A stretch of DNA of 64,000 nucleotides from Bacteroidales bacterium (GCA_022009815.1 CP091725.1:1991972-2055971); one strand, 5' to 3'; shown: positions 1-64,000, numbered from the stretch's first letter. Program-made: numbers and translations. Notes: generated by a model not told the origin, from the letters alone.

Positions 1-622
1 TTGCGGATAATCCATGCAACGTGATGCCGAGAGCTGATCGGTGCCGTCAAAGATGATATTATCCAAAGGATCAATATAGCTGCGCATATACTCAGTTATT
101 TTTATCACGCTTTGTGCCCAAATCACGAAGAAATCCCGATAGCGCATTGGCCGACAAGCCCCTATTGCCAATCTTGTGCGACAGATAACTATCGGCAAAG
201 TCTCCTGCAACGCGACGCATCGGCGACTGAAAACGCAACCTGCAGTACACCAACGCAATAATCCGTGACCAATCCTCATGGAACACTTGCTTTAGTCGGT
301 CAATACAGTCGCTCTGCTCCGTCAGAATGTAGTCTGAGAGACCGAATTCCTTTACTTCTCCTATTTTTGGCTCAGCAATCACAGTCGACTTCCCTCCTTT
401 AAGTTCCGCAATCTCACGTTCCATTATTTCGCTTGCGCGACTCCTTAAAGCCTCCATCCTCAGTTATAGAGCCAAGATATTTGCCTGTAATCTTGCGGGC
501 GCGCTTTTTTTCTCCTTGTCATACACGCTTGAACACTCATACAACTTGTAGAGCGAATCGTTTACACGACGAAGTTCAGTTCCGGGGCGACGGAATTTTA
601 CTGCCCAATCAGGATGTGCCAT
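1..622 (-). CDS. IS-type DDE transposase, N-terminal ~205 codons (gene runs off the left edge); frame broken twice
   Basis: The ATG at 622-620 gives MAHPDWAVKFRRPGTELRRVNDSLYKLYECSSVYDKEKK. After a shift in the T7 run at 505-511 it continues as RARKITGKYLGSITEDGGFKE (listed ORF 92-457). After a second shift in the T5 run at 99-103 it continues as ITEYMRSYIDPLDNIIFDGTDQLS. This N-terminal layout matches my recollection of IS4/IS1634-like Bacteroidales transposases. Confidence 0.6.
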
Positions 623-688
623 ACTCTTTTATATTACGCTAAGACGTAATACAAAGATACAACATTGTTTTGATTCTGCCAAACTTTT

Positions 689-1087
689 TTGCTTGAAAAT
701 CAAGCATCGAGGCGAAAAAATCGCCCCGATGCCATAATATTACGCCAATTTAAGGGATTTTATAGCTTAAATAGAACTTTTGATGATGCGAAAGTTCATG
801 GAATATATCGGAGAACGGACATCTATGAAAAAACGCGTAAGTATTGGGCAATAGCAAAGTCTCGTGCAAGTCAAATAGATTATGTGTTAGGCGTATATCG
901 CGGGATTGTACGTGCTGTCCTTAAAGTCGAAGGTTATGAATGGACTTCTTATGATGCAGAAAGCAAAGTATATTTCAGCAAAGAAAGATGTTGTTTTTAT
1001 GGTGTGTTGATTGCAGATTCTCCTTACCTCAACAAGGATGTAAACGATTATCCTTTTGGAAGTGGAGGGGCAATCAGATATGTTTAA
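689..1087 (+). CDS. hypothetical protein, start uncertain
   Basis: The listed ORF has no in-frame ATG (TTG start only). An ATG at 825 followed by the A6 run at 828-833 would give MKKTRKYWAIAKSRASQIDYVLGVYRGIV... if one A is missing. I recognise no family. Confidence 0.4.
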   Translation: MLENQASRRKNRPDAIILRQFKGFYSLNRTFDDAKVHGIYRRTDIYEKTRKYWAIAKSRASQIDYVLGVYRGIVRAVLKVEGYEWTSYDAESKVYFSKERCCFYGVLIADSPYLNKDVNDYPFGSGGAIRYV

Positions 1088-1149
1088 TTTATTGTTATTC
1101 CTCAGTATATTACATTATTACAAGAAGTCCATATAAAAATCCTCCCAAA

Positions 1150-1473
1150 TCATTTTCTAAATAATTTGCTCCAAAATTTATTTTTTTGTGGCAATGATTT
1201 GTGATAATATACAATTCTTGGTTTGCCTTCAAATTCAACACGACTTTCTCTAAAATCAGAAAAGTTCACAGTCCATCTACCTCCATTAGAGTGAGCCAAT
1301 GATACTATTCCGTCTGTAATAAATGGCGTGTCTTTTAGGAAAAACACATCCCATGAAGATGGTAATTCTGAAACAATATTATTATGCACTATTCCTGCCC
1401 TAACAATAATAATGTCGCCATGGACATCATCATATCCTTCTTTAATGTCAAAAATATAATACTGCTTAATCAT
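1150..1473 (-). CDS. hypothetical small protein (107 aa)
   Basis: Intact ORF in a very AT-rich stretch. Its ATG lies 10 nt downstream of the corrected stop of the upstream WG-repeat gene, so the two look like an operon. No recognisable motif. Confidence 0.5.
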   Translation of the reverse strand: MIKQYYIFDIKEGYDDVHGDIIIVRAGIVHNNIVSELPSSWDVFFLKDTPFITDGIVSLAHSNGGRWTVNFSDFRESRVEFEGKPRIVYYHKSLPQKNKFWSKLFRK

Positions 1474-1483
1474 AATAAATCAT

Positions 1484-2487
1484 TTAATCAATATTCCAAT
1501 AAGTTTCTGGATCTCCTTCAAATACATCATCTATGTCTTGGTCACTATATTCCATTACATCTTGAGCATAAGAACCGTTATATTCGTCATAAGTAGATTC
1601 TCGATATTCCTGTAAGGAGTTAAAATTTCCATTTCTCTTTGGATTTCAGCGTCTTTTCCTTTTTGGAATCCATTTGGCATTAATTGACGATTTGTGAAAT
1701 GGAATTCAAACACTTTTTCCCCTGACTCAACACGAGTATATTGTAGGGCTTTATTGTAGAAACTCCAAATGTTGCTATAAGCAGGTTTGAGGATTTCATT
1801 TCCGTTTTCGTCAATTATACCCCATTGAGAACTTGAGTCTTGTATGCCATTGGTCGTCTTTCCTAATTTCACACGGGCAACTCCAGTATCGTATCCATCA
1901 ATATAGTTATACTTGCCAAATGGAACTATAAAATTTCCATTAAAATCAATTACTGCATATCCTTGTCCATAAGAGCGAAGCACTATGCAATTAGAAAGAA
2001 TAGGCATAGCTATATTTTCATATTCTATTGGCAAAAGGAACTCTCCATTAGCTTTGAGTAGACCATACCTTTTACGGAGATATACAGTTGGTGATGAAGT
2101 TTTACGTTCAAATCCCACCCCATAAGTTTCGCCAACACGAACTAAAGATTTGTCATTATAAAAATCATCAAGAACAAATTGGTATGATGCAGGAATCATA
2201 ATTTCGGCGTTTTTATTTACAAATCCTATTTTTGAGCCTTGAACGAATGGCAATAAATATCTACTGTCATTCTTAATATTATAGCTCAACCGATTTACTA
2301 ATATTTTTGCTCCATAATCAATTTGTTTTTTTGACTCAACTATAGAATTATGATTTAATCCACTATTAGTATTCTGTTTAATCTCGCCATTCACCGTAAG
2401 GCGGCACATCAGAGGCAGGTTGCCGTTCGGCTTCTCGCTTCTTTCTTCACGTAAAACAATACTTTGAATGTACTTTGCATAACTCAC
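1484..2487 (-). CDS. WG-repeat protein with an integrase-arm-like N-terminus; 3' end in another frame
   Basis: WG-repeat signatures are present (WGIIDENGNEILKPAYSNIW; GFVNKNAEIMIPASY). A 1-nt shift near the T3 run at 1632-1634 leads to the tail ...NGNFNSLQEYRESTYDEYNGSYAQDVMEYSDQDIDDVFEGDPETYWNID, with the stop at 1484-1486. The first ~40 aa resemble the arm-binding N-terminus of tyrosine integrases. Confidence 0.6.
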
Positions 2488-2660
2488 ACTTTTTTGGTTG
2501 CAAAATTAAGTTGCAGAGAGTTGCCGACAGATATGCAAACCTATGCAAATCGGAGAAATAGAAGCCTTTAAATCAAAACTTTCATCCGTTATGGTAGTAG
2601 TCTGGAAACTGAACTTCTGCACCGTTTGGCTTCGATATGGAATTTCGTTGGCTATGTCCA

Positions 2661-2710
2661 TATAAAAACAAAGCGTAACGAGAGAAGCGTCAGCTAATTC
2701 GTTACGCTTT
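2661..2710 (-). terminator. intrinsic terminator downstream of the AGCS symporter gene
   Basis: An 11-bp stem pairs aaagcgtaacg (2670-2680) with cgttacgcttt (2700-2710). A T5 run follows on the minus strand. Confidence 0.6.
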
Positions 2711-2764
2711 GTCCAAGTTTCCTTTTTCGCTATGTTTTTTATTCTAAGTTTTTCTGACGTGGCG

Positions 2765-4114
2765 CTATTTCCGGCTCTTGAATTTCTTGATTTCTTCTTT
2801 CACTTTGGGAGCGAGGCAGAACACGGCAAACATATTCGGGAATGCCATAACCGCAAAGGCTATGTCCATGACGCTTACAGTCAGACCGAGGGTCATCACG
2901 CTGGAAATCACAAGCGTGAGAAGGTAGAAATACAGATAGTATTTAGCGTTTTTTGAGCCAAATAGATAGGACGTGCATTTGCAGCCGTAGTATGAGTAGG
3001 AGAACATGGTCGACATGGCAAACACCAAAACCATGACGAGCAGCAGGTATTTTCCGACAACGGGGATGAGGATGTCGTATGCCTCAAGGGCTATAGAGAG
3101 TCCGGCAACGCCTTCTGTGTGGAAGTTGCCTGCCATTATGATTGGTATTGCCGTAAGGGTGCAGACGAGTCCGGAGTCGATTGCCGGTCCGAGCATCGCT
3201 ACGAGTCCCTCGCGCACGGGTTCGGCATTCATCGACGCTCCATGCATCATTCCTGCTGTGCCGACACCTGCTTCGTTGACATACATGGCGCGGCGCGCGC
3301 CGATGATGGCTGTGCCGACAATGCCGCCGATGCCTGCCTGCAGGTTGAACGCGCCGTTGAAGATGGCGGCGAATGTGGATGGCAGCAGGTCAAGGTTGGT
3401 GACTATTATGTAGAGCACCATCAGGAAGTAGCATCCCACCATTATGGGCACTATCTTTGTGGCAACATTGGCTATGCGTTTCAAGCCTCCGAGCACCACG
3501 ACCGACACGATGGCGCAGATACAGACACCGATGATGAAGCGCATGGTTGTGGAGTCGGCGATGCCGAGTAGCGGACTTATGCAGACGGTAGCCATTGCTT
3601 CGGTGAGCTGGTTGGCTTGCATCAGGGCAAAACTGCCAACCATTCCCGCCACGGAGAACACCACCGCAAGCGGTTTCATCCGTTCGCCGAGGCCTTTGGT
3701 AATCACATACATCGGTCCGCCTTGCACTTCGCCGCGGTTGTCCTTGCCCTTATACATTATGGCAAGTGTGCCCTCGAAAAATTTTGTCGCCATTCCGAGG
3801 AGTGCGCTCACCCACATCCAGAAGATGGCTCCCGGACCGCCGACAACCAGAGCTATCGCCACGCCGGCGATGTTGCCCAGTCCTACGGTCGACGAGATGG
3901 TGCTCATCAGTGCCTGGAATGAGCTTATTTGACCTTCTCCCTGTTTTTTTACGCGGAGCGAATGCAACGCAAGGCTCAGCCATCGGATTGGCAAAGCCTT
4001 GGAGTAGATGAACAGAAACAGTCCGCCGCCGATTAGCAGCACAAACAGCGGGTATCCGCATATAAAGTCGCTGAAAGCGATGATGCCATCGCGTATCTGT
4101 TGTAGAAACGTCAT
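2765..4114 (-). CDS. alanine/glycine:cation (sodium:alanine) symporter, AGCS family
   Basis: 449-aa polytopic membrane protein carrying the AGCS-type motif GGPGAIFWMWVSALLGMATKF. Confidence 0.88.
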   Translation of the reverse strand: MTFLQQIRDGIIAFSDFICGYPLFVLLIGGGLFLFIYSKALPIRWLSLALHSLRVKKQGEGQISSFQALMSTISSTVGLGNIAGVAIALVVGGPGAIFWMWVSALLGMATKFFEGTLAIMYKGKDNRGEVQGGPMYVITKGLGERMKPLAVVFSVAGMVGSFALMQANQLTEAMATVCISPLLGIADSTTMRFIIGVCICAIVSVVVLGGLKRIANVATKIVPIMVGCYFLMVLYIIVTNLDLLPSTFAAIFNGAFNLQAGIGGIVGTAIIGARRAMYVNEAGVGTAGMMHGASMNAEPVREGLVAMLGPAIDSGLVCTLTAIPIIMAGNFHTEGVAGLSIALEAYDILIPVVGKYLLLVMVLVFAMSTMFSYSYYGCKCTSYLFGSKNAKYYLYFYLLTLVISSVMTLGLTVSVMDIAFAVMAFPNMFAVFCLAPKVKEEIKKFKSRK

Positions 4115-4139
4115 TTTATAGATTGTGTATTTAGTCTGA

Positions 4140-4632
4140 TTAATAATACTCTGTCAGTTCCACCGGAATTGCTTTCCCTTTTGATGCGGCAACGTCGACG
4201 ATGCGCTGGTTGGGGCTGCCGCGGAAGCGCAGCTGCGTGTCGCGCAGAGCCTCGATGAAGCGTCCTTCGACCACCACGTCGATCCATTGCAGCGGAAGTT
4301 GCAATGCCGGGTCGGCTTGTATCTCGTCCCAAGTGAAACCCGTAAAACACCAAACGGTTTCCCAGTTCCTGCTTGATGCGCCGGCACAGTTCCGCCACCT
4401 CTTTTGGGTGGTAGAGCGGATCTCCACCCGATAGGGTCACGTTGAAGTCGTTGTAGCGAATGGTGTTGAGTAGCTCGTCGACAGAGGCCTCTCTGCCGCC
4501 GTCCATTGCCCAGGATTCCGGATTGTGGCATCCTGGGCAGCGGTGGTGGCATCCGGCAAGGTAGATTGACGTGCGGAGTCCCGGACCGTCAACGCTTGTG
4601 CCTTCAACAATATCCAATACTCTTATTCTCAT
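4140..4632 (-). CDS. nrdG: anaerobic ribonucleoside-triphosphate reductase activating protein (radical SAM), one apparent frameshift
   Basis: The N-terminus is VEGTSVDGPGLRTSIYLAGCHHRCPGCHNPESW. The C-terminal half (TVWCFTGFTWDEI...VELTEYY) lies in the listed ORF 4140-4427. The shift maps to the C3 run at 4361-4363. The gene is adjacent to nrdD. Confidence 0.9.
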
Positions 4633-4639
4633 CTGTGGT

Positions 4640-6845
4640 TTATTTGTGAACCACGCGGTCGTTAAGTTCTGCCAGTTTGGCGCTGTTCCAGCGGTCGGTG
4701 GTGCCTACGAGGTAGCCCGTGATGCGCTGCAGCTTGTCGATTTTGTGGCTGCCGCACTTAGGGCATGTGTCGAGGTTGTCGGTGGCGTCTTCATATCCGC
4801 AGTCCATACAGCGGTTGCGGTTGTGGTTGACCGATCCGTATCCGATGTTGTACTTGTCGATGAGGTCGACGATGTCGGCGATAGCCTCTGGGTTGTGAGT
4901 TGCGTCGCCGTCGATTTCCACATAGAATATGTGTCCGCCGCGAGTGAGCTCGTGGTAGGGAGCCTCCACTTCAGCCTTGTGGCGAGGGCTGCACTTGTAC
5001 CATACCGGCACGTGGTTTGAGTTGGTGTAGTACTCTTTGTCGGTCACGCCTTTGATTATGCCGAACGTCTTGCGGTCGCGCTTGGTGAATTTTCCGGAAA
5101 GGCCTTCTGCCGGAGTGGCGAGCACGCTGAAGTTGTGGTTGTAGCGTTCAGAGAACTCGTTTGCCTTGCTTCGCATGTAGCCCACAATGCGCAGACCGAG
5201 CTCCTGACTTTCCTTCGACTCTCCGTGATGTTTGCCGGTGAGTGCCACAAGGCATTCAGCCAAGCCGATGAATCCGATTCCGAGTGTGCCCTGGTTGATA
5301 ACGCTCTCTACGGTCTGGTCGGGTTTCAGCTGGTCGCCTCCGTTCCATAGTTTCGACATCAGCAGCGGGAATTGCTTGGCAAGAGCCGTTTTCTGGAAGT
5401 CGTAACGCTCGCAGAGTTGTGTGGCTGTGATTTCAAGCATATTGTCGAGCTTCTTGAAGAAGGCATCGACGCGCTCTTTTTCGTTTTGGATGCCCATACA
5501 TTCGATGGCGAGTTTCACGATGTTGATTGTGGAGAACGACAGGTTGCCGCGTCCGATAGATGTCTTTTCGCCGAAGCGGTTTTCAAACACGCGCGTGCGG
5601 CATCCCATTGTAGCCACTTCGTAGTGATAGCGTTCCGGGTCGTCGGCGCGCCATTTCTCGTGGAAGTTGAAGGTGGCGTCGAGGTTCACGAAGTTTGGGA
5701 AGAAGCGGCGTGCTGTCACTTTGCATGCCAATTTATACAGGTCGTAGTTGCGGTCTTCCTTCAGATAGTTGACGCCGCGTTTCTTTTTCCAAATCTGGAT
5801 AGGGAAGATGGCTGTGGCTCCGTTGCCCACTCCTTCGTATGTTGAGTTGAGGATTTCGCGGATAATGCAACGGCCTTCGGCACTGGTGTCGGTGCCGTAG
5901 TTTATTGAGCTGAACACCACTTGGTTGCCTCCACGAGAGTGGATGGTGTTCATGTTGTGGATGAATGCTTCCATAGCCTGGTGTACGCGGTTGACGGTCT
6001 TGTTGATGGCGTGCTGCAGCGCACGGTCCTTACCTTCGAGTCCGTCGAGCGGCTTTGATGAAGTCGTCAAGTTTTATGTCATACAGGTCGCTGAAGTCCT
6101 GACCGAAGATGGCTTCGGTGTTTTTCACTTCTTCAACAAACGATGAGCGTACGTAGGGAGCCAGATAGAAGTCGAATGCGGGGATTGCCTGTCCGCCGTG
6201 CATCTCGTTCTGAGCTGTTTCGAGGGAGATGCAGCCGATGATGCTTGCTGTCTCGATGCGTTTTGCCGGGCGCGACTCTCCGTGGCCTGCCGAGAATCCG
6301 TATTTAAGCACTTTGTCGAGCGGATGCTGCACGCAGGTGAGACTCTTTGTCGGATAGTAGTCTTTGTCGTGGATGTGCAGATAGTTGCCTTTTACGGCGT
6401 CGGCTGTCTCTGGGGAGAGGAGGTAGTCGTCGACAAACGGTTTTGTTGTCTCGCTGGCAAATTTCATCATCATACCGGCTGGCGAGTCGGCGTTCATGTT
6501 GGCGTTCTCGCGTGTGATGTCGTTCGACTTCGCCTCGATGATTTCAAGGAAAATGTCGCGTGTCTTGGCGCGGCGTGCGATGCTGCGCTGGTCGCGGTAG
6601 GCGATGTAGCGTTTTGCCACTTCCTTGCGCGAACTCTTCATCAATTCAAGCTCAACGTTGTCCTGAATTTCCTCTACGCTCATTTGCTCTTTGCCGTTCA
6701 TGCCGATGCGGTCGGTGATTTTCTGGATAAGCGATTCGTCCTCGCCCTTCTCCGTCGTAATCATCGCTTTGCGGATTGCCGCCTTGATTTTCTCTTCGTT
6801 GTAGCCCACGACTCTTCCGTCGCGTTTAATCACTGTCTGTATCAT
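4640..6845 (-). CDS. nrdD: anaerobic ribonucleoside-triphosphate reductase, one apparent frameshift near 6046-6060
   Basis: There is an ATP-cone N-terminus (MIQTVIKRDGRVVGYNEEKIKAAI). The C-terminus has a zinc ribbon (CMDCGY...CPKCGS) and a glycyl-radical tail (RITGYLV). Listed ORFs 6030-6845 and 4640-6070 abut. Confidence 0.92.
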
Positions 6846-7209
6846 ATTCTTGGGTTAATTATTTCAGTTTTGGATTGTGGGTTCAAAGGTAGATATTGTT
6901 TTTCAAATAACAAAGTAAATTTTTATTTTTGGAAACTTTTTGGCAATTGTTAATTTTTAACTTGCTTATAATGAGTGGAATAAAAATATTTTTGGGAAAC
7001 TTTGTGTCTGAATAAGGATTTTTAGGTTTGAAAAAACGGGAAAACGGGAAGTTGGAAAACTCGGTGTGATGCGCCGTTGAAGGCTGTTGGTCACCCATCT
7101 GCAGGGATGCTGTCAAGGGATGCTGTCCCGGCTGTTTTTGATGAGTTGTGTCGATTGTTTTTTTTCGGGAGTCTTGGATTTTTTGTAATTTTGCAGTCCG
7201 CAAACAAAA

Positions 7210-8253
7210 ATGATGAGAATCAAGAAAATTTTAATGGTTTTGACAGCGATGGTGTGTGTTGCCGTTCCGGGCAAGGCATTGTCGTTTGCACTTGATTCGG
7301 TGGCGGAGTGGGGTAAGTTTCCTCGTTTCTGTGTCAATACCTATCGTTGGGGCGACCGTTTCTTCAATTCCTACGATTCTGCATACGTAAAAGGTACGGG
7401 CTATAAGATGAACGTGAAATTGCGCACCAACAGTTGGATTGACGACAATCGCTTTCTGATTGACCATGACTGCAAGGTGGAGATGCGTTCGCCGTCGACC
7501 AACACTATCGGTTTCGACATAACGTATCTCGCGGTGTCGCTCGGCTATGATTTCAACATCAACAAGCTGTTTGGCGGCGTTGACCGGCGCAAGTCGAAGT
7601 TCAATTTCGATTTTACGTGTGCTCTGTTTACCGCAAGCCTTTATTCTATAAAGAATGATGTGGGGATGAACCTTAAGCGGGTGGGCGACATGAAGGGCAT
7701 CAATGAGAAGTTTTACGGTGTGCGCACGTCGTCGTGGGGCATCGAGGCGGTTTATTTCTTCAACAACAAACGCTACAGTTATGCGGCGGCGTTCTCAATC
7801 AGCAAACTGCAGCTGCGCAGCCAGGGCTCTTTCTTCGTGGGTTTCTCCTACAACAATCAGGACCTTAATTTCGATTTCGCGAAACTTCCGGATTATCTGA
7901 AGCCTCAATTGCCGGAGGAATGGCACTCGAGGGTGTTCACCGTCAAGGAGCAGACCTGTGGCGTGAAAGGCGGTTATGCCTACAACTGGGTGCCGGCGAA
8001 GCACTACAACATTGGCGTGAGCGAGGCTGTGATTCCGTCGGTGTCGAAAGGCAAGCAGTCGAGTGTCAATCCGGGGTGTTCGTTCCGGCTGTACAACCGC
8101 CTGAATCTTTCTGTCACATGGAACAACCGCCGATGGTTTGCCGGAATTGTGGGCAAGACGGATGTGGCTGTTGTGGCCGACAAGAAAACGATTCTTGCCA
8201 ACTCGCTGTTCAGTGTGGAGATGAAAGTGGGATGGCGCTTCAACCTGTGGTAG
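7210..8253 (+). CDS. putative outer-membrane beta-barrel protein (DUF4421-like)
   Basis: A signal peptide is present (MMRIKKILMVLTAMVCVAVPGKA), the sequence has alternating beta-strand character, and it ends in an aromatic residue (RFNLW). A TAatTTTG -7 box lies at 7187-7194. The family name is from memory only. Confidence 0.55.
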   Translation: MMRIKKILMVLTAMVCVAVPGKALSFALDSVAEWGKFPRFCVNTYRWGDRFFNSYDSAYVKGTGYKMNVKLRTNSWIDDNRFLIDHDCKVEMRSPSTNTIGFDITYLAVSLGYDFNINKLFGGVDRRKSKFNFDFTCALFTASLYSIKNDVGMNLKRVGDMKGINEKFYGVRTSSWGIEAVYFFNNKRYSYAAAFSISKLQLRSQGSFFVGFSYNNQDLNFDFAKLPDYLKPQLPEEWHSRVFTVKEQTCGVKGGYAYNWVPAKHYNIGVSEAVIPSVSKGKQSSVNPGCSFRLYNRLNLSVTWNNRRWFAGIVGKTDVAVVADKKTILANSLFSVEMKVGWRFNLW

Positions 8254-8300
8254 ACACACATAGGAACTGTCGGTTTTGATGCTTCAGCCGTGCCGCTTTT

Positions 8301-9415
8301 TTAGTTCCCGATATTTTGGTTTTCAGCAGATTGTTCCGGTTTGCCTTCGTGCAGCACGTAGGTGTTGTAGTATGACAGAAGCAGTGTGGTGAGCGGCAAG
8401 GCGATTATCAAGCCGAGGAATCCGAGCAGCGATCCCCAGATTGACAGCGACAGAAGGATGATTGCAGGGTTGAGCCCCATTGTCTTTCCCATGATTTTTG
8501 GCACGAGATACAGGTCTTGTATCAGCTGTACCACACCATAGACCACCATTGCCAAAGCGAAAATCACCCAGAAGCTGGAATTTGTCTCGGCGGCATAGAC
8601 CACGCACAGCAGTGTGGTGGGCAGCAGCGAGATGAGTTGCAGATACGGCACCATGTTGAGCAGTCCGATAAACATGCCCATAATGATTGCGAGCGGAAGG
8701 TCGATGATGAGGAAGCCGATGCTGAAAGCACTCCGACGCACAGCGCTACGAGCGTTTGTCCGCGGAAATAGCGGTTCATGCTGTTTTTGATGTCGCCGGC
8801 GATTTTCAACACCGTCGGTTTGTATTTTTGAGGAATCAGGCTGCGCATGCTGTTCATGAAGCGGTCGTAATCGAGCAGGATGAAGATGAAGTATAGCAGC
8901 ACGATAAACCAACTGCACACTGTCAGCAGCATTGAGATGCTTCCGCTGACCATGGTCCATGTGCCCGACAGCGATTTTTGCACTATGTCGCTCCACTGGT
9001 CCTGCGTCAGCACGGATGCGAGTGTCTTCATGTCGACATATTTCATGACAAAGTCGTGTACAGCCTGCGGAATGTAGCGGCTGCTGCTTGATGTGGCATA
9101 GTCGTTGAACAGGTTGCCCACGGTGACAATCTCGTCGATGATGCGGGGGATGAGAAACCAGCCGAGCAGGGCGATGACTCCGAAGAGTTCGACAAGAAAG
9201 AGGAATATCGGCAGCACGTTGCCGCGGCAGCGAAGCAGCCGTTTGTTGAAAGCCACGAATGGTTCGAAGATGTAGGCAAGCAGGCAGGCTACGCAGAAAG
9301 GCAGCAGCGCGCCGCTGATTGCTTTGAGCAGCCAGTAGGCGCCGATAAGCGTGGCGATGGTGATCAGGATGCGCACCACGCGGTCGAACGTGAATGGTCG
9401 TGACGTGTCAAACAT
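8301..9415 (-). CDS. AI-2E family (PerM/UPF0118) transporter, one apparent frameshift near 8727-8737
   Basis: Listed ORFs 8564-9415 and 8301-8996 join as ...QTLVALCVGV/AFSIGFLIIDLPLAIIMG... The C-terminal motif NPAIILLSLSIWGSLLGFLGLIIALPLT is typical of this family. Confidence 0.82.
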
Positions 9416-9483
9416 TGTCTTATAGTCTTTTATTGTCTTTCCAAATTACATTATAATTTGCTCTGTGGCAAATAAAACGGCAT

Positions 9484-9520
9484 AAAAAAGCACCCTTGCC
9501 GAATAATGGCAAGGGTGCTT
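9484..9520 (-). terminator. intrinsic terminator after the GH97 gene
   Basis: A perfect 12-bp stem pairs agcacccttgcc (9489-9500) with ggcaagggtgct (9508-9519). A T6 run follows on the minus strand. Confidence 0.7.
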
Positions 9521-9538
9521 GACACGGATTGTGTGTCG

Positions 9539-11717
<2,179 letters not shown>

Positions 11718-11742
11718 TTAGTCATAGGGTAATATTCCGTAT

Positions 11743-11952
11743 TTAAGCTTCAAGTTCGGCAAGGATTTTTTTCAGTTCCTCGTCGGTGGAAAGCAGTTTA
11801 GCCTTGCACACTTTCAGCAATTCAAGAGAGCGCGACGTGAGTCGCGACAAGTTGTCGATGCTGCAGGCATCGCTCTGCATCTCACGCACAATCTTCTCCA
11901 ATTCGGCAACCGCCTCAGAGTATGTCAGTTTCTGAATCTCGTCTTTCTCCAT
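11743..11952 (-). CDS. xseB: exodeoxyribonuclease VII small subunit
   Basis: 69-aa protein MEKDEIQKLTYSEAVAELEKIVREMQSD... with the typical XseB coiled-coil layout. A TAtcTTTG -7 box lies at 11969-11976 (minus strand). Confidence 0.82.
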   Translation of the reverse strand: MEKDEIQKLTYSEAVAELEKIVREMQSDACSIDNLSRLTSRSLELLKVCKAKLLSTDEELKKILAELEA

Positions 11953-11970
11953 AAATAGGTAGTTTTTGCA

Positions 11971-12266
11971 AAGATAGTGCAAGCCGAGCGGAAAGAAAAG
12001 AGCTTGCTCAATTTTCTTTTCCGAGGCGCCGCCTATTTTATTGAAAGATAGTGCAAGCCGAGCGGAAAGAAAAGAGCTTGCTCAATTTTCTTTTCCGAGG
12101 CGCCGCCTATTTTATTGAAAGATAGTGCAAGCCGAGCGGAAAGAAAAGAGCTTGCTCAATTTTCTTTCCCGAGGCGCAGCCTATTTTATTGAAAGATAGT
12201 GCAAGCCGAGCGGAAAGAAAAGAGCTTGCACAATTTTCTTTTCCGAGGCGCCGCCTATTTTATTAA
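11971..12266. repeat. tandem array of four 74-bp units, each with an internal hairpin
   Basis: Units start at 11971, 12045, 12119 and 12193, an exact 74-bp period. The unit reads aagatagtgcaagccgagcggaaagaaaagagcttgctcaattttcttttccgaggcgccgcctattttattga. The copies differ by only a few substitutions. Confidence 0.95.
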
Positions 12267-12294
12267 AAGCAGCCCAACAGTCCTTGTTGTGATG

Positions 12295-12337
12295 AGAAAA
12301 TAAAAAAATGCGGGCAGCTGATAAGGCAGTCCGCATT
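12295..12337 (-). terminator. intrinsic terminator after rpiB
   Basis: The stem pairs aatgcgg (12307-12313) with ccgcatt (12331-12337). A T7 run follows on the minus strand. Confidence 0.6.
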
Positions 12338-12361
12338 CAGATTGTTTAATAGGCGCAAATT

Positions 12362-12814
12362 TTATTTCACCGGAATCTTTTCGATGCGGCGGATATGTCG
12401 TCCGCCCTCGAAGTCAGTGTTGAGAAACGTCTTCACCATCTCGATGGCTTGCTCGTTGCTAACGAAGCGACCAGGCATTGCAAGCACATTGGCATCGTTG
12501 TGTTGGCGCGAAAGGGCAGCCACTTCAGGAATCCAGCAAAGGGCAGCACGGATGCCCTGGTGCTTGTTGAGAGTCATGCTGATGCCCTCTCCGCTGCCGC
12601 ACACGGCGATGCCGGGATAGCATTCACCCTTCTCCACAGCCTCAGCGCAAGGGTGGGCGAAGTCGGGATAGTCGCAACTGTCGGTAGAATAAGTGCCGAA
12701 ATCCTTGTAGACTATGCCTTCTGATTCGAGGTAGGCTTTTACAGCCTCCTTAGTGTCGTAGCCGGCATGGTCGCTGCATAGCGCCACTGGGCAATTTTGT
12801 TTCAAGATGCTCAT
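12362..12814 (-). CDS. rpiB: ribose-5-phosphate isomerase B
   Basis: 150-aa protein with motifs ALCSDHAGYDTK and GIAVCGSGEGISMTLNKHQGIRAAL, characteristic of RpiB/LacAB. Confidence 0.92.
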   Translation of the reverse strand: MSILKQNCPVALCSDHAGYDTKEAVKAYLESEGIVYKDFGTYSTDSCDYPDFAHPCAEAVEKGECYPGIAVCGSGEGISMTLNKHQGIRAALCWIPEVAALSRQHNDANVLAMPGRFVSNEQAIEMVKTFLNTDFEGGRHIRRIEKIPVK

Positions 12815-12842
12815 ATTTTTGTTCTGTTTATTTCGTAGTGCA

Positions 12843-12990
12843 AAGATAGTGCAAGCCGAGAGGAAAGAAAAGAGCTTGCTCGATTTTCTTTTCCGAGGCG
12901 CCGCCTATTTTATGAAAAGATAGTGCAAATCGAATGCAAAGCGGCAAATTTATTTGCACGATTTGCTAAGATGCCGCCTATTTTATGAAA
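12843..12990. repeat. two further copies of the 74-bp repeat family, the second with a different hairpin core
   Basis: Copy 12843-12916 is near-identical to the 11971 array. Copy 12917-12990 keeps the flanks (aagatagtgcaa ... gccgcctattttat) but replaces the core with gcaaatcgaatgcaaagcggcaaatttatttgcacgatttgc. Confidence 0.85.
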
Positions 12991-13089
12991 AGAATTTTGA
13001 AGAGAAGATGACTTTTTACAAAAGAATTCTTGGAAATCGGGAAAATAGTGCTTAACTTCGTTGGAAATAACGAAATAAACCTAATAATT

Positions 13090-14268
13090 ATGAGAATCAT
13101 CAATTGTTTGAAGGCTGCCGTGCTGGCAGTGTTGGTGGGCGGCTCGTTGTGGAGTTGCTCGGGTGACAAGGGAAAGACCCGTTATGTACCGGTGGTGCTC
13201 GACGGCGAGGAGAAGTGGAGTATTCTGGACACGAAGACAGGCGATGTGCTTTGCCAGAATGATTTTGATGAAATGCCGTCGGTTGTTGAAGACGGGATGT
13301 TTGTGGTGCGCACGAAGAGTGGCTACTATGAGTGCTATAAGATTGACGACTCGAAAAATGCCATAGGCAAGGGCAAATATACGCAGCTCGGCACGTTTGG
13401 CGATGAAGACGTGACGTTTGCTGTGAAAGAAGGGCAAGGCATTATGATTGTCAACAAGAAATTTGAAGAGGTGAAGAAACTGCCTAAAAAAGTGTCGCGG
13501 ACAAGCGGTTTCTCTGAAGGCCTTGCCGCATTCTGCAAAGACGGCAAGTGGGGATTTCTCGACACGAAAGGAGAGGAAGTTGTCCCTGCAAAATACGATC
13601 AAGCCACTCCGTTTTCCGACGGCCGGGCGTTTGTGTTGAAGAATGAGAAGATTTTGATTATCGACAAAAAAGGCGAGACGATAAAGTCGATGAGCCTGGA
13701 TAAATACAACCCGATTGCATTCTATCACAATGGCTATGCACCGATTGCGAAGGGCGACAAGGTCGTGTTTCTTGACAAGAACGGCGAAGAGGCGTTCACC
13801 AACAGCAAGATGGAGAGTGACGGTTGCTATGAAATCAACGACGGCAAGACGGTGTTCCGCAGAGACGACAGATATGGCCTCATCTCTACCGACGGCGAGG
13901 TGCTTGTGCGCCCGAAATACTTATCGTTGGAGTATGCAAGCAAGAACCGCTACATTGCCTGCAACGACGACTTTAAATTTGGCGTGATTGACGCTAAAGG
14001 CGATGTTGTTATTGATTTTGAATACAGCGGACTGAAACAGACTTCTGTTGTCACCGACCGCTATTTTGCCAAAGACGGCAATTCGTGGGTGCTTATCAAC
14101 GAGAAAGGCGAGGAGCAGACAAAGGATTCCTACAAGGAGCTGAATTTAGCCGGGTCGCATGTCGACGTGTTCTACAGCGAGGTTGCCGAGGAGCCCGTGT
14201 TTGAGCCAGAGCCAGACGATTATGGCGTTGACTCTGCTGTCGTCGAAGAGGTGGCGGAGGCATATTGA
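13090..14268 (+). CDS. WG-repeat lipoprotein
   Basis: A lipoprotein signal is present (MRIINCLKAAVLAVLVGGSLWSC). Repeats of the KWGFLDTKGEEVVPAKYD type recur, and the C-terminus is acidic. The start was chosen at the ATG at 13090 rather than the listed 13030. Confidence 0.75.
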   Translation: MRIINCLKAAVLAVLVGGSLWSCSGDKGKTRYVPVVLDGEEKWSILDTKTGDVLCQNDFDEMPSVVEDGMFVVRTKSGYYECYKIDDSKNAIGKGKYTQLGTFGDEDVTFAVKEGQGIMIVNKKFEEVKKLPKKVSRTSGFSEGLAAFCKDGKWGFLDTKGEEVVPAKYDQATPFSDGRAFVLKNEKILIIDKKGETIKSMSLDKYNPIAFYHNGYAPIAKGDKVVFLDKNGEEAFTNSKMESDGCYEINDGKTVFRRDDRYGLISTDGEVLVRPKYLSLEYASKNRYIACNDDFKFGVIDAKGDVVIDFEYSGLKQTSVVTDRYFAKDGNSWVLINEKGEEQTKDSYKELNLAGSHVDVFYSEVAEEPVFEPEPDDYGVDSAVVEEVAEAY

Positions 14269-14292
14269 TGTCATTATAAACATATAAAAAAA

Positions 14293-14328
14293 CAGTCGAG
14301 GCATGCGGATTACCGCATGCCTCGACTG
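14293..14328. terminator. bidirectional terminator hairpin between convergent genes
   Basis: A perfect 16-bp stem (cagtcgaggcatgcgg / ccgcatgcctcgactg) closes an atta loop. An A run precedes it and a T-rich stretch follows. Confidence 0.75.
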
Positions 14329-14331
14329 CCA

Positions 14332-14997
14332 TTATTTTGTGGCGCGGAGTATTTCGCGCTTGCCTCCGGGCGGTCCGGGCAGACGTTCGACGGTGAACCC
14401 TACCGACTGCAGAAGACGGCGCACAGCGCCTTTTGCGCAATATGTGGTCAGGATGCCGCCGTCGGCCATCGCGTCATAGATGCGGCTGAAGATGCTTTCC
14501 GACCACATCTCCGGTTGCTTTTCAGGAGCGAAAGCGTCGAAATAGACCACATCGATGCCTTCGGGCAGCGGTGTGGTGGCGACATCGCCGAGAATCTTGT
14601 GGAGTGTGAACTGAGGCGTGACGACTACGGGGGTGTCCCATGCCGCCGCTGCCAGCTGTCTTATCATGTCGTCGACAGGGGCATCCACCGTGCGGCTGTA
14701 GGCGGCAGCGTCGTCGGCCGACAAGGGGTAGCGCTCCACGCTGTGGTAGTCAATGTGCCTGTTGTCGGTGTTGAGAGCCGTCAGGGCAGCGTTGAGTCCG
14801 GTGCCGAAGCCCACTTCAAACACGGTTATGTCCGACTTGCGGCAGTGGCGTAGCCCGCAGTTGATGAAAATGTGGGTCGATTCTGTAAGCGCGCCTTTCA
14901 CAGAGTGGTAATGCTCGTCGAGGTCGGGCAGATATATTGTTGAAGAACCGTCGGCTGTCTGTTCCAGCCGACGGTTCTGTATCGTTGCGTTGTCCAT
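14332..14997 (-). CDS. mnmD: tRNA (mnm5s2U34) methyltransferase, MnmD/MnmC C-domain-like SAM-dependent methyltransferase
   Basis: The motif FDAFAPEKQPEMW and the tail GFTVERLPGPPGGKREILRA are typical of this family. The start was taken at MDNATIQ (14997), a few nt after the U32 gene stop. Confidence 0.78.
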   Translation of the reverse strand: MDNATIQNRRLEQTADGSSTIYLPDLDEHYHSVKGALTESTHIFINCGLRHCRKSDITVFEVGFGTGLNAALTALNTDNRHIDYHSVERYPLSADDAAAYSRTVDAPVDDMIRQLAAAAWDTPVVVTPQFTLHKILGDVATTPLPEGIDVVYFDAFAPEKQPEMWSESIFSRIYDAMADGGILTTYCAKGAVRRLLQSVGFTVERLPGPPGGKREILRATK

Positions 14998-15002
14998 TGC
15001 GT

Positions 15003-16271
15003 TTACTTGATTACCCTTTGCCGGCGCACTTCCTCCACATCGCGCCACACGTAGAGTTTGTCGCTCGGGCGCACACGCTCGTCGACTTTTATTGAGAATC
15101 GCTCTCCACGCACCGTCTTCTCCACCGGTTTCAGGTCGACGCGTATTTCCTCCACTTTCATGATGATGGCGCCGGTTGTCGGTCCCGATATTACAATCTC
15201 GTCGCCCACGTGCAACTCATCGTTCTCCATAAGGAATTCTGCCACATGGATGTTTGAGAAATAGCGCACGCCTTTGGCGGCGTAGATTTTCACGCGAGTC
15301 GCCGAAGAACCGTATTTTGATGTCCATTCGCCGAGACGCTGACCGAGATAGTAGCCATTCCAGAATCCGCGGTTGAACACCTTCTTCAGCCGTTCGTCCC
15401 ATCCGGCAACCATCTCCTCCGAATATGTACCGTCGCAGCATGCGTTGATAGCCTCGTTGTAGCACGACACGACGGTGCGCACATATTCTGCCGAACGGGC
15501 GCGTCCCTCGATTTTGAACACTCGCACGCCGGCATCGATCATCTTGTTCATAAAATGGATGGTCTTCAAGTCTTTGGGCGACATGATGTATTTGTTTTCG
15601 ATGGCGAGCTGGTCGCCCGTCTCGCGGTCGGTCACCTCGTAGCCGCGTCGGCAAATCTGCGTGCATGCGCCCCGGTTTGCCGACGAGTTCATTTCGTGCA
15701 GACTCAGATAGCATTTGCCCGACACCGCCATGCAGAGCGCGCCGTGGCAAAACATTTCGATGCGCAGACGTTCGCCGTGCGGTCCGCAGATGTTGTCGCG
15801 CTGGATGGTGTCGTAGATGCCCGCCACCTGTGTCAGGTTGAGCTCGCGCGCCAGCACAAGCACATCGGCATACTGCGCATAGAATCTTGCAGCCTCGCTG
15901 TTTGACACGTTCACTTGCGTCGAGATGTGCACTTCCACGTCGATGCTGCGCGCATATAGGATTGTGGCCATGTCGGAGGCTATGATTGCCGAAATCTTCG
16001 CTTCCTTGGCGGCGTTTACAATCTCGTGCATCAGAGCGATGTCCTCGTCGTAGACAATCGTGTTGACTGTCAGATAGCTTTTCAGTCCGTTCTCGTCGCA
16101 GATGCCTGCAATCTTGCGAAGGTCGTCGGTGGTGAAATTGTTGGCTGAGCGGGCACGCATGTTCAGCCCCTCGATGCCGAAATATATAGCGTCGGCGCCT
16201 CCCTGAATCGCAGCGTAGAGCGACTCGTAGGAGCCTACCGGGGCCATTATCTCAAAGTCTTTTCTGTTCAT
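15003..16271 (-). CDS. peptidase U32 family protein
   Basis: The N-terminus EIMAPVGSYESLYAAIQGGADAIYFG and the 422-aa length fit the U32 (PrtC-like) family. Confidence 0.86.
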   Translation of the reverse strand: MNRKDFEIMAPVGSYESLYAAIQGGADAIYFGIEGLNMRARSANNFTTDDLRKIAGICDENGLKSYLTVNTIVYDEDIALMHEIVNAAKEAKISAIIASDMATILYARSIDVEVHISTQVNVSNSEAARFYAQYADVLVLARELNLTQVAGIYDTIQRDNICGPHGERLRIEMFCHGALCMAVSGKCYLSLHEMNSSANRGACTQICRRGYEVTDRETGDQLAIENKYIMSPKDLKTIHFMNKMIDAGVRVFKIEGRARSAEYVRTVVSCYNEAINACCDGTYSEEMVAGWDERLKKVFNRGFWNGYYLGQRLGEWTSKYGSSATRVKIYAAKGVRYFSNIHVAEFLMENDELHVGDEIVISGPTTGAIIMKVEEIRVDLKPVEKTVRGERFSIKVDERVRPSDKLYVWRDVEEVRRQRVIK

Positions 16272-16436
16272 ATCCTTAAATTTAGTGCAAATTTAATGCA
16301 AATTATACGCACTTGCGAACTTTTCTGATTAAACTTGCGCCATTTGCGGTTTTGACGATAAAAATAGTGGGGTGAGGACAGCGATTTCGGCAAAAAGAGT
16401 TAATTTTGTAAATTAATCAAAAGCAGAAGCAGAAAG

Positions 16437-16826
16437 ATGAAGATATTGGATAGAATTCCACGGTTTCTGACATCGGCGGTCGTAACTGCTGGCGTGCTTT
16501 ATCTGACGTTGGCGCCGCGTCCGTTCGGGAGTGTGCGCATTCCTCTGTTTGAGGGAGCCGACAAGGTGGTGCATTTTATGATGTTTTTCGCCATGGCTTT
16601 TGCCTATCATTTCGATTTCCGTCGTAGCAAGAAGCCGGTCGACGAAGCGCGTCTTATGGGCTGGATATTTGTCAGCCTCTCGGCTTTCGGCGGATTGATT
16701 GAATTGGCCCAATGGAAGATGCGGATGGGGCGCAGCGGCGATTGGTATGACCTGCTTGCCGACATCGCTGGCGCTGTCTACGGCATCATTCTGGCTTGGC
16801 TGATTTCAGCAAAAAACAAACATTGA
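16437..16826 (+). CDS. VanZ-like membrane protein
   Basis: 129-aa protein with four hydrophobic segments and the motif DKVVHFMMFFAMAF. Its stop overlaps the tamB ATG (TGATG). A TAatTTTG -7 box lies around 16403-16410. Confidence 0.65.
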   Translation: MKILDRIPRFLTSAVVTAGVLYLTLAPRPFGSVRIPLFEGADKVVHFMMFFAMAFAYHFDFRRSKKPVDEARLMGWIFVSLSAFGGLIELAQWKMRMGRSGDWYDLLADIAGAVYGIILAWLISAKNKH

Positions 16827-19800
16827 TGACAGACGGTAAAGAGACACAACAGCAGCCTGTAGAGAAGAAAATTGTACGGCACAAGACGGCAAAGCGGATA
16901 TTGAGAGCGGTTGCCGCCGTTGCCGTTGTGCTGTTTGTCCTGCCGTCGTTGCTTTATATTCCCGGTGTGCAGCGCGCCGTCAAAAATTTTGTGGTGGAGA
17001 AGGTGGCAGAGTCTACCGGCTACACTGTCGAGATTGGCGAACTGTCGCTTAAGTTTCCTTTGCGTCTTTCCATCGACAATCTGCTTGTGCTTGACGAGCA
17101 TCGCGACACGATGATTCAGAGCCGCCATGTGGCAACCAACGTGCGCCTGCTGTCGTTGCTGACGGGCGATGTCGGGATTGGAGGAGTCAGTGTCGACCAG
17201 GCATATTACAGGATGCTGAGCAAAGACTCGTCGATGCTTCTCACGGCGCGTCTGCGCAGCTTCTCTTTGTCGCGCAGCCGCTACGGACTGTTGTCTGACC
17301 ATATCGACCTCGGTGAGGCGATGGTTGACGGAGCCGACGCGGTCATTTTGTTTGACAACCGCAAGGCAAAGCCTGAGCCGAAGGACACATCGGCGCAAAT
17401 TCCTCTGCTCATCACCGTGGACAAACTGGGCATCAGAAATCTGCACTACCGCATGGAGATGATGCCGACGATAGAACGTCTTGATGCGGCGGTTGCCGAA
17501 GGAGAAATCCGTGATGTGTGTGTCAACATGTCGACAAACCTTGTGCGCGTGGCGTCGCTTGGCGTGGCGCGTCTGAATGCCGAATATATCCAGCCTACTG
17601 AAAAATCAGCCAAGGCATTTGAGGCGCAGCTGCCTCCCGACACAATGAAAACAGATGCCGCAGGAAAGCCGTGGACGGTGGTGGCGCGGCATTTCAGGGT
17701 GGCAGACAGCCGTGCGCTTTATGCCACGAGTGGAGCAAGTGGGGGAATAGGTTTTGATCCTGCCTACATACAGCTCGACAGCATCAACATTTCTGTCGAC
17801 AATCTGTATAACCGCGGCTCGATGATTCGTCTGCCGCTAACTGCGTTGTCGGCGCGCGAGCGTTGTGGGCTCAAGGTGGCGTCGACATCGGGAATTGTGG
17901 CCATCGACGACAAAAAAATGAGCGTTGAACAGTTCCGCCTGGCTACAGCCGACTCGGAGTTTGGCATCGACGCTTGTCTTGACGCGTCGGCGCTGAGCGG
18001 CGACGACAATGCCCGGGTGGATGCGAAGATAACATCGAAAATCTCACTTTCCGATGCCGGAAAGATTATGCCGCTGCTGAAGCCTTTGTGGAAGTCGTTC
18101 GGCAGCCGCACTGTGGACCTCAGCGTCGACGCGGGCGGCACGATGCGCGCTGTTGATGTGAGGAGGGTGGAGGTGAGTGTTCCTAAAGTGCTCGACATTA
18201 AGCTCAAGGGCCGGTTCAGCAACGTGATGAAGCCACAGTATATGCGTGGCGCTGTCGACATTGACGGGCGCATGACGGGCGGCAGCTATCTGAAGCGGGC
18301 ACTTGCTCTGCCGGCTGATGTCAACGTGCCGGCGGTGGCGTTGAAAGGAAAGATTGACTACAGCGACGAGAAGGCCAGCGGCATCCTGCGCGCCACTTCC
18401 GGTGGTGGCAAAGTGGTTGCCGACGGAAAAATAAATCTCAAGAACGAGCATTACGACGCAGAGGTGAATCTGGCGGGATTCAATGTGCGCGGTGTGCTGC
18501 CGGCGGGCGATATAGGCTCTGTCAGCGGCTCTGTCACCGTCGAAGGTTCGGGCTACGATATCTATAAGATGTGCACTGACGCGTTTGCCGATATCGCAAG
18601 CATAGAATATGCCGGAGTGGAATACCGCGACCTGTCGGCATCTGCCAGTCTCGATAACGGCAGCTACGATGTGGCGTTGTCGTCTAACGATGAGAAGGTG
18701 ATGCTTGGCATGAATTTGCAGGGACAGATGACGCCTGATGAGTATCATGTTAAATTCAACGGCCGTATCGACAATATCGACCTTGTGGCGATGAATATGG
18801 CAACAGAGCGTCTGTCGGGCGGAATGAACATACAGGGCGTAGGACTTATAAATCCGAAAAAAGAAGAATATGCCGGCTATATGCGCTTGTCCGATTTATT
18901 TGTGCTGCTTCCGGGCAACACGTTCCGCACAGACAGCATCGACATGGGGTTCCGTTCGAATCCTGAACACACTGGGTTCCGCCTGCGCAACAACGATATG
19001 CGCATGTCGTTCCAGACTCCGGTGGGGCTGACAGCTCTGTCCGACTCATTGGCACAGATAATGCCGGCTGTCGACAGTATGCTTGTGGCGCAGCGTCTCA
19101 ACCTTGTACAGCTTAACCGATGCCTGCCGCTGTTCACTCTCGACTTCAAGTCGAAAGACCGCAACATCGTGCAGAAATATTTCTCTGGTATGGGCGCAAG
19201 CTACGGCGAGCTCAACATTGGTGTGGAGAAGCGTGAAGAACTGAGGCTACAGGCGTCGCTTCGTGATTTCGGCGTGGGCGACGTGCGTTTCGACGAGATA
19301 ACAATGGAAAGCCACACCGACTGCGACTCGCTGATATACAGCCTCGGCGTCAACAACAAGCCGGGCAATGCCGAGTTTCTGAAAACGGCTACGATAAAAG
19401 GGTCGGTGAGCGCAAACTGTGCCGACATATTCATAACGCAGGTGGACCGTTACGACGAGACGGGATTCAAGTTCGGACTGCGGGCGGAAATCGCCGACAG
19501 CATCGTCACGGCACGCCTTTATCCGCTGAATCCACGCATCGCCTTCCGCGACTGGACGGTCAACGAGAGCAACTACGTGGCATACGACATGAACAAGAAT
19601 CTGTTTAAGGCAAGTATGACGGTCAACAGTGCCGACAAGAGCCTTATCAAGCTCTACACCGACCGCGACGGGTTGTTTCACAACGGCATCAATGCCGAGC
19701 TTGCGGGCATCGAGCTGCGCGATTGGCTTGTGTTGTCGCCTTTTGCTCCGCCGATCGACGGCACGCTGTCGGGCAATGCGAAAATCAATTTCAACGAGCA

Positions 19801-21577
19801 ATATTATTGGGGCGACTGTTGTGTAAGGGTCGACCGTATGTCGTACGGCAAGAAGCTTGTGGGCAATCTCGACCTTGACGCCAAGCTTGCCATGACCGAC
19901 GATGCGAAAAAGACATACGCGCTTGCCGACATGGAGCTTGACGGAAAGGAGATAATGACTCTGCGCGGCATGAAAAACGATTCGTTGCCAACCTCGGAAT
20001 ACAATCTCGACATTGCCATCAAGCGTCTTCCGCTGTCGAGGGCGAGTGCGTTTCTTCCCGACGGTACCGGCGACATGACGGGCTATCTTAACGGCTCTAT
20101 GAAAGTGGTGGGACCGGAGACTAATCCATCAATCAACGGCTATCTGCAGTTTGACACCGCACAGGTGCGCATACAGAACTACGGGTCGGCGCTTACATTT
20201 GACGGCCGCCGCATCCCTGTCGACAACGGGCGTGTGAGGTTTGACTCTTATGAGTTGCGCGGCGCCAACGGCAAGCCGATTACTATCGATGGATATGTCG
20301 ACTTGTCAATGAATGTAGACAAAATTTATTCAGACATAAAGCTCAAAGGGCGCAACGTGCAGGTAATCAATGGAAAGAAGCGTGGCAGAGTGGAACTTTA
20401 CGGCAAGGGATTCGTAGACATAAACGGCGCCGTGAAAGGCTATGCCAACAATCTCGACATGCGTGCCTCGGTAAGCATCCTTGCCGGAACCAATCTCACC
20501 TATGTTTGCCAGACATCGTCGGTGGCGCTGACGGAGGGCGCTGACGAGGGCGTCGTGAAATTTGTGAATTTCTCCGACACCACCCGCCATGCTGCCGACA
20601 GCCTTGCCGCACAGCCTTATGCCATGCGCATAAAGGCGGCGCTGATTGTGCAGCCTAACGCTGTGTTCAACGTCAACCTGTCGCCCGACGGCAAGGACAA
20701 AGTGCAGATTGACGGGGAGGGAATGCTCAGCTATTCGCAAAACGACCAGGGCGACGCATCGCTCATAGGCCGATATGCCATCAATAGCGGTTTTGTGCGC
20801 TATTCACCGCCTATGATGTCGGAAAAGAATTTTAAATTCCAGGAAGGCAGCAGTCTGACGTGGAACGGAAATCTGCTCAACCCGTCGCTCAACATAAAGG
20901 CGGTGCAGGAAATGAAGGTAAACGTAAACGGTGGCAATCAAGGTTCGAGAACCGTGCCGTTTGACGTGATTCTCAATGTGGGCAACACGCTTAGCTCGCT
21001 TGCCGTTTCGTTCGACCTCAGCACCGACGGTGATATGACGATAGCCAACGAACTCAGCGGCATGACGGCGGAGCAGCGCGCCACGCAGGCAATGAACCTG
21101 CTGCTCTACAACACGTATACCGGCACTGGAAGCAGTGTGGGCAATCCTGCCGGCGGACTGTCGGGCAACATGGCTTTCTCTTTCCTTGAGTCGGTGGTCA
21201 ACAAGTGGGCTGCAAGCAACATCACGGGTGTTGACCTGTCAATAGGCATCGACCAGCAGGATCGTCTGACGTCGACAGGCACATCGAAGTCGATGAGTTA
21301 TTCCTACAAAGTGTCGAAAAGCGTGTTTGACGACCGTTTCAAGATTGTTGTCGGCGGCAACTACACCAGCGATGCCTCCGCCGAGGACAATTTGGCGCAG
21401 AATCTGCTCAACGACCTCTCGTTTGAATACAAACTCAACAAGACGGGCACAACCAACGTGAAACTGTTCTACCACAAGGAATACGAAAGCATTCTCGAGG
21501 GAGAGATAACCGAGTATGGAGCCGGATTTATGTGGAAACGCAAATCTCGTCGTTTAGAGATATGTTCAAATTTTTGA
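16826..21577 (+). CDS. tamB: translocation and assembly module protein TamB (DUF490-type)
   Basis: ~1580-aa protein with an N-terminal membrane anchor (ILRAVAAVAVVLFVLPSLLYIP), long beta-rich repeats, and a TamA/BamA-family gene immediately downstream. Confidence 0.82.
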   Translation: MTDGKETQQQPVEKKIVRHKTAKRILRAVAAVAVVLFVLPSLLYIPGVQRAVKNFVVEKVAESTGYTVEIGELSLKFPLRLSIDNLLVLDEHRDTMIQSRHVATNVRLLSLLTGDVGIGGVSVDQAYYRMLSKDSSMLLTARLRSFSLSRSRYGLLSDHIDLGEAMVDGADAVILFDNRKAKPEPKDTSAQIPLLITVDKLGIRNLHYRMEMMPTIERLDAAVAEGEIRDVCVNMSTNLVRVASLGVARLNAEYIQPTEKSAKAFEAQLPPDTMKTDAAGKPWTVVARHFRVADSRALYATSGASGGIGFDPAYIQLDSINISVDNLYNRGSMIRLPLTALSARERCGLKVASTSGIVAIDDKKMSVEQFRLATADSEFGIDACLDASALSGDDNARVDAKITSKISLSDAGKIMPLLKPLWKSFGSRTVDLSVDAGGTMRAVDVRRVEVSVPKVLDIKLKGRFSNVMKPQYMRGAVDIDGRMTGGSYLKRALALPADVNVPAVALKGKIDYSDEKASGILRATSGGGKVVADGKINLKNEHYDAEVNLAGFNVRGVLPAGDIGSVSGSVTVEGSGYDIYKMCTDAFADIASIEYAGVEYRDLSASASLDNGSYDVALSSNDEKVMLGMNLQGQMTPDEYHVKFNGRIDNIDLVAMNMATERLSGGMNIQGVGLINPKKEEYAGYMRLSDLFVLLPGNTFRTDSIDMGFRSNPEHTGFRLRNNDMRMSFQTPVGLTALSDSLAQIMPAVDSMLVAQRLNLVQLNRCLPLFTLDFKSKDRNIVQKYFSGMGASYGELNIGVEKREELRLQASLRDFGVGDVRFDEITMESHTDCDSLIYSLGVNNKPGNAEFLKTATIKGSVSANCADIFITQVDRYDETGFKFGLRAEIADSIVTARLYPLNPRIAFRDWTVNESNYVAYDMNKNLFKASMTVNSADKSLIKLYTDRDGLFHNGINAELAGIELRDWLVLSPFAPPIDGTLSGNAKINFNEQYYWGDCCVRVDRMSYGKKLVGNLDLDAKLAMTDDAKKTYALADMELDGKEIMTLRGMKNDSLPTSEYNLDIAIKRLPLSRASAFLPDGTGDMTGYLNGSMKVVGPETNPSINGYLQFDTAQVRIQNYGSALTFDGRRIPVDNGRVRFDSYELRGANGKPITIDGYVDLSMNVDKIYSDIKLKGRNVQVINGKKRGRVELYGKGFVDINGAVKGYANNLDMRASVSILAGTNLTYVCQTSSVALTEGADEGVVKFVNFSDTTRHAADSLAAQPYAMRIKAALIVQPNAVFNVNLSPDGKDKVQIDGEGMLSYSQNDQGDASLIGRYAINSGFVRYSPPMMSEKNFKFQEGSSLTWNGNLLNPSLNIKAVQEMKVNVNGGNQGSRTVPFDVILNVGNTLSSLAVSFDLSTDGDMTIANELSGMTAEQRATQAMNLLLYNTYTGTGSSVGNPAGGLSGNMAFSFLESVVNKWAASNITGVDLSIGIDQQDRLTSTGTSKSMSYSYKVSKSVFDDRFKIVVGGNYTSDASAEDNLAQNLLNDLSFEYKLNKTGTTNVKLFYHKEYESILEGEITEYGAGFMWKRKSRRLEICSNF

Positions 21578-21611
21578 AAAAGTGGCGACGCAAGCCCAAA
21601 GAGAATAAAGA

Positions 21612-23896
21612 ATGAAAAAACTGTTGTTTGCCATATTGATGTTGCTGGCGATGTCGGCGTGCTCAACCACTGCAAAGTTGGCTGAGGGCGACGTGCTGTA
21701 TACTGGAGTGAAGAAACTCGACGTGACAGCCGCCGACAGCGTAAAGATTCCGTCGGGCATATCCGACAACATCGGCGAAATCATCGATGTGCCAGCCAAC
21801 AACTCATGGTATTCGCCCTATGTGCGTTCGCCGTTCCCGCTTGGGCTGTGGCTCTACAATCACTGGCCGGAGGACTCCAAGGGGCTTAAGGGATGGATCT
21901 ATAGAAAGTTTGCCGAAGAACCGGTGCTGATGTCAGACGTGCGTCCCGACCTGCGGATGAAGATGGTGGAAGACATGCTCGACAAGAATGGATATTTCGG
22001 CTCAACCACGTCCTACGACTTGAAATACAGCAAGAAAAACAGCCGCAAGGCGCGCGTAAACTACTATGTGCGTCTGGCGCCGCCAAAGCGCATAGCCGAG
22101 ATTATATATCTGCCTGACTCTTCCGAGCTCAACGTGATGCTCAACCGCTATATGAAGCGCGACAAGTATATGAAACTTGACGCTATCATTTGCAACGACT
22201 CTCTTTCGGTGGCACGCAACCGTGTGACAAACCGCCTGCGCAACCACGGCTACTATTATTTCCGTCCGGAGTATATCACGTTTCTTGCCGACACGCTTCA
22301 AGTGCCGGGCAAGGTGGTGGTGAAGATTGACTATGCCGACAACATCCCCGACAAGGCGTTGTGGAAATACAAGGTAGGCGACGTGAAGACACTCGTGATG
22401 CGCAACGACAATGGCGGCACGCCCGACACGCTTATGACCGACAATGGAATCGTGGTGAAGATGGCGCCGTCGCGTCTGCGCAAGAGCCTTATCCCGTCGT
22501 GCATCACGTTGAACAAAGGCGACGATGTGAGCGTGCGCCGTCTCACCAACACACAGACCTATCTGTCGAGGCTCGGCATTTTCGATTTCATTTCGGTGAA
22601 TGCCACGCCGCTCGATTCAGTGAAGACAGCCACCCTTGATTTCGACATCACTTGCCATTTCGACAAGCCTCTCGAGACGCAGTTTGAGGCCAACTTGACT
22701 TCAAAATCCAACAACTATCTCGGTCCGGGAGTCTCATTTCAAGTGCTTAACCGCAATATCTTCGGAGGCGGCGAGCGGTTGACTGTAAAGTTTGACGCTG
22801 CTTATGAGTGGCAGATAGGCAAGGTGGATGGACGTCGCAACGACTTCAATTCGTATGAGTTCGGGTTGCAGACCGAGTTGGCGTTTCCGCGTCTGCTCGC
22901 ACCTCATTTCATCCCGTTTATCAAGCGTGAGCTGGCGTGGACGCGCTTCTCTCTCGGAGCGACGGTGATGAACAGACCTAAATTTTTCAAGATGGTGCAG
23001 TTTGACTTCGGCTGGAACTACGATTGGAAAGGCTCGCGCTATTCGCAGAATCAGGTGACGCTGTTTGGCTTGAAATACAACAAATTGCTGAGCACCACCG
23101 CCGATTTCGACAAGACAATGGAGGAAAATCCGGCAATAGCGCTTAGCTTCCGCAACCAGTTCATCCCGAAATTTGCATATACCTACACTTTCGACCGCGG
23201 CTTCGGCAAGACTCGCGACGACCAGCACTTTACGCTGCAGGCTGGATTCACTGAAGGCGGCAACTTGTTTGCCGGTATCTGGTCGCTCGCAGGAAACAAA
23301 GGGCAGAAAGAACTTTTCGGCACGCCGTTCTCGCAGTTTGTCAAAGCAACGTTGCAGATGGTCTATTCCAAGCGCATCACGGGCGAACAGCGCATCGTGG
23401 GACGCGTCTATGCCGGCGCGGCACATGCCTATGGCAACTCGCAGGAGGTGCCTTATGCGGAGCAGTTCTATGCCGGTGGAGCCAACTCCGTCAGAGCTTT
23501 TGCCGTGCGCAGCATAGGTCCTGGCAGTTATCACAGCAACGTCGATGGCAACGGATATTACGACCAGACGGGAACGTTCCGTTTCGAAATGAATGCGGAG
23601 TATCGTTTCCCATTGTCAGTGTGCTGAAGGGCGCCGTTTTTGTCGACGCCGGCAACATCTGGTTGTTGAAAGACGACCCTATGCGTTCCGGAGGTACGCT
23701 CAACAGCAATTTCTTCCGCGAGCTTGCCCTCGGCACAGGCTTGGGTTTACGTCTTGATATGGGTATGATTGTGGTGCGCGCCGACCTTGGCGTAGGGCTT
23801 CACTTGCCTTACGACACAGGCAAGTCGGGTTATTACAACATTGGTCGTTTCAAAGACAGCCTTGCCCTCAATCTTGCCATCGGCTATCCGTTTTGA
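21612..23896 (+). CDS. tamA: BamA/TamA-family outer membrane protein (surface antigen D15 type), one apparent frameshift near 23610-23625
   Basis: A lipoprotein signal is present (MKKLLFAILMLLAMSAC). The Omp85-type C-terminus is split between listed ORFs 21612-23627 and 23621-23896 and ends in ...LNLAIGYPF. Confidence 0.82.
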
Positions 23897-23921
23897 CGCA
23901 GATTGGTATGCAACGAAAATG

Positions 23922-23960
23922 CAAGCGGCTTCGGCATCAAGTAGATGCTGAAGCCGCTTG
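23922..23960. terminator. bidirectional terminator hairpin between tamA and guaA
   Basis: A 17-bp stem pairs caagcggcttcggcatc with gatgctgaagccgcttg (one G-U pair). The loop is aagta. Confidence 0.7.
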
Positions 23961-23980
23961 GCTGTATGATGGCTGATGGA

Positions 23981-25503
23981 TTATTCCCACTCGATGGTTG
24001 CCGGTGGCTTCGACGAGATGTCGTAGCATACGCGGTTCACGCCTTTCACCTTGTTGATGATGTCGTTTGACACCTTGGCAAGGAATTCATAAGGCAGGTG
24101 AGCCCAGTCGGCTGTCATGGCGTCGGTGCTGGTCACGGCACGCAGGGCCACTGCACGCTCGTATGTGCGCTCGTCGCCCATCACGCCCACGCTCTGCACA
24201 GGCAGCAGAATCACGCCAGCCTGCCAAACCTTGTCGTAGAGGTTCCAGTCGCGGAGTCCTTGGATGAAAATGTCGTCGGCATTCTGAAGAATTTCCACTT
24301 TCTCGCGAGTGATGTCGCCGAGGATGCGCACAGCCAAGCCCGGTCCGGGGAACGGATGGCGGCCGATGAGATGCTCGGGCATGCCGAGCTCTCGTCCACG
24401 CGGCGCACTTCATCCTTGAAGAGCAGTCGCAGAGGCTCGCAGAGCTTAAGATTCATCTTCTCAGGCAGTCCGCCCACGTTGTGGTGGCTCTTGATGACCG
24501 TTCCGGTGATTGACAGCGACTCGATGCAGTCAGGATAGATTGTGCCTTGAGCAAGCCATTTCACGTCCTTGATTTTATGAGCCTCTTCGTCGAACACGTC
24601 GATGAAGCCTTTGCCGATGATTTTGCGCTTGCGCTCAGGGTCGGTGACGCCTTCCAGCTCGCTGAAGAACTTTTTGGAAGCGTCGACGCCGATAACGTTC
24701 AGTCCGAGGCACTCATAGTCGTGGAGCACGTTGCGGAACTCGTTTTTGCGCAGCATTCCGTGGTCTACAAAGATGCAGGTGAGATTCTTTCCGATGGCGC
24801 GGTTGAGAAGCACAGCCGCTACCGATGAGTCGACACCGCCCGACAGTCCGAGCACCACCTTGTCGTTGCCGATGCGCTCTTTGAGCTCGGCTACAGTGGT
24901 CTCGATAAACGATGCGGCGCTCCAGTCTTGTTTCGCACCGCAGATGTTGACCACGAAGTTGCTCAGCAATTTTGTGCCTTCCTCAGAGTGGTACACTTCC
25001 GGATGGAACTGAACGCCCCACACCTTCTCGCCCTCAATCTGATAGGCGGCGATTGCCACCTTGTCGGTCGAAGCGATTGTTTTGAAACCCTCAGGGATGG
25101 CTGTGATTGTGTCTCCGTGGCTCATCCACACTTGTGTGTTGTCGGAAAGTCCGGCGAGCAGCGGGTTTGTCTTGTCGATTGTCGACAAGTGGGCGCGGCC
25201 ATACTCGCGAGAGCCTGCCGGCTCCACTTTGCCGCCGTTGGCGTAGGAGATGAACTGCGCGCCGTAGCAGATGCCCAGGATAGGGTATTTGCCACGGATT
25301 TCCGACAGGTCGATTTTGAAAGCCTTCTCGTCGTAGACAGAGAACGGGCTGCCGGAAAGGATAATGCCGATGACCGAAGAGTCGTCTTTCGGCATTTTGT
25401 TGTAGGGTACGATTTCGCAGTACACGTTAAGCTCGCGGACGCGTCGTCCGATGAGCTGTGTGGTCTGAGAACCGAAATCCAGAATGATTATTTTTCGTGC
25501 ATA
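23981..25503 (-). CDS. guaA: GMP synthase (glutamine-hydrolysing), two apparent frameshifts
   Basis: With one extra A at the T5 run at 25492-25496, the ATG at 25503 gives [32 protein letters not shown]. The GATase and ATP-PPase motif SGGVDSSV are present. The second shift is at about 24396, before [19 protein letters not shown]. The protein ends in ATIEWE. Confidence 0.93.
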
Positions 25504-25522
25504 AATAATAAATATTATGTAT

Positions 25523-27862
25523 CTAACAAAATTGTTTCATTAATAGTTTATTGCCCACAATCCACAGGTTGTCGCCAATGGCGAGAATGCTGTCGGGCGA
25601 CGGTGTCTCGAAACTGCCGTCAACGCGCTCTATGGCTACGAGCATTGCGGAGTATCTGACTCTGAAATCGAGGTCGCCGATGCGTTTTCCGGCAAGCGGC
25701 GATTCTGCTTGCAGCATAACGCTTGTAAACTCCATTTCTCCGGTCTTGGGCTTTTCCGACGGCCTGCTCTCAACTTCGTTGATGAGGGTCTGAATCTGTT
25801 CGTCGGAGCCAATCACGCCGATTGTGTCGCCGGGAAACAGGCGCATGTCGGCGGTAGGCACGGCAATCAAATCCTCTCCGCGTTGTATGCTTGCCACGTT
25901 TACGCCGAAGCGTTGTGCCAGTTTGGCGTCGGCGAGGCGCTGGCCAACAAACGGGCAGGTGTAGCCGATGGTGATGTATGCAAGGTGCATATTGCTTACG
26001 AGGTTGTTGTTGCGGCCGCTGCGGCGCAGCTCGCGCTCATTGAGGTTGTCGACAAACTTGGTCTCGAATTTAGAGGTGTGACGCCGCACGACTTTGGAGA
26101 AGTTTATGCCCACAAAAATCAGCAGCGCCGTTCCGACAATGATTGAGACGCTGTGCGACGACGTGTCGAGCAGGAAGAACAGCAGGAAGCCTGCTGCAAT
26201 GGCGATTCTCACCGCACGCATGGCGATAAACGGAGCGTCGGTCTGGACACTGTGGCGCAGTTTCTCGCGTTCCCATCGCTTCATGCTCGGATAGCACAGG
26301 GCAAGCATGAATGGCGACATTGCCAACAGAGTAGCAACAGTGGCGAGCGGTTGTCCCCACTCGTTTCCGAAAGTGCGGTCGGCAAAAGGAAACATCCATA
26401 TCGATGAAATCCAAAGTATCGCCGTGAGGAGCACACTGTAGAGCAGCACGCGCCAGATGTTGCGGCGTGCCACGTCTTTCCACAGCAGTTTTATTTCCGA
26501 TTCATTGCGTGTCGACTGTTCGCTGTAGCGACCGATCCATTGCGACAGCCATTGCGGGGTGCCGCGTTCTGCCCAAGCGCATATTGGGTCGGATGCTTTT
26601 ATGAAGTATGGCGTGAAGAAAGTGGTGATTACCGACACCGACACGATGATGGGGTATATGTTGCTGTCAATCACTCCGAGCGACATGCCGAGCGTGGCGA
26701 TGATGAATGAGAATTCGCCGATTTGCGGCAGGGCAAGTCCCGACTGGAGCGCTATGCGCAGCGGCTGACCGCCGACAAGCATACCCATGACTCCAAAAAT
26801 GAATTTTCCGACAATCACGAGCAGCGACAAGATTACGATTGGCATCCAGAATTCGCCGAGCACGTGCGGGTTTACCATCATTCCGACAGAGATGAAGAAG
26901 ACGGCGCCGAAGAGGTCTTTTACCGGGGCTGTCAGTTTCTCAATTCGTTCAGCCTCGCTGGTTCCGGCAAGGATGGAGCCCATGAGGAATGCTCCGAGCG
27001 CGGCGGAGAAGCCGGCATAGGTGGAGGTGATTACCATCAGGAAGCACAGTCCGATGCAAAGCACCAGCATAAGCTCGTCGGAAAGAAACCGGCGTTGGCG
27101 CGACAGGAACGAAGGTATGGCATAGACGCCGACCACATACCATAAAATCAGGAAGAACGACAGCTTCATGACGCTCCATAAGAGCTCTTCGCCGCTGACG
27201 CTGTTGTTGATTGCTATTGAGGAAAGCAGCACCATCAGAATCACGGCTATCAGGTCTTCCACAATCAGCACGGCAAGCACTTGAGGCGCGAACCGCCTGT
27301 GGCGCATGTTGAGGTCGTCGAGGGCTTTCATGATGATTGTTGTCGACGACATCGACAGCATGCCTCCGAGAAACAGGCTGCTGATGAACGAGAATCCCAT
27401 CAGTTTGCCTGCGAAATATCCAGCCACAATCATTCCGGTGACGGAGAACAGGGTGGTGACGGTGGCTGATCCGCCAACATTCATAAGTTTTTTGAAACTG
27501 AACTCAAGTCCGAGTGAGAAAAGCAGGAAGATAATGCCGAGCTCTGCCCAGAATTCGATGTTCGACTCGTGGATCACCGTCGGGAAATATCCGAAATGCG
27601 GACCGACAAGGAAGCCGGCAACGATGTAGCCAAGCACCACGGGTTGTTTCAGGCGTTTGAACACAACAGTAGCAATGCCGGCCACAATCAATATCAAAGC
27701 GAGGTCGGATATCAATCCTGTGGCAACATGCTCTTCGCCGCTGTTTGGCGCGGTGTCTGCCGCAGGCACCGACGTGCTTAGCGAGGCAGATTCCACAGCC
27801 GCCGGTGTCGACACCGAGGCGTGGAAGAAATTGTCAAGGGTTGGTAGGTTGGTGAAATTCAT
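25523..27862 (-). CDS. CPA2-family cation:proton antiporter with C-terminal RCK_C/TrkA-C domains
   Basis: 779-aa protein with 10 or more TM helices ([21 protein letters not shown]) and two soluble C-terminal repeats ([13 protein letters not shown]; GDNLWIVG). Confidence 0.82.
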
Positions 27863-27890
27863 TTAAACTACTGTTTTTTTATTGTTATAG

Positions 27891-30245
27891 TTAAGCGAGT
27901 TTAGGTATTTGCCGTTTGTCGCCGACAAGCCAGATGTTGTCGCCTTCGTGCATCATGCTGTCAGCTTTTGGGTTCTCAAATGTCCCGTCGGCGTGCTCAA
28001 TCGATACAAGCATAGCGGAGTATTGTCCGCGCAGGTCGACGTCGGCGACTTTCTTGCCGTTCAGCGGCGAGTTTTCCGACAGCAGCACACTCGTGAATTC
28101 AATGTCGATATTTTCGTCGGTGTTTGCCGCGCCGGTGTTTGCTTGCTCTATCGTCTCAAGCAGATGCTGTATCTGCTCGTCGGTTCCGACCACACCGAGA
28201 GTGTCGCCCGGGAAGATTCGTGTCGAGCCGCCGGGAATCGGAATTGTGCGGTCGCCACGCTGGATGCTTGCCACGTTTACGCCGAAGAGGTGGCCGATGT
28301 TTGACGATGCCAGTTTCTCACCCACAAACGGGCAGTTGTAGCCCACGTTGACAAAGGCGAGGTGCATGTCGCTGACAAGGTTGTTGTTGCGTCCGCTGCG
28401 CCGCAACTCCCGCTCGTTGAGGTTGGCGATAAACACATTCTCGATGTAGTTCATGTGTTTCCTTACCGACTTTGAGAAATATATCAGTACCAACACGAAC
28501 AGTGCCGCGCCGATGGAGATTGCAAGAGTGTGGGAGTAGGACGTGAACAGGAAATAGACCAAGAAGCTGAAAGCGATGACGATACGCACAAGCCGCATGG
28601 CTATGAACGGCACGTTGGAATGCACGCTGCTTTTCAGTTTTGTGCGTTCCCATTTCTTGGTGCTCGGATAGCAGAGCGCAAGCAGAAACGGTGCCATTGC
28701 CGCGAGGGTGATGCCCACGGTGAACGCTTTTGCCGTTCCTGTTCTCATAAACGACTCCATCAGCGGTGCCAGCAGATGCGCCGACAGCTGTATGATTGCA
28801 ACGAGCACTACGCAGTAGATCAGCAACCTCCATATCGTGCGCTGCAAAGCCTGTTTCCAGAGCAGCGTCACCTCCGACTCGTTGCGTGTCTGCGACTGGC
28901 TGTAGCGCGCGATGAGAGCAAGCAAGCGTGCCGGCAGATGCTTTTCCGCCCAGCGGTCTACGGGGTCGGCGAATTTTATGAAATATGGGGTGAAGAACGT
29001 TGTTATTACCGACACCGACACGATTATCGGATACAGCGTTTTGTTGATCACACCGAGCGACGTGCCGAGAGTGGCGATGATAAACGAAAACTCTCCAATC
29101 TGCACCAGCGAGAATCCCGACTCGATGGCAATGCGCAGCGGTTGTCCGGTGATAAGCATGCCTCCTGTGCCGAACACAATCATGCCGACAATCACTATTG
29201 CCGAGAGGATGAGGATTGGCACGGTGTAGGTGGACAGCACCTGTGGGTCGACCATCATGCCTACCGACACGAAGAAGATTGCGCCGAACAAATCCTTTAC
29301 CGGAGACACTACTCTTGACATGCGTTCAGCCTCGCTGGTGCCGGCAAGAATAGAGCCCATGACGAAGGCGCCGAGTGCCGACGAGAAGCCTGAATAGGTG
29401 GATGCTATCACCATAAGGAAGCACAGCCCGATGCACAGCACGAGCAGCAGCTCGTTGGTGAGGAAGCGGCGTTGGCGCTTGAGAAACGTGGGGATGATGT
29501 AGACACCCACAAGAAACCACAGGATGAGGAAGAATGACAGTTTGAACACGCTCCACAAAAGGTCTTCGCCGCTGACACTGTTGTTGACGGCTATCGATGA
29601 CAGCACGACCATCAGTATGACGGCAAACAAATCTTCCACAATCAGCACGGCAAGCACCTGTGGCGTGAACCGCCGGTGGCTCATATTCAAGTCGCTGAGC
29701 GCTTTCATGATGATGGTTGTCGACGACATTGACAGCATCGCGCCGAGGAAAAGACTGCTGATGTTGGTGAAGTCCATCATCCGTCCGGCAGTGTAGCCGG
29801 TTGCCATCATTCCCACCACGATGACAAGCACAGTCACCGCAGCCGAGCCTCCTACGTTGAGCATTTTCTTGAAACTGAACTCCAGACCGAGCGAGAACAG
29901 CAGGAAGATGATTCCCAACTCTGCCCAGAAGTCGATGTTGGCCTCGTCGACAACGGTGGGGAAGTAGCCGAAGTGCGGACCCACGAGAAAACCGGCAAGA
30001 ATGTAGCCCAGCACAACGGGCTGCTTCAGCCGCTTGAACAGCACGGTGGCAATGCCCGCCACCACGAGAATCATACCGAGGTCGGAAATCATGCTCGTTT
30101 CGCCGTTTGACGGCTGCTGTTGCTCTGAAATTTGTGCGTTTGATGTTTGTGCCGTTGTGGTTTGCGCCAAAGGCAATCCGCTGGCAGAAAATGCCTGGTT
30201 GAACGCAGGCACGTTGAATATCTTTTGAGATAAAAAGTCGCTCAT
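27891..30245 (-). CDS. CPA2-family cation:proton antiporter with RCK_C domains (tandem paralog)
   Basis: 784 aa, collinear with the 25523-27862 product along its whole length and with many identical blocks (for example [26 protein letters not shown]). Confidence 0.82.
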   Translation of the reverse strand: MSDFLSQKIFNVPAFNQAFSASGLPLAQTTTAQTSNAQISEQQQPSNGETSMISDLGMILVVAGIATVLFKRLKQPVVLGYILAGFLVGPHFGYFPTVVDEANIDFWAELGIIFLLFSLGLEFSFKKMLNVGGSAAVTVLVIVVGMMATGYTAGRMMDFTNISSLFLGAMLSMSSTTIIMKALSDLNMSHRRFTPQVLAVLIVEDLFAVILMVVLSSIAVNNSVSGEDLLWSVFKLSFFLILWFLVGVYIIPTFLKRQRRFLTNELLLVLCIGLCFLMVIASTYSGFSSALGAFVMGSILAGTSEAERMSRVVSPVKDLFGAIFFVSVGMMVDPQVLSTYTVPILILSAIVIVGMIVFGTGGMLITGQPLRIAIESGFSLVQIGEFSFIIATLGTSLGVINKTLYPIIVSVSVITTFFTPYFIKFADPVDRWAEKHLPARLLALIARYSQSQTRNESEVTLLWKQALQRTIWRLLIYCVVLVAIIQLSAHLLAPLMESFMRTGTAKAFTVGITLAAMAPFLLALCYPSTKKWERTKLKSSVHSNVPFIAMRLVRIVIAFSFLVYFLFTSYSHTLAISIGAALFVLVLIYFSKSVRKHMNYIENVFIANLNERELRRSGRNNNLVSDMHLAFVNVGYNCPFVGEKLASSNIGHLFGVNVASIQRGDRTIPIPGGSTRIFPGDTLGVVGTDEQIQHLLETIEQANTGAANTDENIDIEFTSVLLSENSPLNGKKVADVDLRGQYSAMLVSIEHADGTFENPKADSMMHEGDNIWLVGDKRQIPKLA

Positions 30246-30278
30246 TATGATAGTCGCTGAGTACTGTCGGTTTCTTCT

Positions 30279-30288
30279 GCAAAGTTAC
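30279..30288 (-). other. candidate att core (match to GTANNTTTGC)
   Basis: The minus strand reads GTAACTTTGC. This matches the 10-bp sequence reported next to the CTnDOT crossover site in element ends and targets. It lies 328 bp upstream of the int ATG. It also doubles as a TAacTTTG -7 box for the CPA2 gene. Confidence 0.35.
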
Positions 30289-30615
30289 TACAAAAAAGTG
30301 AAATGCGGAAAGATATAGTGATAGAATTGAGTTACAAGGGTTTTGGTTGAAGTGGCGATAATCCGTGAAGCCATTACAATCCCTGCCGAAGCCAAATCCT
30401 GACGCCGCTACGTTACTTGTTCGTAACCATGCCCGAAAATGCGACAAACGGGTACGAATAGCGAAACAAGGCTCTAAGGAATAGTGAGTTATCCATAACT
30501 CATGCGAAAAAAATCAGGTTACGGAAAAAAAGATTGCGCCGTTCCTCCCCGTTTTTGCGTACCAACACCGGACTCTTCACCAACTAATTTTTGAAACCCA
30601 AAAAAATTAAGGACA

Positions 30616-31853
30616 ATGAAGAGTACATTTTCAGTAATCTACTACCTCAAGCGTCAGGTAGTGAAAAAAAGGACGGGACAGTTCCCGTCATGGGACGCAT
30701 CACGGTGGACGGCAGCCAGACACAGTTCAGCTGCAAACTGACTGTCGATCCGAAACTGTGGGACACCAAAGGTGGACGTGTCACGGGCAGAAGCACGGCG
30801 GCACTCGAAACGAACCGTATGCTTGACAAGATGCGGGTACGCATCAACAGGCATTATCAGGAAATCATGGAGCGTGACAACTTCGTCACGGCGGAGAAGG
30901 TGAAGAACGCCTTTCTCGGACTGGAACACCGCTACCACACGCTGATGCAGGTGTTCCGCCAGCACAACGAGGACTACGAGAAGCAGGTGGAGGCAGGCAT
31001 GAAAGCCAAAGGCACGCTGCTGAAGTACCGCACCGTTTACAAGCACATGCAAGAGTTCCTCGACATCCGCTACCATGTGAAGGACATCGCCCTAAAAGAG
31101 CTTACCCCGGCTTTCATCTCCGACTTCGAGATGTTCCTGCGCACGGACAAGCACTGCTGCACCAATACCGTGTGGCTGTACGTCTGCCCGTTACGGACGA
31201 TGGTATTCATCGCCATCAACAACGAGTGGCTGACGCGCGACCCGTTCCGCGAGTATGAAATCAAGAAGGAGGAAACAACACGCAGTTTCCTGACCAAAGA
31301 TGAGATCCGCCTGCTGATGGAGGGGAAACTGAAAAACGCCAAACAGGAATTGTACCGCGACCTCTACCTGTTCTGCGCCTTCACGGGGCTGTCGTTCGCG
31401 GATATGCGCAACCTTACGGAAGAGAATATCCGCACCTACTTCGACGAACACGAGTGGATAAACATCAACCGCCAGAAAACGGGCGTGGTGTCCAACATCC
31501 GCCTGCTCGACATCGCCAACCGCATAATCGGCAAATACCGGGGACTGTGCGGGGACGGCAGGATATTTCCCGTTCCGCATTATAACACGTGCCTTGCCGG
31601 TATCCGTGCCGTCGCCAAGCGTTGCGGCATCACCAAGCATATCACGTGGCATCAGAGCCGCCACACGGCAGCCACGACGATATTCCTCTCCAACGGTGTT
31701 CCCATCGAAACGGTCAGCTCCATGCTCGGACACAAGAGCATAAAGACGACGCAGATTTACGCAAAGATAACCAAAGAGAAGCTCAATCAGGACATGGAGA
31801 ACCTTGCCGCAAGATTGAACGGCGTTGAGGAATTTGCAGGTTGCACCATCTAA
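30616..31853 (+). CDS. int: tyrosine recombinase/integrase of the conjugative transposon, one apparent frameshift in the A7 run at 30664-30670
   Basis: The ATG at 30616 gives MKSTFSVIYYLKRQVVKK, which joins listed ORF 30591-31853 (DGTVPVMGRITVDGSQTQFSCKL). The C-terminal catalytic region contains HQSRHTAATT, LGHKSIKTTQIYAK. Confidence 0.9.
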
Positions 31854-31864
31854 AAAGAAAAGCC

Positions 31865-32227
31865 ATGAAACGTGACACAATCATCATCGAGGACAAGGCA
31901 GTCAGCGTAACCGGTAACGAGATATGGATGACCTCCACAGAAATCGCCGGACTGTTCCATACGAGCGTCCCGGCAGTGAACGCCGACATCAGAGCCGTCC
32001 GCAAGTCGGACGTGCTGAACGACTACGAGGTGTGCCGCTACATGCAGCTTGAAAACGGGCTGCACGCGGACGTGTACGCGCTTGAAATCATCATCCCCGT
32101 CGCCTTCCGGCTGAACACCTACAACACCCACCTGTTCCGCACATGGCTGGTGGGAAAGGCACTCTCACAAGAGAAACGGCAGACATACGTGATGTTCATA
32201 CAGAACGGAAAAGCCGGGTATTGCTGA
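31865..32227 (+). CDS. RhuM-like putative DNA-binding protein
   Basis: 120-aa protein. The stretch IWMTSTEIAGLFHTSVPAVNADIRAV...YALEIIIPVAFRLNTYNTHLFRTW resembles the N-terminal region of RhuM-family proteins, from memory. Confidence 0.45.
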   Translation: MKRDTIIIEDKAVSVTGNEIWMTSTEIAGLFHTSVPAVNADIRAVRKSDVLNDYEVCRYMQLENGLHADVYALEIIIPVAFRLNTYNTHLFRTWLVGKALSQEKRQTYVMFIQNGKAGYC

Positions 32228-32302
32228 TTGCACATACCCCATAAGACAAGTAAACGGGCAGCACCACAAAATGTCGCCCGTTTCCTTTTTCATGTGGCCG
32301 CC

Positions 32303-32608
32303 TCACTCCAGCGGCTTGCGGTAGTTCGCTTCCAGCACCTCGCGCAGCCCCGTTTCCGGGTAAAGCACCTTCCCTCCCAAAAGTATGAAGGGCAACACGC
32401 GGTTGTTGCGGTATTCCTGCAAGGTGCGCCGGCTCACACGGAGCAGTTCCGACACCTCGCCGTCCGTCAGGTAACGTTCCCCGTCCAGCGGAGGACGGTA
32501 GCTTTCCAGAAATGCGGACAGCCATTTCGAGCCTTTGCGCATATCCTGCACCACAGAGGCTATCGGCTCGTCTTCCATCGTAAAAACATCGTTGTTCTCG
32601 TTCATCAT
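32303..32608 (-). CDS. helix-turn-helix (excisionase/MerR-like HTH_17) DNA-binding protein
   Basis: The HTH region is YLTDGEVSELLRVSRRTLQEYRNNRVLPF. The start was taken at MMNENN (32608), after the upstream gene's stop. Confidence 0.7.
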   Translation of the reverse strand: MMNENNDVFTMEDEPIASVVQDMRKGSKWLSAFLESYRPPLDGERYLTDGEVSELLRVSRRTLQEYRNNRVLPFILLGGKVLYPETGLREVLEANYRKPLE

Positions 32609-32639
32609 AACTTCGGATTCAGTGGGTGAATAAATCAAA

Positions 32640-32897
32640 TCATCTGCCGTGCGGATAGAGCGTGCCGACAAGCGGTATCAGCCGCTTCACCTCCTCTGGC
32701 TTGTAATAGAACCTGCGGTTTATCTGCGAGTAGCCGATAAGCCGCCTGTCACGCAGCGTCTGCAACGTGCGCGGGCTTATTCTCAACTGCCCGCAGACCT
32801 CCTCGCCCGTGAGCCATCTTTCCATGCGCCCCGTGTCGCTTTTGCGCCTCAGGGCGGCGACCTTCTCCGAGAGTGCGCCGAATGCCGCCACCATCAT
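32640..32897 (-). CDS. helix-turn-helix (HTH_17) DNA-binding protein
   Basis: The HTH region is WLTGEEVCGQLRISPRTLQTLRDRRLIGYSQINRRFYY. Confidence 0.7.
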   Translation of the reverse strand: MMVAAFGALSEKVAALRRKSDTGRMERWLTGEEVCGQLRISPRTLQTLRDRRLIGYSQINRRFYYKPEEVKRLIPLVGTLYPHGR

Positions 32898-33062
32898 CTC
32901 GAAAGTCTTTTTTTCTCGATAGACACTATTTCCATATTCATGTCATTTAGAGTTTGCCGCAAAGGTAACGAAACGGCATACAAGACGTATCGTTTTTCCG
33001 CTGAAAGGCTGCCTGTTGCGCCGTCTGTCCGGGTAATGGAGCCATCTTCCGCAAAAAAATCT

Positions 33063-33077
33063 TACGTGAGTCACGTA
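33063..33077. promoter_or_regulatory. palindromic operator candidate in the excision-operon promoter region
   Basis: The sequence tacgtga-g-tcacgta has perfect 7-bp arms and lies about 70-85 bp upstream of the xis2c ATG. A TTTG / gAatTTTG promoter-like pair follows at about 33090-33118. Confidence 0.35.
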
Positions 33078-33146
33078 GTGAGTTGTTAAAGCCCCTTTTT
33101 GTTTATTGCCGAATTTTGTCGCAGAAACAAAAAGAAAGGACTGAAC

Positions 33147-33509
33147 ATGAAAGTGATAACAATGGAAAGTTCCGCCTACAAGGAGATGATGGCGCAGATT
33201 GCGAACATCGCAGGGTACATCCGCGAGGCAAGGGACGAGAAGAAACGGAAGCGGGAAACCGAAGACAAGCTGCTTGACACGGCACAGGCGGCGAAGATGC
33301 TCAACGTGAGCAAGCGCACCATGCAGCGTATGCGCACCGACCACCGTATCGAGTATGTGGTGGTACGCGGAAGCTGCCGCTACCGCCTTTCCGAGATACT
33401 GCGGCTATTGGAGGACAACACAGTAAGGAACGAGGAAGGGACAATAGACACCCTGTTCCACAACCCCACGCTGCGCACGGGTGGCAAACCAAAAGGAAGG
33501 AGGACATAG
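33147..33509 (+). CDS. xis2c: excision/regulatory HTH protein, Xis2c-like
   Basis: 120-aa basic protein with the HTH region LLDTAQAAKMLNVSKRTMQRMRTDHRIEY. It is the first gene of the xis2c-xis2d-orf3-exc arrangement. Confidence 0.7.
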   Translation: MKVITMESSAYKEMMAQIANIAGYIREARDEKKRKRETEDKLLDTAQAAKMLNVSKRTMQRMRTDHRIEYVVVRGSCRYRLSEILRLLEDNTVRNEEGTIDTLFHNPTLRTGGKPKGRRT

Positions 33510-33512
33510 GTC

Positions 33513-33864
33513 ATGGAACTGCTCACACGAAACAACTTCGAGGGCTGGATGCAGAAGCTGATGGAACGGCTCGACCGTCAGGACGAACTGCTGCTGGCGA
33601 TGAAGGCTGAGGGGAAACAGCCCACTATCACGGAAAGCATCCGCCTTTTTCGACAATCAGGATTTGTGCATGTTGCTCCAGATAAGCAAACGCACCCTCC
33701 AACGCTACCGCAGCGTAGGCGCATTGCCCTACAAGACGCTGGGCAAGAAGACCTATTACAGCGAGGAGGACGTGCTGACATTCCTTTCCAACCATATCAA
33801 GGACTTCAAAAAGGAAGATATAGCCTTCTACAAGGCTCGTATCCATAATTTCTTTCATAAATAA
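33513..33864 (+). CDS. xis2d: excision/regulatory HTH protein, Xis2d-like, one apparent frameshift in the T5 run at 33646-33650
   Basis: MELLTRNNFEGWMQKLMERLDRQDELL...IRLF joins DNQDLCMLLQISKRTLQRYRSVGALPY (listed ORF 33664-33864) if one T is removed. Confidence 0.7.
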
Positions 33865-33887
33865 CCCATTAAAAACATATTTTTCAG

Positions 33888-35470
33888 ATGGCAAAGAAAA
33901 AAGACGAAAAGGACGTGCTGGTAGTCCGTGACGAGAAGACAGGCGAGATCAGCGTGGTAGCCGGGCTGAACGCGGACGGCACACCCAAGCGCACCCCCGC
34001 AAAAGCGGAGAACGCGCAGAGTTTCCTGCAATTCGACCGACATGGCGACGTGCTGGACAACTTCTTCAAGAACTTCTTCCGGCAGTGCAAGGAACCCAGC
34101 CGCTTCGGTTTCTACCGCATTGCGGCAGACCAAGCTGAAAATCTCTTAGAGGTGATGAAGCAACTGCTGAAAGACCCCGAAGCGAACAAGGAGCTGCTCG
34201 CCCCTCACAAGGTGGACACCTCCGACTATGAGAAGAAGGTGCAGGAAGAGATGGCAGCACAACAGACAGAGAAACAAGAACCTCAAAAACAGGAGAACAT
34301 GGAACAACGGAAAGAACAGCAACAGGACAAATCCGAACAGATGCAGGGCAAACGTGGCTACCAGCCCATCGACGAGAGTAAAATCAACTGGCAGGAGCTG
34401 GAGGACAGATGGGGCGTAAAGCGGGACAACCTTGAAAAGTCCGGCGACCTTACGAAGATGCTCAACTATGGCAAGTCCGACTTGGTAAAGGTCAAACCGA
34501 CCTTCGGCGGCGAATCATTCGAGCTGGACGCCCGCCTCTCCTTCAAGAAGGACGGTGAGGGAAACATCAGCCTCGTGCCGCACTTCATCCGCAAGGAGCA
34601 GAAGCTCGACGAGTACAAGGAACACAAGTTCTCCGACGAAGACCGTAAGAACCTGCGCGAAACGGGCAACCTCGGCAGGGTCGTGGACCTCGTGGACAGG
34701 GAAACGGGCGAGATCATCCCCTCGTTCGTCAGCATCGACCGCAAGACGAACGAAATCACGGATGTCCCGGCCAGCAAGGTGCGCATACCGGAGCGCATCG
34801 GCAAGACGGAAATCACCAAGCAGGAGCAGGGCATGCTGCGTGCCGGGCTACCCGTGCGCGACAAGCTCATCGAGCGCAAGGACGGCAGGAAGTTCGTCAC
34901 CACCCTGCAAGTGAACGTGGAGCAGCGCGGCGTGGAGTTCGTGCCGGGAACCGGCAGGTCGCCCCGTACCGCCCAAACGCAGGAAACGAAGAACAACCCC
35001 GCACAAGGACAGGCGCAGGGTACGGAGAATGCCGGGGGCACGAACAAGGAGCAACGCCGCAACACGTGGACGAACGCCGACGGCAGCATCCGCCCCATCA
35101 GCAAATGGAGCGGCGTGGACTTCACCGAACAGCAGAAAGCCGACTACGTGGCGGGCAAAGCCGTGAAACTGGAGAACGTGACCGACAAGCAGGGCTTCCA
35201 CGCCACGATGTACATCAAGTTCAACCCGGAGAAGGGACGCCCGTACCGCTACGACACGAACCCTGACAATGCACAGCAGGTTGCTCCGTCCAACGAGAGC
35301 CGCACGCAGGTGGCGGTGAACAACGATGGCAAGACCAACGAGGCTACAAAGAATCTGAGAGAGCCGTTGCAGAAAGGTCAGACCAACCCGAAGGACGCCC
35401 GCCAGCAACAGCAGCAGGAGAAGCCGCAGAAGAAAAACGGGCAAGGGCATGAAAATGTAATCCCGTGTCC
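33888..35470 (+). CDS. DUF3945-type protein (orf3 of the excision operon); 3' end uncertain
   Basis: Starts MAKKKDEKDVLVVRDEKTGEISVVAGLNADGTPKR and is rich in Q/K/E low-complexity sequence. The listed ORF runs to 35702 across the exc start. A 1-nt change in the A5 run near 35434-35438 would end it at ...GKGMKM* (about 35458). Confidence 0.65.
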
Positions 35471-35523
35471 GCCACTGAATCCAAAAATTAAAATCCAAAG
35501 TATCAACAAAAAAAGAAGAAGAC

Positions 35524-37611
35524 ATGAAGACAATCATTGCAGAAAAGCCCTCCGTGGCACGCGAAATCGCCCGCATCGTGGGCGCGACAAAGAGAGAGGA
35601 AGGATATTTCGAGGGAGGCGGTTATGCCGTGACATGGGCATTCGGACACCTCGTTCAGCTTGCCATGCCCGACGGCTACGGCGTGCGCGGATTTGTCCGT
35701 GACAACCTCCCGATTATTCCCGACACATTCACGCTCGTCCCCCGTCAGGTCAGGACGGAGAAAGGTTACAAGCCCGACAGCGGCGTGGTGTCGCAGATAA
35801 AAGTCATCAAAAGACTGTTCGACACAAGCGAACATATCATCGTGGCGACCGATGCCGGACGCGAGGGTGAGCTTATCTTCCGCTACCTCTACCATTATAC
35901 CGGATGCACCACCCCGTTCGTCCGCCTCTGGATAAGCTCGCTTACAGATAAGGCTATCCGCGAGGGACTGCGCAACCTCGAAGCGGGCGGCAAATACGAC
36001 AACCTCTATCTTGCCGCCAAAGCAAGGAGCGAATCAGACTGGCTTGTGGGCATCAACGGCACGCAGGCACTTTCCATCGCCGCCGGACACGGCACATATT
36101 CCGTCGGACGGGTGCAGACACCTACATTGGCGATGGTGTGCGCACGCTATTGGGAGAACCGCCGCTTTAGCCCCGAAGCCTTCTGGCAGCTCCATATCGC
36201 GACGGACGGCTGCGATGAAGGAACGGTGAAGTTTTCATCTTCCGAAAAATGGAAAGAGAAAGAGCCCGCGACGGAACTGTATAATAAGGTGAAGTCGGCA
36301 GGCACAGCCACTGTCACGAAAGCCGAGCGCAAGGAGAAGACGGAGGAAACTCCCTTGCTCTACGACCTGACCACGCTCCAGAAGGAAGCCAACGCCAAGC
36401 ACGGCTTCACGGCGGAACAGACGCTTGAAATCGCGCAGAAGCTCTACGAGAAGAAGCTCATCACCTATCCGAGAACCGGAAGCCGCTACATTCCCGAAGA
36501 CGTGTTCGCCGAAATCCCCAAACTGCTCGCTTTCATCGGCACACAGCCCGAATGGAAAGACAAGGTGCGGGCAAAAGCCGCCCCGACACGCCGCAGCGTG
36601 GACGACGGCAAGGTGACAGACCACCATGCCCTGCTCGTCACGGGTGAGAAACCGCTCTTCCTCTCCAAAGAGGACAATACCATCTATCAGATGATTGCCG
36701 GGCGCATGGTCGAGGCATTCTCTGAGAAATGCGTCAAGGATGTGACCACTGTCACGGCGGAATGTGCCGGAGTGGAGTTTACCGTAAAAGGCAGCGTCGT
36801 GAAGCAAACCGGATGGCGTGCCGTCTATGGCGAGGAAAAAGAGGAAATTACCATCCCCGGCTGGCAGGAAGGCGACACGCTGACACCGAAAGGCTCGTCC
36901 ATTACCGAAGGAAAGACCAAACCCAAGCCGCTGCATACCGAAGCCACCCTGCTCTCGGCAATGGAAACGGCGGGCAAGGAAATTGAGGACGACGCACTGC
37001 GGCAGGCGATGAAGGACTGTGGCATCGGTACTCCCGCCACACGCGCCTCCATCATCGAAACGCTTTTCAAGCGCGGTTACATGGAACGCTGCAAGAAGTC
37101 GCTTGTTCCCACCGAAAAAGGACTTGCCCTCAATTCCGTCGTCAAGACGATGCGCATCGCCGATGTTGCCATGACGGGCGAATGGGAAAAGGAGCTGGCG
37201 CGTATCGAGCGCGGGGAGCTGCCAGCCGACACCTTCCGCAGGGAGATAGAGGCGTACACACGCGAAATCACCTCCGAACTGCTCTCGTGCGACAAACTGT
37301 TCTCCCGCAGGGATTCCGGCTGCAAGTGTCCCAAGTGTGGGACGGGCAACATGCAGTTCTACGGCAAGGTGGTACGCTGCGACAACGCGGAGTGTGGGCT
37401 GCCCGTGTTCCGCCTAAAAGCGAACCGCACCCTTTCCGACGACGAGATCAAAGAACTGCTCACCGACGGGCATACGAAGCTGCTCAAAGGCTTCAAGAGC
37501 AAGCAGGGCAAGAGCTTCGACGCCATAGTCGCCTTTGACGGGGACTATAACACGACTTTCGTGTTCCCCGAAAGGAAAACGAGCAGGAAATTTTCAGGAC
37601 GGAAGAAATAG
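35524..37611 (+). CDS. exc: DNA topoisomerase III-like protein (Exc)
   Basis: The Toprim N-terminus is MKTIIAEKPSVAREIARIVG...WAFGHLVQL. A type IA core is present, and the C-terminus has zinc ribbons (CPKCGTGNMQFYGKVVRCDNAECG). Confidence 0.9.
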   Translation: MKTIIAEKPSVAREIARIVGATKREEGYFEGGGYAVTWAFGHLVQLAMPDGYGVRGFVRDNLPIIPDTFTLVPRQVRTEKGYKPDSGVVSQIKVIKRLFDTSEHIIVATDAGREGELIFRYLYHYTGCTTPFVRLWISSLTDKAIREGLRNLEAGGKYDNLYLAAKARSESDWLVGINGTQALSIAAGHGTYSVGRVQTPTLAMVCARYWENRRFSPEAFWQLHIATDGCDEGTVKFSSSEKWKEKEPATELYNKVKSAGTATVTKAERKEKTEETPLLYDLTTLQKEANAKHGFTAEQTLEIAQKLYEKKLITYPRTGSRYIPEDVFAEIPKLLAFIGTQPEWKDKVRAKAAPTRRSVDDGKVTDHHALLVTGEKPLFLSKEDNTIYQMIAGRMVEAFSEKCVKDVTTVTAECAGVEFTVKGSVVKQTGWRAVYGEEKEEITIPGWQEGDTLTPKGSSITEGKTKPKPLHTEATLLSAMETAGKEIEDDALRQAMKDCGIGTPATRASIIETLFKRGYMERCKKSLVPTEKGLALNSVVKTMRIADVAMTGEWEKELARIERGELPADTFRREIEAYTREITSELLSCDKLFSRRDSGCKCPKCGTGNMQFYGKVVRCDNAECGLPVFRLKANRTLSDDEIKELLTDGHTKLLKGFKSKQGKSFDAIVAFDGDYNTTFVFPERKTSRKFSGRKK

Positions 37612-37613
37612 TA

Positions 37614-37722
37614 TTAACTTTGCCACTGGTTCAGAGTAATGAATTGTTCTTCGATATCGGATTACACTCATACTTTGGATTTAGTGGTGGCACTCGGAGG
37701 GATACCGAGTGCCTTTCTTTCT
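37614..37722 (+). ncRNA. candidate small RNA (RteR-like position) with its promoter box and terminator
   Basis: A TAacTTTG -7 box sits at 37614-37621. An intrinsic terminator (ggcactcgg-agggata-ccgagtgcc + tttctttct) sits at 37689-37722. The predicted transcript is about 90-95 nt, immediately downstream of exc. Confidence 0.4.
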
Positions 37723-37773
37723 CCTTTCCAGACGATTATCCCCGTCATTACCAATCCACTAAATTCCAAAGTA

Positions 37774-38226
37774 ATGAACAACAAGAAGAAAAACGAGGGT
37801 CAGACCGACTTTTCCTATTACGGTCTGTACCTGCTGGACTACCTCCGCACAAACAAGTTTGAACAGGCTTCCGACGATGCCTTCATCCGGGAGCGTGCCG
37901 ACCGTGCCGCCGAAACGTATGAGCGTTCGCGGCTCGAAGGCTATCCGCCCGAAGGGGCGCAGGAGTTGGCGATGGACACGCTCCTGCGGGGGCTTCGCTA
38001 TTCCAAGTACGCCATCCTCCGCGAAGTCGTGGAAAACGAGTTTGCCGGTGAAGTGCCGGAAAAGAAACGCGAAGCCTTCATCCGAAAACTGCTGCCGCCT
38101 GTCGGTAATGTATTCTCCGTCTATGACCTTTCGGACGACAACTTCGCCCTGTCGCCCGAATACGACCTGCTCTATACGGAGCTGACGGGAGCCGTCGTCC
38201 TTTATATCGACGAGTATGGCGTTTAA
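37774..38226 (+). CDS. DUF1896 domain protein
   Basis: Starts MNNKKKNEGQTDFSYYGLYLLDYLRTNKF. It is the conserved partner upstream of the large methylase-helicase in Bacteroidales ICEs. Its stop overlaps the next ATG. Confidence 0.75.
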   Translation: MNNKKKNEGQTDFSYYGLYLLDYLRTNKFEQASDDAFIRERADRAAETYERSRLEGYPPEGAQELAMDTLLRGLRYSKYAILREVVENEFAGEVPEKKREAFIRKLLPPVGNVFSVYDLSDDNFALSPEYDLLYTELTGAVVLYIDEYGV

Positions 38227-41200
38227 CCGCAAACAACGGCTGCGGGACAACATCGAGGCGATACGGACGGCATTCATCCTTGAGAGGGAACGGAGGACGG
38301 CAACCGCCGAGGAACAAGCCATACTTCGGAAGTATTGCGGTTTCGGCGGGTTGAAGTGCATACTGAACCCGGCAAAGGAACTGACGGATGCCGTGCATTG
38401 GGCGAAATCTGACCTCGAACTGTTCGCCCCGACGGTGGAGCTGTACAGGCTGGTGCGTGAACACAGCAAGGACGAAACGGAGTACAAGCGGTACGTGGAT
38501 GCCATGAAGCAGTCCGTGCTGACCGCTTTCTACACCCCGCCGGAGATAACCGGCACTATCGCGGATGTACTGCATGAACACGGCATACGTCCCGACCGTG
38601 TGCTGGAGCCGTCGGCGGGCGTGGGCGCATTCGTGGATGCCGTGCTGGAAAACAAGCCGGACGCGGACATCATGGCTTTCGAGAAAGACCTGATGACGGG
38701 CAAGATATTGGGACACCTGCATCCCGACCAAAAGGTAAGGGTGCAGGGATTCGAGAAGATAGAGAAGCCCTTCACGGACTATTTCGATCTGGCAATATCG
38801 AACATCCCGTTCGGTGACGTGGCTGTGTTCGACCCGGAGTTTACGGGAAGCCAAGACCCCGCAAGGCGTTCCGCACCGAAGGCAATACACAACTATTTCT
38901 TCCTGAAAAGCCTTGACGCGGTGCGTGAGGGCGGCATCGTGGCGTTCATCACCTCGCAGGGGGTGCTGGACGCACCGTCCAACGCACCCATACGCGAGTA
39001 TATGATGCGTAATGCCAATCTGGTGGGTGTCGCACGCCTGCCGAACAACCTTTTCACGGACAACGCGGGTACGGAAGTGGGCAGCGACCTTATTATCCTT
39101 CAAAAGAACAGCGGCAAGAATGGGGAGCTGTATTATAACGAGAAACTTTTCATGCAGACCGAACAGACCCCTATCGGCACTTCTGTAAACGGGTATGTAT
39201 GGAGCATCAGTTCTCTTTCCAATACAGATTTAATCAGAGGCACAGACCCTTATGGCAAACCTGCCTATCAACTTATACACCGGGGCGGCATCGGACAAAT
39301 GGCGGATGACTTGCGGGAACATCTGAATATTGAGTTACCCCAGTTAGACATAGAACTATATGAAATGCACAACCTGCATCCGGCACAGGTAAAAAACACA
39401 GTGACGGAACCCATTTTCACACCGGTTGTCACTCCTGAAATACAGCCTCTTACAGAAATGGCAGTGAAGCCCGAAGCGGTAACACCGCAGCCGGAGGAAG
39501 AAAAGCCGGAGATAGAGCCGCGCCGCCCCGATTATTCAGCAGGCGTGCAGCTCTCCCTGCTCGACCTCTGGGGCATGACCGAGGAGGTACGCAAGCAGGA
39601 AGCACCCTCCAAGAAGAAAAAGACGGCGAAAAAGGAAAGCCCGGCAAGACGTATGCCTCCCAAACCGCAGGCGCAGGTTACGCCGAAGGTTACGACCGCA
39701 CCGCCGCCGTCTGCCGCACCGCTGACGGAGAACAGGGACAGCCAAGAAACAAAGCCGGTGAGTGTCGCAGCCAAAGCCGATCCGGATGATATTTACGCCA
39801 CTTTGGATTGGGATACCAACCCGCCCATCAACGGCTTCTATGAAATGATGATGGACCTCACGCCGGAGCGACGCAAGGAGCTTCGCAGGCTGGCGGCACA
39901 GCATCAGGAGAAACGGCAGCATGTCACGGGCGTGAAAGCCGCACCGGAGCAGGAAACACGGCGACCCAAACACAGCCGGAAATTGCCGCCAATCCTGCCG
40001 CTCCCGCAACGGAAACGGCTGCAACCTCCCTTTTCCCCGAAATGGAAGCGGAAAAACCGAAGGAGGAACCTCTCTACCTTTCTCCCCGTCCGTTCAACGG
40101 TCTGCTGGAGCCGCACTACCGTGACGGCTCTATGGTACTGGATGCGTCACGCAATCTCGGCTATTTGAAAGACCTCACGCTTTACGGCGCGACATTCCAA
40201 CCGCTTGACCTGACCGGCTACCAGAAGGAGAAAGCGATGTTGTATGTGTCACTCCGTGATTCATACGAGCGGCTTTACCGCTACGAGGCGGAGTACCACG
40301 ATGAAGGGTCTGCGCAACGCGGAGCGTTGAACACCTGCTACGATGAGTTTGTCATGCGCTACGGCAACCTCAACGCCAAGCAGAACGTGAAACTGGTGAT
40401 GATGGATGCAGGAGGACGCGACATCCTTTCGCTGGAACGGGCGGAGGACGGCAGGTTCGTCAAGGCGGATATTTTCGAGCGTCCCGTTTCTTTCTCGGTG
40501 GAGAGCCATGCCAACGTCAGCTCTCCCGAAGAGGCGTTATCCGCATCGCTCAACAAGTTCGGCACGGTCAATCTTGATTATATGCGGGAGATAACCGACA
40601 GCACGGAGGAGGGATTGCTTGACGCCCTCAAAGGACGCATCTTCTACAACCCGCTCGTAACCGGTTACGAGATAAAGGACAGGTTCATCGCCGGGAACGT
40701 GATAGAGAAGGCGGAGCGCATCAAGGCATGGATGGGCGACAACCCTGAAAACGGACGTATGCCGGAAGTGAAGCAGGCGTTGGAGGCTCTGAAAGAAGCC
40801 GAGCCGCAACGCATCTCCTTTGAGGACCTTGACTTCAACTTCGGGGAACGCTGGATTCCGACGGGCGTGTACGCTGCTTATATGAGCCACCTTTTCGACA
40901 CGGACGTGAAAATCGCCTACTCCGCAAGCATGGACGAGTTTTCGGTGGCGTGCGGCTACCGCACCATGAAAATCACGGACGAGTTTTTAGTGAAGGGCTA
41001 TTACCGGAACTATGACGGCATGCACCTTCTGAAACACGCCCTGCACAACACCTGCCCTGACATGATGAAGTCCATCGGCAAGGACGAGCATGGCAACGAC
41101 ATCAAGATGCGCGACAGCGAGGGAATACAACTCGCCAACGCCAAGATTGACGAGATACGAAACGGCTTCTCCGAATGGCTCGAAGAGCAGTCGCCGCAGT

Positions 41201-44031
41201 TCAAGGAGCGGCTTGTGACGATGTATAACCGCAAGTTCAACTGTTTCGTGCGCCCGCGCTACGACGGCTCCCATCAGACCTTTCCCGACCTCAACCTGAA
41301 AGGGCTGGCAAGCCGGGGTATCAAGAGCGTCTATCCCTCACAGATGGATTGCGTCTGGATGTTGAAACAGAACGGCGGCGGAATTTGCGACCACGAGGTG
41401 GGAACCGGCAAGACGCTGATAATGTGCATCGCCGCGCATGAAATGAAGCGTCTGAACTTGGCGCACAAGCCGATGATTATCGGGCTGAAAGCCAATGTTG
41501 CGGAGATTGCCGCCACCTATCAAGCGGCATATCCCAACGCGAGGATTCTGTACGCTTCGGAGAAAGACTTTTCGACCGCCAACCGCGTGCGTTTCTTCAA
41601 CAACATCAAGAACAACGACTACGATTGTGTCATTATGTCGCACGACCAGTTCGGCAAGATACCGCAGTCGCCGGAGTTGCAGCAGCGCATCCTGCAAGCG
41701 GAGCTTGACACGGTGGAGGAAAACCTCGAAGTGCTGCGCCAGCAGGGAAAGAACGTATCGCGGGCGATGCTGAAAGGTCTGGAGAAGCGCAAGCATAACC
41801 TTGAAGCGAAATTGGAGAAGGTGGAACACGCCATAAAGTCACGCACGGACGACGTGGTGGACTTCAAGCAGATGGGCATCGACCACATTTTCATTGATGA
41901 ATCGCACCAGTTCAAGAATCTGACTTTCAACACGCGCCACGACCGTGTGGCGGGATTGGGGAACAGCGAGGGAAGCCAGAAGGCACTGAACATGCTCTTT
42001 GCTATCCGCACCATACAGGAGCGCACAGGAAAAGACTTGGGTGCGACCTTCCTCTCCGGCACGACTATCAGCAACTCACTGACTGAATTGTACCTGCTGT
42101 TCAAGTACCTGCGCCCGAAGGAGCTGGAACGGCAGGACATACGATGTTTCGACGCTTGGGCGGCGATATTTGCCAAGAAGACGACGGATTTTGAATTTAA
42201 CGTGACGAACAACGTGGTCCAGAAGGAGCGTTTCCGCTACTTCATCAAAGTGCCGGAGCTTGCCGCCTTCTATAATGAAATCACGGACTACCGCACGGCG
42301 GAGGATGTGGGCGTTGACCGTCCTGCCAAGAACGAGATACTGCACCATATACCGCCCACGCCGGAACAGGAGGACTTCATACAGAAACTGATGCAGTTCG
42401 CCAAGACGGGCGATGCCACCTTGTTGGGCAGGCTGCCGCTTTCGGAAACGGAAGAAAAGGCGAAGATGCTCATCGCCACGGACTATGCCCGGAAAATGGC
42501 ACTCGACATGCGCATGATAGACCCGAATTACGAAGATCATCCCGACAACAAAGCGAGTCACTGTGCCAAGATGATCGCGGAGTATTATCAAAAATACGAC
42601 GCCCAGAAAGGCACGCAGTTCGTTTTCTCTGATTTGGGGACATACCAGCCGGGCGACGGGTGGAACGTCTATTCGGAAATCAAGCGCAAACTGACGGAGG
42701 ACTACGGTATACCGCCAAGCGAGGTGCGCTTCATTCAGGAGTGCAAGACCGACAAGGCTCGGAAGGCGGTGATAGATGCCATGAACGCCGGGACGGTGCG
42801 TGTGCTGTTCGGCTCCACCTCCATGCTCGGAACGGGTGTGAACGCACAAAAAAGGTGTGTCGCCATCCATCATTTGGATACGCCTTGGCGACCGTCCGAC
42901 CTGCAACAGCGTGACGGACGGGGAGTTAGAGCAGGCAACGAGATTGCCAAGCATTTTGCCGGGAACAACGTGGATGTAATCATCTATGCGGTGGAAAAGT
43001 CACTGGACAGCTACAAGTTCAACCTGCTGCACTGCAAGCAGACGTTCATCTCGCAGCTCAAAAGCGGGGCGATGGGCGCGCGTACCATCGACGAGGGTGC
43101 TATGGACGAGAAATCGGGCATGAACTTTTCGGAGTACATGGCGTTACTATCCGGCAACACCGACCTGCTGGACAAGGCGAAACTGGAACGGATCGCATCG
43201 CTCGAAGGGGAACGCAAGTCGTTCAACAAGGGCAAGCGTGATTCGGAGTTCAAGCTGGAGTCAAAGACCGGCGAGTTGCGCAACAACACGGCTTTCATAG
43301 ATGCCATGACGGAGGACTGGAACCGCTTCCTGTCGGTGGTGCAGACCGACAAGGAGGGCAACCGCCTTAATATAATAAAGGTGGACGGAGTGGATTCCGC
43401 CGATGAGAAGGTCATCGGAAAGCGTTTGCAGGAGATAGCCAAGAATGCCACGACCGGAGGGTTGTACACGCAGGTCGGTGAACTTTACGGTTTCCGATAA
43501 AGGTGGTGAGCGAAAGGATACTCAAAGAGGGATTGGAGTTCACCGACAACCGCTTCGTGGTCGAGGGGAACTACAAGTACACCTACAACAACGGGCATCT
43601 GGCGATGGCTGACCCGTTGGCCGCCGCCCGCAACTTCCTCAACGCGATGGAGAGGATACCCTCCATCATCGACCAGTACAAGGCGAAGAACGAGGTGCTG
43701 GAGATGGAGATACCGCAGTTACAGGAGATAGCGGGTAAGGTGTGGAAGAAGGAGGACGAGCTGAAGCAGTTGAAGTCCGAACTTGCCGCCCTTGACCGAA
43801 ATTCAGCTGGAGCTTGCGCCACCCACGCCCGAAGTCGCAGAAAAGGAGAATGAAGGGCAACAGCTCAAGCCGGAAGCGGAAGATGTGAGGAACAGGCAGG
43901 CGCAATATCCCGAAAATGCACCGCCGCAGATACGCAGTCCGGCGGATAGTATCGTTGCCAACCATGTCATAATCGGGCGTCCGGGACTGTATGCCAAGGA
44001 GGAAACCCGGTCCAAAGGATTGAAAATATAA
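38216..44031 (+). CDS. giant N6-adenine DNA methyltransferase / SNF2-DEAD-type helicase fusion (~1940 aa), at least three apparent frameshifts
   Basis: Methylase motif I is [12 protein letters not shown] and motif IV is NIPFGD. Helicase motif I is DHEVGTGKT, motif II is FIDESHQF and motif VI is [12 protein letters not shown]. The frame breaks at about 39950-39990, at the C2 run 43494-43495 ([15 protein letters not shown]) and at the A3 run 43798-43800 ([12 protein letters not shown]). Confidence 0.85.
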
Positions 44032-44054
44032 CCTAAGGAATTTTATCTGAAGTA

Positions 44055-44158
44055 TTAATAAGGGCTATCCCAAAAGGTCTAAAAGTAAATTTTATCCTTT
44101 CTGCAAGTATCTATAGGATGGCAACTGCATTTTTTTCTTTTTGGGCAGCCCTTATTAA
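44055..44158. repeat. inverted repeat (long hairpin) at the boundary of the AT-rich tetQ module
   Basis: ttaataagggct (44055-44066) pairs perfectly with agcccttattaa (44147-44158). The stem extends imperfectly through cccaaaa/ttttggg. The loop is about 60 nt. Confidence 0.6.
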
Positions 44159-44523
44159 AATTTATTCTTATTTTAGGTTATATACATTCATGTCCATTTA
44201 TGTAAAAAATTCCTGCTGACCTTGTTTATGTCTTGTCAGTCACCATTTGCAAAACCATATTTGACCCTCAAAGAGGCTGAATTTGATAAGTAACTTGCTA
44301 CATACTCATAATAAGGAGCTAAATAGAACACGAATGGGAAATACACAAATGCTAAACTAAAGAAGATATTGGCCAAAATAAACGCTATACCGAGAGAGAA
44401 ACTTGATTTTTCAACTTCCTAAAACGGTGTTGTTCAAACATTTCTACTTATTTGTACTTGCCAGTTGAACCTACGCTTCCCTAATAAAATGTCTATGGTA
44501 AAAAGTTAAAAAATCCTCCCACT

Positions 44524-44688
44524 TTTGTTAGATATATTTTTTTGTGTAATTTTGCAATCGTTATGCGGCAGTAATAATATACATATTAATACGAGTTAGT
44601 AATCCTGTAGTTCTCATATGCTACGAGGAGGTATTAAAAGGTGCGTTTCGACAATGCATCTATTGTAGTATATTATTGCTTAATCCAA
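44524..44688 (+). promoter_or_regulatory. tetQ promoter and translational-attenuation leader with a 3-codon leader ORF
   Basis: TTTG lies at 44524-44527 and TAatTTTG at 44547-44554 (19-bp spacing). The mini-ORF ATG CGG CAG TAA is at 44563-44574. The leader is about 130 nt to the tetQ ATG. AGGAGG at about 44626-44631 sits in a potential stem (cctgtag.../ctacgagg). Confidence 0.7.
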
Positions 44689-46612
44689 ATGAATATTATA
44701 AATTTAGGAATTCTTGCTCACATTGATGCAGGAAAAACTTCCGTAACCGAGAATCTGCTGTTTGCCAGTGGAGCAACGGAAAAGTGCGGCCGTGTGGATA
44801 ATGGTGACACCATAACGGACTCTATGGATATAGAGAAACGTAGAGGAATTACTGTTCGGGCTTCTACGACATCTATTATCTGGAATGGAGTGAAATGCAA
44901 TATCATTGACACTCCGGGACACATGGATTTTATTGCGGAAGTGGAGCGGACATTCAAAATGCTTGATGGAGCAGTCCTCATCTTATCCGCAAAGGAAGGC
45001 ATACAAGCGCAGACAAAGTTGCTGTTCAATACTTTACAAAAGCTGCAAATCCCGACAATTATATTTATCAATAAGATTGACCGTGCCGGTGTGAATTTAG
45101 AGCGTTTGTATATGGATATAAAAACAAATCTGTCGCAAGATGTCCTGTTTATGCAAACTGTTGTCGATGGATCGGTTTATCCGGTTTGCTCCCAAACATA
45201 TATAAAGGAAGAATACAAAGAATTTGTATGCAACCATGACGACGATATATTAGAACGATATTTGGCGGATAGCGAAATTTCACCGGCTGATTATTGGAAT
45301 ACGATAATCGCTCTTGTGGCAAAAGCCAAAGTCTATCCGGTGCTACATGGATCAGCAATGTTCAATATCGGTATCAATGAGTTGTTGGACGCCATTTCTT
45401 CTTTTATACTTCCTCCGGCATCAGTCTCAAACAGACTTTCAGCTTATCTCTATAAGATAGAGCATGACCCAAAGGGCATAAAAGAAGTTTTCTTAAAATA
45501 ATTGACGGAAGTCTGAGACTTCGAGACGTTGTAAGAATCAACGATTCGGAAAAATTCATCAAGATTAAAAATCTAAAGACTATTTATCAGGGCAGAGAGA
45601 TAAATGTTGATGAAGTGGGTGCCAATGATATCGCGATTGTAGAAGATATAGAAGATTTTCGAATCGGAGATTATTTAGGTGCTAAACCTTGTTTGATTCA
45701 AGGATTATCTCATCAGCATCCCGCTCTCAAATCCTCCGTCCGGCCAAATAAGCCCGAAGAGAGAAGCAAGGTGATATCCGCTCTGAATACATTGTGGATT
45801 GAAGACCCGTCTTTGTCCTTTTCCATAAACTCATATAGTGATGAATTGGAAATCTCGTTATATGGTTTGACCCAAAAGGAAATCATACAGACATTGCTGG
45901 AAGAACGATTTTCCGTAAAGGTCCATTTTGATGAGATCAAGACTATCTACAAAGAACGACCTATAAAAAAGGTCAATAAGATTATTCAGATCGAAGTACC
46001 ACCCAACCCTTACTGGGCCACAATAGGGCTGACTCTTGAACCCTTACCGTTAGGGGCAGGGTTGCAAATCGAAAGTGACATCTCCTATGGTTATCTGAAC
46101 CATTCTTTTCAAAATGCCGTTTTTGAAGGGATTCGTATGTCTTGCCAATCTGGTTTACATGGATGGGAAGTGACAGATCTGAAAGTAACTTTTACTCAAG
46201 CCGAGTATTATAGCCCGGTAAGTACACCTGCTGATTTCAGACAGCTGACCCCTTATGTCTTCAGGCTGGCTTTGCAACAGTCAGGTGTGGACATTCTCGA
46301 ACCGATGCTCTGTTTGAGTTGCAGATACCCCAAGTAGCGAGTTCCAAAGCTATTACAGATTTGCAAAAACTGATGTCTGAGATTGAAGACATCAGTTGTA
46401 ATAATGAGTGGTGTCATATTAAAGGGAAAGTTCCATTAAATACAAGTAAAGACTATGCCTCAGAAGTAAGTTCGTACACTAAGGGCTTAGGCATTTTTAT
46501 GGTTAAGCCATGTGGGTATCAAATAACAAAAGACGGTTATTCTGATAATATCCGCATGAACGAAAAAGATAAACTTTTATTCATGTTCCAAAAATCAATG
46601 TCATTAAAATAA
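44689..46612 (+). CDS. tetQ: tetracycline-resistance ribosomal protection protein TetQ, two apparent 1-nt deletions
   Basis: Starts [25 protein letters not shown], with DTPGHMDF and NKIDR GTPase motifs. The three listed ORFs join if a C is added at about 45477 ([18 protein letters not shown]) and a T is added to the T3 run at 46313-46315 (MLCF/ELQIPQ). The total length then equals 641 codons. Confidence 0.95.
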
Positions 46613-48884
46613 TGGAGCGGTCAGGAAATTTCTATAAGGCAATACGGTTGGGATATATACTTATCTCCATTCTTATCGGATGTATGGCATATAATAGCCT
46701 CTATGAATGGCAGGAGATAGAAGCATTAGAACTTGGCAATAAAAAAATAGACGAGCTCCGAAAAGAAATAAACAATATCAATATTCAAATGATAAAATTT
46801 TCTCTATTGGGTGAAACAATACTGGAATGGAACGATAAAGATATCGAGCATTACCATGCACGGCGTATGGCAATGGACAGTATGCTCTGCCGTTTCAAGG
46901 CCACCTATCCAGCAGAGCGCATCGATAGTGTGCGCAGTCTTTTAGAGGATAAGGAACGACAGATGTTCCAGATAGTCCGGTTAATGGATGAACAACAATC
47001 TATTAACAAGAAGATAGCCAATCAAATTCCGGTTATTGTACAGAAAAGTGTGCAGGAACAGTCCAAAAAGCCAAAACGAAAAGGTTTCTTAGGCATATTC
47101 GGCAAAAAAAAGGAAGTAACTCCAGCAGTATCAACCACTATCCTTCATTCGGTCAATAGAAACGTAATCAGCGAACAGAAAGTGCAGGATCGCCAATTGT
47201 CGGAACAAGCCGACAGCCTTGCAGCTCGTAATGCAGAACTTAACAGACAACTGCAAGAATTGATTTGCCAAATAGAAGAAAGGTACAAACCGAACTGCAA
47301 AGCCGGGAAAACGAAATAGTTGCCATGCGTGAAAAGTCATTTATGCAAGTAGGCGGTTTAATGGGATTCGTTCTTCTATTGTTGTTAATTTCCTACATCA
47401 TCATACATCGTGATGCAAAAAGCATTAAACAATACAAGCACAAGACAACTGATTTGATAAGGCAACTGGAACAATCCGTACAACGGAACGAGGCACTGAT
47501 AACGTCAAGGAAGAAGGCGGTACATACTATCACCCATGAACTGCGCACACCGCTGACAGCAATAACAGGCTATGCCGGACTGATACGGAAAGAACAGTGT
47601 GAGGATAAGTCCGGGCAGTATATCCAAAACATACTGCAATCCTCCGACCGTATGCGGGATATGCTTAACACTTTGCTTGACTTCTTCCGCCTGGACAACG
47701 GCAAGGAACAGCCCCGTCTGTCACCCTGCCGGATTTCAGCAATCACGCACACACTTGAAACGGAGTTCATGCCTGTTGCCGTGAACAAAGGGCTGTCCTT
47801 GTCCGTGAAGACTGGACACGATGCCATTGTATTGACCGACAAAGAGCGAATAATACAAATCGGGAATAACCTGCTGTCAAACGCTGTCAAGTTCACAGAA
47901 GAAGGCGGTGTTTCTTTGATTACTGAATATGATAATGGAGTTCTGACACTGGTCGTTGAAGATACAGGTACAGGCATGACAGAAGAGGAACAGAAACAAG
48001 CGTTCGGTGCGTTTGAACGTCTATCAAATGCCGCCGCAAAGGAGGGTTTCGGGCTTGGGCTTGCCATAATGCGTAATATTGTGTCGATGCTTGGCGGAAC
48101 AATCCGTTTAGACAGCAAGAAAGGGAAAGGCAGTCGTTTCACAGTTGAAATTTCTATGCAGGAAGCTGAAGAACAGCTTGGATATACAAGCAATACACCT
48201 GTTTATCATAACAATAAATTCCATGATGTTGTCGCCATTGACAATGATGAGGTATTACTTCTGATGCTGAAAGAGATGTATTCCCAAGAAGGAATACACT
48301 GCGACACTTGCACCGATGCTGCGGCACTGATGGAAATGATACGCCAGAAAGAATACAGCCTGTTGCTGACAGACTTGAATATGCCCGATATAAACGGTTT
48401 CGAATTGCTGGAACTGTTGCGTTCGTCCAACGTGGGCAATTCACCAACAATCCCGGTGGTTGTGGCAACCGCTTCGGGCAGTTGTAACAAAGGGGAACTA
48501 TTGGCAAAAGGCTTTGCCGGATGCCTGTTCAAACCGTTCTCCATATCGGAACTGATGGAGGTTTCCGACAGGTGTGCCATAAAAGCGACACCGGACGGGA
48601 AACCGGACTTTTCCGCCTTATTGTCCTATGGCAATGAAGCCGTCATGCTGGAAAAGTTGATAACTGAAACAGAAAAGGAAATGCAGGCGGTACGGGATGC
48701 AGCAAAAGAAAAAGACCTGCAAAAGCTGGATTCCCTGATCCACCACCTGCGCAGTTCGTGGGAGGTGCTCCGTGCCGACCAACCGCTGAATGTACTTTAC
48801 GGATTGCTTCGTGGCGATGCTCTCCCGGATGGTGAAGCGTTAAGCCATGCCGTGACTGCCGTGCTGGATAGGGAGTGGAAATAA
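46612..48884 (+). CDS. rteA: hybrid sensor histidine kinase RteA, one apparent frameshift at the A3 run 47279-47281
   Basis: The ATG overlaps the tetQ stop (TAATG). The H-box is HTITHELRTPLTAITGYA, followed by an HATPase domain, a receiver domain (LLLTDLNMPDINGFELL) and an HPt-like tail. Confidence 0.9.
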
Positions 48885-48920
48885 TACGGTTGGCAGAAGA
48901 GGAAAGGAGAAAATACGAAG

Positions 48921-50243
48921 ATGAATAAGACAAAAATAATTGTGGTGGAAGACAACATCGTGTATTGCGAATATGTCTGCAATATGCTGTCACGGGAGGG
49001 CTACCGCAATATGAAGGCTTACCACCTCTCAACCGCGAAGAAACATCTGCAACAGGCAACAGATAATGATATCGTGGTTGCCGACCTGCGTCTGCCTGAC
49101 GGCAGTGGCATAGACCTTTTGTGCTGGATGCGAAAGGAGGGAAAGATGCAGCCCTTCATCATTATGACCGACTACGCCGAAGTTAATACCGCCGTGGAAA
49201 GCATGAAACTCGGCTCGATAGACTATATTCCCAAACAGCTTGTGGAGGATAAACTTGTCCCCCTGATCCGTTCCATACTGAAAGAACGTCAGGCAGGACA
49301 ACGCCGTATGCCTATATTCGCCCGTGAAGGTTCCGCCTTTCAGAAAATCATGCACCGCATAAGGCTGGTAGCCGCCACCGATATGAGCGTGATGATATTT
49401 GGTGAGAACGGCACGGGCAAGGAGCATATTGCCCACCTGTTGCATGACAAGAGCAAACGTGCAGGCAAGCCATTTGTGGCGGTGGACTGCGGTTCACTCT
49501 CCAAAGAGCTTGCACCGTCGGCTTTCTTCGGACACGTCAAAGGTGCATTTACAGGTGCGGACAATGCCAAGAAAGGATATTTCCATGAGGCGGAAGGCGG
49601 CACGTTGTTTCTGGACGAGGTAGGAAACCTCGCGTTGGAAACCCAACAGATGTTGCTCCGTGCCATACAGGAGAGGCGGTATCGCCCGGTCGGAGACAAG
49701 GCAGACCGGAATTTCAATGTCCGCATCATCGCTGCTACCAATGAAGATTTGGAGGTATCGGTGAATGAAAAGCGTTTTCGGCAGGATCTTCTGTACCGCC
49801 TGCACGACTTCGGGATAACCGTTCCTCCGTTGCGTGACTGTCAAGAAGACATTATGCCGCTGGCAGAGTTCTTCCGTGATATGGCAAACAGAGAGCTGGA
49901 GTGTAGCGTGAGCGGGTTCAGTTCCGAAGCACGTAAAGCGTTGCTGACACACGCATGGCCGGGCAACGTGCGGGAACTTCGGCAGAAAGTTATGGGTGCT
50001 GTATTGCAGGCGCAGGAAGGTGTTGTCATGAAAGAGCATCTGGAACTTGCCGTGACGAAACCGACCTCTACTGTCAGCTTCGCCTTGCGCAATGACGCGG
50101 AGGATAAGGAGCGGATATTGCGTGCGTTGAAACAGGCAAACGGCAACCGGAGTGTCGCCGCAGAACTGCTCGGCATAGGCAGGACAACACTATACAGCAA
50201 ACTTGAAGAGTATGGACTTAAATATAAATTCAAGCAATCATAG
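48921..50243 (+). CDS. rteB: NtrC-type response regulator RteB (receiver + AAA+ + Fis-type HTH)
   Basis: The receiver region is IVVADLRLPDGSG. The AAA+ domain has GENGTGKE and GGTLFLDEVG. The C-terminal HTH is NRSVAAELLGIGRTTLYSKL. Confidence 0.92.
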   Translation: MNKTKIIVVEDNIVYCEYVCNMLSREGYRNMKAYHLSTAKKHLQQATDNDIVVADLRLPDGSGIDLLCWMRKEGKMQPFIIMTDYAEVNTAVESMKLGSIDYIPKQLVEDKLVPLIRSILKERQAGQRRMPIFAREGSAFQKIMHRIRLVAATDMSVMIFGENGTGKEHIAHLLHDKSKRAGKPFVAVDCGSLSKELAPSAFFGHVKGAFTGADNAKKGYFHEAEGGTLFLDEVGNLALETQQMLLRAIQERRYRPVGDKADRNFNVRIIAATNEDLEVSVNEKRFRQDLLYRLHDFGITVPPLRDCQEDIMPLAEFFRDMANRELECSVSGFSSEARKALLTHAWPGNVRELRQKVMGAVLQAQEGVVMKEHLELAVTKPTSTVSFALRNDAEDKERILRALKQANGNRSVAAELLGIGRTTLYSKLEEYGLKYKFKQS

Positions 50244-50266
50244 CCCGTAATTCACTGAATTTGGCT

Positions 50267-50493
50267 ATCTTTGCATAACATTTGAGAAACGGCGATTGGC
50301 AGGAGCTTTTCGCCGCCAACATATAGGATAAGACCGCAAGGCGTTTCAAGCGAAAATCTGGTAAATTGGAACTACGGAGACGATTGCGTGATGCTTATGC
50401 TATGCTTACGCATAGCGTGCATTCACGTACTCTCCGTAAAGGCTTTACCAGAGCCATCGCTTGAAGGTAGTGTGAATTGCACGCTACTTTTTT
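50267..50493 (+). ncRNA. candidate ~210-nt structured RNA or attenuator leader (promoter box, rod-like hairpin, intrinsic terminator)
   Basis: A TAtcTTTG box lies at 50267-50274. Positions 50345-50465 fold as five stacked helices: 50345-53/50457-65, 50358-65/50445-52, 50373-80/50431-38, 50387-94/50419-27 and 50397-405/50410-18. The terminator stem 50467-74/50480-87 is followed by T6 at 50488-50493, 27 nt before the next ATG. Confidence 0.45.
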
Positions 50494-50520
50494 ACCCTTG
50501 CCTAACGAAAGGAAACGATT

Positions 50521-50943
50521 ATGGGTAAAGTTCAGATTCTCGCCGTACTGACGATGGACGGATGTCTTTCTTCAGAGTTATATGATAAAGCACATCAGGA
50601 TTTGTGCCTTGACCGTTGCGGTCTTGATGAAATCAGGAAGAAAGCCTTTTACCGTGTGACACCGGACTATTCCATTTCAATGCTGCACGAATGGAGAAAA
50701 GACTGCACAAACATCCGTTACCTCGCGGAAGCCACACCGGACACGGCAGACTATATAAACGGACTGCTGCGGATGCACGCTGTGGATGAAATCATACTAT
50801 ACACCGTTCCTTTCATATCCGGAAGCGGACGACATTTTTTTAAGTCGGCTCTGCCAGAGCAACACTGGACGCTTTCCTCTTTGAAAAGCTATCCCAACGG
50901 TGTATGTCGCATTATCTATATCCTTGATAAAAAAGCAAGATAG
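50521..50943 (+). CDS. short dihydrofolate-reductase-like (RibD_C fold) family protein, divergent
   Basis: 140 aa. The pattern ILAVLTMDGCLS ... VDEIILYTVPFISGSGRHFF ... W.L.S.K.YPNGV resembles RibD C-terminal/DHFR-like proteins, from memory. Function unknown. Confidence 0.5.
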   Translation: MGKVQILAVLTMDGCLSSELYDKAHQDLCLDRCGLDEIRKKAFYRVTPDYSISMLHEWRKDCTNIRYLAEATPDTADYINGLLRMHAVDEIILYTVPFISGSGRHFFKSALPEQHWTLSSLKSYPNGVCRIIYILDKKAR

Positions 50944-51063
50944 CCAAAATGTGCGGCAAGCATACATTTCTATTTTCAGGAATAGAATAAATGTTCCGAT
51001 TACAAACAATTTAAGTCGGAGATAATTTGTCCTTGTGAAAAAATACTGAATTTTATACCTCTG

Positions 51064-51106
51064 AAATCCAGCACTTTGTAAAATTGAGTGTTGGATTTTT
51101 TATTTT
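51064..51106 (+). terminator. intrinsic terminator after the DHFR-like ORF
   Basis: A 12-bp stem pairs aaatccagcact with agtgttggattt (one G-U pair). The sequence tttttatttt follows. Confidence 0.7.
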
Positions 51107-51181
51107 CTGCCGCGTTTTTTGCCAATTATATTCATGTGCGCACGCAGAAAACAAAGTGTAATTTTCAAAATTGACAGAACC

Positions 51182-51787
51182 ATGAATTATTTCTTGCTGG
51201 CGGAAACCGACTTTTTCCGCCTGATAAACGAAGCCGGCGACTGCAATATGGAAACGGCATACACGGCTTTCGCCACCCAAGTGATCGAACTGTGCAACGG
51301 CGGCATGGACATGAACCTTACCGTCATCGCGCTTGCCTACATCGAAATCGAGTTGCAGCACCATCCCGTACGTAATCTGTCAGAAGAAAAAAGAGAGATT
51401 GCCGCCTACGTCAGCAAGGCTCTGTCTTTCGTAAGAAAGATGCAGAAATTCCTTGCCACGCCCCAAGTGCCACCACTAATATCCGCCAACAACGCAACAG
51501 AAACCACCGCCAGCCTTCTTCAATGGACGGGCAATGCCATCGACCTCGTGGAACTTATCTACGGCATAGACGTGATGGGCTGCATCAACAACGGCAATAT
51601 GCCGCTCAAACAGCTCGCCCCACTTCTCTATAAGATATTCGGGGTTGATTCTAAAGACTGCTACCGCTTCTACACTGATATCAAACGCCGGAAGAACGAA
51701 AGCCGCACCTATTTCATTGACAGGATGCAGGAAAAACTGAACGAGAGAATGTTGCGTGATGAGGAGTTGGAGCGGATGAGAAAATAA
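51182..51787 (+). CDS. rteC: RteC regulatory protein
   Basis: 201 aa from MNYFLLAETDFFRLINE. Its position downstream of rteB and the tail CYRFYTDIKRRKNESRTYFIDRMQEKLNERM fit the RteC family. Confidence 0.82.
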   Translation: MNYFLLAETDFFRLINEAGDCNMETAYTAFATQVIELCNGGMDMNLTVIALAYIEIELQHHPVRNLSEEKREIAAYVSKALSFVRKMQKFLATPQVPPLISANNATETTASLLQWTGNAIDLVELIYGIDVMGCINNGNMPLKQLAPLLYKIFGVDSKDCYRFYTDIKRRKNESRTYFIDRMQEKLNERMLRDEELERMRK

Positions 51788-51809
51788 AAAAATATCCATT
51801 ACATATGAG

Positions 51810-51845
51810 AAGACAGGAATACTCGTATCCTGTCTTTTTATTTTC
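51810..51845 (+). terminator. intrinsic terminator after rteC
   Basis: A 9-bp stem pairs aagacagga with tcctgtctt. The sequence tttttatttt follows. Confidence 0.75.
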
Positions 51846-51999
51846 ATTTAATTATATATTAATTAGCACAATATATGTGAGTTTTTCATTCCTATAAGGA
51901 CAAATTTCAGAAACGTATGTCTGGTAAATTATTGAGTCATCATAGTATGAACATATATCATTACTAAAAACAATGAAACAACTTCCATAAGATTGTGGT

Positions 52000-52070
52000 T
52001 GTAAAAATCGCCATTTAATAGCCCGTTTTTTTTGTAAAATTCGCCAATTAAAAAAATATGATTATCTTTG
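52000..52070 (+). promoter_or_regulatory. promoter of the AAA/KAP cargo operon with two 19-bp direct repeats
   Basis: tgtaaaaatcgccatttaa (52000-52018) and tgtaaaattcgccaattaa (52033-52051) are spaced 33 bp apart. They lie directly upstream of the TAtcTTTG box at 52063-52070. The ATG is at 52089. Confidence 0.4.
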
Positions 52071-52088
52071 CATTATATTTTATAAGGT

Positions 52089-53219
52089 ATGGAAACAGTA
52101 AATAGAATACTTCAAGAGAAGATTACAGCACGAATCGCGCCCAATAAAGCAGTACTGATTTTTGGTGCTCGCCGTGTTGGTAAAACGGTAATGATGCGTA
52201 AAATTGTGGACAACTATTCAGGTAGGACGATGATGCTCAACGGCGAAGACTACGACACATTAGCACTATTGGAGAATCGCTCAATAGCCAATTATCGGCA
52301 TTTATTGGATGGTATTGATTTGCTGGCTATTGATGAGGCACAGAACATACCACAAATCGGTAGTATTCTGAAGTTGATAGTTGATGAAATACCGGGAATA
52401 AGTGTCTTGGCAAGTGGTTCTTCGTCATTCGATTTGCTGAATAAGACTGGTGAACCGTTGGTCGGCCGCAGTACGCAATTTCTCCTTACACCATTCTCGC
52501 AACGGGAAATCGCACAGACGGAAACGGCACTTGAAACCCGCCAGAACCTCGAAGCGCGCTTGATTTACGGTTCCTATCCCGAAGTAGTAATGATGGAGAA
52601 CTATGAACGTAAAACAGACTACCTACGTGATATTGTCGGTGCATACCTGCTTAAAGATATCTTAGCAATTGACGGCTTAAAAAATTCGAGCAAGATGCGC
52701 GATCTACTGCGATTGATAGCTTTTCAGTTGGGCAGCGAAGTTTCTTACGAAGAGTTAGGTAAACAACTCGGCATGAGCAAGACGACCGTTGAAAAATACC
52801 TCGACCTATTGGAAAAGGTCTTCGTTATCTATCGTCTGGGGGCTTATTCGCGTAACCTACGCAAGGAGGTTACAAAAGCTGGCAAGTGGTACTTCTACGA
52901 CAACGGCATTCGCAATGCCATTATCGGGGCTTTCTCACCGCTGGCCATTCGGCAGGATGTCGGTGCGCTGTGGGAGAACTACATCATCGGAGAGCGGCGC
53001 AAAGCGAACTTCAATGAGGGACTGCACAGGGAGTTCTATTTCTGGCGCACCTACGACAAACAGGAAATCGACCTGATTGAGGAGAGTGCCGACAGTCTTA
53101 CCGCCTTGGAGTTCAAGTGGGGAAATAAAATGCCGGCCGCACCGAAAGCCTTCCAAGAAGCCTATCCCTATGCCGAGTTTCATGTGGTAAATCGGGAGAA
53201 TTATTTGGAGTTCGTATAA
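52089..53219 (+). CDS. AAA-type ATPase with C-terminal DUF4143-like domain
   Basis: 376 aa. Walker A is GARRVGKT and Walker B is LLAIDEAQ. The protein has the overall AAA_14 + DUF4143 layout. The gene is intact and AT-rich. Confidence 0.8.
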   Translation: METVNRILQEKITARIAPNKAVLIFGARRVGKTVMMRKIVDNYSGRTMMLNGEDYDTLALLENRSIANYRHLLDGIDLLAIDEAQNIPQIGSILKLIVDEIPGISVLASGSSSFDLLNKTGEPLVGRSTQFLLTPFSQREIAQTETALETRQNLEARLIYGSYPEVVMMENYERKTDYLRDIVGAYLLKDILAIDGLKNSSKMRDLLRLIAFQLGSEVSYEELGKQLGMSKTTVEKYLDLLEKVFVIYRLGAYSRNLRKEVTKAGKWYFYDNGIRNAIIGAFSPLAIRQDVGALWENYIIGERRKANFNEGLHREFYFWRTYDKQEIDLIEESADSLTALEFKWGNKMPAAPKAFQEAYPYAEFHVVNRENYLEFV

Positions 53220-53235
53220 TCAATAAATTACGTAT

Positions 53236-56200
53236 ATGGAAACAAAACTACAATCCAAACAGCAATATCCGCGGTTTATCCAAAATAAACCGTGTGGTAT
53301 TGACAAATTCGATGGAGGTTCGCAAGAAAGGTTGGCAAAAACTATTGCTCGCCATTTTTGTCAGAATGATTCATTGGATGAGGAATGTACTTTACCTCGA
53401 ATTATCGGCATCGAAGGTATTTGGGGATCTGGAAAATCCAACGTGGTTAAAATGTTGGAACGTGAATTATCAGACGACTATTACTTTTTTGAGTATGACG
53501 CATGGGGACATCAAGAGGACTTGCAACGCCGCTCTATATTGGAATTGCTTACAAGCAAACTTATTGATGATGGTATCCTATCTGGAAATGCAACAATAAA
53601 AGTCAAAGGTGGAGGTACGAAAACCGTATCATGGTCTGAAAAGCTGAAATATTTATTAGCCCGTAAAACGGAGACCGTAACCGAAAAATATCCCCTTATC
53701 AGTAATGGTATGGTTGCGGCATTTTTGGTTGCAGTTTTAACTCCGATATTTACATTTATTGCGTATGCAGTAAAACCTACACCCACAACATGGTGGTTTT
53801 CTTTATTGTCTATTATCATAGCTGCACTGCCAGTTCTTATTGCATTGTGCGTTTGGAAATGGGCATATAGCAAAGATCATAAATATGGATGGAGTTATAT
53901 GTTAGCTATTTATCAAGATAAAGTCGAAAAGGACGTTTGCTATGAGACTTTGAGCGAAGACGAACCAACGGTTTACGAGTTCAAAACATGGATGCAAGAC
54001 ATTTCTGATTTTATCAAGGAAAAAGGACAACGTAAATTAGTCCTTGTTTTTGACAACATGGATCGTCTCCCCGCTGAAAAAGTAAAAGAATTATGGTCTT
54101 CTATCCATACGTTCTTCGCCGATAGCGGTTTTGAAAATGTTTGGGCTGTTATTCCTTTCGATGAAACACATTTAGCTTGTGCATTCGGAGATGAGACCGA
54201 CGAACAAACGAAACAACTGACCAAGTATTTTATCAATAAAACTTTCCCTATTGTTTATCGTGTTGCTCCTCCTGTTATTACCGACTATCGAAGTATATTC
54301 AACAAACTGTTTGTTGAAGCATTTGGAGAAACAGAAAATGAAGCGAAAGAAACTATAAATCGGATATTCAGATTGGTAAATCCTAATGCCAATGTTAGGG
54401 AAATTATATCATATATCAATGAGATGGTCGCTCTTAAACAAGAGTGGTGTAACGAAATTTTGATGATAAACATAGCATTGTTCTGTTTGAAGAAGACGGA
54501 TATTCTGGCAAATCCAGTAGAACAAATATTGTCCGGCGACTATCTGAATGGCATTCAAACAATAATTAACAATGATCTGCAAACACAACGCGAAATTGCA
54601 GCTTTGGTATATGGTGTCGATGTTGAAGATGCTCGACAAATTCCATTGAAAAAATATATTGAAGGCTGCATCAACGGAGAAGAAGACCACGACATAAATC
54701 AATATGCAGAGACTAATAAACAATTTGACACTGTATTAGAAGAAGTTATACAATGTATGGACAATGCGCTTATCGATAAGATTATACATTGTTTGCATAA
54801 ATTAACTCGAAAGAGCGATGTTATTCTGCGTGTATGGCAAAGAATAGCACAATTGAAATTAAAAGAATCCATAGAGAAGCAGGTGTTCCCTGTCGAATAC
54901 CAAGAACTGCTGTTGCATTTAGACACGGAAAGCCAAAACCATGTGATTGCTCAATTATATAAGAAGATAGTTCGGTTCAATGACTTCAATGGCGGCGACT
55001 ATTTCAAAACGTTAGATGCAATAGACAGGTTTATTGCGCAAATAAGTTGGCGTGCGATTTTACGTCATTGATTGAAGCAAAAACAGTCAAGCCAAATACA
55101 TTTATCGATTATATTCAAGCTGCAAATGCAACAGATGCTGCCTATCGGGATAACGCGACAACTAAAGCATATAAATATTATCAAGTAGCAACAAATTCGG
55201 AGGCGCTCGATAATTATTTGGCAAACTTACTACCCGATAATTTCGACCATGCAGATATTGTAAAAACGTTAAAAGATAATTCTACCTATACGTTTCCAAC
55301 GCTTTTGCAAGCGATCACGAATTGCATTGATGAACAGAATGTAAATAAAGATAATATAGGGGCTATATTTACAACCTATCGTTTATTGGCATCTGACGAA
55401 GAAAGACCTTTACCTGTAACGTTAGATTCAACCTACATAAATCAGTTGCATTCTGAATTAGAAACTGATGGCCGAAACATTAAAGAGTCTGGATATTACG
55501 ATTTAGTCGCCATGCAATTGGCACATGGTCATTCCGTTTCCTTAATAGAGGGTGGAGATATAAAATATGTTGCAGAACTCATGGACTATTATGTGGATCA
55601 TGGAGACTTATTAGTAAATAGTGTGGGATGGAATATACCGCTATTAAATGAAACACTACAATACATGGTAAATCATAAACTTGGCTATAAATTATTGCTC
55701 TCAGACATATTGCCCCAATTTGAAGATATTAAGAACAGAATAGGTGTAACGGATGAGGTATTTATCGAGCATTTAGCAGAGTGGAATACCGATTTGGATA
55801 AGTATATCACTAAGAACAATATTAAAGATGTAATTCCTGACGCATCTTTTTACGATTTGACCACTAAAATAAGCAATGTCCTGACCGATCATATCAATAA
55901 AATAGCGTTCGAAGCGTTGTCTGAAATAAGTGTTGATACATTATACGCCCAAAGAACAGCACATACATCATATTATTGGTTTGTCGCAATAAAACATTTA
56001 CTGGCTAAAATCAAATCCTTGCCAGATAACTTGACTGAATTTGGCAAAAAGATTCTGATGGATATTGCTTCTGGAACTCAAAGTTTGAATCCTTTCCCTA
56101 ATTGTTTCAAGAATATAGTTGAAAGATTGGATAAACGAAAAATTAAATCGACAGTTACCGATATAAGAAATGATTTCTGCATCGGTAAAAAGACTATCAA

Positions 56201-56489
56201 TGCAATAAAGTTTCAATTTTTCGAAACATGGCTTAGATCGCATGGTAATTTGAAAAGTCAAGCTGGAGACGTTATTGATAAAATAGTGAAACCTGTAATT
56301 TCCGATGGGGCATGCCGTTCATTGATTCTGCAAAACAAAGATTTTTATATGGATTTAATAAATACAGCAGGGGATGATGCTTATGAATTGAAAAAGAGTC
56401 TCCGAAACCTCATACAAAAAGATTCAGATCCGCAATTGGTTAAATTTGTCAATTCGATAGATTCAGTACCTGAGGTTGAAACCGCGTAA
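53236..56489 (+). CDS. KAP-family P-loop NTPase with two inserted TM helices and a ~650-aa uncharacterised C-terminal region; one apparent frameshift near 55044
   Basis: Walker A (GIWGSGKS) is at 53416-53439. Two hydrophobic helices (about 53709-53770 and 53790-53855) lie between Walker A and Walker B (LVLVFDNMDR), which is the KAP hallmark. Listed ORFs 53236-55071 and 55047-56489 join as ...RFIAQIK/LACDFTSLIEAK if A2 becomes A3. Confidence 0.78.
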
Positions 56490-56494
56490 GTATT

Positions 56495-56627
56495 TGTCTA
56501 ACAAGTCCGAATTTTACGATTTTACCCGTCAGAACTGAAGTGCCCCCCAAAAAAATTGTATCCAACTTTTGGGGGTCACTTCAAACTTCGATAGGGATAA
56601 TTTTCAATTTTGGGGACTTGTTAGACA
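56495..56627. repeat. compound inverted repeat / bidirectional terminator between the KAP gene and mobC
   Basis: Outer perfect 14-bp arms are tgtctaacaagtcc (56495-56508) and ggacttgttagaca (56614-56627), and the right arm includes the mobC stop codon. The inner stem pairs 56537-56552 with 56567-56582 (gaagtgccccccaaaa / ttttgggggtcacttc, one mismatch). Confidence 0.75.
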
Positions 56628-58638
56628 GTCTCATTATCTGGTAGCAGTTTACACAGCACCGGATCGTTTTTGATACGCTCCAGTTCCTCCTGCACAATCT
56701 GCTTCACCTCTTCCTTGATGCGCCGGTAGTTCGCCTGCACCGTTTCCTTCATGCGGTCGTTGCCGTCCTCGTCCGTGAAGTTTGTAATGACGGGAATTTT
56801 CTTGTAGGCACTTTCTTCCCGTTTCACCTTTTCGGCATCCACCACAATCTCGCAATGAAAAATCTTCTGCTCGATACGCTCGTTGAAGTTGTCGGATACA
56901 GAACCGACAAACATTCCCTGCGTAAGCCCGGAAATCTTACTCGGTGGAATGAGCGCGTCCATCTGCGTGTTGATGGAGGTGGAAACATCCTGCCGGTTGA
57001 TGGAGATGGACTGCCGTTTCTGCAACACCTTACCGAACCGCTCGGAGAGCGTCTTGGCTGTTTCCCCCACCACCTGACCGGAGAAAATATTGCCGACAGT
57101 GTTCATCACCACTTTCGCCTCTTTGTCCCCGTAGTCACGCACTAACTGGCTGAAATCCTGAAAGCCCAGACACACGGCAACCTTGTTGCTTCGGGCGGTA
57201 GCTATAAGATTGTCCAACCCTTTGAAGTATATTGTGGGCAACTCGTCGATGATGACCGATGACTTCAGCATCCCCTTCTTGTTGATGAGCTTCACGATAC
57301 GGGAATTATACAGACCGAGTGCCGCACCGTAGATATTCTGACGGTCGGGATTGTTACCCACGCAGAGGATTTTCGGCTCTTCGGGATTGTTGATGTCCAG
57401 CGTAAACTCGCTGTCTGACATCACCCAGTAGAGCTGCGGTGAAATCATCCTCGAAAGCGGGATTTTTGCCGACGCTATCTGACCCATGAGCTGCTCCGCA
57501 GCCCCTCCAAGCCACGCATCCATGAACGGCGAAAGGTAGTTCTCCAGCTCCGGATAAGAGGTCAGTATCGGAAATATATCCTCGTAACGGCGGTTCAGAA
57601 ACTCGATAGCATGGGGAAACGTGCAAAACTTCCCGTTCTGATAGATTTGAGATACCAGATAATACTGGCAAACAGAATGATAGGTGACTCCACGAAGAAG
57701 TCGCCCTGCTTTTGCACCCACGTTTTATTGAGGTTGAGCATTATTGTGTAGGCACTCTCATAGGCATCCGTAATATCTTCCATAAAATCCGGGTGAATGG
57801 GATTGCACCGATGAGAGCGTCGCGGGTCGTCGAAGTTGATCACATAGAACTTCGGCTTTACCTTGTAGCCGTCCGGGTGGTTCAGCAAATGGTTGTAGGC
57901 AATAGTAGATAGGTCGGGATACTTGAAATCGTAGATGTATTGACTAAAGCCCTTTTCAATCTGTTGCTTGATAAAATTGTTTACCACGGCATAGGACTTG
58001 CCGCTGCCCGGCGTACCCAACACGATGGACGCACGGAAGGGATTAACTACATTGATCCAACCGTTGTTCCAGCGTTTCCTGTAATAGAAACGTGTCGGCA
58101 GATTGACCGAATACTCGCTTTCGATAAGCCTCGTTTCCTGCATGAAACTCTCGTTCTCGTTGTTGAAAACATCCTCCATCAAATTGTGTTTCAACAGGCG
58201 GCTCATCCACAGACCACCCATCAACAGGCAGACATAGCCCGTTCCAATGGTAAGGACATACAGTCCCGTCACCGCTTCAAGCGGCAGCGGCAGGGGCAGC
58301 AACCACCAGTTCAGGAAAAACAGCACGAACCCGACGGCAAATGCTGTCCAGATTCTCCCCCAAGTGATTTTCTCACCCTTGACACCCTTCGTACCCAGAC
58401 AGGACAAGGCAAGCAAAAGGACGGAAAACAGCTTCGTGTAGAGAATGGAATGGAACAGCCCCGCCGTGCGGTCGAAGTTCAGAAGGATTTTGTCCACCAC
58501 GCCGATGTTCACGCCCCACAGCCGGATGGCTTCGTAGCAGAACCAGTACACGTTCATGACCACTAAAATGATACTCACGGCACGCAGAAAATCCATGATT
58601 TTCGCCAATGCCCTCAAATCGTCTTCTTGTTGTGACAT
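56621..58638 (-). CDS. mobC: type IV coupling protein (VirD4/TraG-like; MobC of CTnDOT-type mob operon), one apparent frameshift at the T3 run 57646-57648
   Basis: The N-terminus has TM helices and the Walker A motif is VLGTPGSGKSYAVV. Listed ORFs 57595-58638 and 56621-57721 join as IIWYLK/IYQNGKFCTFPHAIEF. Confidence 0.86.
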
Positions 58639-58668
58639 ACATTGATTTTTTAATTGTTGATACTCTGA

Positions 58669-59912
58669 TTACATACCCAAGCCCTTGCGTTTTTTCTTCT
58701 TTTTGCGCTTCATCGCCCGGATGAAAGCCTCTTCCTCGGCATCTACCGCCGGACCTTCGGGAGTGAGCAAGCCCATACCGCCCGATATATCTTCACTGTC
58801 GTAGGCGGTCTGCCCGTGTGCCTTGTCCGCAGCATCCACAGGGATGGATAGCGGTATCGGCGGTTGTCCGGCGTATGGCAGGGTGAAGTGTTCCTGCAAG
58901 GCATTCGCCGAAAGCTCCTTACCCATGCGCGAACCGTTCAGCACGCATCCCGTGCGGTGGTCGATGAAGGTAGCCCCATAGATGCGCCCTTCCTCTGTGT
59001 AGCGCAGTACGGTGTCGATGCCCTTCTCTTTGAGTTGGGATACAAATTTGTCCTTGTCATAAGTGCCTTGCAGCACGGAAAGGACGGTGCGTTTCGTCAT
59101 GTCTGCCAGTTTCCTATCCTTGATTTCCGATTTGGAACGGACAAACTTCTTCTGTACGGCTTCATAGCCTGCGGACTTCCCGAAAAGCGAGGATTTGAAC
59201 GGGTTGCCCACCTTGTTACCCTTGTCGTCCGTGACGGAATAGACCAGCCCGTGATACTCCCGTCCGCGCACGTTGCCCCTCGCTTCCTCCACCGTCATAT
59301 TATATAAGGAAAGGAGCGCACGGTATTCGCCCATCGTCTGGAAACGGTACTGCCCATTCAGAGCCTTCACGGTGTTGCCTACCTGCTTCTTCACATCACC
59401 TGCCGATGCGGCCACCTTGCGCAACGGATTATCCAATCTCTGATTTACGTTCTGCCGGATGCAATCCGTACTTCTGTTCCAGTTCCCTGCGGATACGGTC
59501 GCTGCGGCGGTAGAGAAAATCCCGGTTGAGCCTTTTCCCGTTCTCGTCCACGTTGACCGTCACGATGTGCAGGTGGTGGCGGTCGATGTCCTCGTGCTTG
59601 AATACAAGATAAGGCTGGTTTCCGAAACCGAGTTTTTCCAGATACTCGCGGGCGATATTCTGCAACTCAATATCGGTCAGCACATCCTCCGGGTGCGGGT
59701 TGAGAGAGATATGCACCACCGGCTTCTCGATCTTCATCTGCGGTGGCAGGAAGGTGAGAAAACCCTCCATCGCCTTGCCTATGTCCACCGTTCCCGAACC
59801 GTCATTGTAGATGCGGTTGGTGGTGAGAAGCCGCCCCTGCGCCTCGTTAATCTTCTCCCCGTTGTAGGCAATCGCGCCGTACAACGAACTTCCTACACTG
59901 ATTTGCGACCAT
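58669..59912 (-). CDS. mobB: relaxase (MobB), apparent frameshifts at the T3 runs 59902-59904 and 59444-59446
   Basis: With one extra A, the ATG at 59912 gives MVAKISVGSSLYGAIAYNGEKINEAQG. The histidine motif is HHLHIVTVNVDENG. The C-terminal half is listed ORF 58669-59436 (joined as AERKN/QRLDNPLRK). Confidence 0.84.
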
Positions 59913-60319
59913 TTTGCCTCCATTTCCCTTGAAAGTTCCACAATCCGGCGGCTCAGTTTCACGAGTTCGACGGTGTGTTGCTCTAATTTGTAGAGCAACG
60001 CCATCGCCTTTTTCTCTGAAAAATGCAGCCTCAGTTCCTTCACGACTTGGTTGTAATTCGTACCCACGGCACGGAATTGTGCATGAAAATCCGACAGTTT
60101 GGTGTAATAGTCCACCAACGTCTTGTCCACCTTCAGCACCTTGAACGGCTGCCCGAAGAAGTGCGCTTTGAGGAAAACAGACCGTGCATAGACACCCGAT
60201 TTTCCGAACATGGCGAGGAAACGGTTGTGTTCCTCCTCGTTGAAACGGACGGTGTACCGGTACACCGCCGGATCAAGTTTGGGATTTCTCCCTGATTTGC
60301 TTTTCCTTTTCTCTTTCAT
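59893..60319 (-). CDS. mobA: relaxosome accessory protein (MobA); read as an in-frame fusion to mobB in this sequence
   Basis: Starts MKEKRKSKSGRNPKLDPAVYRYTVRFNEEEHNRFLAMF, typical of MobC/MobA-type accessory proteins. With A4 instead of A3 it would end ...AKWSQKSV* at 59893, overlapping the mobB start. Confidence 0.72.
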
Positions 60320-61027
60320 ATTACTTTGGATTTAGCGGATTGACGGCATAAGCCGCCGCTTCGGATTACAGCACCGCAGTTCTGAAAGGCTTCCCGACTT
60401 CGGAGGGAAAGCCCGCCCCCCTGCAAGGGCAAGTGCTTTTCGTGGCTGCTCAAAATATTTTGAGCGGCTGAAAAGACATCTTGCTATGTTCAGGTGAACA
60501 TAAAAATCCGTCAGGGGACGGATTGGGAAAATACCTTTCAGGACTCCGGGCCGCGCGTCATCGGCGAACCCTGCTGTCCGGGTGCAAAGTTACGCCCTTA
60601 AAGCGGTATCGGACAGATGCTTGACCCGGTCAATGACTGCCAACCGGCGCAACGTGCCGCCACTTGCCGGAGAAGTGATACAGGTTCCAAAATATACTTG
60701 TTTATTTGCAGCATGATTCAAGAAACGAACGATTTGAAGATATGATAAACGGAACATTCAAATACCCGGAAATCCGCTTCTTCGGATACTTGCCGAAACG
60801 GATACCCGAACCGTCGGAAACCCGGTTCTCCGACAATTCGGTGACGTATGGATTCAATGACTTCATGACGCAATGTCGTCAATCACCATTTGTCCGACGC
60901 ACCGCTTCACCACAGAACCGGATACGCGACGACCCGCCTGCGTGTGTAGTCACGGAAGCGGATGGTGCGACAGCCAAATCCGTATGGAAACAGAAACAAA
61001 TCATCAACAATTAAAATAAATGGAACT
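60320..61027. other. oriT / divergent mob-tra control region
   Basis: This is the non-coding interval between the divergent mobA and traA. It holds a perfect 18-bp palindrome gctcaaaatattttgagc (60448-60465), tgttca-gg-tgaaca (60487-60500) and the hairpin aatccgtc-aggg-gacggatt (60505-60524). CTnDOT-type oriT maps to this interval in the literature. Confidence 0.6.
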
Positions 61028-61789
61028 ATGAGTAAGGAAATCTTCGTTGCATTCGCAACACAGAAAGGTGGCATCGGCAAATCCACTGTCACGGCACTTG
61101 CCGCCAGCTACCTGCACAACGTGAAAGGCTACAATGTCGCCGTCGTGGACTGCGACGACCCGCAGCACAGCATCCACGGGCTGCGCGAACACGAAATGGG
61201 GCTTATCGACAGCAGCACCTACTTCAAGGCTCTCGCTTGCGACCATTTCCGCCGGATCAAAAAGAACGCCTACACCATCGTCAAAAGCAATGCGGTGAAC
61301 GCCCTCGACGATGCCGAGAGGATGATTGCCACTGAGGACGTGAAACCCGACGTGGTGTTCTTCGACATGCCCGGCACACTCCGAAGCAACGGCGTGATAA
61401 AGACGCTCTCGCAGATGGACTACATTTTCACTCCGCTGAGTGCCGACCGCTTTGTCGTGGAGAGTACCCTGAAATTCGTCACGATGTTCCGCGACAGGCT
61501 GATGACTACCGGACAGGCGAAAACAAAGGGGCTGCATCTGTTCTGGACGATGGTGGACGGCAGGGAGAGGAACGACTTGTACGGCATCTACGAGGAAGTG
61601 ATAGCCGAAATGGGCTTTCCGGTACTTTCCACCCGCTTGCCCGACAGCAAGAAGTTCCGCCGTGACCTTTCGGAAGAGCGCAAGAGCGTTTTCCGCTCCA
61701 CCATCTTCCCGATGGACACGGCACTGCTGAAAGGGAGTGGCATCCGGGAGTTTTCCGAAGAGATAAGCGACATCATCAGACCGCAGTGA
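61028..61789 (+). CDS. traA: ParA/MinD-type ATPase TraA
   Basis: Starts MSKEIFVAFATQKGGIGKSTVTALAASYL, with a deviant Walker A. It is the first gene of the tra operon. Confidence 0.88.
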   Translation: MSKEIFVAFATQKGGIGKSTVTALAASYLHNVKGYNVAVVDCDDPQHSIHGLREHEMGLIDSSTYFKALACDHFRRIKKNAYTIVKSNAVNALDDAERMIATEDVKPDVVFFDMPGTLRSNGVIKTLSQMDYIFTPLSADRFVVESTLKFVTMFRDRLMTTGQAKTKGLHLFWTMVDGRERNDLYGIYEEVIAEMGFPVLSTRLPDSKKFRRDLSEERKSVFRSTIFPMDTALLKGSGIREFSEEISDIIRPQ

Positions 61790-61791
61790 GC

Positions 61792-62232
61792 ATGGGCAGC
61801 AGGAAAGTGAACACGGAAGGCATCGACGAGGAACTGCTGTTAGCCTCCATCGGGCGGCGCACACAGGACGGGACACTGCGCCCCGCACAGGAAGTACCCG
61901 CAGCTGCACCGACCGAAGAGGACACCGCCGCACCGGAACCATCTCCTGTGCAACCCGTAACACGGGAAAAAGCGCAGAGGGAAAGTGGACGCCGGAAAAG
62001 GCAGGACGAGGACTACAACGAGCTATTCCTGCGCCGCAACGAGATAAAGACCCGCCAATGTGTCTATATCAGCCGTGACGTCCACGGCAAGATCCTCAGA
62101 ATCGTGAACGACATCGCCGGAGGGGAAATCTCAGTAGGCGGATATGTGGATACCGTGCTGCGCCAGCATCTGGAACAGCACAAGGAGAGAATCAACGAAC
62201 TGTACAAGAAACAACGTGAAGATCTGATTTGA
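61792..62232 (+). CDS. traB: conjugal transfer protein TraB (DUF3408-like)
   Basis: The C-terminal block QCVYISRDVHGKILRIVNDIAGGEISVGGYVDTVLRQHLEQH is shared with the next gene, which is the paired DUF3408 pattern of CTnDOT traB/traC. Confidence 0.72.
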   Translation: MGSRKVNTEGIDEELLLASIGRRTQDGTLRPAQEVPAAAPTEEDTAAPEPSPVQPVTREKAQRESGRRKRQDEDYNELFLRRNEIKTRQCVYISRDVHGKILRIVNDIAGGEISVGGYVDTVLRQHLEQHKERINELYKKQREDLI

Positions 62233-62233
62233 A

Positions 62234-62587
62234 ATGGAAAAAGAAATGACACCGAATGAAAAAAGACCACAGCAAGACTGCGGAGGTATGTTTACCCAAG
62301 TGCAGGCGAGTGTGGAAATACTGTCGCCTGTCCCGGTAAGCGGCAAATGCAGTGAGAAGGACTATGAACGCCTGTTCATCCGCGACCCGGAAGTAAAGGC
62401 ACGTGAGGGGAAGATGGCGTATGTGCGCCCGGAGTACCACGAGCGTATCATGCGTATCACCCGTGTAATCGGGCATGACCGGCTTACGCTGTCCGCTTAC
62501 ATCGACCATGTGCTGACGCACCACTTCAACCAGTGCGAAGATGCGATAAAGAGCCTTTATGCCCGAAATTACAATTCAGTATTCTAA
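62234..62587 (+). CDS. traC: conjugal transfer protein TraC (DUF3408-like)
   Basis: MAYVRPEYHERIMRITRVIGHDRLTLSAYIDHVLTHHFNQ is paralogous to the TraB C-terminus. Confidence 0.72.
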   Translation: MEKEMTPNEKRPQQDCGGMFTQVQASVEILSPVPVSGKCSEKDYERLFIRDPEVKAREGKMAYVRPEYHERIMRITRVIGHDRLTLSAYIDHVLTHHFNQCEDAIKSLYARNYNSVF

Positions 62588-62603
62588 CCAAAAACGGAAG
62601 GAT

Positions 62604-63330
62604 ATGAATTACACAATCAGCATGACAGACATTCTGCTGGCGGTATCGGTCGGCTGCAACCTCTGGTTCCTGTTCCTGCTCCTTTACGAGCGCATCATGG
62701 ACACGCGGATTGTCCGCTTCTTCAAGGGCATTGTCGGATTATGGCGGTCACTGGACGGGAATGAGGCTAAACGCATAGCGGCACACGAGGAAGTCCCTGC
62801 GGAAAAGGCGGACATCATCGGCAAGAGCCGTTTCAGGATGGCATCCACCCGGACAACCGCTGCCATACCGACGCAAGAAGCCGCCACTATTGAAAGGCAT
62901 TGAGCTGTCGGAGGAAGAGGCTACTTTTGACGACGGAAAAACGGGAAACGCATCCCGCCCGGCACAAGTCCCGGAGGAAAAACTCGATGAGACCTTCACG
63001 AGCATACCGCCGGAGGAACTGGGATACGGGGACGACGAACCGGAAGAGGACGCCTCGGACACGCCACGGGCTTCGGGCAGCAGCTTTGACGAGATTGACG
63101 ACGCCTGCAAGACCGCCAAAAACCCGGACGCGACACAGGCGGAACGTGAAAAGGCGGCTAAGGTGTTCACCGACATGGAGGGCACGGAGTTGTACGAGAA
63201 AATGATGGAAGGCTCTTCGGAGATAGGCATCCGCATCAAGGGGCTTATCGAGATTCGGCTGAAGAAATCTGAAAAGGAGTTCGTCGTGCCGGACAACATC
63301 GAGGAGTTCGACATTCGCAACTATGTATGA
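62604..63330 (+). CDS. traD: conjugal transfer protein TraD, one apparent frameshift at the A3 run 62893-62895
   Basis: The N-terminus has a TM helix (MNYTISMTDILLAVSVGCNLWFLFLLLY). It joins listed ORF 62890-63330 as ...AATIEK/GIELSEEEATFDD. The C-terminal half is acidic. Confidence 0.68.
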
Positions 63331-63530
63331 CAACAATAAAAGAAATGAACATGAAAGAATGACATCAACCCACGCGGCGAGGAAACGCAAGGCGCATCCC
63401 CATCCGCAACGGACACGCCCACGTCCGTGGAAACAAACGGGCATCCACTAAAACCAAAGTAAAGAAACAAAGTATCAACCGCCCGACAAAGGACCATCCA
63501 CCCTTTGACGGCAAAAAACAAGAACAGTTT

Positions 63531-63848
63531 ATGAACAAGAACATCTTGAAAAACAGAAAAGCAATCCTCTCCGCGGCACTTGTCATCGCCGCAACCGCCT
63601 CCGCTTTCGCGCAGGGAAACGGCATCGCGGGCATCAACGAAGCCACCTCTATGGTGAGTTCTTATTTCGACCCCGGAACTAAACTGATATACGCCATCGG
63701 TGCAGTCGTCGGGCTTATCGGGGGCGTAAAAGTGTACGGCAAGTTTTCATCGGGCGACCCCGACACCAGCAAGACAGCCGCCTCGTGGTTCGGCGCGTGC
63801 ATCTTCCTGATTGTTGCCGCCACCATCCTGCGCTCATTCTTCCTTTAA
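63531..63848 (+). CDS. traE: conjugal transfer protein TraE (DUF4134, pilin-like)
   Basis: 105 aa with a signal peptide plus two TM segments (LIYAIGAVVGLIGGVKVY; GACIFLIVAATILRSFFL). Confidence 0.82.
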   Translation: MNKNILKNRKAILSAALVIAATASAFAQGNGIAGINEATSMVSSYFDPGTKLIYAIGAVVGLIGGVKVYGKFSSGDPDTSKTAASWFGACIFLIVAATILRSFFL

Positions 63849-63858
63849 TAAATAATGT

Positions 63859-64000
63859 ATGGCTGAATACCCAATCAACAAGGGTATCGGCCGTCCGGTA
63901 GAGTTCAAGGGCTTGAAGGCACAGTACCTCTTCATCTTCTGCGGAGGTCTGCTGGCTCTCTTCGTCCTGTTCGTCATCCTCTACATGGTCGGTATCGACC
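63859..64000 (+). CDS. traF: conjugal transfer protein TraF (DUF4133), 5' part only (runs off the window)
   Basis: Starts MAEYPINKGIGRPVEFKGLKAQYLFIFCGGLLALFVLFVILY, matching the small membrane protein that follows traE. Confidence 0.78.
   Translation, partial: MAEYPINKGIGRPVEFKGLKAQYLFIFCGGLLALFVLFVILYMVGID

Follow-up and report, generated by a model that had tools for sequence, protein, structure and literature searches.

The window (the whole 64,000-nt stretch of DNA analysed) contains a CTnDOT/CTn341-family conjugative element, and between its rteC gene (stop codon at 51787; Pfam RteC, E 1e-25) and mobC lies a 4.8-kb cassette with two protein-coding genes. The features are as follows.

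51806..51845, + strand: rteC terminator hairpin with U-run, the cassette's left flank (predicted by folding)
51837..56635, + strand: portable cassette (promoter, gene 1, KAP gene and 3' hairpin element)
51999..52018, + strand: direct repeat 1, TTGTAAAAATCGCCATTTAA, candidate operator of the gene-1 promoter
52032..52051, + strand: direct repeat 2, TTGTAAAATTCGCCAATTAA
52063..52070, + strand: putative -7 box TATCTTTG, 19 nt upstream of the gene-1 ATG (read from the sequence)
52089..53219, + strand: gene 1, 376 aa, AAA_14 ATPase with HTH and DUF4143 PD-(D/E)XK nuclease-like domain
53236..55071, + strand: KAP NTPase gene (gene 2), N-terminal ORF as read in the window
53416-53439, + strand: KAP Walker A
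53704-53874, + strand: KAP membrane hairpin
54037-54066, + strand: KAP Walker B
55040..55042, + strand: A3 run, A4 in twelve other copies compared directly
55047..56489, + strand: KAP NTPase gene, C-terminal ORF, the remainder of the all-helical region
56494..56628, no strand assigned: compound inverted-repeat element of 135 nt, the cassette's right end
56621..58638, - strand: mobC (type IV coupling protein), right flank, split at 57646 by a T4-to-T3 contraction

The interval is a real, discrete and portable cassette of inserted accessory cargo. Duncaniella chromosomal loci L003 and L010 match it at 88.9% identity over 4809 nt, with sharp ends and with homology to the chromosomal copies starting at 51837. 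It occupies two kinds of site, the ICE slot and a chromosomal, non-ICE site in Duncaniella. An earlier note on this DNA had described an rteC terminator, a promoter with paired direct repeats, two co-oriented genes 16 bp apart and a terminal compound inverted repeat, and each of these was recovered. The terminator forms a 13-bp hairpin (-15.7 kcal/mol, z = -4.8), and the two direct repeats are 90% alike, with two matches in 0 of 100 shuffles. The repeat core, AAAAATCGCCAnTT, recurs with the same 33-nt spacing upstream of all gene-1 homologues examined, solitary ones included; in most of them the pair lies near positions -92 and -59 relative to the ATG, with a displacement of 33 nt in two others. 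TATCTTTG fits TAnnTTTG, the consensus for the -7 promoter box of Bacteroides; the box is kept in homologous upstream regions and may function as part of the promoter. At the other end, the compound inverted repeat has outer arms at 56495-56508 and 56614-56627 and inner arms at 56536-56552 and 56567-56583, and its predicted fold (-55.6 kcal/mol) stands out on both strands (z = -8.0 and -7.5 for + and -, respectively). The mobC stop codon is provided by its right arm, its arms are found elsewhere around a different interior, and it is probably a bidirectional terminator. A sharp drop in base composition across the entire interval, also proposed earlier, held only in part: AT-richness is confined to the KAP gene (GC 0.35-0.37, GC3 0.31-0.34) and to the intergenic leader (GC 0.26), whereas gene 1 (GC 0.46, GC3 0.52) resembles the ICE backbone.

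Gene 2 had been read as a single gene of 1085 aa. As given in the window it is two ORFs, because an A4 run at 55040 is contracted to A3; the full gene encodes 1084 aa and is intact at this site in 12 of the 12 other copies compared directly. Over 44.3-59.2 kb the window differs from near-identical references by seven homopolymer contractions with essentially no mismatches, and these window-specific contractions also break tetQ and rteA and, at 57646, mobC. With seven such contractions in 15 kb, the one in KAP is almost certainly an artefact of sequencing. Alternatively, the frameshifts at 55040 and 57646 could mean that the KAP gene and mobC are true pseudogenes in the sequenced strain and the cassette decaying cargo, and real disruptions are known from other loci: L078 has Q254*, L076 a 4-nt deletion, L082 IS21 and L116 a 1.16-kb insertion, and L139 and L185 are truncated. 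We consider this very unlikely: 7 of 7 window-specific differences are homopolymer contractions without substitutions, the signature of sequencing or assembly error, part of the disrupted copies come from a set showing only places with differing neighbours, and many fragmented metagenome copies come from contigs of low coverage on which gene 1 is broken up as well.

Gene 1 was earlier taken for a compact AAA ATPase with a DUF4143-like C-terminus, and profile searches bear this out (AAA_14, 2e-25; DUF4143, 7e-44), with Walker A GARRVGKT and Walker B LLAIDEAQ. An HTH_11 match covers residues 213-245, alongside weak matches to CasR/Csa3-type HTH regulators. DUF4143 is listed within the PD-(D/E)XK superfamily (PMC3424549). 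D328, E341 and K343 do not vary among the aligned close homologues, and a structure model that is only locally confident (mean pLDDT 54.8) predicts an alpha-beta-beta-beta-alpha-beta unit with these residues on its strands 2 and 3. This invariant PD-(D/E)XK triad argues for a catalytic role of gene 1. The whole protein is under strong purifying selection (omega 0.01-0.05), and its exact sequence is indexed in 94,624 blocks of the sequence collection.

Gene 2 shows the KAP hallmark that the earlier note had pointed out. KAP_NTPase (PF07693) matches residues 46-398 at 69.5 bits against a cut-off of 20, and both a hydropathy scan and an AlphaFold model place hydrophobic helices at about residues 157-179 and 186-213, between Walker A (GIWGSGKS, residues 61-68) and Walker B (LVLVFDNMDR, residues 268-277). 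The C-terminal 650 aa or so were said to hold no known domain, and the searches agree: this all-helical region of about 670 aa, which begins within the N-terminal ORF, has no recognisable relative, with no family match in Pfam, PADLOC, NCBIfam or PHROG, no sequence match in PDB, best full-length Foldseek TM-scores of only 0.1-0.2, and no effector domain or catalytic motif found on searching for one. Apart from fragments, it is found only as the C-terminal part of proteins about 1030-1135 aa long. Clustering at 50% identity splits the KAP family into about 300 groups, nearly all of which share one architecture of about 1050-1110 aa. The KAP protein is also under purifying selection (omega 0.10-0.17), and the C-terminal region is its fastest-evolving part.

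We then compared the slot across 80 metagenome loci with RteC 93-100% identical. It starts with gene 1 in 22 loci, with KAP next in 14 of the 14 that extend far enough, and it is empty in 6. The remaining cargo includes SocA/Panacea with a 251-aa gene (16/80), Schlafen-like sets (13/80), GNAT (7/80), AbiD/Abi_2 (3/80) and gene 1 followed by Gabija (1/80). The rteC-mobC slot is thus a variable cargo hotspot, of which we found no description in the literature searched. The conflict or defence character proposed for the cargo gains from the AbiD, Gabija, Panacea and Schlafen-like genes that alternate in the same slot of sister ICEs. Elsewhere, distant KAP relatives adjoin type III restriction-modification, GmrSD, AbiJ and HipA genes, the neighbourhoods of the family as a whole are rich in these and in PLD, Schlafen and SMC-like genes, and some copies are located in prophages. 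Context therefore supports a defence reading of the cassette, as guilt by association set against no formal background rate. GNAT genes and a toxin-antitoxin-like pair are among the slot's contents as well, so that calling it an "accessory/addiction slot" would be looser but safer.

The same contexts bear on whether both proteins might serve the ICE itself, in entry exclusion, transfer control or maintenance, with no anti-phage role. The position of the cassette between a regulatory gene and the mob operon would suit such a function, as would the membrane location that KAP shares with the mating apparatus, a diverged copy adjoining an rteC homologue in another ICE type, and the membership of F-plasmid PifA in the KAP family (PMC13552941). 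However, sister ICEs with RteC 93-98% identical lack the cassette or have an empty slot while their mob genes are intact, the cassette is also chromosomal in Duncaniella, and KAP-family members turn up well away from any ICE, in prophages and next to restriction systems. ICE housekeeping thus appears a highly improbable account of the cassette.

The earlier note had proposed a two-component system and suggested looking for co-occurrence of the genes outside this element. The pair was indeed found elsewhere, with the same 16-nt spacer, but the claim of a two-component system was not supported, as gene 1 and KAP are each found without the other and Gabija once replaces KAP. An obligate system, in which KAP senses infection and the AAA_14/DUF4143 protein is the effector, or the reverse, and neither works alone, would explain why the genes are co-oriented with a spacer nearly identical in four to five contexts (KAP identity 78-100%), why the pair moves as a single cassette and why synonymous divergence is similar in L003 and L008 (dS 0.34-0.36 for gene 1 versus 0.42-0.46 for KAP). 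In L083 and L087, by contrast, the dS values of the two genes disagree, GC3 is 0.52 in gene 1 versus 0.32 in KAP, and gene-1 homologues of 83-87% identity stand alone in three unrelated contexts with the promoter repeats retained. More than 40 KAP-family loci have no gene-1 relative, and no KAP relative with 56% identity or less has gene 1 as a neighbour; at 70% KAP identity, an intact KAP gene lies beside an internally deleted gene-1 remnant of 124 aa. In the sister ICE with GajA/GajB (Gabija) after gene 1 in the same slot, homology with the window cassette stops about 11 nt past the gene-1 stop. The two genes do not co-occur wherever either is found, and an obligate system is unlikely. Instead, the cassette genes look like two separate candidate anti-phage genes rather than one two-part system; the conserved spacer is also compatible with their cooperation.

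Gene 1 might alternatively be mainly an ATP-dependent HTH regulator or carrier module that binds the promoter repeats and controls downstream cargo, KAP here and Gabija elsewhere. The HTH matches, the promoter repeats conserved among gene-1 homologues with their fixed spacing, and a layout of gene 1 plus a second gene known with two different partners all point this way, but most close gene-1 homologues examined have no co-transcribed downstream gene, and neither the invariant triad nor strong purifying selection across the whole protein favours a purely regulatory protein. We regard this role as improbable.

Our preferred reading, to which we give a probability of roughly 0.6, is that the cassette consists of two independently acting single-gene defence-type proteins in the variable rteC-mobC slot of a CTnDOT/CTn341-family element. 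We infer an anti-phage or anti-MGE activity and the mechanistic steps that follow. Both genes would be transcribed from gene 1's own promoter. Gene 1 would encode a cytoplasmic AAA+ ATPase whose DNA-binding HTH and PD-(D/E)XK nuclease-like domain may allow ATP-driven recognition and cutting of invading nucleic acid, and the protein is likely to bind its own promoter as well, at the two conserved direct repeats. Gene 2 would encode an inner-membrane protein, anchored via the helical hairpin inserted in its KAP NTPase domain, whose fast-evolving C-terminal helical solenoid may recognise, at the membrane, a component of a phage or of an incoming element. Binding or hydrolysis of NTP could then switch the protein to block infection, either by interference at the membrane or DNA-entry step or by damage to the membrane or energy supply. 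The host ICE is very common, among the most widespread mobile elements of human-gut Bacteroides.

The slot has a counterpart in the SXT/R391 ICEs, whose hotspots were reportedly found by LeGault and colleagues in 2021 to hold alternative anti-phage systems. Both are fixed slots between conserved ICE genes with alternative cargo in otherwise near-identical elements; here, in contrast, the ICE is a Bacteroidales CTnDOT-type element, the slot is rteC-mobC and the cargo is different.

Several known KAP-type proteins were compared with gene 2. QatA and F-plasmid PifA, both linked to phage exclusion, share a KAP-type P-loop region with it, but matches are confined to the P-loop stretch (residues 31-121 for QatA, 33-80 for PifA) and the C-terminal regions are unrelated. 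Identity with QatA was rejected (NCBIfam QatA, 27 bits against a cut-off of 600, residues 31-109 only), as was QatABCD, the neighbours being gene 1 and mobC with no QatB, QatC or QatD genes. The short KAP-like PDC-S20 (profiles of 446-464 positions) was also rejected, with only partial stretches matching (58-92, or 245-417; E 1e-8 to 4e-5). PMC13552941 summarises Tmn as a YobI-like membrane P-loop NTPase that acts in synergy with Gabija. Like Tmn, the window KAP is a single-gene NTPase whose membrane helices follow Walker A, but it belongs to a different NTPase family, and no Tmn/YobI match was found in Pfam or in PADLOC, a version of which that may predate Tmn was used. Gabija, the synergy partner of Tmn, is also what stands in KAP's place after gene 1 in the sister ICE. 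By analogy, we tentatively suggest, as a possibility and somewhat doubtful, that the Bacteroidota KAP of about 1085 aa could be a stand-alone membrane immune protein with a new helical sensor, co-selected with PDC-S01 through a Tmn-Gabija-like synergy. If this were true, the cassette, lying in the hotspot of so widespread an element, would shape the phage and ICE susceptibility of gut Bacteroidales, with swapping of slot cargo acting as a population-level immune polymorphism.

The cassette genes are better viewed as candidate members of two kinds already known, PDC-S01 and the membrane KAP NTPases. The profile and PADLOC searches that the earlier note had suggested match gene 1 end to end to PDC-S01 (PDLC04789, E 1.3e-154, residues 4-376 on profile positions 2-373 of 375) and, as above, place gene 2 over the KAP_NTPase cut-off. 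PDC-S01 is a computational candidate, in a set for most of which validation is reported to be pending, and by its description joins an ATPase to a PD-(D/E)XK domain (PMC12988326). Gene 1 has this composition and its close homologues at 83-87% identity form single-gene units, as in PDC-S01; unlike it, gene 1 is here predicted to be co-transcribed with a second defence-type gene. As for gene 2, membrane KAP NTPases with a C-terminal region of unknown function protect E. faecalis from phages, and this protection needs Walker B and the C-terminal region (PMC13552941). The earlier note knew of no described system with this composition, a view that PDC-S01 and these antiphage transmembrane KAP NTPases, shown to be so since, qualify. 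The window protein resembles these proteins in architecture, combining in one polypeptide a KAP NTPase, membrane helices and a long C-terminal region without a known domain or structural match, and like them it is carried on mobile DNA or in defence contexts. It differs in having both helices inside the NTPase domain, in belonging to a Bacteroidota family, and in a C-terminal solenoid of about 670 aa, compared to 322 aa.

The element in the window is a CTnDOT/CTn341-type conjugative element carrying the tetQ-rteA-rteB-rteC / mobC-mobB-mobA region, and positions 51001-59000 differ from the B. fragilis YCH46 chromosome (AP006841.1) solely by two single-base gaps. The region between rteC and mobC is laid out as follows:

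rteC end, 51787, then a hairpin with a U-run (-15.7 kcal/mol, z = -4.8)
Leader, 250 nt, AT-rich (GC 0.26), 3' of the rteC hairpin
Two direct repeats in the leader, 20 nt each, 33 nt apart
TATCTTTG box, 19 nt 5' of the gene 1 ATG
Gene 1, 52089-53219, 376 aa, with AAA_14, HTH and DUF4143 domains
Gene 2, starting sixteen nucleotides after gene 1, a KAP NTPase whose Walker A and Walker B flank two membrane helices
3' hairpin, 135 nt, three-tier, after the gene 2 stop (z = -8.0)

The stop codon of the convergent mobC lies inside the right arm of the 3' hairpin. This layout bears out the genes, leader, repeats and hairpin described in an earlier note, with the exception of base composition: the interval had been called AT-rich, which is true of the leader and the KAP gene (GC3 0.31-0.34) but not of gene 1, whose GC3 of 0.52 resembles that of the backbone. 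An Rfam scan of 51500-56900 gave nothing over noise. Between rteB and rteC lies a conserved 140-aa ORF (50521-50943) with a weak RibD_C / dihydrofolate-reductase-family signal, named 'dihydrofolate reductase family protein' in RefSeq.

The interval is a discrete cassette. Duncaniella carries the same gene pair at two chromosomal loci, flanked by rubrerythrin and glycoside hydrolase genes, and its DNA homology with the window covers exactly 51837-56635 (88.9% over 4809 nt), starting directly past the rteC hairpin and ending at the right arm of the 3' hairpin. The pair occurs in three more contexts, namely a Prevotella amnii ICE, the same slot of a diverged ICE and another mobile context, with the 16-nt spacer between the genes nearly constant. 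The arm motif of the 3' hairpin, CTGTCTAACAAGTC ... GACTTGTTAGACAG(Y)CTC, recurs at several sites (window 56495-56508 / 56614-56627; 6577-6605 and 11383-11401 in homologous locus L003; 4746-4890 and 10747 in L090). In Sanguibacteroides, 5' of a solitary gene 1 homologue, it encloses a roughly 130-nt hairpin whose interior differs. At the left flank of the Duncaniella cassette it forms a short 'empty' hairpin, which leaves TTAGACAGCCTC on both sides of the cassette as a 12-nt direct repeat. The arm-motif hairpin had no Rfam match and could belong to a REP-like terminator family or be a recombination site; for the 3' hairpin of the window an integron attC-like site was also considered, and no integrase was linked to it.

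In the window, A4 is read as A3 at 55040, which splits the KAP gene into two ORFs; the 12 other copies compared directly all have A4 at this site and a 1084-aa product. Comparison of 44.3-59.2 kb with near-identical references found seven homopolymer contractions (45468, 46313, 47279, 48870, 50287, 55040 and 57646) and essentially zero substitutions, with the contractions splitting tetQ, rteA, the KAP gene and mobC into ORF pairs. Such a pattern points to systematic under-calling of homopolymers rather than to gene decay, and it marks the KAP frameshift as an evident artefact of an assembly that appears to contain systematic homopolymer errors. Programmed frameshifting or phase variation at the A-run was rejected, as the run is just 3-4 nt and the twelve other copies read A4. 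Recurrent KAP inactivation as a sign of toxicity was likewise not sustained: many broken metagenome copies are low-coverage contigs, and the sample of disrupted copies shows only places with differing neighbours.

We then scanned metagenomes with RteC and classified the content 3' of rteC in 80 loci whose RteC is 93-100% identical.

Content of the rteC-mobC slot in 80 metagenomic loci (L107-L186)
Slot empty, mobC stop 85-96 nt past the rteC stop: 6 loci
SocA/Panacea antitoxin and a 251-aa protein: 16 loci
GNAT protein: 7 loci
Schlafen-AlbA_2/HATPase_c_4/Fic-like_C protein with small or GNAT partners: 13 loci
AbiD or Abi_2: 3 loci
IS21: 1 locus
Gene 1, then GajA (PADLOC E 1e-193) and UvrD-type GajB: 1 locus
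Gene 1 first: 22 loci
Unrelated content, matching nothing in the cargo set: 4 loci
Downstream sequence too short to classify: 7 loci

Among the 22 loci with gene 1 first, KAP follows gene 1 in every one that reaches far enough (14/14). The rteC-mobC interval is thus a variable cargo slot with hotspot organisation. In the window it spans 51788-56665: variants split directly past the rteC stop codon and rejoin about 45 nt inside the mobC 3' end, a pattern consistent with exchange through flanking recombination. These alternative contents support the earlier proposal that the interval holds conflict-type cargo, and we describe the rteC-mobC slot of CTnDOT-like ICEs as an exchangeable, predicted defence and addiction hotspot. 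This is a new observation; the literature searched gave no description of the hotspot or of either ORF, and no assigned role for them. In several ICE copies a reverse transcriptase gene of group II intron type (RVT_N, RVT_1, GIIM; 550 aa) interrupts mobC (L074 and L078 at about 11750-13131, also L147, L149 and L184).

The earlier note's reading of the interval as defence-type cargo stands, with a hotspot as its setting; the new two-component system that it proposed does not. The pair does recur elsewhere, once in the same slot of a diverged ICE, but an obligate pairing is not supported. Gene 1 homologues of 83-87% identity are solitary in three unrelated chromosomal settings, and an intact gene 1 relative is absent from all KAP loci below 78% identity. 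At 70% KAP identity, KAP is intact and gene 1 is a 124-aa remnant whose Walker A and ExK motifs are degraded. The remnant (L084 5609-5983, also L085 and L086) is an in-frame internal deletion of gene 1 joining residues 1-77 to 327-376 (52% identity), and it lies 5' of an intact 1087-aa KAP gene and adjoins a divergent 270-aa RteC homologue in another ICE type. One sister ICE has Gabija in KAP's place, with homology to the window cassette ending about 11 nt past the gene 1 stop. The two genes are partly at odds in codon composition and in synonymous divergence. The simplest reading is that two independent single-gene modules were joined into one transcription unit, with synergy between them possible.

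Gene 1 is an end-to-end match to the PADLOC profile PDC-S01 (E 1.3e-154), a single-gene candidate among the commonest predicted defence loci, whose described make-up is an ATPase fused to a PD-(D/E)XK domain (PMC12988326, PMC13356809). The PD-(D/E)XK superfamily listing includes DUF4143 (PMC3424549). Residues D328, E341 and K343 are invariant in the alignment of close gene 1 homologues and fall on strands of a predicted alpha-beta-beta-beta-alpha-beta unit in an AlphaFold model that is poor (mean pLDDT 54.8) because only homologues at least 82% identical were supplied. A PDB sequence search with gene 1 gave zero matches.

The paired repeats (core AAAAATCGCCAnTT, same 33-nt spacing) are kept 5' of every gene 1 homologue examined, solitary or not (window 51999-52051; L003, L083, L084, L087, L090, L093, L095 and L097), which assigns them to the promoter of gene 1 itself. 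Relative to the ATG, most loci have them at about -92/-59 and two have them at -126/-93, and ACGTTTTT sits between the two AAAAATCGCCAnTT copies whatever the context. They are a candidate operator, and a likely one, for a regulator that is perhaps the gene 1 protein acting via its own HTH. RteC sites were ruled out, since the repeats travel with gene 1 in non-ICE contexts. In one ICE copy (L081, CP043839.1), comparison with window 50284-52062 shows no DHFR-like ORF, no rteC and no repeat-bearing part of the gene 1 promoter; rteB is joined to gene 1 right at the TATCTTTG box, so the cassette there might come under read-through from the tetQ operon.

Members of the KAP family remain 1050-1110 aa long at identities as low as about 25% and are spread over Bacteroidota, with a few found elsewhere. 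Only 292 cluster representatives among 1.84 billion match its last 480 aa; in full-length matches the domain is at the C-terminus of similar-length proteins, and the rest are shorter and likely fragments. AlphaFold modelled the KAP protein with confidence (mean pLDDT 83.7, and about 90 for the C-terminal region), with residues 410-1075 all-helical. The earlier note had recognised no domain in the C-terminal region, and family, PDB sequence and fold searches agree, yielding no explanatory match: the KAP profile had zero PDB sequence matches, and Foldseek searches of PDB and BFVD with the whole model returned only generic matches of AAA+/KAP and helical-repeat type (best RdrA, 8fnu_A, E 5.5e-4, TM 0.14-0.19) and no fold assignment for the C-terminal region. 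No conserved catalytic motif stands out among that region's few invariant residues. Profile coverage ruled out QatA, PifA and PDC-S20.

Both genes are under purifying selection, with the KAP C-terminal region the fastest-evolving part. Outside the closest clade, KAP is often flanked by type III methylase/restriction pairs, GmrSD, AbiJ and HipA, as well as by PLD nuclease, Schlafen-type proteins and SMC-like ATPases, and one clade is located inside a prophage. In a prophage (L004-L007, 5118-11258), an RNase_T/DnaQ-like exonuclease precedes a KAP relative of 56% identity that adjoins an AAA_15/AAA_21 ATPase and 173-aa gene pair, and the region resembles a defence cluster carried by the prophage between its lysis and tail genes. 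For the 56% clade, RNase_T was set aside as an alternative partner of KAP: it is more probably a gene of prophage replication (phrog_192, DNA polymerase exonuclease subunit).

Tetracycline and erythromycin resistance in human-gut Bacteroides is carried mainly by CTnDOT-type elements, which have been studied for decades. If the slot is a hotspot for immune genes, phage resistance would travel along whenever antibiotics drive the spread of these elements, with a bearing on phage therapy and gut phage-host dynamics. The cassette offers two concrete test cases, a very abundant PDC-S01 candidate class and a Bacteroidota branch of newly recognised KAP-NTPase defence proteins, with natural isogenic variants (empty slot, Gabija, AbiD) as controls.

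The hotspot organisation of the rteC-mobC slot is like that known for cargo in SXT ICEs. Single membrane KAP NTPases fused to C-terminal regions without known function protect E. faecalis from phages (PMC13552941, 2026); both Walker B and the C-terminal region are required for this protection, and EF_KAP, the protein tested from E. faecalis, does not act by abortive infection (PMC13552941). Tmn, another membrane NTPase defence, synergises with Gabija (as cited in PMC13552941). The earlier statement that no described system has this composition is accordingly narrowed, and the novelty is modest, as both genes belong to already known candidate kinds: gene 1 is a PDC-S01 candidate, and the window KAP fits the same architectural class as the E. 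faecalis proteins and belongs to a different, Bacteroidota-specific family.
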